Assembly (NCBI RefSeq): GCF_001017655.1
Contig: NZ_CP010904.1
Span: 1,020,001-1,052,000, forward strand
Direction: 5' to 3'
DNA: 32,000 bases
Source of the DNA: Kiritimatiella glycovorans
GTDB taxonomy: Bacteria; Verrucomicrobiota; Kiritimatiellia; Kiritimatiellales; Kiritimatiellaceae
The position numbers and the translations under genes were made by a program. Positions 1 to 32,000 of the stretch are shown here, piece by piece (positions within the stretch are counted from its first letter, which is position 1; every line of letters begins with the position of its first letter). A model generated the notes under the pieces. It was given only the letters and a program-made list of their open reading frames with translations. It was not told the origin of the DNA and searched no databases.

Positions 1-2
1 GC

Positions 3-2930
3 ATGGATCGTCAGGTCAAGATTCGCGGCGTGCGCGTGGAACTGGGCGAGATTGAAAGTGTCATCCGGCGGCATCCGGGTGTGGATGATGCCGTTGTTCT
101 TTTGTGCGACGGGCTTCCGTATGGCTACATCACGGCGGCGGGGGATGCGGCGCCCGAGGATGCTGTGCTTCGCGCCTACCTCGTGGAGCATCTTCCGCGT
201 GTTCTGATCCCCGTGTCGTTTACGGCGCTGTCCGGCTTTCCCCGGACGCTGAGCGGGAAGGTGGACCGTAAGGCCCTGGAGCGCGGGGCGTTTGAGTCGG
301 TTGCGCAGGACGGTGCCGCAGAACGCGCGGGGCCGGCGCGAGCGGCGACAGAGGACGAGTTGCAGAGGCTGGATACGTGGAACCTCGAGGCGCAGCGGCC
401 CCGCGTGGAGGGAGAGACGGCGGACCGCCTGTTTGATATCGCATGCCTGATGTACCCGGACCGTGTGGCATTACGGCAGGAGGGACGCTCCCTGAGCTAT
501 CGTGAGCTGGGCCGCCTGGCGAACCGGATCGCGCTTCGGTTGCGCAGGGAGGGAATAGGGGCTGAGGATCCGGTACTGATCTGTGGACGGCGCTCCATCG
601 AAGCGCTCGTGGCTATGCTGGCGGTCGTGAAGGCCGGGGCGACGTATGTCCCGGTGGATGCCGGAGTACCGGAACGTCGCATGCGCGAGGCGTGCGGGGA
701 TTGCGGGGCGAGGGCCGTGTTCTGCCCGGAGGCGATCCGGAATGTTTTTGATGCGTGCGCGCTGTGGCTCGATCTGGACGATCCGGAAGGCGAGGGCCGC
801 GGGGAAGGTTCTCATCCGCCGGAGGTGAAGCCGGATGATCGTCGCCGCGCGTACATCATCTACACCTCCGGGTCAACCGGTCGTCCCAAGGGAGTCGAAA
901 TCGAACACCGCTCGCTCGTCAACCTCATCCGTTTTTACGTGGAGCGGCTTGAACTCACGGAAAAGGACCGGAGCACCATGCTGGCGAGCATCGCCTTCGA
1001 TGCCTCGGTTGCCGACGGGTGGCCATACCTGTGCTGCGGGGCGTCGGTGTACATTCCGCCCGACGAAAAGCTCCTCGATCCTCCCGCGCTCTTCCGGTGG
1101 ATCGGAGAGGAGGGGATCACGGTGTCCTTCGTGCCGACGGCGCTCGCGGAACGGCTTCTCGAATCGGATCTGTCACCGAAGACCTCGCTGCGGTATCTGC
1201 TGACGGGAGGCGACCGGCTTCGCGTCCGGCCCGCGGCGGGGTTGTCATTCGGGGTGATCAACACCTACGGCCCGACCGAGAACACGGTCGACAGCACGTG
1301 GGATGTCGTCCGCCCCGGCGGAGAAGAGGAGGGTCCGCCTCCGATCGGTCGTCCGATAGCCAATGTAGGGGTCTATGTGCTCGACCCGGACGGCGTGAGA
1401 GTCGCCCCCGGGGAAGAGGGTGAACTGGTGCTGGGGGGGCGGAACGTCGCGCGCGGCTACCTCGGGCGTGGAGACCTTACCCGTGAACGTTTTCCGGTCG
1501 ATCCGTTCTCCGGGGATGGGGCGCGGATGTACCGGACGGGCGACCGGGTACGGTTCCGGGACGACGGGCGACTCGATTTCCTCGGGCGCAAAGATGATCA
1601 GGTGCAGATCCGGGGCCATCGTGTAGAGCCGGGCGAGGTCGAGCATCTCCTGCGCGAAACCTCGGGAGTACGGGACGCTGCGGTGCGCCCGATGGAGGAG
1701 GACGGCGCGGTAACCGCGCTGGCGGCGTGGGTGGTGCCGGAACGACCCGGGGCCGCGGAAACCCTGACGGCGGCGCGTGAGGCGGCTCGTGCAGAACTTC
1801 CGGCCTACATGGTTCCCGCGGCCTGGGCGATGCTGGATGAACTGCCTCGGAACGCCTCGGGTAAAGTCGACCGTGAGGCGCTGCCCGCGCCGAACGTGTT
1901 CGAATCGGCGGGGGCGGGAGAGGTTCCGGCGACAGAGCGGGAACGCGAGCTGGCCGCGGTGTGGGAGGAAGTACTCGATGTGGGCCGCATCGGACGCGAC
2001 GACAATTTTTTTGATCTGGGCGGCCATTCGCTGATGGTGCTCAATCTCGTCTCGCGCGTGAAAGACGTGCTGGGGGTCCCGCTTTCCGTCGCCGCCGTGC
2101 TGCAGCGTCCCACCCTGCGCCGCATGGCGGAGGCGCTCGAAGATACCCCGGGCGGCGTCGGGCCGGGATCTTCTGCAAGGGTTCCCGTGCGCGAGGAGGG
2201 CAAAGATGAGCCCGTCTTCTGCGTGCCCGGTGCGGGGGGAGGGGTGAACCGGTTTCGCGGCATGGTCGAGCACTTGAAGCCGGGGCGGCCGTTTTACGGT
2301 CTGGAACCGCTGGGGCTGTCGCGCGCGTTGAATGAAGGGCCCATTGAGGATGTGGCAGAGGCGTTTCTGGACCTCGTGCGCGAGGTTCAGCCGCACGGGC
2401 CGTATTTTCTGGGAGGGTTCTCCTACGGCGGGCATGTCGCCTACACGATGGCACAACGGCTTCGGCGCGAGGGCGAGGAGGTCGCCCTGCTGTTTCTGAT
2501 CGAGGCCTACGGACCCGATGTTCGCTGCGGTCCTGCGGTGCGCGCCCTGAGGTATGCCGGCAATGTACTGCGACTCAAGCCGGCGGACAAGGTGCGTTAC
2601 GTAAAGGACAAAATTCGCTGGTTCCGGATGCTCATCAGAAACTGGTGGCACGTGAGCCGCCGGAGCCGGGATGAGGCCGACGAACTTTCGAGCATCCTGC
2701 GTGCGCATATGGAGGCCGCCGCGTGCTACGACCCGGAGCCGTACGATGGGCGGATGGTGCTGCTGCGTGCCGAGAGGCCGCCGAACAGTGCGCCGCTGCG
2801 CAGAGATGCGGGTTGGAAACGCATGGTCCGGGGCGGGATGGACGTGCACTTCGTCCCCGGCGATCATTACACCATCTTCGATGAAGGCCATCACGAGGCG
2901 ATGGCCGAGACGATCGGCCGCTACCTCTGA
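3..2930 (+). CDS. Non-ribosomal peptide synthetase, C-terminal part (5' end cut by window edge): A-domain tail / complete A domain / PCP / thioesterase
   Basis: The translation opens with A8-A10-like motifs ([13 protein letters not shown] ... SGKVDRKAL). A complete adenylation domain follows ([59 protein letters not shown]). Then come the carrier motif [11 protein letters not shown] and a C-terminal alpha/beta-hydrolase with GFSYGG (GxSxG). Stop at 2928-2930. Confidence 0.9.
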
Positions 2931-5900
2931 GGTGCGTCCCGCACCTCGGTTTCTCCCTCTTCATGGTAGTCCTGCAGCGCGCGGACGGACCAGTCGCCTT
3001 CCCGCACGGTCCGGATCGCGGCGATCGTCGCGCGGGCGCCGGATTCGGTGGTGATGATCGGAAGATTGCGCAGCACCGCTTCGGAGCGGATGCGGATCTC
3101 GTCCATGCGCGAGACCGGGCCGCTGGGCGTATTGATCAGCAGGTGCACCTTGTCCTCGCGCATCAGGTCGGCGATGTTCGGTTTGCGTCCGCTCGCGAGT
3201 TTATAGGTCTCGGTCACTTCGAGCCCGTATTCGCGGAGCACCGAGGCAGTCCCTTCCGTGGCGAAGATCGAAAAGCCCAGTTCGCTCAGCTCGCGACCGA
3301 TCTCGCACACCCAGTCCTTGTCCCGGTCCTTGGCGCTGAGAAACACGGCGCCGCCGGTCGGGAGCTGCTGGCCGGCGGCGATCTCCGCCTTCCAGTAGGC
3401 CGTCTCGAAGTCGCGGTCGATGCCCATGACCTCGCCGGTCGACTTCATTTCCGGTCCGAGGATGGGATCGACCCCCGCAAACCGGTTGAAGGGGAAGACC
3501 GCTTCCTTGACGGCATACCATTTGGGCGCCGGCGCCCGCTTCGCGAGCCCCAGTTCCTTGAGCGAGCGGCCCAGCGAGACCTGGGTGGCGATATTGGCCA
3601 GCGGGACGCCGGTTGCCTTGCTGACGTACGGCACCGTCCTCGACGCGCGCGGATTGACTTCGAGCACGTAGAAGTCGTCGTCTTTCACGGCGATCTGGGT
3701 GTTCATCAGGCCTACGACATTCAGTTCGATCGCCATGCGTGCACAGGCGTCCTCGATGTTCGCGATCATCTCCGGCTTGAGCGTGTTGGGAGGGATGGTG
3801 CAGGCGCTGTCGCCCGAATGCACCCCGGCCTCCTCGACGTGCTCCATCAGTCCGCCGATGTAGACCGACGACCCGTCGCAGACGAGGTCGACGTCCACTT
3901 CGATCGCGTTTTCAAGGAAGCGATCGATCAGCACGGGGTGGCCCGCGCTGGCATTGAACGCGGCGTAGGTGAAGGTGACGAAGTCCTGTTCGTCGTAGGC
4001 GATCATCATGGCGCGCCCGCCCAGCACGTAGGAGGGACGGATCATCACCGGGAAGCCGATCTCGTGGGCGAGGGCCAGGGCCTCGTCCATGGTGGTCGCC
4101 GTGCCGCTGGCCGGCTGTTTGAGCCCGGTGCGGTTGAGCAGGTCGCGGAACTGGGCGCGGTCCTCCGCCGCGGCGATGCTTTCCGGCGAGGTGCCGAGGA
4201 TCGGCACGCCCGCGCGGAGCAGGTCGAGGGCGATATTCAACGGCGTCTGGCCGCCCATCTGTATGATCAGCCCGAGCGGGCGTTCATTCTCGTAGATGTT
4301 CATCACGTCCTCGAACGTCAGCGGCTCGAAATAGAGTTTGTCCGAGGTGTCGTAGTCGGTGGAGACCGTCTCCGGGTTGCTGTTCACCATGATGGCCTCG
4401 TAGCCCATCTCCCGCAGTGCGTTGACCGTGTGCACGCAGCTGTAATCGAATTCGATCCCCTGACCGATCCGGTTCGGGCCGCTGCCGAGCACGATCACGC
4501 TCTCGCGGTCCGTTCGGCGGGTCTCGTCGAGCGTGCCGTCGCAGGTCGAGTAAAAGTAGGGGGTGTAGGCCTCGAATTCGCCCGCACAGGTATCGACGAG
4601 ATGATAGACGGGCTTCAGGCCGGCGTTCTTGCGTTTCTCGCGGAACGCCCAGCGGTCTTCGCCGCGCAGCGCGGCGATCTGGTCGTCGGAGAACCCGATC
4701 CGTTTCGCCTCGGAGAGCAGGGCGGGATCGAGTTCGCGGCCTTTCGGGACCTCGATCAGCGCATGCTCCATCTCTACGATCTGGGCGATATTATCGATGA
4801 ACCACGGGTCGAGGTGTGTCATTTCCGCGATCTTCTCGATTGAATAGCCGTCCTTGAGCGCGCACTTGATCGCGATGCAGCGTTCGGTGCGGGTGTTCAG
4901 GAGATACTCGTCGAGCCGCTCGCGCGGCACCCGCGACTCCGCTTTGAGGTCGAGTCCGTCGACGCCGATCTCCAGGGACCGGAAGGCTTTCTGGAGCGAT
5001 TCCTTGAAGTTGCGGCCGATCGCCATGGTCTCGCCGACCGACTTCATGCTGACGCCGAGATCCGTCTCCGCGCCGGGGAACTTCTCGAAGGCGAAGCGCG
5101 GAAGCTTGACCACGCAGTAATCGATCGACGGCTCGAAACAGGCGGGCGTCTCGCGGGTGATGTCGTTAGGCAGTTCATCGAGTGTGTAGCCGACCGCCAG
5201 TTTGGCCGCCAGCTTGGCGATCGGAAAACCGGTGGCCTTGGAGGCGAGGGCGGAGGACCGCGAGACGCGCGGGTTCATCTCAATGACCGCGAGACGCCCC
5301 GTTTCAGGGTGGATACAGAACTGGACGTTGGATCCCCCCGTTTCCACGCCGATCACGCGCATGATCCGCAGCGAGGCGTCGCGCATGACCTGGTACTCGC
5401 GGTCGGTCAGCGTCTGGGCGGGGGCCACGGTGATGCTGTCGCCGGTATGCACGCCCATCGGATCCATGTTCTCGATCGAGCAGATGATCACGCAGTTGTC
5501 CTTGTGATCGCGCATCACTTCCATCTCGAATTCTTTCCAGCCGAAGACCGACTCCTCGATGAGCACCTCGCTGCTGAGGCTGGCCTTGAGGCCGTTTTCG
5601 ACGATCCGGTTGAACTGTTCCCAGTCGTGGGCGATGCCGCCGCCGGTGCCGCCGAGCGTATAGCTGGGGCGCACGATGATCGGGAACCCGAGCTCATGCT
5701 CCGCGAGGCGCTGCGCCTCCTCCAGCGAGTGGACGTGGAAACTCTTCAGGCACTCGATTCCCGCCTCCTCCATGGCGGCCTTGAACAATTCGCGCTCTTC
5801 ACCGCGTTCGATGGCGTCGGGATTGGCGCCGATCATCTCCACCCCGTATTTATCGAGGACGCCGCTTTTGAACAGCGTCATGGAGATGTTCAGTCCCGTC

Positions 5901-6178
5901 TGGCCGCCGAGGGTGGGGAGGATCGCATCGGGCCGTTCCCGTTCGATGATTTTCTCCACCGCCTCGGGGGTGAGCGGCTCGACATAGGTCCGGTCCGCCG
6001 TCTGCGGGTCGGTCATGATCGTCGCCGGATTGCTGTTGATCAGCGTGACCTTATAGCCCTCCTCCTTGAGGGCCTTGCAGGCCTGGGTGCCGGAATAGTC
6101 GAACTCGCAGGCCTGACCGATGATGATCGGCCCGGACCCGATGATGAGGATGTGGGAAAGGTCAGTGCGTTTGGGCAT
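2921..6178 (-). CDS. carB: Carbamoyl-phosphate synthase large subunit
   Basis: 1085 aa. The N-terminus [42 protein letters not shown] is a textbook CarB start. It has two ATP-grasp halves (second [22 protein letters not shown]) and an MGS-like C-terminus. Confidence 0.97.
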
Positions 6179-6200
6179 AGGAACTCCAATTAGTTTGAGT

Positions 6201-6420
6201 TAGAAACCTGAAACCTGAGACCTGAGTAAGAGGGGGATAGGGATTGAGTGGGAAACCTGAAACCTGAGACCTGAGTAAGAGGGGGATAGGGATTGAGTGG
6301 GAAACCTGAAACCTGAGACCTGAGTAAGAGTGGGGATAGGGATTGAGTGGGAAACCTGAAACCTGAGACCTGAGTAAGTGGAGATTGAGTGGGAAACCTG
6401 AGACCTGAATCCCGTGCGGG
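6201..6420. repeat. Tandem repeat array, about 4.5 units (49/49/50/42/30 bp) of GGGAAACCTGAAACCTGAGACCTGAGTAAG-AGGGGGATAGGGATTGAGT
   Basis: Read directly: units start at 6201, 6250, 6299, 6349 and 6391 (last one partial). Each has an internal 7-nt periodicity (GAAACCT GAAACCT GAGACCT GAGTAAG). The track ORF 6190..6456 is just this repeat translated. Confidence 0.95.
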
Positions 6421-6452
6421 CTTACTGAGTAAAGAAGACTGAACTTGGGGGG

Positions 6453-6800
6453 TCATGTTTTTCCGCCTTTGGCGTTTTTTGACATCGTGACAAATATTGA
6501 AATCAATTCGTTAAGCTCTTCTTCGATGGGGTGGCAGCGGTCTTCCGATATTCCGCACCCGCGCACGAGCAATTCAATCCAGAGCAGTGACTCGTCGGCT
6601 TCCTGAGTGCAGATCTCAATTTTTGAAATAAATTCAGCTTTGGTTCTGGCTCGCGAGGCCTCCCTGTAATTCGCCGCTATGGATGTTCCGGAACGAAGAA
6701 TCTGTTTCCCGGCCACCTGAATATCGTATCTTGAAGATCGAGACAAAGAGAGATACAGCCTGATAACATGTACGGCGAGGTTCGTCGTTCGCGTGCGCAT
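6453..6800 (-). CDS. Four-helix-bundle protein, 23S rRNA intervening-sequence protein family (Avd-like fold family)
   Basis: QILRSGTSIAANYREASRARTKAEFISKIEICTQEADESLLWIELL matches my recollection of the hallmark helix 2-3 pattern of the PF05635/TIGR02436-type family. ATG at 6800; an upstream in-frame GTG at 6821 is the track start. The gene is clearly AT-richer than its neighbours. Confidence 0.8.
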   Translation of the reverse strand: MRTRTTNLAVHVIRLYLSLSRSSRYDIQVAGKQILRSGTSIAANYREASRARTKAEFISKIEICTQEADESLLWIELLVRGCGISEDRCHPIEEELNELISIFVTMSKNAKGGKT

Positions 6801-6921
6801 CGTGCTTTTTGCGGCTCCCACATTCGTCTCCAGTGTGAATGGCGGAGACCCGCATCCCGCGCGGCTCCCATTGAACCCGCGTTAGGTTTTTTTTATACCT
6901 CCGTGTACAATCGTTATAATT

Positions 6922-7050
6922 CTTACTCAGGTTTCAGGTCTCAGGTTTCAGGTTTCCCACTCAAGCTTTCTTACTCAGGTTTCAGGTCTCAGGTTTCAGG
7001 TTTCCCACTCAAGCTCTCTTACTCAGGTTTCAGGTCTCAGGTTTCCCACT
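6922..7050. repeat. Tandem repeat array, about 3 units (48/48/33 bp) of CTTACTCAGGTTTCAGGTCTCAGGTTTCAGGTTTCCCACTCAAGCT; inverted partner of the 6201-6420 array
   Basis: Read directly: units start at 6922, 6970 and 7018. The core is the reverse complement of the left-array core plus one extra GTTTCAG heptamer. A C10 run (7055-7064) and the guaA stop follow. Confidence 0.95.
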
Positions 7051-7064
7051 CCCTCCCCCCCCCC

Positions 7065-8636
<1,572 letters not shown>

Positions 8637-8663
8637 GAGGCGGGCTCCTTGAATTAGGTGATC

Positions 8664-9758
8664 TCAACCGTCGTGGCTGCGCATCAGTTCCGTGAATTCT
8701 TTGAACAGGTAAAAAGAGTCGTTCGGCCCGGGGCAGGCCTCCGGGTGATACTGCACGCTGAAGAGCGGCTTCTCACGGTGCCGCAGGCCTGCGCAGGTCC
8801 GGTCGTTCAGGTTTACATGCGTGACCTCGATCTCTTCGGGCAGACCCTCGCCCCTGACGCAGAAACCGTGATTGTGACTGGCGATCTCGACCTTGTGCGT
8901 GCGGTGATCGAGGATCGGCTGGTTCGCGCCGCGGTGGCCGAACTTGAGCTTGTAGGTCTCCGCGCCGAGCGCCAGCGCGATCATCTGGTGTCCGAAGCAG
9001 ATTCCGAACAACGGCCGGCCGGAGTCGATCAGCTTGCGCACTTCCGCGGCCACATCCTCCGCGCCCTCGGGATCGCCGGGGCCGTTGGAGATAAAAATCC
9101 CGTCCGGATGCTCCGCGAGGATCGCTTCGGCCGGCGTGGTGCAGGGGAAGACGCGACACTCACAGCCGAGCTGCTGCATGAGCCGGAGCTGGTTGGTCTT
9201 GATCCCGCAGTCGACGACCGCGACCTTGAACTCCGCGCCGGGCATGCCGCCCTCGGGCCACGTGTACGGCGCTTCGGCGGTGACTTCCCGGATCAGGTTG
9301 CGCCCCACGAGGGAAGGGGCGTTACGGGCTTTTTCGACCAGGCTCTCCGGATTCAGATCGCCGGTGGATATGACACAGCGCATGGCGCCCTTGTCCCGGA
9401 TATGCAGGGTGATGGCCCGTGTGTCCACGCGCTCAATTCCCATGACGCCGTTCTGTTCGAGATATTCCGGAAGACTCCACCGGCTCCGCCAGCTGCTGGG
9501 GATCCGGCTGCACTCGCCGACCACGAGACCGGCGGCGAAAATGCGGCGCGATTCGACGTCCTCGGGGTTCACGCCGTAATTGCCGATCAGCGGGTAGGTC
9601 ATAGTGACGATCTGGCCGTAGTAAGAGGGATCGGTCAGGATCTCCTGGTATCCGCTCATGGCGGTGTTGAAAACCAGTTCGCCCGAGGTTTCCCCCTCTC
9701 CGGCAAAGGAACGGCCCCTGAAGAAGGTTCCGTCTTCGAGTGCGATCAGTGCGTCCAC
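8664..9758 (-). CDS. carA: Carbamoyl-phosphate synthase small (glutaminase) subunit
   Basis: Typical CarA sequence (LIALEDGTFFRG, VFNTAMSGYQEILTDPSYYGQIV, GICFGHQ). I prefer the GTG at 9758 (M-DALIALEDG..., GAGG 7 nt upstream) over the track ATG at 9842, which sits inside the T-tract of the upstream terminator. The 5' end is uncertain. Confidence 0.9.
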   Translation of the reverse strand: MDALIALEDGTFFRGRSFAGEGETSGELVFNTAMSGYQEILTDPSYYGQIVTMTYPLIGNYGVNPEDVESRRIFAAGLVVGECSRIPSSWRSRWSLPEYLEQNGVMGIERVDTRAITLHIRDKGAMRCVISTGDLNPESLVEKARNAPSLVGRNLIREVTAEAPYTWPEGGMPGAEFKVAVVDCGIKTNQLRLMQQLGCECRVFPCTTPAEAILAEHPDGIFISNGPGDPEGAEDVAAEVRKLIDSGRPLFGICFGHQMIALALGAETYKLKFGHRGANQPILDHRTHKVEIASHNHGFCVRGEGLPEEIEVTHVNLNDRTCAGLRHREKPLFSVQYHPEACPGPNDSFYLFKEFTELMRSHDG

Positions 9759-9840
9759 AGCGGTACCTCGCGTGTTGATCGTGTTGATGATATTCGGAGC
9801 ATGTTCTTTACGCGGCGGGGGGGATGCAAACACTTTCCAC

Positions 9841-9876
9841 ATAAAAACCGCCGCCCGGCCTGACGGCGGGCGGCGG
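9841..9876 (-). terminator. Rho-independent terminator downstream of the PPIase gene
   Basis: 10-bp GC stem CCGCCGCCCG (9848-9857) / CGGGCGGCGG (9867-9876) with a 9-nt loop. On the minus strand it is followed by TTTTTAT (9847-9841). Confidence 0.75.
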
Positions 9877-9902
9877 TTTCGATCCGTACCGGTTCAGCGG
9901 GC

Positions 9903-11018
9903 TTATCCCTGGGAACCGGAAGCCGTCTGCGGCCTGATGACCGCCGGGGCCTCTTCGGTGAAGGAGACCTCGGCTTTGTCGCGCAGGCTCTGCAGGTATT
10001 CCTGAACCGATCCCTGCTTGCGCTGAGCCTCCAGGTGGCGGCGGATGTCCTCCTTCGCCTCATCGAATCCGGCCTTGGACGCCTCTTCCTTACCGGTCAC
10101 CTTGATGATGTGATATCCGTACTTCGTTTCCACGACCTCGCCGATTTCGCCGATCTCCTGCGAGAAGGCGGCCTCCGAAAAAGCGGGCACCATCTGTTCC
10201 TTCGCGAACGATCCCAGGCTGCCGCCTTCTTTGCCGCTCGGACAGGTCGAGTACTTTTCGGCCATTTCGGCGAAGTCCGCGCCGGCGTCGAGCTTGGCCT
10301 TGACCTTCTCGGCCTCGGCTCGCTTTGTGGCCTGTTCTTCTTCGGTGGCGTTGGTTTCGGTTCCGATCAGGATATGGCTGGCCTCCACCTTGGCCGGCTG
10401 TTCGAAGGACTGCGGGTTGGATTCGTAGAACTCCTTGAGATCTTCTTCGGTGACCGGTTCAACTTCACCGGTCTTTTCTTCCACCAGCTTCTGGACGCGG
10501 AGGTCGCGGCGGAGATCGGAGCGCAGGTCGTCCATGGTCATCCCGCGCTGGCCGATCATATCCTCCAGGCTCTGCCCTTCCGGCACGCGTTCGCGGATGC
10601 CCGCGATGGCGTCTTCGACGGCCTGATCTTCCACCTGGACGTTTTCTTCGTCAATAGTCTGGCGCAGGGCGGTCTGCACCACGATCTGTTCGCGGGCGCG
10701 CTGGTAGGCGCGCTGGAGAATCTGCGCGCGCTGTTCCTTGCCCATCTGCTGGGGGAGGCGGCTCATGAGAGGCTGGATCTGCTGCTGAAATGCGCCCCAC
10801 GCGACGTCTTCGCCGTTTACTTTCATCACCGTCCGGTCGGGCGAAAGCTGGGCGGCGGACGGCTGCATCGGCTGCTGATACAGGTTGGACATGTCGGAGA
10901 CGTCGGCGTCCTCTTCCGGAACACCCTGATCGTTGTCCCGTCCGCCGCAGCTCGCGACGAGCAGCATGATGGTGCAAAGGCTTCCGATGGTTTTGGCATT
11001 GAATCGCTGTCTGAGCAT
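9903..11018 (-). CDS. Peptidyl-prolyl cis-trans isomerase, parvulin (PpiC/SurA/PrsA-like) lipoprotein
   Basis: Signal peptide plus lipobox (IMLLVASCGG). Parvulin domain (ASHILI ... GGSLGSFAKEQMVPAFSEAAF ... TKYGYHIIKV). RBS GGAGAGG upstream of the ATG. Confidence 0.85.
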   Translation of the reverse strand: MLRQRFNAKTIGSLCTIMLLVASCGGRDNDQGVPEEDADVSDMSNLYQQPMQPSAAQLSPDRTVMKVNGEDVAWGAFQQQIQPLMSRLPQQMGKEQRAQILQRAYQRAREQIVVQTALRQTIDEENVQVEDQAVEDAIAGIRERVPEGQSLEDMIGQRGMTMDDLRSDLRRDLRVQKLVEEKTGEVEPVTEEDLKEFYESNPQSFEQPAKVEASHILIGTETNATEEEQATKRAEAEKVKAKLDAGADFAEMAEKYSTCPSGKEGGSLGSFAKEQMVPAFSEAAFSQEIGEIGEVVETKYGYHIIKVTGKEEASKAGFDEAKEDIRRHLEAQRKQGSVQEYLQSLRDKAEVSFTEEAPAVIRPQTASGSQG

Positions 11019-11171
11019 GGTTTTCTACCTCTCCGTTAGATGGGCCGTCGGCAGCGGAAAGTCGCCGCCCCTCAAATGTCGAACCGGCATCATCAGGGGA
11101 GGGATAGGGGGCTGTCAATGAATTCACCTTTTTTTTCGGGGTTTTTCAGCCGCGAAGGCCCTGGAGGGCGT

Positions 11172-11501
11172 ATGGATCATATGGATAACATGGAACACTT
11201 CCGGTGCCGCCGCTGCGGCCAATGCTGCCGACGCCGCGGCTACGTGTGGCTCGAAACGCACGATGTCGAACGCCTCGCGGAATTTCTCGGCATCGACACC
11301 GACACGTTCCTCGACCGGTTTACCCGCATCGCCGGCCGGGCACGCGATCTCAGCCTCATCGAAAACGACGACGGAAGCTGCGTGTTCCTGAAAAACGGAC
11401 GCTGCGAAGTCTACCAGGCCCGCCCACTCCAGTGCCGCACGTTCCCCTGGGCCTGGGGACAGGACGATCCCGAATGCCCCGGACTGGCGGAGTTGAGGTG
11501 A
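11172..11501 (+). CDS. YkgJ-family cysteine-cluster protein (UPF0153, putative Zn/Fe-binding)
   Basis: CRRCGQCC (CxxCxxCC) near the N-terminus, then CVFL...GRCEVYQARPLQCRTFP. GGAGG lies 4 nt before the ATG at 11172; the track start at 11040 looks over-extended. Confidence 0.7.
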   Translation: MDHMDNMEHFRCRRCGQCCRRRGYVWLETHDVERLAEFLGIDTDTFLDRFTRIAGRARDLSLIENDDGSCVFLKNGRCEVYQARPLQCRTFPWAWGQDDPECPGLAELR

Positions 11502-11504
11502 GGG

Positions 11505-12495
11505 GATCAGGGGGAGATCGTGGCAGTCGGGGGGGAGTCGTGGCAATCGGGGGAAATGTCGTTCCTACGAGCGAAGCGTTTCCACGAGGCGCGTAGCGCC
11601 GTTTCCACGAGCGAAGCGTGGAAGATCGTGTCAACGGCCCTCGCGGGCCTCGTGGCAGTCGGGGGGAGAGTCGTGGCAATCGGGGGAAATGTCGTTCCTA
11701 CGAGCGAAGCGTTTCCACGAGGCGCGTAGCGCCGTTTCCACGAGCGAAGCGTGGAAGATCGTGTCAACGGCCCTGACGGGCCTCGTGGCAGTCGGGGGGA
11801 GAGTCGTGGCAATCGGGGGAAATGTCGTTCCTACGAGGCCGAAGGCCGTTCCTGCGAGCGCAGCGTTTCCCCGAGGCGCGTAGCGCCGTTTCCACGTTCC
11901 CTACGAGGCCGAAGGCCGTTTCCACGTCCCCCCCGAGCGCAGCGTGGAAGATCGTGTCAACGGCCCTTGCGGGCCTCGTGGCAATCGGGGAGATCGTGGC
12001 AATCGGGGGAGATCGTGGCAGTCGGGGGAAATGTCGTTCCTACGAGGCCGAAGGCCGTTTCCCACGAGGCGCGCAGCGCCGTTTCCACGTTCCCTGCGAG
12101 GCCGAAGGCCGTTCCGACGAGGCGCGTAGCGCCGTTGCCTCGAGCGAAGCGTTTTGACGAGGCGCGCAGCGCCGTTTCCACGAGCAGGGGAGAGTCGTGT
12201 CAACGGCCCTGACGGGCCTCGTAGCAATCGGGGGAATGTCGTTCCTACGAGGCCGAAGGCCGTTTCCCCCGAGGCGCGTAGCGCCGTTTCCACGTTCCCT
12301 ACGAGGCCGAAGGCCGTTCCGACGAGGCGCGTAGCGCCGTTGCCTCGAGCGAAGCGTTTTGACGAGGCGCGCAGCGCCGTTTCCACGTCCCCCCCGAGCG
12401 CAGCGTTTCCACGAGGCGCGTAGCGCCGTTTCCACGTTCCCCACGAGGCCGAAGGCCGTTGCCACGTTCCCCCCCGAGGCGCGCAGCGCCGTTTC
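11505..12495 (+). repeat. Complex ~1-kb array: five higher-order copies (141/133/193/243/275 bp), each with iteron-like heads, 3-10 GNA-triloop mini-hairpin modules and (copies I-IV) a GGCCC-N4-GGGCC tail hairpin
   Basis: Read directly. Copies start at 11511, 11652, 11785, 11978 and 12221. The modules are ACGAG-[GGCGC GTA/GCA GCGCC | GGCC GAA GGCC | GC GAA/GCA GC]-GTTTCC, about 27 in total, all with GNA on the plus strand. ORFs across the region on both strands give repetitive low-complexity translations. Confidence 0.9.
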
Positions 12496-12566
12496 TAATT
12501 GAACCCGACGGCAGGATCGCGCATGCTGTACCTCCTGCCGATGCAAATCCAACCATGGAGACGGAT

Positions 12567-12998
12567 ATGGCGATTATGGAGACGAAGGAGATCATGGAGG
12601 TGCTCCCGCACCGCTATCCCTTTCTGCTCGTCGACCGCGTGGTCGAGTGCGACGACGAAAAGCGGATCGTCGGGATCAAGAATCTGACGATCAACGAGCC
12701 CTATTTCCAGGGCCACTTCCCCGGCGAGCCGGTGATGCCGGGCGTCCTGCAGCTCGAAGCCATGGCCCAGGTGGGCGGCATCCTGCTCAACAAGCTCGGC
12801 TCGCGCGCGGGCCAGATCGCCTACTTTACCTCGATCGAGCGCGCGAAATTCCGGCGCATGGTCGTGCCGGGCGACCAGATGCGCATCGAGGTCACCTTCC
12901 TGAAACATCGTCTCAAGATGGCTAAAGTGGAGGGCCGCGTGCTTGTCGACGGAGAACGGGTGTGCGAGGCGGAACTGATGTTCACGATCGGGGCGTAA
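12567..12998 (+). CDS. fabZ: 3-hydroxyacyl-ACP dehydratase
   Basis: EIMEVLPHRYPFLLVDRV ... NEPYFQGHFPGEPVMPGVLQLEAMAQ is canonical FabZ. The ATG at 12567 has GGAG 6 nt upstream (alternatives 12555 and 12576); the track start at 12459 runs into the repeat array. Confidence 0.93.
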   Translation: MAIMETKEIMEVLPHRYPFLLVDRVVECDDEKRIVGIKNLTINEPYFQGHFPGEPVMPGVLQLEAMAQVGGILLNKLGSRAGQIAYFTSIERAKFRRMVVPGDQMRIEVTFLKHRLKMAKVEGRVLVDGERVCEAELMFTIGA

Positions 12999-13002
12999 GG
13001 GC

Positions 13003-13791
13003 ATGAGCGGTATTCATCCCAGCGCCATCGTGGCCGAGGAGGCCCGAATCGGCAGCGGTGTGGAGATCGGCCCCTGTGCCGTGATCGGGCCGGAGGCTGC
13101 ACTGGACGAGGGCGTCCGCGTGCTGGCGCACGCGGTGGTCGACGGACGGACGGAAATCGGGCCGCAATGCGTGATCCATCCCTTCGCCCGCGTCGGCGGG
13201 CAGACGCAGGATCTCAAATTCAAGGGCGGGAAACCGGGCGTGCGGGTCGGCGCGCGTACCACGATCCGCGAATACGTCACCATCAACGCCGCGACCAACG
13301 ACAACGAGTTCACCGAGGTGGGCGAGGACTGTCTGATCATGGCCTACAATCACATCGCTCACTGCTGCCGCCTGGGCCGGGGCGTGATCCTGACCAATGC
13401 GTGCCAGGTCGCGGGGCATGTGGAGATCGAGGACTACGCGGTGGTCGAGGGGATGTGCGGAATCGTCCAGTTCACCCGCATCGGACGCATGGCGTTTGTC
13501 GGCGGCATGTCCAAGGTGACCAAGGACGTGCCGCCGTTCATGCTCGGAACCGGCAACCCCTTCGAAGTGCGCGGGATCAACCGCGTGGGTATGGAGCGAC
13601 GCGGCGTCAGCGAAGCGGTGCGCCGCGAACTCAAGGAGGCCTTCCGGATGCTGTACCGATCCGATCGCTCCGTATCCCGGGCGGTCGAGGAGATCCGTGC
13701 ACAAGGGTCAGACGGCGAGGAGATCCGGCACCTGCTCGCATTCATCGAGTCCTCGAAAAAGGGCATTACCCGTAACGGTCCCGGATCATGA
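13003..13791 (+). CDS. lpxA: Acyl-ACP--UDP-N-acetylglucosamine O-acyltransferase
   Basis: 262 aa. Left-handed beta-helix hexapeptide repeats (IHPSAIVAEEARIGSGVEIGPCAVIGPEA...), QDLKFKG, and a C-terminal helical domain. Conserved fabZ-lpxA synteny. Confidence 0.9.
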   Translation: MSGIHPSAIVAEEARIGSGVEIGPCAVIGPEAALDEGVRVLAHAVVDGRTEIGPQCVIHPFARVGGQTQDLKFKGGKPGVRVGARTTIREYVTINAATNDNEFTEVGEDCLIMAYNHIAHCCRLGRGVILTNACQVAGHVEIEDYAVVEGMCGIVQFTRIGRMAFVGGMSKVTKDVPPFMLGTGNPFEVRGINRVGMERRGVSEAVRRELKEAFRMLYRSDRSVSRAVEEIRAQGSDGEEIRHLLAFIESSKKGITRNGPGS

Positions 13792-14903
13792 CCCGCGAAC
13801 TCAGCGTCGAACTCGGCGAACGCGGCTACCCCATCCGCATCGGACCCGGGCTGCTCGAAAACCTCGGCCCGGAGGTCGCCGCCACCGGTCTTAAAGGGCG
13901 CGGCCTGGTCCTGACGGACGAAACGGTTTTCCGCCGCTATGGGGAGCGTTGCGTCGCCTCGCTGGCCGGGGTCTGCGAGCCCCGGGTGCTGAGCGTGCCG
14001 GCGGGCGAAAAGAGCAAATGTCGTGACACGCTCTTCGAGGTCTACGACGCGATGCTCGAACACGGCATGGACCGCGGGAGTTTTCTCGTCGCCCTCGGCG
14101 GCGGAGTCGTCGGCGATCTCGGCGGCTACGCGGCCGCGTCGTATCTGCGCGGCATACCGTTCGTGCAGGTTCCGACGACCCTGCTCGCGATGGTGGACAG
14201 CTCCGTCGGCGGGAAAACCGGCATCAATCTTCCGCAGGGCAAGAACCTGGTCGGCGCTTTTCACCAGCCGCGGCTCGTGCTGGCCGATACGGAAACGCTG
14301 AAGTCGCTCGACGCCCGTCCGTTCCGCGCGGGCATGGCCGAAGTGGTCAAATACGGCGTCATCCGCGATCGGGCCCTGTTTGAGCTGTTGGAACGGAGCG
14401 CGAAGGATTTCGCGGCGGGCGTGTGCCCGGACATGGATCTCTCCGGCGAAGAGGGAAGTCGGCTGGGCGAGGTCATTGAGCAGTGCTGCCGGATCAAGGC
14501 GGACGTGGTGGCGGAAGACGAGCGCGAAGGCGGGCTGCGCGCGATCCTCAATTTCGGCCACACCCTCGCGCACGCCCTGGAGAATTCCGGCGGGTACTCG
14601 GACTGGCTCCATGGCGAGGCGGTCGCGGTCGGCATGGTCTACGCCGCCCGCCTGTCGACGCAGCTGCACGGCCTGCCCGCCGAGGAGGCGGGGCGGATCG
14701 AAGGTCTGTTGCAGGCGCTCGGCCTCCCGGTTCGCACGCCGGGCGCCGACTGGTCTGTGTTGCGGGACATCATGGGTCGGGACAAGAAAGTCCGCGACGG
14801 CCGGGTGCGGTTTGTCCTCGCCGACCGCATCGGGCACGCCGAACCCGGTTTCGAGGCCCCCGGCGAGACGCTCGAATCGGTCTGGCGGGAAATGGCGCGC
14901 TAG
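13788..14903 (+). CDS. aroB: 3-dehydroquinate synthase
   Basis: GGGVVGDLGGYAAASYLRGIPFVQVPTTLLAMVDSSVGGKTGINLPQGKNLVGAFHQP and NFGHTLAHALE...HGEAVAVGM are AroB signatures. ATGA overlap with the lpxA stop. Confidence 0.93.
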   Translation: MTRELSVELGERGYPIRIGPGLLENLGPEVAATGLKGRGLVLTDETVFRRYGERCVASLAGVCEPRVLSVPAGEKSKCRDTLFEVYDAMLEHGMDRGSFLVALGGGVVGDLGGYAAASYLRGIPFVQVPTTLLAMVDSSVGGKTGINLPQGKNLVGAFHQPRLVLADTETLKSLDARPFRAGMAEVVKYGVIRDRALFELLERSAKDFAAGVCPDMDLSGEEGSRLGEVIEQCCRIKADVVAEDEREGGLRAILNFGHTLAHALENSGGYSDWLHGEAVAVGMVYAARLSTQLHGLPAEEAGRIEGLLQALGLPVRTPGADWSVLRDIMGRDKKVRDGRVRFVLADRIGHAEPGFEAPGETLESVWREMAR

Positions 14904-14973
14904 CTTAATAAAACACTCACAAAGCCGGACTACGCTCCCCGTTCATCTGCTCTCCACATCCCCCTCCGATCTC

Positions 14974-16107
14974 ATGGACGAACGTGAGTCGCTTATCGCC
15001 CTGAACATGGTGGAGCGGCTGGGCCCGGTGCGGGTCCGCGCGCTGATCGACACGCTGGGGGACGCGCACGCGATTTTACACGCTTCGCCGGAGGATCTGG
15101 CCCGCGCGTCCGGCATCGGTCCCTCGCTCGCGGCGACGATCGCCCGCCAGTGCCGCGGGATCGACCTCGATCGCGAACTGCGCCGCGTGGCGCGGGCCGG
15201 CGCGCATATCGTCACCCCGCTGGACGACGACTATCCTGCGGCGCTGCGCGAAATTTACGATCCGCCCCTCGCGCTGTACGTGCGCGGCGCGCTGCCGCGC
15301 AGCGATCCCCGCGCTGTCGCCGTCGTCGGTTCACGCCGATGCACGGCGTACGGACGCGCCTGCGCGGACCGGCTGGCCTGCGCCCTGTCACGCGCGGGGT
15401 GCTGTGTGGTCAGCGGACTGGCGCGCGGGATCGATACCGCCGCCCATCGCGCGGCGCTCAAGGCCGGCGGCCGCACGGTCGCCGTGCTCGGTTCCGGGCT
15501 GGAGCGGCTGTATCCCGCCGAGAACGCCTCGCTCGCGGAGGAGATCGCGGAGACCGGCGCCGTGATCAGTGAGTTTCCGATGACGCAGGACGCGGACAAG
15601 TGGACGTTCCCCTGTCGGAACCGCGTGATCAGCGGGCTTTCGGCGGGCACGCTGGTCGTGGAGGCGGACGAGCGGAGCGGGGCCATGCACACCGCCGACG
15701 CCGCGCTGGAACAGGGGCGGAGCGTGTTCGCGGTGCCCGGCCGGATCGACTCCGCGTCGTCGCGCGGCACCCACCGGCTGATAAAAAACGGCGCCTGTCT
15801 TGTTGACAGCATCGACGACATCGTCCATGAGTTCGAGCTTCTCTTCCCCGAAGGCGCGGCGCCGGAGCCCGCCGCGGCGCGTCCGGACACCGCGCTTTCA
15901 ACGGAGGAACGGCGCGTGGTCGAAGCCCTCTGGGAGGAGAGCATGGACGTGGACCGGCTCGCCCGGAAAGCCGGCATGCCCTCGCACCGGGTCAGCGGCC
16001 TGCTCATGGGGCTCGTCATGAAGCACGTGATCCGCCTCCTTCCGGGGCGGCGGGTCGAACTGGACGCCTCGCTGCGGGGCATGAACGAAGAAGGCGGAGG
16101 ACTATGA
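14974..16107 (+). CDS. dprA: DNA-processing protein DprA (Smf)
   Basis: The ATG at 14974 gives MDERESLIALNMVERLGP... with the Rossmann-like core VVGSRRCTAYG, SGLARGIDTAAHRAAL, VAVLGSGL and a C-terminal winged-helix. The track start at 14380 overlaps aroB in another frame and is rejected. Confidence 0.9.
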   Translation: MDERESLIALNMVERLGPVRVRALIDTLGDAHAILHASPEDLARASGIGPSLAATIARQCRGIDLDRELRRVARAGAHIVTPLDDDYPAALREIYDPPLALYVRGALPRSDPRAVAVVGSRRCTAYGRACADRLACALSRAGCCVVSGLARGIDTAAHRAALKAGGRTVAVLGSGLERLYPAENASLAEEIAETGAVISEFPMTQDADKWTFPCRNRVISGLSAGTLVVEADERSGAMHTADAALEQGRSVFAVPGRIDSASSRGTHRLIKNGACLVDSIDDIVHEFELLFPEGAAPEPAAARPDTALSTEERRVVEALWEESMDVDRLARKAGMPSHRVSGLLMGLVMKHVIRLLPGRRVELDASLRGMNEEGGGL

Positions 16108-18632
16108 GCAAGTATCTGGTAATTGTTGAATCGCCGGCCAAGGCCAAAAAGATCGGCCAGATTCTCGGGCCGGAATACACGGTCAAGGCATCGATGGGCC
16201 ATGTGCGCGACCTCCCGGAGAAGCGGCTGGGCGTGCGGGTGCAGGACCGCTACCAGCCGGATTACGTGTCGACCGGCCGCGGCAAGAAAGTGCTCGCGGA
16301 TCTGAAAAAGGCGGCCGGTCAGAGCGAGGCCGTCTATCTGGCCCCCGACCCGGACCGGGAGGGGGAGGCGATCGCCTGGCACCTGTACGAGGAGATGAAG
16401 GACGCGGTGCCCGAAGACCGCTTCTACCGCGTGGCCTATAACGAGATCACCCCCGCCGCCATCCGGAAGGCCTTCGGGAATCCGGGGCGCATCGACATGA
16501 ACCGCGTGAATTCGCAGCAGGCGCGGCGCGTGATCGACCGCCTCGTCGGGTTCAAGGGCAGCCCTGTCGTCAGCCGCAGCCTCCGGGGTGCGTCCAGTGT
16601 CGGCCGGGTCCAGACCGTGGCCCTTCGTCTGGTCGTCTCCCGCGAGGAACAGATTCGCGCGTTCACTCCTGAAACCTACTGGCTGCTCGGGGCCGAGGTG
16701 CGCCGGGTGGAGGAGCCGCTCGACCCGTTTCGCGTGCGGCTGCACAAGATCGACGAAGACCCGGTGGGCGTGAAGGACCGCATGCTGCAGAAGGGGGCGA
16801 TCCGGACGAAGGAGCAGCTCGATGCGGTGTGCGCCGATCTGGATCGCGCGGACTGGCGCGTGGCGGAGATCAAGGAGCGCGAGGTCAGGAAGCGCCCCCG
16901 CCCGCCGTTCATCACCAGTACCCTGCAGCAGGCGGCGTCCAACGTGCTCAGTTTCAACCCCGGCCGGACCATGCGCGTCGCCCAGCGCCTCTACGAGGCC
17001 GGCCTGATCACCTACATGCGAACCGATTCGGTCGCGGTCGCCCAGTCGGCCCGCGAGGAATGCCGCGCGTATATCGAACAGACGTGGGGGAAGGAATACC
17101 GTCCGGACAAACCCAACGCCTACCGCAGCCGCGGCAGCGCCCAGGAGGCGCACGAGGCCATCCGCCCGACGGAGACCGGCGTGACCGCCGACAGCCTCGG
17201 GGATGCCGGCGCCGAGGACCGCAAACTCTATGACCTGATCTGGCGTCGGTTCGTCGCCAGCCAGATGTCTCCCGCGCGCATCGCGCAGAAAACCGTCGAT
17301 ATCGCCGTCTCGGGCGAACACGACTACCTGTTCCGCGCCTCCGCCTCGGACGTGCTTTTCCCTGGGTACATGAAGGCGACCGGCATCGAGAAAAACAAAA
17401 GCGACGATCAGAACGGCGACGCCGAAAAGCCGCTGCCGCCGCTCGCGCAGGGCGACGGCCTCGAACGGCTGGACTGGGTCACCGAAGAAAAACAGACCCA
17501 GCCGCCCGCGCGATATACCGAGGCGAGCCTTATCCGCGCCATGGAGGAAAACGGCGTCGGCCGGCCGAGCACGTACGCCGCGATCATCGAAAAACTCGAC
17601 GAGCGCAATTACGTCGGGCGCGAAAAGAGGTCGCTCATCCCCACTGAGGTCGGGGAAAAACTGATCCATCTCGTCCGGCAGACGGCGGAGAAACTGGAAA
17701 AACAGAACCAGATCGATCTGTTCGAGGTAAACTTCACCGCGGATATGGAGGACAAGCTCGACCGCGTGGAAGAGGGCGAGGTCGAATGGACGGAGATGCT
17801 CGACCGCTTTTATCCCTCGCTTACCGAGTGGATCGCGGAGGCGCGCGGACGCGTCGAACCCGAACGCGTCCGGCCCTATCTCGAGGCGCTGGAGCACGTG
17901 TCGCAGTGGAACCCGCCGGTGAAACGCGGGCGCCGCACCTACGACGATGCCCAGACCGTGAAGGACATGCGGGAACGCGTTGAACAGGGCGAGGAGTTCA
18001 CCGACCGCCAGTTCGAGATGCTGCACCGGATGGCCTGCCGCTATATCGACCAGATTCCGCAGTCCTTCGTCGATCAGCTCGGACTGGAAGCCCCGGAGAA
18101 ACCCCGCGATGAGACGCGCCGGAAGATCGAACTGCTGTCCGGCGTCGAGTTCGAAGCGCCGCGTGAGGTTGGAAAGCGGACCTTCGACGACGAAAAATTT
18201 CACCGCTCGCTCGCGAGCCAGGTGGAGCAGGGCAAAAGGCTGTCCGACCGCCAGATCGCCGCGCTGGACCGGATGCTGCGCAAGTACCGCGACCAAATTC
18301 CGGACTGGGAAAAGGAGAAGACGGCGCTCGGACTCGATGAGAAGGAAGAAGGCGCCAACGGCGAGACGGCGCAGCGGATTCTCGATCTGTTTCAGTCCGT
18401 GTCCGAGTGGGCCGAGCCGCAGAAACGCGGCAAGCGCACCTTCGACGACCAATCGTTCTACGGGTCACTGCGCGACCATCTCAAGTCGCGCGGCGCGCTG
18501 AGCGACCGTCAGCTCGCGGCCCTGAAGAAAATGGCCGCGCGCTACGCCGCTCAGATCCCGGACTACGAACAGAAGCAGCAGGAACTCGATCTTCCGCCCC
18601 CGCGCAAGACCCGCACCCCGAAAAAGAAGTAG
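16104..18632 (+). CDS. topA: DNA topoisomerase I (type IA) with a Cys-free triple-repeat C-terminal domain
   Basis: Toprim start MSKYLVIVESPAKAKKIGQILG...GHVRDLP, DPDREGEAIAWH, active-site region ITYMRTDS. ATGA overlap with the dprA stop; conserved dprA-topA synteny. Confidence 0.95.
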   Translation: MSKYLVIVESPAKAKKIGQILGPEYTVKASMGHVRDLPEKRLGVRVQDRYQPDYVSTGRGKKVLADLKKAAGQSEAVYLAPDPDREGEAIAWHLYEEMKDAVPEDRFYRVAYNEITPAAIRKAFGNPGRIDMNRVNSQQARRVIDRLVGFKGSPVVSRSLRGASSVGRVQTVALRLVVSREEQIRAFTPETYWLLGAEVRRVEEPLDPFRVRLHKIDEDPVGVKDRMLQKGAIRTKEQLDAVCADLDRADWRVAEIKEREVRKRPRPPFITSTLQQAASNVLSFNPGRTMRVAQRLYEAGLITYMRTDSVAVAQSAREECRAYIEQTWGKEYRPDKPNAYRSRGSAQEAHEAIRPTETGVTADSLGDAGAEDRKLYDLIWRRFVASQMSPARIAQKTVDIAVSGEHDYLFRASASDVLFPGYMKATGIEKNKSDDQNGDAEKPLPPLAQGDGLERLDWVTEEKQTQPPARYTEASLIRAMEENGVGRPSTYAAIIEKLDERNYVGREKRSLIPTEVGEKLIHLVRQTAEKLEKQNQIDLFEVNFTADMEDKLDRVEEGEVEWTEMLDRFYPSLTEWIAEARGRVEPERVRPYLEALEHVSQWNPPVKRGRRTYDDAQTVKDMRERVEQGEEFTDRQFEMLHRMACRYIDQIPQSFVDQLGLEAPEKPRDETRRKIELLSGVEFEAPREVGKRTFDDEKFHRSLASQVEQGKRLSDRQIAALDRMLRKYRDQIPDWEKEKTALGLDEKEEGANGETAQRILDLFQSVSEWAEPQKRGKRTFDDQSFYGSLRDHLKSRGALSDRQLAALKKMAARYAAQIPDYEQKQQELDLPPPRKTRTPKKK

Positions 18633-18847
18633 GGGAATGCTGACTCTTACACGTACTCGTACGCGTACTCGAACCGCCGGAGGCGCGATCCGGCGTTTTG
18701 GATCGGATTAATAACGAGTACGAGTCCGGAGCGCACCGCCTCCGGATCGGCGCTGGAATACGCGGCCATGCTTGAGGTATGTTCCGGCTGCGCCGTCGAT
18801 GGAACTGAAAAGGTTCGAGCCGGCAGCGGGAGGTTCAGCTTTTAGTC

Positions 18848-19099
18848 ATGCCGATACGCGAATACAGACTGAAGCCCGGCGCGCGGGGCTGCGATCAGTG
18901 TCGGCAGGGGTTTGAGCGCCTGGAGTCGATCCCGGACGAACCGCTGAAGCAGTGCCCCGCCTGCGGCGCGCCGGTGATCCGTGAATGGTCGGCGCCGAAG
19001 GTCGGCCTTTCGCGGAGCGGGCTGGACGATCGCGCGAAAGAGAAGGGGTTCACCAAGCTCCGCCGCCTCGGTAGAGGGGAATATGAAAAAGAATACTGA
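18848..19099 (+). CDS. FmdB-family zinc-ribbon protein (putative regulatory)
   Basis: 83 aa. MPIREYRL...CDQCRQGFE...LKQCPACGAP matches the FmdB/CxxC-CxxC zinc-ribbon family start (M-P-x-Y-E-Y-x-C type). Confidence 0.75.
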   Translation: MPIREYRLKPGARGCDQCRQGFERLESIPDEPLKQCPACGAPVIREWSAPKVGLSRSGLDDRAKEKGFTKLRRLGRGEYEKEY

Positions 19100-21284
19100 G
19101 CGGCGCGGCGGATCGGACGGGGACGGCGCGATCAGCGGGCAGGTGGAACTCGTCACCTATCGTAACGAGGACAACGGGTTCAGCGTCCTCAAGGTCAAAG
19201 TCCGCGGCCACAGAGACCTCGTCGCCGTCGTCGGCACCGCCTCCGCCGTGAATCCGGGCGAATGGCTCTCCGCCGAGGGCGAGTGGGTGCGCGATCCTAA
19301 GTTCGGGCGCCAGTTCAAGGCCCGGGAGATCCGCACCGCCGCCCCGGACACGCTCGAGGGTATCGAACGCTACCTCGGTTCCGGTCTCATCAAGGGGATC
19401 GGACCCGAGTACGCGAGCCGGCTGGTGAAGGTCTTCGGACGCGACGTGTTCGATGTGATCGAAAACGCCTCGGCGCGCCTCGAACGGGTCGAAGGCATCG
19501 GGACCGTCCGGCGCAAACGGATCAAAGACGCCTGGGAGGAGCAGAAGGTCGTGCGTGAGATCATGACCTTCCTCTTCAGTCACGGGGTGGGGACCAGCCG
19601 GGCCTACCGGATCTATAAAACTTACGGCGACCGGGCCATCGAGACCCTGCAGCGCGATCCCTACTGCCTCGCGCGCGATATCCGCGGGATCGGGTTCCGG
19701 ACCGCGGATCTGATCGGCGAGCGGCTGGGCGTGAAAAAGGACTCGATGCTCCGCGCGCGCGCCGGTGTGGAATACGTGCTCTCCGAATGGACGGGGCAGG
19801 GGCACTGCGCCTGTCCCGTCGAGCAGCTCGTCGCCGACGCCGAACGCATTCTGGAAATCGACGACGACCGCATCCGGCGGGCGATCGACGAAGGCATCTC
19901 GAACGAGCGCCTGATGCGCGAACCGGGCCCGCTGGATTCCGACCTTATCTTTCTGCCGCCGCTCTACCATGCCGAGCGCCATATCGCGCGCCGGTTCCGT
20001 GCGTTGATGTCCACCGGCCATCCCATGCCCCCGATCGACGTGGCAAAGGCGATTGAATGGGTCGAGAAGAAACTCAAGCTGACGCTCTCGGATTCGCAGC
20101 GGGAGGCACTCGGAATCACGGCTTCGTCGGCCGTTTCCGTGCTCACCGGCGGGCCGGGCGTGGGGAAGACGACCCTCGTGCGCGCGCTGGTGAGAATTTT
20201 CACGGCCAAACGCCTGCGGGTGGTGCTCTGCGCCCCGACCGGGCGGGCGGCGAAGCGGCTGTCGGAGTCGGGCGGCCTGGAGGCGCGCACGCTGCACCGG
20301 CTGATGGAGTTCGATCCCGGAAGCGGCCGGTTCAGGCACGGCCGGGATGCGCCGCTGGAGGGCGATGTCTTTATTGTGGACGAGAGCAGCATGCTCGACG
20401 CAGTACTCGCCGCGCAGTTCACCGACGCACTGCCGGACCGGGCGGCGGTGATCTGGGTCGGCGACAAAGACCAGCTGCCCTCGGTAGGGCCGGGGAGCTT
20501 TCTGCGAGACGTGATCCGCTCGAACGTGATCCCGGTCGCCGGCCTGACCACGGTGTTCCGCCAGGCCGCGCAGAGCGGGATCGTGACAAACGCGCACCGG
20601 ATCAACGAAGGCGCGGCGCCCGACTTCCCCGGGGATTCCGGCGACGGCGACTGCTTCTTTATTCAGGCCGAGGAACCGGAGAAGGGCGCGGACCTCATCC
20701 GGAAGCTGGTACGCGAATCCGTCCCGCGCCGTTTCCGGCTCGACCCCGTCCGGGATATCCAGGTGCTCGCCCCGATGATGCGCGGCGAGCTGGGCGTGCG
20801 CCATCTCAACGACGTGCTTCAGTCCGCCCTGAACCCGAAGGGCGAGGAAGTGGAACGCTTCGGCACGGTCTTTCGCGTCGGCGATCGGGTGATGCAGACG
20901 GAAAACGACTACGATAAAAACGTGTTCAACGGCGATATCGGCTGGATCCGGAGCATCGATGCGGAGGAGCGGGAACTGACGGTCGAATTTGATGGCCGCC
21001 GGGTGAAGTACGAATGGCAGGAGCTGGACGAGCTGCAGCTCTCTTATGCGGTAACCATTCACAAGAGCCAGGGCAGCGAGTACCCCTGCGTGATCATCCC
21101 GGTCCACACGCAGCATTACGTGATGCTGCAGCGCAATCTCATCTATACGGCCCTCACGCGCGCCAGAACGCTGGCGATCTTTGTAGGCACCCGCAAGGCC
21201 CTGGGGATCGCGGTCAAACGCGCTGAAGCCCGCGAACGCATCACCATGCTCCGGCAACGGCTGCAGGATGAACTCAGGCCATAG
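19083..21284 (+). CDS. recD2: RecD2-type SF1B ATP-dependent DNA helicase
   Basis: N-terminal OB/HhH region (FSVLKVKV..., GIGPEYASRLV), Walker A LTGGPGVGKTT, Walker B FIVDESSMLD, and AVTIHKSQGSEYP near the C-terminus. The ATG at 19083 overlaps the end of the zinc-ribbon gene by 17 nt; the track start at 18981 is rejected. Confidence 0.9.
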   Translation: MKKNTERRGGSDGDGAISGQVELVTYRNEDNGFSVLKVKVRGHRDLVAVVGTASAVNPGEWLSAEGEWVRDPKFGRQFKAREIRTAAPDTLEGIERYLGSGLIKGIGPEYASRLVKVFGRDVFDVIENASARLERVEGIGTVRRKRIKDAWEEQKVVREIMTFLFSHGVGTSRAYRIYKTYGDRAIETLQRDPYCLARDIRGIGFRTADLIGERLGVKKDSMLRARAGVEYVLSEWTGQGHCACPVEQLVADAERILEIDDDRIRRAIDEGISNERLMREPGPLDSDLIFLPPLYHAERHIARRFRALMSTGHPMPPIDVAKAIEWVEKKLKLTLSDSQREALGITASSAVSVLTGGPGVGKTTLVRALVRIFTAKRLRVVLCAPTGRAAKRLSESGGLEARTLHRLMEFDPGSGRFRHGRDAPLEGDVFIVDESSMLDAVLAAQFTDALPDRAAVIWVGDKDQLPSVGPGSFLRDVIRSNVIPVAGLTTVFRQAAQSGIVTNAHRINEGAAPDFPGDSGDGDCFFIQAEEPEKGADLIRKLVRESVPRRFRLDPVRDIQVLAPMMRGELGVRHLNDVLQSALNPKGEEVERFGTVFRVGDRVMQTENDYDKNVFNGDIGWIRSIDAEERELTVEFDGRRVKYEWQELDELQLSYAVTIHKSQGSEYPCVIIPVHTQHYVMLQRNLIYTALTRARTLAIFVGTRKALGIAVKRAEARERITMLRQRLQDELRP

Positions 21285-22110
21285 GCGCCCGGTTTTTCTT
21301 GCGGTATTGCAGGGGCGTGACCTCAAATCGCTTTCGAAAGCAGCGATGGAACCATCCCTGGTTCTCGAAGCCGCATTCCAGCGCGATATCCAGTACGCTT
21401 TTGGACGTGATGCAGAGCAGCCGCGCCGCGTGTTCGATCCGAAGATCGTTGATGAATTCGGTCGGGGTCTTGCCCGTATACTTCTTCAACTCGCGCGACG
21501 TGTGTTCAGGCGAGCGCCCGGTGTAGCTCAGGAACTCGGGCAATCCACGCGAAAGCACTTCCGCCCGTCCCATGCGGAAGACCGCGCAACGCAGCCAGTC
21601 GGGGGCGTCCTCCAGGGGGAGTTTCATCGTGGGCCGCTGCGCCAGTTCGAAGAGATTCATCAGTCCGCGATCGAGCTCGAACCGGTCGCGCGGCGCGGCG
21701 GCCAGATCCTGGAAAATCTGATCCGCGCGTTCACAACTCGCCTCGTCCAGGTTCGTCGACCAGGGCATCTTATCCGTCCGCCCGAAAAAACGCGGCATGT
21801 CGGGTGCATAGCGTTCCTCGATCGCCAGCGCCGCCTCGACCGGGAAGGTGAAATTGGTCAGGGTCGATGAATGGCCCGCGCCCGATACGGAATGCACGTC
21901 GTGGGGCCGGCTGAAAAAGATGTCCCCCGCCTTCAGCCGCAACATCTTTCCGTTGACCGTCATCTGCCCCTCGCCGGATTCGACCCAGGTGATCTCGGCG
22001 AAGTCGTGGGTGTGCATCACAAACCGCGTTCCGGGGTAGTATTCCATGCGCGCGAGGTAGAAGCTGTGTCCCGGAAGCGCGATATTCTTGAACTTAAGTT
22101 TTTTCACCAT
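21274..22110 (-). CDS. AraC-family transcriptional regulator (N-terminal cupin, C-terminal HTH)
   Basis: Cupin-like N-terminus (FVMHTHDFAEITWVESGEG...GDIFFSRPHDVH) and an AraC HTH (PTEFINDLRIEHAARLL...ALECGFENQGWFHRCFRKRFEVTPLQYR). Confidence 0.88.
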   Translation of the reverse strand: MVKKLKFKNIALPGHSFYLARMEYYPGTRFVMHTHDFAEITWVESGEGQMTVNGKMLRLKAGDIFFSRPHDVHSVSGAGHSSTLTNFTFPVEAALAIEERYAPDMPRFFGRTDKMPWSTNLDEASCERADQIFQDLAAAPRDRFELDRGLMNLFELAQRPTMKLPLEDAPDWLRCAVFRMGRAEVLSRGLPEFLSYTGRSPEHTSRELKKYTGKTPTEFINDLRIEHAARLLCITSKSVLDIALECGFENQGWFHRCFRKRFEVTPLQYRKKNRAPMA

Positions 22111-22254
22111 ATCACTTCACCGTATTTATATATCACGCGAGTGTAGGACTTAATCGTTAATGAGTACTAATAAAAAAGATCATATTTCAGGCCTTCTCTG
22201 CGTTCTGTAGATCTCGGGGCAGACGGGGGGGGGCAAACTCATGGACGGGAGAAG
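22111..22254. promoter_or_regulatory. AT-rich divergent promoter region between the AraC regulator and the glycan cluster, containing a G9 tract
   Basis: The locally AT-rich stretch (tatttatatatcacg...taatgagtactaataaaaaagatcatattt) is unusual for this genome. The G9 run is at 22225-22233, and GGGAGAAG precedes the ATG at 22255. No promoter boxes could be assigned with confidence. Confidence 0.4.
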
Positions 22255-23367
22255 ATGGGAATGACTTCGAGGGAGCGTTTGATCGCGGCGTTGCGCAATG
22301 AAATTCCGGACCATGTGCCGGCGGCGCCGGATATGTGGGAGATGATCCCGATGCGCCTGATGAACGGCCGCCCGTCCTGGGAGATGCTGCTCTTCAACGA
22401 TCCTCCGGTCTGGAAGGGCCGGGCGGATGCGGCGACCCACTTTGGCGTCGACGGGTTTTTCGGGCTCCACATCCCCGCTGAGACGAATACGCGCGAGGTG
22501 ATCGTCCACCAGGAAGAGCAGAAGATGATCACCCGATTTCTCACGGAAACGGACGACGGACGCGCGTGGAGCCCGACCGCCACCGTCTATCACCGCAACG
22601 AGCCTTCCGCCCATCTCGTCGAACTCTCGATCCTGGGTATTCCGGAGGAACCGGAGTCATGGACGGAGGTGCGCCGTAATTACGAAAAGTTCGATCGCGA
22701 GTATTTCGAAGACGCGCGCGAGTACGTCGGAGAAACGGGACTGGTCGCGCCAATGGTGTGTCTTCCGTGTCTCTCCTCGCGTCAGGACGAAATCTATCGC
22801 TATTACGATGACCCGGCCGCGGTGCGCGAGGAGAAGCGTCGGGAGGGGGAGGCGATGCTCGAACGCGCCCGGGAACTGCTCTCCTGGGAGCCCGATGCGC
22901 TGATGCTGGGGAACAGCGGAATGATGCTCTTCAACCCGGAACCCGTCTTTCGGGACCTCGTCCTCGAATGGATGAAGAAGGTAACGGCGATGGCGAAGGA
23001 GAAGAACATTCCCACGCACATTCACTGCTGCGGAAAGGAACTCGATCTCGTACGGATCGGCGCCGAAGAGACCGATCTGGATTCGATCGAACCGCTCGAA
23101 ATTCCGCCGATGGGCGACTGCGTGCTGAAGGAAGTCAAGGAACGGTACGGCGACCGGCTGGCGCTCAAGGGGAATCTTCACACGACGGAAATCATGCTGC
23201 GCGCGACGCGCGAACAGGTCGCCGACGCCTGTAAACAGGCGATCGATGATGCCGCGGAAGGCGGCGGATTCATCCTCTCCACCGGCGATCAGACCCCGCG
23301 CGATGCCCCGGACGAGAACATCCGCGTCATGCAGGAGGTCGCGGAGACGTACGGGAAATACGAATAG
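22255..23367 (+). CDS. Uroporphyrinogen-decarboxylase (URO-D/MtaA-like) family protein
   Basis: 370 aa. The N-terminus RERLIAALRNEIPDHVP, the mid motif IHCCG, and the C-terminus AAEGGGFILSTGDQTPRDAPDENI are typical of the URO-D/methylcobamide-methyltransferase TIM-barrel family. The biochemical role is unknown. Confidence 0.7.
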   Translation: MGMTSRERLIAALRNEIPDHVPAAPDMWEMIPMRLMNGRPSWEMLLFNDPPVWKGRADAATHFGVDGFFGLHIPAETNTREVIVHQEEQKMITRFLTETDDGRAWSPTATVYHRNEPSAHLVELSILGIPEEPESWTEVRRNYEKFDREYFEDAREYVGETGLVAPMVCLPCLSSRQDEIYRYYDDPAAVREEKRREGEAMLERARELLSWEPDALMLGNSGMMLFNPEPVFRDLVLEWMKKVTAMAKEKNIPTHIHCCGKELDLVRIGAEETDLDSIEPLEIPPMGDCVLKEVKERYGDRLALKGNLHTTEIMLRATREQVADACKQAIDDAAEGGGFILSTGDQTPRDAPDENIRVMQEVAETYGKYE

Positions 23368-23410
23368 AGGGCATGGGGTCATGGCAGGAAAATATGGAAA
23401 AGAGCGTGTA

Positions 23411-24841
23411 ATGCGGTTTTTCGGTATTCCGGTTCTGGTGGTTTCGCTTGCGGCGGTGGTGGCGACGGCGGATGAGCCGTTCCCGTTGACCGCGGCGGAG
23501 CGCGAAGGTGCGGCGGTCGTCCCGGTGCCAACGGTCAGTCAGGGATCGGACCTCATGGGTGCGGGGGCGCTGATGCTCGAGAAACGCGAGGCGGATCGGC
23601 CGTTCTGGGAGACGACCGCGTTCGTGTCGTCCGGCCGCTGGCGGTCGGAGTGGAGAGAATCGACGCCGGAGTCGGTTACCCTCACCATGCTGGCTTACGG
23701 AACCCCGCAGGACATCCGTACCGGATGGACGCGGTTCGACGGCAATCCGCTCGTCTGCGCCACCGACGACCCTCACGCGACGGCCCGTTCACTGCTCCTC
23801 CCGCCCGGCGGGGTCGATAACGGGGCGAACGATCCGGCCCTGGAACGCGGAACCGGCCCGTACCGGGACCAGTGGATGCTCTTCTACTGCCTCGGCCCGT
23901 GGGCGTACTACGGGATCGGGTTCTCCGTGGCCGATTCGCTCGAACCGCTCAAGGCCGGCGTCAATCCGTTCCGCCTCGTCGAGGGCTCCCATCCGTACGT
24001 GGATCCGAAACACCGGGATACGCCTTTCGCCAAGGCCTGTTCACCGAATGACTGGCTGTTCGTCGACGGCCGCTGGATCATTCCCGTCGAAGGCCTGCGC
24101 CGTAATGCGGAATTTGAGTTCGTCAATATGATCTGGACCGCCACCGGGGATATGACGCTGACCAAACATGAGGCGATCGAGACCAACGGCCACGATCCGG
24201 GCATCTGTACCGACGGGACGCGCTTCTATCTGTTCAACGAGGACGATCATTCAATCGCCTGCTGTTCGGCCGACGACCCGACCGGGCCATGGAAGGACGA
24301 GGGGGTGGTGCTCGATGTGGGCGGACACACCGGGGACGCGGATGTGCTTTTCTTCAATAACCGCTGGCACATGGTCTTCGACGACGGTCCGCATCGCCGG
24401 TACCTGATCGGCTACGCCTGGACGACGCCGGAGGAGTTCCCGCGCGGATGGCGCCTGGAAAACAAGGTCTTCGGTCCGGAGGATCCCTGGGAACAGCCCA
24501 CGGAGGCCGGAAATAAGTTCGGGACCGGCGACGGCGATCTGGCGGTCGACGGCGATACGCTCTACATGGTCTACGAACGCCCGATCGGGATCGCCTGGAA
24601 GGAACTGGAGGTCTACCGCGATGAAGCGGTCACGGCCGTGATGACGGTCGAATACGACCGCGACGGAGACGGTCGCGCCGAGGCGTCGCAGACGGTCGAA
24701 CTCTGGCCCGGAAAAGACCTTGCCTATCGGCTCAATCCGCCGCCCGAGGGTCGTTGCCGGTTCACGTTCGCCCTCACGACGGAGGATCCCTCGGTCTCGC
24801 CGCTGATCAAAGATCTCGTTATGGGAGAGGATACCCGCTGA
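23411..24841 (+). CDS. Secreted hypothetical protein, possibly a GH43/GH32-like beta-propeller
   Basis: Signal peptide MRFFGIPVLVVSLAAVVATA (an alternative ATG at 23381 lies upstream). Recurrent blade-like patterns (DGRWIIPVEG; DGTRFYLFNEDD; DADVLFFNNRWHMVFDD; VDGDTLYMVYE). The family call is by eye only. Confidence 0.45.
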   Translation: MRFFGIPVLVVSLAAVVATADEPFPLTAAEREGAAVVPVPTVSQGSDLMGAGALMLEKREADRPFWETTAFVSSGRWRSEWRESTPESVTLTMLAYGTPQDIRTGWTRFDGNPLVCATDDPHATARSLLLPPGGVDNGANDPALERGTGPYRDQWMLFYCLGPWAYYGIGFSVADSLEPLKAGVNPFRLVEGSHPYVDPKHRDTPFAKACSPNDWLFVDGRWIIPVEGLRRNAEFEFVNMIWTATGDMTLTKHEAIETNGHDPGICTDGTRFYLFNEDDHSIACCSADDPTGPWKDEGVVLDVGGHTGDADVLFFNNRWHMVFDDGPHRRYLIGYAWTTPEEFPRGWRLENKVFGPEDPWEQPTEAGNKFGTGDGDLAVDGDTLYMVYERPIGIAWKELEVYRDEAVTAVMTVEYDRDGDGRAEASQTVELWPGKDLAYRLNPPPEGRCRFTFALTTEDPSVSPLIKDLVMGEDTR

Positions 24842-24842
24842 C

Positions 24843-25931
24843 ATGGTAGACCTTCGCGCGCAGGCCGAGAAGTACGTCTCCTGGTGGAACCGGGAGAACG
24901 CGTCCCCGCTGGTCAACAGCTATTATCCCAAAGATCTTCCGTTCGGCGGATTGGACGTCGACGTGCCGGTCGACGAACTCGCCGCACGCGCACTCGCCAA
25001 CGCCGAGGCACTCCATCACGCGCCGGTCCCTCAGGATTCGCTGATCACGGCACGCGTGAATTTCGGCACGGTCCTCTATCCCGCCGTCGCCGGCGCGGAG
25101 GCGAAGTTTGAGGCGAATACGTCCTGGGCCGTTCATACCGCGGATTCCATCGATGAGGTGAAGATCCTTCCCTTCGATCCCGGTCACTCCATCTACCGCG
25201 CGTATCTGATGCGCCTCGAGGTGCTCCTCGAGCAGTGGAGCTGGGACACCTACCTGCCCGTTCCGTCCGATTACGCCGGGCCGTTCGATATCCTCTCCGC
25301 CTTCATGGGACCGGAAAACCTGATGGTCGAGATGATGAGCGAGCCGGACGCCGTGCGGGCCGCCGCGGACGCCGCCGCGCAATTCACGATCGACGTCATC
25401 CGTTTCGAAAAAGAGCTGTTTCGCTCGGCCGGGTTCCGGGAGTGGTCGCCGACGCTCTTCGGTTCCTGGCAGCCGGGGTGGGCGGGGTTGTTCGTCGAGG
25501 ATTTCAGCGCGCTGGTCGGTCCGCATCACTACCGTGACCTCATGCTCGAGCCGCACCGCCGCATCCTTGAGGAATTCGATACCGCGCTCTTCCACACGCA
25601 CTCCGCGGGCTGTAAGAACAACCTCGAAATGCTCGCCTTGCCGGAGAGCGTTGCGTTCGAATTCGGCAACGATCCCGGCGGGCCGGATACGGAACAGCGC
25701 CTCGAAACCGCCCGGGCGATCATGGGCGACGGGCGTCCGCTGATGCTGGGGAGCTGGTCGATCCCGCTTCCGGACGAGGACATGAACCGGATCGTCGATA
25801 CCCTTCCGGCGGAGGGGCTCGATCTCCATTTTCAGTGTACGTCCGCCGAACAGGCCGATGTGCTGTACCGTCAGATCAAGAGCGGAGAGAGAATTGTGGG
25901 CAAGGACGCACGTGTCGCGAAGAGCGAGTAA
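24843..25931 (+). CDS. Hypothetical protein (possibly a distant URO-D-like TIM barrel)
   Basis: 362-aa ORF with coding-like composition, tightly packed (1 nt after the upstream stop). The segment VEDFSALVGPHHYRDLMLEPHRRILEEF...FHTHSAG loosely resembles the URO-D family core; not verifiable here. Confidence 0.5.
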   Translation: MVDLRAQAEKYVSWWNRENASPLVNSYYPKDLPFGGLDVDVPVDELAARALANAEALHHAPVPQDSLITARVNFGTVLYPAVAGAEAKFEANTSWAVHTADSIDEVKILPFDPGHSIYRAYLMRLEVLLEQWSWDTYLPVPSDYAGPFDILSAFMGPENLMVEMMSEPDAVRAAADAAAQFTIDVIRFEKELFRSAGFREWSPTLFGSWQPGWAGLFVEDFSALVGPHHYRDLMLEPHRRILEEFDTALFHTHSAGCKNNLEMLALPESVAFEFGNDPGGPDTEQRLETARAIMGDGRPLMLGSWSIPLPDEDMNRIVDTLPAEGLDLHFQCTSAEQADVLYRQIKSGERIVGKDARVAKSE

Positions 25932-25945
25932 GGAGAGAGGATAGG

Positions 25946-27475
25946 ATGAGAACAGGAATGGTGATGGTGATGGTGCTGTTCGGTGGAATCCATATGGGCC
26001 GGGCCGAAGAAACGCGCGTCCCGGATTTCGATCCGCCGCCGCCGACGATGAAGCTCACCGCCGAGCCGTCCGAGGACTGGCCCGAGGTCGTCGCGCCCGA
26101 GGGACTCCCCGCACGCCCCTGGTTTCGTGATGAGCACGGGCGTCATTTCATCCCGAACGGGTTCGTGGTCAACACCGAGGATGTGACCGGCGATTACACC
26201 TACCCGGAATCCTCGTATGCGCGGACCCGTGCGTACGGGTTCAATGTTCAAGTCATCCGCCTCGGTCTTACCCGCCTCGGCGGGTTCCCCGGTTCCGAGC
26301 TGAAACAATCTTATCTCGACAAGATCGACCGCATGGTGCGGCTTGGGAAGGAGAACGGGCTCAAGACGATCTTCAAGCTCACGCTCTACGACCTGACCGG
26401 CGAGGTCTACACGGATCTCACGGAAGATCATTGGGCGGCCCTCTTTTTGAATCGCGACGGATTGCAGGACCGATATGTCGACGCATGGGCGATGATGTTT
26501 GAGCGCTACGCGGATGAGCCCGCCGTGTGGGGGTATGACCTGCTCAACGAGCCGCTCGCGGCCACCGGGGGGGCGCGGAAGAACATCTGGGAGGTCTATG
26601 AGGATTTCAAAGATAACGAACACTTTCAGACCGAGTACTTCTGGCCGCTCTACGAACGCGTGATCGATCGCCTTCATTCGATCAGTCCGGAGAAGTGGGC
26701 GCTGGTCCAGTCCTGGCATTATACCGTGGCCAATCACCGCAAGACGGGCCTGCCGTCCGGGTATCCCCTGACGAATCTCGACCGCGAACGCGTCGTTTAT
26801 GCGCCGCACTACTACGGGGCCAAGCCGAACTACGCGCTGCAGACCTACCTGAACCACGCGGGCGAACTCGGCCTTCCGGTCATCATCGGAGAATACGGGC
26901 CGCCGACCTTCCCAAACACGGACGAGGATCTCGAGACGCAGCTCGTGTACGAACTGAATTTCATGCGGACGGTCAATCTCTTCGACCGCTTCGGGATCGG
27001 GATGCTCAAGGCGTGGTGGAGCGGGAGCCGCGATCTCGAAAACGGGGTCTTCAACCGTACCTGGGCGATGTTCCACGGCCCCAGCCACGCGCTCGGACCG
27101 GAACGGAAATACGTGGTCGACGTCATGTGCCGCCCGCGGCCGATCTATATCGCCGGGGTGGCGCACACCTGGCACTACGACTTCGCCACGCGCGAATTCA
27201 CCCTGGACTTCACGCCGGGCCCGGCCTCCGCGCCGTCGGAGATCTACCTGCCGCTCGATCGCCATTACGAGGACGGCCTGCGGATCTTCTACCACGACCT
27301 CGTCATGAAGCTCGACCCGGGAGGGAAGGGCGGCCTCTCCGTGCTCGAGAATCCCGCGAAAATGAAAACCCGGGCGTTCTCGTGGGATAAGGCCACCCAG
27401 CGGCTCTACGTGAAAACGTGGCCCGGCGTGAAGGAACGAACCTCACTTAAGGTGCTCCCGGGCGTTCAGGATTAA
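25946..27475 (+). CDS. Glycoside hydrolase family 5 (secreted)
   Basis: Signal-like N-terminus MRTGMVMVMVLFGGIHMGRA. Acid/base motif GYDLLNEP and nucleophile motif VIIGEYG at GH5-typical spacing. The track start at 25835 is rejected. Confidence 0.8.
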   Translation: MRTGMVMVMVLFGGIHMGRAEETRVPDFDPPPPTMKLTAEPSEDWPEVVAPEGLPARPWFRDEHGRHFIPNGFVVNTEDVTGDYTYPESSYARTRAYGFNVQVIRLGLTRLGGFPGSELKQSYLDKIDRMVRLGKENGLKTIFKLTLYDLTGEVYTDLTEDHWAALFLNRDGLQDRYVDAWAMMFERYADEPAVWGYDLLNEPLAATGGARKNIWEVYEDFKDNEHFQTEYFWPLYERVIDRLHSISPEKWALVQSWHYTVANHRKTGLPSGYPLTNLDRERVVYAPHYYGAKPNYALQTYLNHAGELGLPVIIGEYGPPTFPNTDEDLETQLVYELNFMRTVNLFDRFGIGMLKAWWSGSRDLENGVFNRTWAMFHGPSHALGPERKYVVDVMCRPRPIYIAGVAHTWHYDFATREFTLDFTPGPASAPSEIYLPLDRHYEDGLRIFYHDLVMKLDPGGKGGLSVLENPAKMKTRAFSWDKATQRLYVKTWPGVKERTSLKVLPGVQD

Positions 27476-27490
27476 GGGCCTGCGGGCGCT

Positions 27491-27581
27491 GCAGCGGCGG
27501 ATCTATGAGCCGCAGGACGGTCGCTTCAGGGAAGACGCGAGTTCGTAATGTCGCGATGTAGCGGCGGCTCTGTGAGCCGCA
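27491..27581 (+). promoter_or_regulatory. Pair of 24-bp direct repeats (GCAGCGGCGGATCTATGAGCCGCA / GTAGCGGCGGCTCTGTGAGCCGCA), 67 bp apart, upstream of the 27604 gene
   Basis: Read directly at 27491-27514 and 27558-27581, 21/24 identical. Each contains a GCGGC...GCCGC inverted pair. Candidate regulator sites; function unknown. Confidence 0.35.
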
Positions 27582-27603
27582 TATGTAAAACGAGGGTTAA
27601 CCC

Positions 27604-28818
27604 ATGAACAACGATCTGAATATACTTCGCGATCTCGCGAAACAATACGCCGCCGTGGCCGCCGATCCGGTGATGGATGAACGGCGCGAGCTGTGGCGGG
27701 ATCTGCACGACTTCAAGGCGCCGCGCCCGCCGATCCATGTCCGGCAGTACGCCTTCTCCGAGCTGCCTCAGTCGGAGTGTCATGGTGAAGACCCGTTCCA
27801 TCGCGAGCTGGAATTCATGCTGCGTGACCTGCTCTATGCCGCGTCGATTGGCGACGACACGGTGTTCGAGCCCTACCTGTCGGTCCGCGCCGTGTTCGAC
27901 GACATGGACTGGGGGGTCCAGATCGACAAACAGCACACCGATGATATCGGCGGTTCGTTCAAGGTCGACTACGTGCTCAGAGAGCTGGAGGAATGGCGCG
28001 AGAAACTGCGCGCGCCGCATCATCGCATCGACGAGGCGGCGACGGCGGAGCGTTACGAGCGCGCCGGCGAGGCGATCGGCGACATCCTGACGATCGATCT
28101 CAACCGCGCGCCGTACTACATGCACTGGCACGGGGATATCTCGAGCGACCTGGGGCTGTTGCGCGGGATGGAGAACTTCATGATTGATATGCTGGAGGAT
28201 CCCGAGGAACTCCACGCCCTGCTGGCGTTCATGCGCGATGGGGTGCTGCGCGTGCAGCAGGAGGCGGAGGACGCCGGCGACTGGGGGGCCTCGGCCACGC
28301 TCAACCAGGCCTCCCCGTACGCGCGCGGGCTGGTGGATCCCGCGCCGAATCGGCGCGGCATGAAGCGCTCTGAGCTGTTCGGGTTCGTCGCCGCGCAGGA
28401 ATTCACCATGGTCTCGCCGGAGATGCAGGACGAGTTTCTGATTCAGTATCAGCTTCCGATCATGGAGCAGTTCGGCCTGACGGCCTACGGGTGCTGCGAA
28501 GACCTGACGCGCAAGATCGATATCCTGCGCAGGATTCCGAATCTGCGCCGAATCGCCGTCACGCCCTTCGCCGACGTCGCCCGCTGCGCGGAACAGATCG
28601 GTACCGACTACGTCATGAGTTACCGCCCCAGTCCCGCGGATATGGTCGCCTACGGATACAACGAAGAGCGCATCCGCAAAGTAATCACCCGCGATCTCGA
28701 GATCTGCCGCGGTCTTCACCTCGACATCACCCTCAAGGATGTCGAGACCGTCGAGAAGGATCCCGGCCGCGTGCGAAAGTGGGTGGCCTATACGAGGACA
28801 ATCATCGAGAAGATGTGA
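27604..28818 (+). CDS. Hypothetical protein (possibly a distant URO-D-like TIM barrel)
   Basis: 404-aa ORF. The segment AQEFTMVSPEMQDEFLIQYQLPIMEQFGLTAYGCCEDL...NLRRIAVTPFADV loosely resembles the URO-D/MtaA core (SP-x-x-F...P...CG); not verifiable here. Confidence 0.5.
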   Translation: MNNDLNILRDLAKQYAAVAADPVMDERRELWRDLHDFKAPRPPIHVRQYAFSELPQSECHGEDPFHRELEFMLRDLLYAASIGDDTVFEPYLSVRAVFDDMDWGVQIDKQHTDDIGGSFKVDYVLRELEEWREKLRAPHHRIDEAATAERYERAGEAIGDILTIDLNRAPYYMHWHGDISSDLGLLRGMENFMIDMLEDPEELHALLAFMRDGVLRVQQEAEDAGDWGASATLNQASPYARGLVDPAPNRRGMKRSELFGFVAAQEFTMVSPEMQDEFLIQYQLPIMEQFGLTAYGCCEDLTRKIDILRRIPNLRRIAVTPFADVARCAEQIGTDYVMSYRPSPADMVAYGYNEERIRKVITRDLEICRGLHLDITLKDVETVEKDPGRVRKWVAYTRTIIEKM

Positions 28819-28887
28819 CGTATCACGTGCAAAGGAGTTTGCCGACATCGGGATGTTCATAAAGAAGGGGGTTCGCCGATTCTCAAG

Positions 28888-29139
28888 GTGGACAATTCCC
28901 GCAATGTCTTCCTCAGCGGCTTTGGCGCCACGCCCTGGACCGGCTTTTTGGAGGATGAATCGCTGTTTGTGGTCGAACGCTCGCGCGATGTCACCCTCTG
29001 CAACCTGATCGAAGACTGGCTGCCGGGGAAACCGGAAAACAAGCAGCCCGCGATCCGGGCGGTTTTGAACGATGGAACGACCTTCCAGTCCGGTCCCAAT
29101 ACACGCGCGGTCCTATTCAAGATCACCAGCGAAGAATGA
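28888..29139 (+). CDS. Small hypothetical ORF (83 aa, GTG start); may not be a real gene
   Basis: The only ORF in a lower-GC gap between two genes. Non-repetitive translation, but no recognisable motif and no clear RBS. Confidence 0.25.
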   Translation: MDNSRNVFLSGFGATPWTGFLEDESLFVVERSRDVTLCNLIEDWLPGKPENKQPAIRAVLNDGTTFQSGPNTRAVLFKITSEE

Positions 29140-29149
29140 TCGGAGGAGC

Positions 29150-31270
29150 ATGATGAACATTAAATTGAAAGTGAATGAACCAATGAAGTTAAAGCGGATT
29201 TCTAAAATAGTCGGAACGGCAGCGGTGTTGTTTTTAATTCGTTTTTCCGCTATTGCGGAAAAACCGGATGTGCTCATGATCGCGGTGGACGATCTCAACG
29301 ACATGCTCACCGTGTATGATCCGGCCAACCCGATCAAGACGCCGAACCTGGAACGGCTGGCGGCGCGGGGTACCTTTTTTACGCGCGCTTACTGTGCAGC
29401 GCCGATCTGCAATCCGTCGCGTATGGCGGTGCTGAGCGGGCAGCGGCCCACCACCACCGGCATCTACGGCAATCACGAAGTGTGGTCGCAGATCCTTCCC
29501 GAGCGCGAGCTGCTGCCGCAGTTTTTCGAGCGGCAGGGATACGAAACCGTCGGCACCGGAAAGATCCTGCATCACAATCCGCGCGTGGCCTTCGACCGGA
29601 AGCACTATCCGCTCTTTCAGCAGTTTCAGCCGATGGTCAGCGAATATCAGCGCCTGCCCTTCGGCGGCGAACGCCGGATCAATGGCATGACGGCTGAAAA
29701 TGCGCCGCGTATGCGCTCGCCGCTGTATGACTGGGGCCCGACCGATGAAAAGATGATCGACGAAGATACGGTGGAGTATGCCGAGACGCGCATGGCCGAG
29801 CCCTACGCCACGCCGCGCTTCACCGCCGTCGGCATCTTCAAACCGCACATCCCGTTCTGGTCGCCGCCGGAAAACTATGCGAAGTATCCTTTCCAAACCC
29901 TGGAAGAGCCGCCGCGCCCGGCCGATGATTTCGACGACATTCCGCAGGGCGGAAAGGATTTTCAGAAATACCTTGGCTTCCAGTTCGACTATGTCACCAA
30001 CCATCCGCCGGAGTCGCCCGGCGGCATCCGTGCGATGATCCGCTCCTACCAGGCATCCGCTGACTTTGCCGACGAAATGATCGGCCGCGTGATCGACGCG
30101 CTCGACGCCAGCGGTCGGGCGGATAATACGATTATTGTTTTGTGGTCCGACCACGGCTTCCACCTCGGCGACAAGAACACCGTCACCAAGCACACCCTCT
30201 GGGAGCAGGCCAACCGCTCGCCGCTGCTCATCGTCGCACCCGGCGTTTCCATTCCCGGCAGCCGCGTCGATGCCCCGGTGTCGCTGGTGGACATCTATCC
30301 AACGTTGGTTGAGCTGGCCGGTTATCCGGTGGAGCCGTCCGCCGAATTCGACGGCGAAAGCCTGGTGCCCTACATGAAAGATCCGTCGCGCCCGGCTACC
30401 GAGCCGGAGCTGATGACGCTCTATCCCGGCAACCACGCCATCCGCTCGGCGGACTACCGCTACATCCGTTATGCCGACGGCTCTGAGGAACTCTACGACC
30501 AGCGCTCCGACCCGTGGGAGCTGACCAACCTGGCCGACGATCTCGAATATGCGCCTGTCCTCGAAGAACATCGCAAATGGCTGCCGAAGCACGAAGCGGA
30601 GCAGGGGATTGAGCTGCGCGAATATGAGCGGAAAAAGCGGGAGGCGGAGGCCCGCGCACAGGCCGGGACGCTCTCCTCCGATGCCGCATGGATAAAAGTG
30701 ATCCACTGGGACATGGAGACGCTCACCGACGACGGCCTGATTCAAAACCGGGTGACCGACGGCCCCTACGCCGCCTGCCACCTCGACCCCGGCGGGGCGA
30801 TGATGTTCGAGGATGACGAACAGGCCCACGTCCTGCGCTTCGACGGCATCGACGATGTCGCCCAGTCGGTCGGAAATTGGCAGGGCCACAAGGGGGTTCG
30901 CATTTCCATGATGGTCAAGAGCGAAAGCGGTGCCGGGCAGTCCGTTATCCTTGGAACGGCCAATAGCTTCCGGATCAACAAGGTTGCTCAGGCCGTGCGC
31001 TTCAACGGGCTGACGGCCGGTCAGCGCAACATGAAAGAGGGGCACGCCGGAACGATCGGCCTTGTGCCCGGTTCATGGATGAACATCGTCGCCGAATACA
31101 ATCCCAAAAGCGGTAAGCTCCTCATCCAATGCGGCAAAAAGAGCGGTAGCGCGCAGCGCACCAGCGGCGATGTGCTCACCGGCGGCGGGAAGCCCCTGCT
31201 GATCGGCAGGGCGCTCAATACCCCGTTCAAGGGCTGCATCGACGACGTTGTCATCGAGGTGATGGACTGA
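29150..31270 (+). CDS. Sulfatase (formylglycine-dependent) fused to a C-terminal LamG/concanavalin-like domain
   Basis: GGAGG 2 nt before ATGATG at 29150. Signal peptide (KIVGTAAVLFLIRFSAIA). Sulfatase signatures VLMIAVDDLND, C-x-P-x-R (CNPSR at 29408-29422) followed by MAVLSG, and WSDHGFHLGDK. A ~150-aa C-terminal extension (LRFDGIDDVAQSV...GCIDDVVIEVMD) resembles LamG-type jelly-rolls. Confidence 0.85.
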   Translation: MMNIKLKVNEPMKLKRISKIVGTAAVLFLIRFSAIAEKPDVLMIAVDDLNDMLTVYDPANPIKTPNLERLAARGTFFTRAYCAAPICNPSRMAVLSGQRPTTTGIYGNHEVWSQILPERELLPQFFERQGYETVGTGKILHHNPRVAFDRKHYPLFQQFQPMVSEYQRLPFGGERRINGMTAENAPRMRSPLYDWGPTDEKMIDEDTVEYAETRMAEPYATPRFTAVGIFKPHIPFWSPPENYAKYPFQTLEEPPRPADDFDDIPQGGKDFQKYLGFQFDYVTNHPPESPGGIRAMIRSYQASADFADEMIGRVIDALDASGRADNTIIVLWSDHGFHLGDKNTVTKHTLWEQANRSPLLIVAPGVSIPGSRVDAPVSLVDIYPTLVELAGYPVEPSAEFDGESLVPYMKDPSRPATEPELMTLYPGNHAIRSADYRYIRYADGSEELYDQRSDPWELTNLADDLEYAPVLEEHRKWLPKHEAEQGIELREYERKKREAEARAQAGTLSSDAAWIKVIHWDMETLTDDGLIQNRVTDGPYAACHLDPGGAMMFEDDEQAHVLRFDGIDDVAQSVGNWQGHKGVRISMMVKSESGAGQSVILGTANSFRINKVAQAVRFNGLTAGQRNMKEGHAGTIGLVPGSWMNIVAEYNPKSGKLLIQCGKKSGSAQRTSGDVLTGGGKPLLIGRALNTPFKGCIDDVVIEVMD

Positions 31271-31329
31271 GCGGATTGCCTTACACAAAGAAAAAACGAG
31301 TAGAAACCGAAAGAGAAAGGACCACAACG

Positions 31330-32000
31330 ATGAAAAAGAGAACGACCACAATGATCGCCCTGCTGTGCGGGGCATTGATTGCACTGGGCGGCGCGACCGC
31401 CGCTGCCGCCGTCCAGCTCAAGCCGGTCTATCCGCAGTGCCTGCGGCTGGAGACGGCGATCCTCAAGCCGCAGCAGGCTCCGCAGTTTTCCTGGGGGCTG
31501 GATGCGGGCGGGCGCGACGGCGCGGCGCAGACGGCCTATCAGATCATGGTGACGACGCCCGCCGGAGAAACGGTCTGGGACAGCGGGGAGGTGTCGTCGG
31601 CGGATACGCTCGACGTGCCTTACTCCGGGCCGGCGCTCGCGCCCGCCTCGCAGTTCGACTGGCAGGTGCGCGTCTTTGACGAGAAGGACAAGCCCTCGGA
31701 CTGGACCGAGCCGCAGCGCTTCTTCACCGGGCTGGACGACTGGAAGGCGCAGTGGATCACCTCGCCGGAGATCGTCGCCATCGCGGAAGAGGACGCGAAG
31801 CGCCTCTACGAGGAGGATCATCCGGCACGCATGCTGCGCACCGAGTTCGACCTTTCAAAGCCGGTCAAAACCGCCACGCTCTACATCACCTCGCTGGGCA
31901 ACTACCGGGGGTGGATCAACGGGAAACTCGTCAGCGAAGACCGGCTCGCGCCATCGGCGACGCAGTATGGGTATCGGGTCTTCTACCGTGCCTACGACGT
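31330..32000 (+). CDS. Alpha-L-rhamnosidase (GH78) N-terminal part; 3' end cut by window edge; not in the supplied ORF track
   Basis: Hand translation of frame 1 from the ATG at 31330 is open to the window end. It gives MKKRTTTMIALLCGALIALGGATAAAA (signal), QTAYQIMVTTPAGETVWDSGEVSSADTLDVPYSGPALAPASQFDWQVRVFDE and ARMLRTEFDLSKPVKTATLYITSLGNYRGWINGKLVSEDRLAP. This is the characteristic GH78 N-terminal pattern. Confidence 0.75.
   Translation, partial: MKKRTTTMIALLCGALIALGGATAAAAVQLKPVYPQCLRLETAILKPQQAPQFSWGLDAGGRDGAAQTAYQIMVTTPAGETVWDSGEVSSADTLDVPYSGPALAPASQFDWQVRVFDEKDKPSDWTEPQRFFTGLDDWKAQWITSPEIVAIAEEDAKRLYEEDHPARMLRTEFDLSKPVKTATLYITSLGNYRGWINGKLVSEDRLAPSATQYGYRVFYRAYD

Follow-up and report, generated by a model that had tools for sequence, protein, structure and literature searches.

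Introduction

The described elements closest to the locus reported here are the intervening sequences (IVSs) of bacterial 23S rRNA that carry an open reading frame (ORF). In the 23S IVS of Coxiella, whose stem measures 28 bp, heptamers (GACAGAT) are arranged in tandem just 5' of the start of the ORF; the 5' cut made by RNase III falls at the first heptamer, and strains or species differ in the number of heptamers (PMC4990558). A heptameric repeat is also found at an RNase III substrate in Haemophilus influenzae, where the (ATCTTTC)n array of hmw constitutes one arm of a long hairpin cleaved by this enzyme, and where a change in repeat number requires both RNase III and transcription (PMC12721329). 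In the intergenic DNA of bacteria, heptameric SSRs are over-represented; their positions are conserved while their lengths vary, and slippage of the polymerase has been put forward as an explanation of this variation (PMC4692102).

Here we analyze a locus of Kiritimatiella glycovorans at which a four-helix-bundle (4HB) gene, enclosed by inverted arrays of heptad-containing repeats, is situated between guaA and carB. The stretch of DNA analyzed (contig NZ_CP010904.1, positions 1,020,001 to 1,052,000) comprises 32,000 nucleotides and is referred to below as the window; all positions are counted from its first letter. A preliminary description of this locus had reported an insert containing a 4HB ORF and inverted tandem arrays, and each of these elements was found where it had been placed.

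Results

A four-helix-bundle gene between guaA and carB

The 4HB ORF has carA, guaA, carB and a PPIase as neighbours. Synteny in Kiritimatiellales identifies a conserved carA-guaA-4HB-carB block, which opens with carA (8664-9842, minus strand; TIGR01368, 481 bits). It is followed on the same strand by guaA, the upstream cistron, which encodes GMP synthase (7065-8636; NF000848, 792 bits; PF00117 and PF00958), and, beyond the insert, by carB, which encodes the large subunit of carbamoyl-phosphate synthase (2921-6178, or 2921-6190 including its ribosome-binding site; NF003671, 1632 bits). The GC content is 0.49-0.52 in the insert and 0.62-0.67 in the flanks, a difference of 11-15 points. Scans of the minus strand for promoters and terminators identified no promoter-like or terminator-like site in 5900-7400, in agreement with the earlier remark that no terminator separates these genes; since none was found in the guaA-carB spacer, a read-through transcript is plausible. 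An Rfam search of the same interval returned sub-threshold chance matches only, with no family match and no rRNA.

The 4HB ORF (6453-6821, minus strand) encodes 122 amino acids from a GTG at 6821. Its translation scored 56.5 bits against PF05635 (curated cut-off 33.8) and 75.9 bits against TIGR02436 (curated cut-off 24), which shows it to be a member of this S23p/Avd-like family and bears out its earlier assignment, made from the sequence alone, to the four-helix bundles of 23S rRNA IVSs. The ORF had originally been delimited as 6453-6800; this interval is contained in 6453-6821, and its 115-aa product from ATG 6800 is 100% identical to the NCBI K. glycovorans 'four helix bundle protein', but the GTG at 6821, which is preceded at a distance of six nucleotides by a GGAG (6831-6828), appears the more likely start. 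This GGAG belongs to a leader of about 100 nt (6822-6919, minus strand) that separates the 5' arm from the ORF. The leader has no counterpart in the orthologs described below, where the heptads reach the start codon, so that in K. glycovorans, with its own Shine-Dalgarno sequence and 100-nt leader, the 4HB start lies outside the stem.

An AF2 model of the protein (pLDDT 94.9) consists of a single-domain bundle of four helices, which span residues 2-26, 32-56, 61-89, and 93-119. Comparison of the model by Foldseek gave TM scores of 0.8-0.9 to PDB 2RLD, 0.71-0.82 to 2GSC, and 0.66-0.82 to Avd (4DWL). The 2RLD entry, which is listed with five chains and was matched with E = 2.9e-18, was the only one matched by a PDB sequence-profile search; 2GSC and Avd emerged in the fold search alone, and sequence identity to Avd is just ~10-12%.

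Several other identities for the locus or its parts were considered and rejected. A search of the ORFs for domains found no transposase or integrase gene next to the cassette. A diversity-generating retroelement (DGR) was rejected because the window ORFs examined included no reverse transcriptase; the corresponding domain was absent from the 17 other large ORFs tested, and the ORFs examined yielded neither a template repeat nor a variable repeat. The arrays are not CRISPR-like, as their units are contiguous and have no spacers, and the 3' arm does not resemble an intrinsic terminator or attenuator, as it is followed directly by a ribosome-binding site and not by a U-run. An 88-aa ORF that overlaps the left array (6190-6456) had no family match and is probably spurious.

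Two inverted arrays bracket the gene

The right array, which is the 5' arm in the sense of the RNA (6920-7064, minus strand), was detected by TRF at 6920-7045 as 2.6 copies of a 48-bp unit with 98% matches, and a partial third copy extends to 7063. Read as RNA, it has a G10 run ahead of 2.6 tandem 48-nt units, each composed of TTGAGTGG, four GARACCT heptads, and GAGTAAGAAAGC. This arm is purine-rich, directly adjoins the guaA stop codon (7067-7065), and contains stop triplets in 3/3 frames, so that all frames are closed. The left array, or 3' arm (6195-6423, minus strand), was detected at 6195-6378 as 3.7 copies of a 49-bp unit with 97% matches; an additional degenerate copy extends to ~6423, giving ~4.5 units of 49 nt overall. 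It is pyrimidine-rich, is the reverse complement of the core of the 5' arm, and contains three heptads per unit, and its last unit is followed immediately by GGAG (6187-6184), the ribosome-binding site of carB.

Each of three left units contains a perfect inverted match to a 31-nt segment (6934-6964) of the right array, and the longest inverted arms between the two arrays reach 52 nt at 83%. With four heptads per unit on the right versus three on the left, pairing of the arrays leaves a 7-nt bulge and permits multiple registers, as the preliminary description had proposed. A 30-mer of the repeat unit had five matches in the window and none in 100 shuffles. Within both arrays, TRF resolved sub-arrays of period 7, that is, 7-nt units arranged head to tail in tandem in intergenic DNA. 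No second site with the repeat unit was found in the 32-kb window, where the cassette is present in one copy.

The arms are predicted to pair with each other

The minus-strand RNA of 6170-7075 has an MFE of -387 kcal/mol, compared with -275 +/- 8 kcal/mol for its shuffles (z = -13.8), and in the MFE structure the two arrays pair with one another; the expectation that they would pair far better than shuffled controls was thus confirmed. When folded alone, each arm did worse than 200/200 shuffles (z = +2.9 for the 5' arm and +2.7 for the 3' arm). Terminal stems enclosing the ORF were also predicted for a minimal ortholog cassette from Pontiella (z = -5.1) and for a Bacteroides cassette (z = -6.4), and RNAalifold derived a 29-bp consensus stem from 12 pairs of ortholog arms.

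Covariation within these orthologs was essentially absent (RNAalifold term +1.57; two pairs with compensatory changes). At the variable heptad position, the two arms are correlated with a Fisher p of 9e-5, a value that is inflated because the register was picked to maximize matches. The mismatches between arms showed no significant sense-strand bias (18 G.U vs 12 A.C), so the inverted repeat may be maintained at the level of DNA.

The site and the arms are conserved across Kiritimatiellales

The carA-guaA-4HB-carB arrangement, with the 4HB gene at the same guaA/carB site, was found in 13 other species-representative genomes of Kiritimatiellales as well as in metagenome contigs. The arms of these orthologs are short, with just 4-6 heptads, which read (GAAACYT)n on the upstream side of the ORF and (AGGTTTC)n on its downstream side; they are 17-36 bp long and directly abut the ORF. 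Repeat numbers vary freely among relatives, and intermediate arm expansions are present at three loci (L017, L031 and L048). The K. glycovorans cassette has an expanded version of the ortholog arms. Heptad arrays are confined to the cassette in the Kiritimatiellales loci, mostly ~8 kb each, and in the 32-kb window.

The guaA and carB genes of these Kiritimatiellales are only 67-77% identical. Among the 4HB orthologs, synonymous divergence is near saturation and the median dN/dS is 0.058, which shows strong purifying selection on the protein.

Heptad arms accompany 4HB genes in other phyla

PF05635/TIGR02436 proteins are very widespread, with thousands of database matches, and 4HB cassettes are hosted by operons with nucleotide, sugar, envelope, and defence functions as well as by 23S rRNA. 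In 23 of 24 independent genomic contexts from several phyla, at least one flank of the 4HB gene had 7 as its unique best period, and in 17/24 both flanks did; among control windows the figure was 42/1411. Wherever the flanking genes were determined, the cassettes run in the same direction as the operons that host them, and their arms exactly abut the stop codon upstream, both ends of the 4HB ORF (start and stop), and the ribosome-binding site downstream. In 14/24 contexts, the 42 nt that precede the 4HB start suffice to close every frame, compared with 19% expected from composition (p = 2.5e-5), whereas the 3' arm closes all frames in 2/24.

The heptad itself differs by lineage (CTGAAAC, TTGACAA, TAATTCG, ATTTTAG, GATGAAG, AATCGTA, and GTGGAAA), and its complement is present in the opposite arm wherever the arms of a lineage were read. 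This mirroring of lineage-specific heptads is covariation at the scale of lineages. A DUF1156/4HB/Swt1 context with the same heptad occurs on one cyanobacterial and one Chloroflexota plasmid. The arms of a Planktothrix cassette consist of the STRR1 unit AATCCCC. Xanthomonas and Nostoc, both rich in heptameric SSRs, encode 4HB proteins; GGGAATC heptads precede the Xanthomonas 4HB gene XCC0516, and Xcc repeat #15 overlaps its start. Low GC was observed for the 4HB ORFs of 26/26 loci, long-resident orthologs included, and is an intrinsic property of these ORFs.

The preliminary description had asked whether copies of the repeat always bracket 4HB ORFs; the link holds in one direction. The 7-nt sub-repeat is widespread without 4HB genes: 0/74 viral loci that contain it had a 4HB match, as did 3/120 metagenome loci, one of them with the match flanked by the repeat. 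Arrays of the same heptad sequence are common without a 4HB ORF and often lack an inverted partner, so the heptads may function independently of pairing. The converse link, from a 4HB gene to heptad arms, is very strong. How the heptad arrays of the viral and metagenome loci are oriented with respect to the ORFs next to them was uninformative, since the arrays close all frames and ORF calling is noisy in GC-rich DNA.

Discussion

A probable IVS-type element embedded in an operon

The analysis shows that the site of the cassette and its arms are conserved, that the arms are predicted to pair, and that arms of period 7 occur family-wide. The guaA-carB cassette is probably an old, vertically inherited, operon-embedded element of the IVS type. 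Its core is an apparently promoter-less 4HB gene of the Avd/S23p family, co-directional with guaA and carB and bracketed between them by inverted heptad arrays. Because neither arm folds on itself, the arms would pair with each other in a carA-guaA-4HB-carB read-through RNA, producing an extended duplex from which the ORF is looped out, and we infer that this duplex forms in vivo. By analogy with 23S rRNA IVSs and the H. influenzae hmw hairpin, it would most likely serve as an RNase III substrate, as a translational insulator, or as both; cleavage by RNase III and any effect on guaA or carB expression are both presumed. The 5' arm shuts all three frames just ahead of the 4HB start, and the stem would juxtapose the guaA stop with the ribosome-binding site of carB. 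In K. glycovorans, ancestral arms of 4-6 heptads would have grown into the 48/49-nt higher-order arrays, probably by slippage or unequal recombination, with complementarity retained during expansion and several pairing registers becoming possible.

The arrays might instead act as DNA, as a cruciform or hairpin, as a hot-spot of recombination or slippage, or as recombinase sites, RNA pairing being incidental. The lack of asymmetry between G.U and A.C mismatches and of covariation within orthologs would be consistent with such an element, and the arm expansions in K. glycovorans and at L017, L031 and L048 are indeed DNA-level events; heptameric SSRs, moreover, are over-represented intergenically and slippage has been proposed for them (PMC4692102). 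We nevertheless regard this explanation as unlikely in view of the sense-strand frame closure, which favours the 5' arm over the 3' arm (14/24 vs 2/24), the co-directionality of cassettes with host operons wherever flanking genes were determined, and the exact abutment of the arms to the surrounding stop, start and ribosome-binding signals. The Coxiella IVS and hmw, the two relatives that have been studied experimentally, act as hairpins of RNA that RNase III cleaves.

If the cassette acted purely as RNA in cis, the strong purifying selection on the 4HB protein would be left unexplained. This selection would be accommodated by a module of protein plus binding sites, in which a pentameric 4HB protein binds the heptads, in RNA or DNA, at about one per protomer, for autoregulation or as an RNP, and arrays elsewhere are further targets. 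Such a module would also fit the matches of the fold to pentameric 2RLD and 2GSC and to Avd of the DGR ribonucleoprotein (8UB7), the constancy of the period while heptad sequence shifts with protein clade, the minimal arms of 4-6 heptads, and the presence of 4HB proteins in SSR-rich Xanthomonas and Nostoc, with GGGAATC heptads ahead of Xcc0516. Heptad arrays, however, are abundant in contigs with no nearby 4HB gene, and the correlation between clade and heptad could arise simply because the ORF is inherited together with its flanks; we consider the module an improbable account of the locus.

The preliminary description had offered a mobile or selfish cassette as one possibility, and the AT-richness of the insert could be taken as a sign of recent transposition or horizontal acquisition specific to the guaA-carB spacer of K. 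glycovorans. GC 11-15 points below that of the flanks, ends that are inverted repeats, and the heptad and DUF1156/4HB/Swt1 context shared by cyanobacterial and Chloroflexota plasmids would all agree with mobility, and the presence of related cassettes in unrelated operons and phyla does imply insertion at some past time. That the insertion was recent is largely refuted, and we give it very little credence: 13 other Kiritimatiellales species carry the cassette at this site, with guaA and carB only 67-77% identical, dS is near saturation with a dN/dS of 0.06, low GC extends to long-resident orthologs and thus does not mark recent arrival, the repeat unit has no second copy in the 32-kb window, and no transposase or integrase gene adjoins. 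It is highly improbable, finally, that neutral expansions of spacer repeats came to flank an ordinary small 4HB gene as a functionless by-product with a coincidental resemblance to IVSs, since the free variation of repeat number between relatives and the commonness of heptameric SSRs with no assigned function would fit, but neutral slippage leaves unexplained the complementary inverted arrays, their presence in 17/24 contexts, the lineage-specific heptads, the retention of arms across an order, and the depletion of self-structure in each arm.

The interpretation of the cassette as an operon-embedded IVS-type element can be extended, tentatively and as a possibility that we rate below even, to 4HB genes at large. 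These would be widespread, promoter-less 'intervening sequences' of mRNA and rRNA with heptad arms as their functional ends; the 5' arm would stop ribosomes in every frame, pairing would loop out the insert or RNase III would excise it while the host RNA still works, and the pentameric protein would bind the heptads. To our knowledge, PF05635/TIGR02436 proteins outside DGRs have no known function, and neither do heptameric tandem repeats, which have been known since the cyanobacterial STRRs. The locus and its comparison with others tie the two together: gene and arms travel as a pair, and the 7-nt period is kept while the repeat sequence changes. If the extended proposal is true, it would assign a function to the long-unexplained heptameric SSRs such as STRR and would reveal a general way in which bacteria tolerate or use a gene inserted between translationally coupled cistrons. 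Both puzzles could be approached in tractable Bacteroides thetaiotaomicron, where BT_0352 lies between araD and araA, and in Xanthomonas (XCC0516).

Comparison with known systems

Literature searches revealed no publication in which 4HB genes are connected with heptad arms, and the gene and its inverted heptad arms seem never to have been described before as one unit. The statement in the preliminary description that no such system had been described holds for this combination, but not for its pieces: Coxiella heptamers, pairs of SSRs in Xanthomonas and Nostoc, and the hmw hairpin have each been described separately.

The locus indeed matches the architecture of ORF-bearing rRNA IVSs, to which it had originally been likened; the Coxiella IVS has heptamers upstream of the ORF and an RNase III cut at the first (PMC4990558). 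With the 23S rRNA IVSs of Leptospira, Coxiella burnetii, Brucella and the Xanthomonas-type S23p, the cassette shares the PF05635/TIGR02436 ORF family, tandem heptamers directly before the start codon, the lack of a promoter of its own, and, in K. glycovorans and its orthologs, terminal inverted repeats with a predicted stem enclosing the element and its ORF; minimal 4HB cassettes, at ~0.4-0.5 kb, are also of similar size. The host of the cassette is the guaA/carB spacer of a polycistronic mRNA, whereas the rRNA IVSs occupy helix 25 or 45. Its ORF is under strong purifying selection (dN/dS 0.06), whereas that of the Coxiella IVS is decaying, and the K. glycovorans arms, unlike those of 23S rRNA IVSs, are enlarged to higher-order repeats of 145 and 230 nt. 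The H. influenzae hmw1A/hmw2A hairpin resembles the cassette in that a transcribed 7-nt tandem repeat is an arm of a long RNA hairpin, but its other arm is a G-rich non-repeat, it encloses no ORF, and it lies in a 5' UTR and not between cistrons, with a role in adhesin phase variation.

Heptameric SSRs such as STRR (CCCCAAT and others), Xanthomonas GGGAATC and Nostoc GGGGA(C/T)T are likewise intergenic 7-nt units, mostly between co-directional genes, and they are transcribed and often occur as convergent inverted pairs; studies of these repeats describe them as G-quadruplex-forming, assign no function, and draw no link to 4HB/S23p proteins (PMC4692102). Most of them enclose no ORF, unlike the cassette. 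Avd, the accessory protein of DGRs, shares the four-helix-bundle fold, is a member of a pentameric family, and takes part in an RNA-protein complex (8UB7).

Inverted repeats that lie in operon spacers and fold in mRNA are also known as the Correia elements of Neisseria, ERIC, and REP/BIME, which are multi-copy, non-coding, MITE-like sequences with defined consensus ends; Correia elements are cut by RNase III, and mRNA stability is altered. In contrast to these, the cassette has arms made of heptad arrays, carries a conserved protein gene in its loop, and is apparently single-copy at a fixed orthologous site.

The guaA-carB cassette and its inverted repeat arrays

Tandem Repeats Finder identified two arrays between guaA and carB, a left array of 49-bp units (6195-6378; 3.7 copies, 97% matches) and a right array of 48-bp units (6920-7045; 2.6 copies, 98% matches). 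Both contain period-7 sub-arrays, and a repeat search added a degenerate copy on the left, to about 6423, and a partial copy on the right, to 7063. The arrays are inverted relative to one another: a 31-nt perfect arm of the right array (6934-6964) has its inverted match in each of three left units, and extended inverted arms reach up to 52 nt. Because each unit holds four heptads on the right and three on the left, pairing leaves a 7-nt bulge and allows several registers, which confirms the preliminary description of the arrays. A unit-derived 30-mer occurs five times in the window and not once in 100 shuffles. The GC content of the insert is 0.49-0.52 versus 0.62-0.67 in its flanks, where guaA, carB and carA all lie on the minus strand. 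A scan of 5900-7400 returned no promoter-like or terminator-like site on that strand, in keeping with the earlier remark that no terminator separates these genes, and no Rfam family match.

The repeat unit (6955-6971, 7003-7019) holds TTGAGTGGGA, from which the end of guaA at 7069-7085 (ATT GAG TGG GAG TGA) differs at the first base only; the complement is present in the 3' arm (the left array). Two readings fit: capture of the guaA 3' end in a duplicated unit, or TTGAGTGGGA being the element's own GAGTGGG motif. Comparison locus L030, whose upstream gene is something other than guaA, has that motif too.

The ORF scores above the curated thresholds of PF05635 and TIGR02436, as its proposed membership of the intervening-sequence (IVS) four-helix-bundle (4HB) family would have it, and is 100% identical to a K. 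glycovorans database entry, "four helix bundle protein". Its structure is confidently predicted as a four-helix bundle (pLDDT 94.9) resembling BT_0352 (2RLD), Xcc0516 (2GSC) and Avd (4DWL, 8UB7), the accessory protein of diversity-generating retroelements (DGRs). The NCBI form has 115 aa from ATG 6800. A leader of about 100 nt and a GGAG six nt 5' of GTG 6821 (window 6819-6831) are peculiar to K. glycovorans; orthologs have 121 aa, two of them starting with TTG or GTG. The sequence suggests that GTG 6821 is the true start, giving 122 aa.

The arms pair with each other in predicted RNA folds

The minus-strand RNA of 6170-7075 folds at -387 kcal/mol versus -275 ± 8 kcal/mol in shuffles (z = -13.8), with the left array paired to the right; the arrays are thus predicted to pair far better than shuffled controls, as first supposed. 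Folded singly, each array is less stable than every one of 200 shuffled versions of itself (z = +2.9 and +2.7), the behaviour expected if an arm is to stay available for a remote partner.

The cassette is old in Kiritimatiellales

The nearest homologues, at 56-68% identity, belong to Pontiella and other Kiritimatiellales, where the order is carA-guaA-4HB-carB and the position identical. Scanning a single genome per species gave 38 loci, 13 of which carry the cassette at the guaA-carB site (in a few short ones carA falls outside or is truncated), with identities to the window proteins of 67-74% for guaA and 70-77% for carB. Ortholog spacers are just 40-50 nt long and made of inverted heptad repeats: an upstream arm, (GAAACYT)x4-6, typically ends a few nt before the start codon, and a downstream arm, (AGGTTTC)x4-5, usually has the carB Shine-Dalgarno sequence at its end, with ungapped complementarity of 17-36 bp and 0-4 mismatches. 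The whole Pontiella cassette is predicted to fold with a terminal stem enclosing the ORF (z = -5.1).

Across the ortholog 4HB genes dN/dS has a median of 0.058; dS is about 1.5, and in many pairs it is saturated. On these comparisons selection has evidently preserved the protein over a long period of vertical inheritance. At 26 of 26 loci compared, drawn from many taxa (the window and loci within L001-L259), the 4HB ORF has a higher AT content than the genes beside it (mean difference 11.5 points), so the low GC does not point to a recent arrival. The shared site in 13 loci, the dS and this uniformly low GC show that the preliminary description was wrong to treat the cassette as an insert. AT-richness extends to very long-resident orthologs, and GC3 is likewise low.

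Given the short ortholog arms and this long history, the K. glycovorans cassette is the expanded extreme, and intermediate expansions occur at L017, L031 and L048. The simplest account would be that both arms grew by slippage or unequal exchange and stayed complementary. No heptad array lies away from the cassette in the 32-kb window or the Kiritimatiellales loci. At five loci (L024, L038, L040, L046, L047) the 4HB frame is broken by a stop or frameshift and the heptad arms are kept, which could be ORF decay or MAG sequencing errors. In Pontiella sulfatireligans (L001, 1865-2411), two small genes (DUF4160, DUF2442) lie between carA and guaA; that junction therefore also accepts small inserted genes.

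Heptad arms recur across the 4HB family

Relatives of the ORF with other neighbours, in Verrucomicrobiota, Desulfobacterota and a Paceibacterota-labelled MAG, have CTGARAC arrays upstream and GTYTCAG arrays downstream. Their co-directional partners are purC and xerD, ABC exporter and HlyD, or Wzc-like and exosortase genes; dihydroorotase and a dTDP-glucose dehydratase-like gene are each recorded as a first partner and an ABC ATPase as a second. Distant members share the design with other heptads: (AATTGAC)n/(AATTGTC)n in Bacteroides (BT_0352-like; araD-araA and aminotransferase-DAHP synthase; cassette fold z = -6.4), TAATTCG/TTACGAA between hypothetical-protein genes in Nostoc, ATTTTAG/TCTAAAA between DUF1156 and Swt1-HEPN in Gloeocapsa and Chlorohelix, TGAAGGA/ATTCATA between helicase and N6-methylase in Chlorohelix, AATCCCC and AATCGTA/GATTTAC between DrmD and MmeI in Planktothrix, and a GTGGAAA-type heptad between a DMT transporter and DUF4832 in Treponema. 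Complementarity is thus kept at the lineage scale, since the whole heptad changes between lineages and, wherever arms were read, the other arm stays its complement.

When periods 4-12 were scanned in the flanks of 24 independent 4HB contexts, period 7 was the unique best in at least one flank of 23 and in both flanks of 17, versus 42 of 1411 control windows scored the same way.

Many plasmid cassettes (L253, L254, L255, L257, L260) lie in defence operons, between helicase and N6-methylase, csx2 and cas1, DISARM DrmD and MmeI, or DUF1156 and Swt1-HEPN; the last context, with its ATTTTAG heptad, is common to a cyanobacterial and a Chloroflexota plasmid.

Heptad arrays also occur without 4HB genes

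The pattern (GARACYT)x3+TGA matched 74 viral stretches, all lacking a 4HB gene, and at least 120 metagenome stretches; among the metagenome matches listed, three had a 4HB hit, only one of them array-flanked. The heptad is thus not confined to 4HB cassettes, and the proposed tie between repeat and ORF holds one way: a 4HB gene implies heptad arms, and arms do not imply the gene.

Such 4HB-less arrays are common in viral (L052-L125) and, among the matches listed, metagenome (L126-L245) contigs; many stand immediately 5' of start codons in sense orientation (e.g. ...GAAACCTGAAACCTGAaccATG), and some are reverse-then-forward pairs. ORF-less forward-reverse hairpin modules (e.g. L030 5284-5584) and 50-60-nt higher-order units occur in Spartobacteria/Verrucomicrobia MAGs and viral contigs (also L030 1000-2000; L034 5075-6034; L082, L097, L103, L124). 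These units combine heptads, GAGTNAG and a purine-rich spacer, in close likeness to the K. glycovorans array units.

The window has another intergenic repeat region, about 1 kb long (11500-12500) and unrelated to the first, bounded by the end of a small Cys-rich ORF near 11501 and by a fabZ-like start near 12548. Its higher-order tandem units of 133, 193 and 205 bp are built of many small GC-rich hairpins, CGAGGCGCGTAGCGCCG, CGAGGCCGAAGGCCG and GGCCCTCGCGGGCC, with TTTCCA/TCGTGGCAA motifs in between.

Proposed mechanism and alternatives

We propose that operon transcription runs through the cassette and that the 5' arm (the right array) would end incoming ribosomes beside the cassette start. 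Because neither arm folds alone, the two would pair with each other into a duplex of 30-36 bp, or in K. glycovorans three helices of about 31-40 bp, looping out the ORF and bringing the guaA stop beside the carB ribosome-binding site. By analogy with Coxiella and hmw, a duplex of such length is most likely a canonical RNase III substrate, and cleavage would split the guaA, 4HB and carB messages. The net effect may be insulation, processing or regulation.

That the arms act at the DNA level is doubtful, but the orthologs lend this some support: compensatory changes are scarce in their stem (2 of 29 pairs; RNAalifold covariation term +1.57), which is conserved, not covarying, and arm mismatches show no sense-strand bias (G.U 18 versus A.C 12). 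Arm-to-arm concordance at the variable heptad position was 39 versus 9 (p = 9e-5), a value inflated by the choice of register. Against a DNA-level role stands an asymmetry in reading frame on the transcribed strand. Most 5'-arm heptads contain a stop triplet, and as a 7-nt period shifts the frame at each repeat, three such heptads close all three frames. Closure of every frame in the 42 nt preceding the 4HB start is seen in 14 of 24 contexts (19% expected from composition, p = 2.5e-5), versus 2 of 24 for the 3' arm read in sense (Fisher p = 5e-4), which speaks against purely symmetric DNA elements.

We give a similarly small chance to a module of protein plus binding site, which would be compatible with RNA pairing. 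The strong conservation of the 4HB protein suggests a role of its own; that it binds the heptad repeats, as Avd acts in the DGR ribonucleoprotein, is speculation by analogy. Neutral simple sequence repeats (SSRs) are very improbable, leaving unexplained why paired, complementary, lineage-specific arms surround one gene family, and a recent mobile insertion, contradicted by synteny, dS values and the universally low GC of 4HB ORFs, is just as hard to credit.

Relation to known systems

Parts of this architecture have published counterparts. The Coxiella 23S rRNA IVS has a 28-bp stem cleaved by RNase III, and its tandem heptamers, directly 5' of the ORF start, differ in copy number among strains, with the 5' cut at the first repeat (PMC4990558). 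The Haemophilus influenzae hmw (ATCTTTC)n tract is one arm of a long, RNase III-processed 5'-UTR hairpin, and changes in its repeat number require RNase III and transcription (PMC12721329). In Xanthomonas and Nostoc, Rehm et al. found heptameric SSRs to be over-represented between genes; these repeats are conserved in position, variable in length and transcribed, and include 70-75 convergent inverted pairs. The authors gave them no function, and S23p (4HB) genes are absent from the text (PMC4692102). Their repeat #15 (GGGAATC-type; X. campestris 622956-622983) runs across the start codon of XCC0516, which encodes the 4HB protein crystallised as 2GSC, and is 6 nt away from accB/bccP (XCC0517); XCC0516 therefore stands directly beside accB (PMC4692102, supplementary file 2). 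In a genome table of Flavobacterium columnare, gmk-4HB-nadD appears with about 35 nt between neighbouring genes (PMC5524665).

Our literature search found no paper joining the 4HB genes, heptad arms, IVS, SSR and hmw facts, and the family-wide heptad-armed architecture appears to be so far undescribed. We regard the finding as real and non-trivial. The structure given in the preliminary description stands, and the element fits best among the IVSs, as a variant housed in an mRNA and equipped with heptad arms.

What the first reader, a model, noticed from the sequence alone, without database searches (positions are those of the whole stretch)
11505..12495. ~1-kb strand-asymmetric array of about 27 GC-clamped GNA-triloop mini-hairpins of the d(GCGAAGC) type
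The whole gap between the YkgJ-like gene and fabZ is built from 17-23-nt modules of the form ACGAG-[stem-GNA-stem]-GTTTCC. The stems and loops are GGCGC-GTA/GCA-GCGCC, GGCC-GAA-GGCC and GC-GAA/GCA-GC. By manual count there are 3, 3, 5, 6 and 10 modules in five successive higher-order copies (starts 11511, 11652, 11785, 11978, 12221; the first two are exactly 133 bp apart). Every module has the purine-rich GNA loop on the plus strand. GCGAAGC and its GNA variants are documented as exceptionally thermostable, nuclease-resistant DNA mini-hairpins, known from ssDNA-phage origins. Copies I-IV end in a GGCCC-N4-GGGCC hairpin whose stem is invariant while the loop varies (TCGC, TGAC, TTGC, TGAC). Loop identity also varies among otherwise identical modules, which hints at selection on structure rather than sequence. 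The plus strand is the transcribed strand of both flanking genes, so the array could act as a structured RNA leader or 3'UTR, or as ssDNA hairpins (REP/RAYT-like, origin-like, or recombination substrates). It matches no repeat class I can name.
Basis: partly seen in the sequence, partly recalled or inferred. Interest (0 to 1): 0.8.

Follow-up and report, generated by a model that had tools for sequence, protein, structure and literature searches.

The report
Species-specific dispersed arrays of mini-hairpin repeats
The 1-kb gap before fabZ in Kiritimatiella glycovorans is one of at least seven arrays of tiny GC-clamped hairpin repeats found only in this genome, a new REP/BIME-like repeat family whose hairpins are kept intact although its function is unproven.

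Summary
Window 11505-12495 holds 27 forward modules of the form CGA-[GC, GGCC or GGCGC]-GNA-[complement]-GT, in five higher-order copies of 3, 3, 5, 6 and 10. One correction: the four "GGCCC-N4-GGGCC" hairpins are the same module inverted (GNNA loop on the minus strand), and the G-rich "heads" are inverted spacer units. The array is therefore a mosaic of 27 forward and 4 inverted modules.

The window comes from Kiritimatiella glycovorans, whose genome was assembled from 265x PacBio reads, so an assembly artefact is unlikely. Three relatives keep the same gene order but have only 61-71 bp between the YkgJ-like gene and fabZ. The array is thus a lineage-specific insertion.

Translating the array recovers six "hypothetical proteins" of the same genome. 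None is encoded in the window. All are frame-hopping translations of the same modules, so at least six sister arrays exist elsewhere. No other organism, metagenome, plasmid or phage has the family, and Rfam has no match.

Recent copies differ mainly at loop-N positions and never at stem, flank or loop G/A positions. Stem classes differ by compensatory pair flips.

Best reading: a new, species-restricted REP/BIME-like hairpin repeat family that grows by local duplication. A specific function, such as ops-like non-template DNA hairpins or a structured RNA, remains speculative.

The parts
11505..12495 (.). Whole repeat array: 31 hairpin modules (27 forward, 4 inverted) in five higher-order copies
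11518..11649 (+). Higher-order copy I. Inverted-spacer head 11518-11555, centre ATGTCG 11556-11561, 3 forward modules at 11568-11619 (GC-GAA, GGCGC-GTA, GC-GAA), tail, and inverted module 11636-11649 (- strand loop GCGA).
11650..11782 (+). Higher-order copy II. It is 133 bp from copy I with 3 differences, 2 of them in the inverted-module loop. It has 3 forward modules at 11701-11752 and an inverted module at 11769-11782 (- strand loop GTCA).
11783..11975 (+). Higher-order copy III. 5 forward modules at 11834-11945 and an inverted module at 11962-11975 (- strand loop GCAA).
11976..12218 (+). Higher-order copy IV. Head of three 19-nt units, 6 forward modules at 12043-12175, and an inverted module at 12205-12218 (- strand loop GTCA).
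12219..12495 (+). Higher-order copy V. Short head and 10 forward modules at 12248-12492. Positions 12234-12387 repeat 12029-12182 at about 97-98% identity.
11582..11655 (.). REPIN-like long imperfect hairpin formed by a forward GGCGC module and the inverted GGCCC module, with a GC-GAA-GC module at the apex. Equivalent doublets lie within the folded segments 11710-11793, 11896-11986 and 12150-12229.
   Evidence: DNA folding, z -2.8 to -4.7 on + strand
12478..12499 (+). Last module, GGCGC-GCA-GCGCC followed by GTTTCTAATT. It is the only hairpin in the array that passes the intrinsic-terminator scan.
12496..12566 (+). Unique spacer of about 71 nt retained between the array and the fabZ start. It is the same size as the entire YkgJ-fabZ gap in relatives. 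A Shine-Dalgarno GGAG lies at 12557-12560.
11040..11501 (+). CxxCxxCC (YkgJ-like) gene. The real start is probably near 11169, since relatives are 112-116 aa. The stop is at 11499-11501, 17 nt before the first head unit (11518).
12567..12998 (+). fabZ. The start is set by homology to relatives and by the SD. lpxA follows at 13003-13791 and aroB at 13788-14903.

Best explanation
The array is one member of a previously undescribed family of interspersed hairpin repeats. So far the family is restricted to Kiritimatiella glycovorans and is closest in kind to REP/BIME/REPIN elements and intercistronic minisatellites.

The unit is an oriented 'tagged' mini-palindrome, CGA-stem-GN(N)A-stem'-GT, joined by short C/T-rich spacers (TTNCCNCGA). 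Units are assembled into composite higher-order blocks. Each block has an inverted part (one hairpin plus 4-6 spacers), a centre, and a forward run of 3-10 hairpins.

Shown here:
- The element was inserted just after the stop codon of the YkgJ-like gene, into what is a spacer of about 65 bp in relatives.
- It then grew by recent local duplications of whole blocks; copies are 96-98% identical.
- The same modules and block architecture occur at six or more other places in the genome.
- The hairpin-defining positions are held constant while loop-N and mid-spacer positions change.

Inferred:
- The hairpin with its CGA/GT tags is the entity that is propagated or selected. It probably forms when the DNA is single-stranded, where C(GNA)G hairpins are exceptionally stable on the forward strand only. 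It may also form in the transcript.
- Arrays spread to new intergenic sites by an unidentified transposition or recombination step, and expand or contract by slippage or unequal exchange.
- At this locus the array is most likely transcribed as the 3' UTR of the YkgJ-like gene. It is tolerated because fabZ keeps its native upstream region of about 71 nt.
- Any effect on expression (3'-end protection, pausing, reduced read-through) is a side effect of the REP/BIME type rather than a dedicated device.
For: - Exact anatomy of the modules.
- Recent block duplications.
- Forward and inverted modules form REPIN-like doublets.
- Source organism and long-read assembly.
- Three relatives keep surA-like/CxxCxxCC/fabZ/lpxA/aroB but have a module-free gap of 61-71 bp.
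- The translated array hits only six K. glycovorans 'hypothetical proteins' among 1.84 billion representatives: L21SP4_00612, 01247, 02129, 02319, 02323 and 02326. None is encoded in the window; best tblastn identity is 36-46%.
- Each of the six mixes all three reading frames of the same modules. For example RGAQRR, RRAAP and EARSAV all come from GGCGC-GNA-GCGCC. Each carries 17-34 recognisable modules.
- None of the six has a RefSeq WP_ accession.
- Constraint pattern: 0 of 11 recent differences fall in stems, tags or loop G/A (P about 4e-4), and 5 of 11 fall in loop-N (P about 4e-5). Pair flips between stem classes are compensatory.
- The position, downstream of a coding region between unidirectional genes, is the typical REP position (PMC3733652).
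- The genome is reported to carry 75 transposase genes (PMC5148204).
Against:
- The family fails several defining REP features. The hairpins are 7-14 nt rather than 20-40 bp. There is no GTAG or CGTC tag. It forms a few long arrays rather than many singlets or doublets, and no isolated module lies in the other 31 kb of the window.
- The strict conservation of hairpin positions could reflect a dedicated function rather than propagation constraints.
- Transcription of the array is not shown.
- The sister arrays are known only through ORF translations, not DNA. Their exact size, context and orientation are therefore unknown.
Confidence: 0.6

Rival explanations
1. Strand-specific single-stranded-DNA signals. 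The forward modules would be extruded on the non-template strand inside the transcription bubble, acting like ops elements that pause RNA polymerase and recruit a specialised NusG paralogue (RfaH or UpxY). Alternatively they would form on the lagging-strand template as SSB-excluding or priming signals. Here they would control expression of the lipid A genes fabZ-lpxA.
For: - 20 of 27 modules contain GCGNAGC.
- Known ops non-template hairpins have '5'-GCG-AGC stems'. The B. fragilis opsE is CTGCGAAGCATA and opsA is CCGCGTAGCGCA (PMC11685472).
- The GGCGC-GTA module shares 10 contiguous nt (CGCGTAGCGC) with opsA, by direct comparison of the sequences.
- The + strand is the non-template strand of both flanking genes.
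- Hairpins of 7-13 nt fit a transcription bubble.
- Every module ends in C|G. In the 18 GGCC and GGCGC modules a G lies 10 nt upstream, which matches the G-10 Y-1 G+1 pause pattern by inspection.
- DNA mini-hairpins are far more stable than their RNA versions, and the complementary strand does not form them.
- CCGAAGG occurs in RSF1010 ssiA, and GNA mini-hairpins occur in N4 vRNAP promoters.
Against: - ops sites are single elements in promoter-proximal leaders. Here there are 27 in a row, 4 more on the other strand, and at least six further arrays.
- The array lies after a gene, not after a mapped promoter, and no promoter-like site is found inside it.
- No NusG paralogue is known for this phylum, and none could be searched for.
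- The resemblance rests on a 7-10 nt GC-rich motif.
Confidence: 0.1
2. A functional structured RNA. The array would be transcribed with the YkgJ-like gene and act at the RNA level, as a 3'-end stabiliser, a processing platform, a multi-hairpin attenuator of read-through into fabZ, or a multivalent decoy for an RNA-binding protein in the manner of CsrB.
For: - The forward orientation matches the sense strand of both neighbours.
- The + strand RNA folds better than shuffles, with z = -5.0.
- Hairpins are followed by GUUU, and the last one passes a terminator scan.
- The inverted modules carry GCGA and GCAA on the - strand, which are GNRA tetraloops if that strand is transcribed.
- REPs are thought to act largely as RNA elements.
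Against: - No Rfam family matches.
- In equilibrium folding most mini-hairpins are out-competed by long-range pairings, and the 2-bp GC-GAA-GC hairpins have essentially zero probability.
- The - strand folds even better, with z = -8.5, so folding does not pick out a strand.
- GNA triloops with C:G closure are the DNA optimum, not an RNA one.
- There is no GGA or other known protein-binding loop motif.
- Copy number varies from 3 to 10 per block, and the element is absent from all relatives.
Confidence: 0.15
3. A purely local minisatellite, amplified in situ from the ancestral terminator hairpin of the YkgJ-like gene by replication slippage, with no spread between loci.
For: - The last module resembles an intrinsic terminator.
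- One relative, L017, has a hairpin plus a T-run in the same gap.
- The block copies are young.
Against: The same modules, heads, tails and inverted hairpins occur in six other annotated ORFs spread from locus tag 00612 to 02326. A single-locus origin without spread cannot explain the family.
Confidence: 0.05
4. The repeats encode real Arg/Gly/Pro-rich repeat proteins, as the GenBank annotation of the sister arrays implies. UniRef names one of them 'Collagen triple helix repeat'.
For: Long ORFs of 153-170 aa cross the array on both strands. GenBank annotates 218-422 aa ORFs on the sister arrays.
Against: - Module spacings of 17, 21, 22, 23 and 32 nt are not multiples of 3.
- Each 'protein' contains the three different frame translations of the same DNA module.
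- There are no Pfam hits.
- The ORFs have no RefSeq accession.
- No homologue exists outside this genome among 1.84 billion representatives.
Confidence: 0.02
5. Assembly artefact, or a replication origin or iteron region.
For: Repeats of this kind are collapse-prone in short-read assemblies. The spacer GTTTCCACG loosely resembles a DnaA box or a half parS site.
Against: - The assembly used 265x PacBio long reads spanning far more than 1 kb, and sister arrays exist.
- No 9-mer within 2 mismatches of TTATCCACA lies in the array, against 44 elsewhere in the window.
- GC skew does not change sign here.
- The conserved part of the spacer is CGA/GTT, not CCAC.
Confidence: 0.02

Closest known systems
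REP / BIME / REPIN elements (E. coli, Pseudomonas; GTAG- and CGTC-tagged palindromes of Di Nocera et al. 2013)
   Same: - GC-rich extragenic palindromes with short invariant unpaired tags next to the stem.
- Present at multiple loci of one genome, and species-specific in sequence.
- Placed downstream of a coding region between co-oriented genes.
- Mosaic arrangement with other short motifs.
- Forward and inverted units that pair into longer REPIN-like hairpins.
   Different: - The hairpins are much smaller, with 2-5 bp stems and 3-4 nt loops, against 20-40 bp.
- The tags are CGA and GT rather than GTAG or CGTC.
- Orientation is 27:4 rather than alternating.
- The family is organised as a few arrays of 0.65-1.3 kb with about 17-34 modules each, rather than hundreds of singlets or doublets.
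- No RAYT has been identified.
DNA mini-hairpins d(GCGNAGC), d(GCGNNAGC), d(CCGAAGG) (Hirao et al.; review PMC13037366)
   Same: All 31 hairpins have a C:G closing pair, a G...A loop (GNA or GNNA), and GC/GC or CC/GG as the two inner pairs. This is exactly the combination shown to give extraordinarily stable, nuclease-resistant DNA hairpins. The complementary strand and the RNA versions are much weaker.
   Different: The known natural examples are single copies in ssDNA-phage origins, RSF1010 ssiA and N4 promoters. No multi-copy genomic array has been described in the literature searched. Stability was not measured here.
ops / opsX non-template-strand DNA hairpins recognised by NusG paralogues (RfaH, Bacteroides UpxY)
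   Same: They share a GCG-N(N)-AGC core on the non-template strand, upstream of envelope-polysaccharide or lipid genes. The GGCGC-GTA module shares CGCGTAGCGC with B. fragilis opsA, and the GC-GAA module contains the GCGAAGC of opsE.
   Different: ops is a single 12-nt element in a promoter-proximal leader, coupled to a defined pause and a cognate regulator gene. Here there are dozens of copies, some inverted, at many loci, with no known regulator.
MIRU-type intercistronic minisatellites of mycobacteria, and minisatellites embedded in MITEs (e.g. P. gingivalis, PMC4596501)
   Same: Tandem, variable-copy repeats sit in intergenic spacers inside operon-like clusters, co-oriented with transcription, at several loci of one genome. 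This comparison rests on my own knowledge of MIRUs. The MITE paper is known only from the listing.
   Different: There is no sequence relation. The units here are shorter, hairpin-centred and hierarchically organised. No overlapping small ORFs link the flanking genes.

Membership tests
REP/BIME (repetitive extragenic palindromes) | Palindromic unit of about 20-40 bp | tested here: not met
   The hairpins are 7, 11, 13 or 14 nt long, or 12-19 nt with the invariant CGA/GT tags. The definition is from PMC3733652.
REP/BIME (repetitive extragenic palindromes) | Unpaired GTAG or CGTC tag at one end of the palindrome | tested here: not met
   The invariant flanks are 5' CGA and 3' GT (27/27 each). 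GTAG occurs only inside the GTA loop plus stem.
REP/BIME (repetitive extragenic palindromes) | Many copies dispersed in extragenic regions of one genome | tested here: inconclusive
   At least six further arrays, with 17-34 recognisable modules each, are inferred from ORF translations at locus tags 00612, 01247, 02129, 02319, 02323 and 02326.
REP/BIME (repetitive extragenic palindromes) | Units in alternating or inverted orientation that form larger hairpins (BIME, REPIN) | tested here: inconclusive
   There are 27 forward and 4 inverted modules. Four forward/inverted doublets fold into hairpins of about 75 nt, with z from -2.8 to -4.7. The orientation is not regularly alternating.
REP/BIME (repetitive extragenic palindromes) | Cognate RAYT (Y1/HUH transposase) in the genome | not testable with these tools
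   No such gene lies in the 32-kb window. The rest of the genome is withheld from the searchable collections.
DNA mini-hairpin motif (GCGNAGC type) | GNA or GNNA loop closed by C:G, with GC/GC or CC/GG inner pairs | tested here: met
   All 31 hairpins comply. The rules are taken from PMC13037366.
DNA mini-hairpin motif (GCGNAGC type) | Extraordinary thermal and nuclease stability as single-stranded DNA | not testable with these tools
   The review (PMC13037366) states that established thermodynamic prediction parameters cannot explain the stability of these hairpins. In one search the 2-bp hairpins get almost no predicted probability. Melting experiments are needed.
ops / NusG-paralogue recruitment site | GCG-N(N)-AGC hairpin on the non-template strand | tested here: met
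   20 of 27 forward modules contain GCGNAGC on the sense strand of the flanking genes.
ops / NusG-paralogue recruitment site | Single element in the promoter-proximal leader of an operon | tested here: not met
   There are 27 forward copies plus 4 inverted, located after a coding gene. No promoter-like site lies in or just before the array. At least six further arrays exist.
ops / NusG-paralogue recruitment site | Cognate specialised NusG paralogue encoded in the genome | not testable with these tools
   None lies in the window, and no literature was found for this phylum.
CRISPR array | Identical repeats of about 23-47 bp separated by unique spacers of similar length | tested here: not met
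   The units are 12-19 nt, separated by repeated spacers of 7-17 nt. Three stem classes are mixed.
Any Rfam RNA family | Covariance-model match at the gathering threshold | tested here: not met
   There were 0 matches at gathering score in the window. Only two sub-threshold chance hits appeared at E up to 10.
Chromosomal origin / iteron region | Cluster of DnaA boxes and a GC-skew switch | tested here: not met
   No 9-mer within 2 mismatches of TTATCCACA lies in the array. Cumulative GC skew rises through the region.

The most novel reading that the evidence does not exclude
The modules may really be extruded in vivo as single-stranded DNA mini-hairpins and be used by the cell as strand-specific signals. 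Examples would be ops-like non-template-strand hairpins that pause RNA polymerase or load a specialised elongation factor before envelope genes, or SSB-excluding or priming signals on the lagging-strand template. K. glycovorans would then be the first organism known to deploy C(GNA)G mini-hairpins in bulk (at least 170 copies). The loop-N hypervariability would be a footprint of that extrusion.
Probability: 0.12. Interest if true: 0.8.

Novelty: new variant of a known kind. Interest (0 to 1): 0.45.

Why it matters
If the reading is right, this is a new family of bacterial interspersed repeats in a poorly sampled phylum (Kiritimatiellota). It is built from the smallest and most stable DNA hairpin known.

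According to the review (PMC13037366), natural occurrences of GCGNAGC-type mini-hairpins are rarer than expected and limited to single copies at phage or plasmid origins and promoters. A genome carrying well over a hundred of them, all obeying the physical rules for stability on one strand only, gives a natural system for asking three questions. Do such hairpins form in vivo? What do they do to replication, transcription and mutation? How is a hairpin repeat family born and spread?

There is also a practical point. Six GenBank 'hypothetical proteins' of this genome, one labelled collagen-like in UniRef, are very probably artefacts of these arrays.

Tried and rejected
- Known RNA: Rfam at gathering and at permissive thresholds found nothing, and there are no tRNA or tmRNA genes.
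- Coding: Pfam on the array ORFs found nothing, and the periods are not multiples of 3.
- Origin or iterons: there are no DnaA-like boxes, GATC is not enriched, and GC skew does not switch.
- Promoters and terminators inside the array: none, apart from the last module as a weak terminator.
- Species-representative genomes: the 22-nt module pattern gave 14 isolated chance hits in unrelated taxa and no arrays. A sister array must contain this pattern (P0121 reads ...RGAQRRCHVPPP...), yet no Kiritimatiella hit was returned. The source genome is therefore evidently not in that collection, and the scan says nothing about the rest of this genome.
- Metagenomes: the 25-nt module pattern gave 0 hits. 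The spacer-gap-spacer pattern gave 33 hits, all unrelated small tandem duplications or coding repeats.
- Viral contigs gave 1 chance hit. Plasmids and phages gave no blastn match.
- Exact-protein look-ups for LpxA, P0121 and P0122, meant to fetch genomic context, returned 'not on record'.
- A protein search with the minus-strand ORF found nothing.
- Whole-array thermodynamic folding could not discriminate RNA from DNA or one strand from the other. Both strands beat shuffles, and most mini-hairpins are not favoured by nearest-neighbour rules.
- Alignment of the residual spacer with the relatives' spacers was too divergent to show a founder sequence.
- Literature searches found no prior description of these repeats and no NusG paralogues in this phylum.
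Full report
**1. What is in the sequence**

Reading 11300-12700 and parsing it with an explicit grammar gives exactly 27 forward modules between 11568 and 12492. The grammar is CGA, a G/C stem of 2-6 nt, a GN(N)A loop, the exact complement of the stem, then GT. The modules are grouped 3, 3, 5, 6 and 10.
- Nine have the stem GC, seven GGCC and eleven GGCGC.
- The loops are GAA (13), GTA (7) and GCA (7).
- CGA directly 5' of the stem and GT directly 3' are invariant (27/27). The middle of the spacer varies.

The enrichment is not chance.
- The GGCGC module has 11 matches against 0 expected, and the GGCC module 7 against 0.1.
- For C(GNA)G hairpins with stems of at least 4 bp, 18 lie in this kilobase on the + strand against 5 in the remaining 31 kb. 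None lie in it on the - strand.

Tandem Repeats Finder and the repeat finder confirm the higher-order structure. Copies I and II are 133 bp apart at 98% identity, and a 205-bp period links copies IV and V at 96-97%.

**2. A correction to the anatomy**

The G-rich 'head' units (TCGTGGCAA, TCGGGGGAA) are reverse complements of the forward spacer unit TTNCCNCGA. Inside the array that unit occurs 11 times on + and 10 times on -.

Each higher-order copy is therefore an inverted block (one hairpin plus 4-6 spacer units), a centre (ATGTCG) and a forward block of 3-10 hairpins. At each of the four junctions a forward module and the inverted module can pair into an imperfect hairpin of about 75 nt, with a GC-GAA-GC module at the apex in copies I and II. 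As DNA these give z from -2.8 to -4.7. This is a mosaic of the BIME/REPIN type, not a purely one-stranded array.

**3. Source and reliability**

LpxA encoded at 13003-13791 is 100% identical to the Kiritimatiella glycovorans protein on a 2,949,723-bp contig. The next best hit in 5.8 billion proteins is 63% identical.

That genome was assembled from PacBio RSII libraries of more than 10 kb at 265x and checked with MiSeq reads (PMC5148204). Collapse or invention of a 1-kb array is therefore unlikely.

The flanking genes are housekeeping:
- carB, guaA, carA and a SurA-like PPIase on the minus strand;
- a CxxCxxCC (YkgJ-like) gene, then the array, then fabZ, lpxA, aroB, dprA and topA on the plus strand.

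**4. The array is a lineage-specific insertion**

Three of the closest available relatives (58-63% LpxA identity) keep the order SurA-like(-)/CxxCxxCC(+)/fabZ/lpxA/aroB. Their CxxCxxCC-fabZ gap is only 61-71 bp, lower in GC and without any module.

In K. glycovorans a unique stretch of about 71 nt with a GGAG Shine-Dalgarno remains between the last module and the fabZ ATG at 12567. The first head unit (11518) begins 17 nt after the YkgJ stop codon. So roughly 990 bp were added directly behind the YkgJ-like gene, leaving the native fabZ upstream region in place.

**5. The family is dispersed in this genome and found nowhere else**

The DNA scans gave nothing related.
- Species-representative genomes gave 14 isolated chance hits in unrelated taxa.
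- The 25-nt metagenome pattern gave 0 hits.
- The spacer-based metagenome pattern gave 33 unrelated small duplications.
- Viral contigs, plasmids and phages gave nothing.

The informative step was to use the translated array as bait.
- The ORF at 11751-12212 hit two K. glycovorans 'hypothetical proteins'.
- An exhaustive HMMER search of 1.84 billion representative proteins with one of them found six proteins, all from K. glycovorans: L21SP4_00612, 01247, 02129, 02319, 02323 and 02326. They are 218-422 aa long.
- None is encoded in the window; the best tblastn identity is 36-46%.
- Each contains the peptides produced by all three reading frames of the same DNA modules:
  - RGAQRR/RGAKRR, RRAAP/RRVAP/RREAP and EARSAV for GGCGC-GNA-GCGCC;
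  - RGRRP, RPKAV and EAEGR for GGCC-GAA-GGCC;
  - RAKR/RAQR, SEA and ERSV for GC-GNA-GC;
  - GPxGPRG, RPxxASW and TAxxGLV for the inverted hairpin.
- Each also shows the head (WQSG...) and tail (SEAWKIV) sequences, and carries 17-34 recognisable modules.
- None of the six has a RefSeq accession.

These are spurious ORFs laid over sister arrays. The family therefore occupies at least five separate regions of the chromosome, with well over 170 modules. A sister array must contain the pattern scanned, yet no Kiritimatiella hit was returned. The source genome is therefore evidently withheld from that collection, and one search is silent about it.

**6. Evidence that the hairpin is the constrained unit**

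- All 31 hairpins are perfect, 121 pairs with none broken.
- The closing pair is always C:G. Pairs 2 and 3 counted from the loop flip G:C to C:G between stem classes, which are compensatory changes.
- The position just outside every stem is an A opposite a G.
- The young paralogous copies give 349 aligned positions and 11 differences. None falls in the 50% of positions that make up stems, the CGA/GT tags and the loop G/A (P about 4e-4). Five fall in the 4% that are loop-N (P about 4e-5, or about 4e-4 if the adjacent CG-to-GA change is counted once).
- These comparisons share copy I, so they are not fully independent.
- In the sister arrays the back-inferred inverted loops add GTAA and GACA, and the GGCGC class adds a GAA loop. 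G and A stay fixed while N runs free.

An excess of changes in loops over presumably neutral spacers suggests that the hairpins are actually extruded. I mark this as inference.

**7. DNA or RNA?**

The published rules for 'mini-hairpin DNA' are these (PMC13037366):
- only GNA among the 64 triloops works;
- GNNA tetraloops are accepted;
- the inner pairs must be GC/GC or CC/GG, not CG/CG or GG/CC;
- d(GCGNAGC) melts at 70-76 C, against 39 C for r(GCGAAAGC) and 33 C for d(GCTTTTGC).

All 31 hairpins obey these rules on the strand that carries the CGA...GT tags. That fits a single-stranded-DNA structure better than an RNA one.

Nearest-neighbour folding cannot settle the matter.
- Both strands fold better than shuffles as RNA, with z = -5.0 (+) and -8.5 (-).
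- In the equilibrium ensemble most mini-hairpins are displaced by long-range pairings between inverted and forward blocks. The 2-bp hairpins have near-zero probability.
- According to the review, such parameters do not capture GNA stability.

**8. What it most likely is and does**

The best-supported account is a new, species-restricted family of interspersed hairpin repeats of the REP/BIME kind. The oriented tagged mini-palindromes are assembled into composite blocks, seeded at several intergenic sites, and expanded locally by duplication of whole blocks.
- The position behind a coding region between co-oriented genes is the classical REP position (PMC3733652).
- The genome is reported to be rich in transposases, with 75.
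- I infer that the array is transcribed as the 3' UTR of the YkgJ-like gene, because no promoter-like site lies inside it. Only the last module looks like a terminator.
- I infer that any effect on expression is of the general REP/BIME sort.
- How new arrays are seeded is unknown.

**9. Rivals**

(a) ops-like signals. Known non-template-strand hairpins that recruit NusG paralogues have GCG-N(N)-AGC cores: E. coli ops GGCGGTAGCGTG (recalled from my own knowledge, not retrieved in any call), and B. fragilis opsE CTGCGAAGCATA and opsA CCGCGTAGCGCA (PMC11685472).
- 20 of 27 modules contain GCGNAGC on the non-template strand, just upstream of lipid A genes.
- The GGCGC-GTA module shares 10 nt with opsA.
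- This is a striking lead. However, ops is a single element in a promoter-proximal leader with a cognate regulator. Dozens of copies, inverted copies and seven or more arrays do not fit, and the regulator could not be sought.

(b) A functional structured RNA is possible but unsupported. There is no family match, no strand preference in folding, the loops are DNA-optimal, and copy number is variable.

(c) In-situ amplification without spread is contradicted by the sister arrays.

(d) Coding, an assembly artefact and an origin of replication are rejected.

**10. Comparison and novelty**

The family works like REP/BIME elements but fails their membership criteria. Its size is 7-14 nt against 20-40 bp, its tags are CGA/GT against GTAG/CGTC, and it forms a few long arrays against many small clusters. 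A RAYT could not be tested.

It matches the DNA mini-hairpin motif at the sequence level. No paper in the searchable library describes these repeats.

I rate it a new variant of a known kind, of moderate interest. It is unusual for the minimal, physically special hairpin, for the array size and for its restriction to one genome. No demonstrated function goes beyond what repeat families generally show.

Noticed in passing
window 6195-7045: This is a low-GC (about 51%) island between carB and guaA. It holds a 122-aa ORF at 6453-6821 (-) that matches PF05635, '23S rRNA-intervening sequence protein' (the Avd / four-helix-bundle family), at E 3.7e-15. The ORF is flanked by inverted arrays of a 48-49-nt repeat built from GAAACCT/GAGACCT heptads: 6195-6409 on +, and 6920-7045 as the reverse complement. 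It looks like a small inserted cassette with composite terminal inverted repeats.
   Followed up: partly
K. glycovorans proteins P0121-P0126 (AKJ65552, AKJ63881, AKJ65545, AKJ65549, AKJ65360, AKJ64495; not in the window): Six GenBank 'hypothetical proteins' are frame-hopping translations of sister hairpin arrays. One of them is named 'Collagen triple helix repeat (20 copies)' in UniRef. They are almost certainly annotation artefacts. Three of them (locus tags 02319, 02323, 02326) lie within eight genes of each other.
   Followed up: yes
window 11480-11520: The YkgJ-like protein ends ...PGLAELR*, about four residues earlier than its relatives (...PGLDALKHDPE*...PALDALKKGAD*). The array begins within a few nucleotides of the stop codon. 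The insertion may have replaced the original 3' end of the gene and supplied the present stop codon.
   Followed up: partly
window 11896-11935, 12084-12100, 12289-12305, 12382-12398, 12431-12447, 12461-12478: 'Double spacers' such as GTTTCCACG|TTCCCTACGA read exactly like two adjacent spacers from which A-hairpin-G has been removed (CGA[hairpin]GTT becoming CGTT). They could be footprints of precise hairpin loss, or empty insertion sites.
   Followed up: no
window 3-2930: A stand-alone NRPS-like protein (AMP-binding, AMP-binding_C, PP-binding and thioesterase domains; 975 aa, cut by the window edge) lies next to carB.
   Followed up: no
window 11171-11194: A short 9-nt tandem repeat (TATGGATAA, 2.7 copies) sits at the probable true start of the YkgJ-like gene and encodes MDHMDNMEH. 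The 153-aa ORF from 11040 is about 40 residues longer than its relatives of 112-116 aa.
   Followed up: no
tools: genome-contig scan and the look-up of encoding contigs: The source genome appears to be withheld from the searchable DNA collections. Exact look-ups fail for proteins that the protein database lists on the 2.95-Mb contig. A pattern that must occur in sister arrays returned no Kiritimatiella hit. Negative DNA scans therefore do not speak to the rest of this genome.
   Followed up: yes
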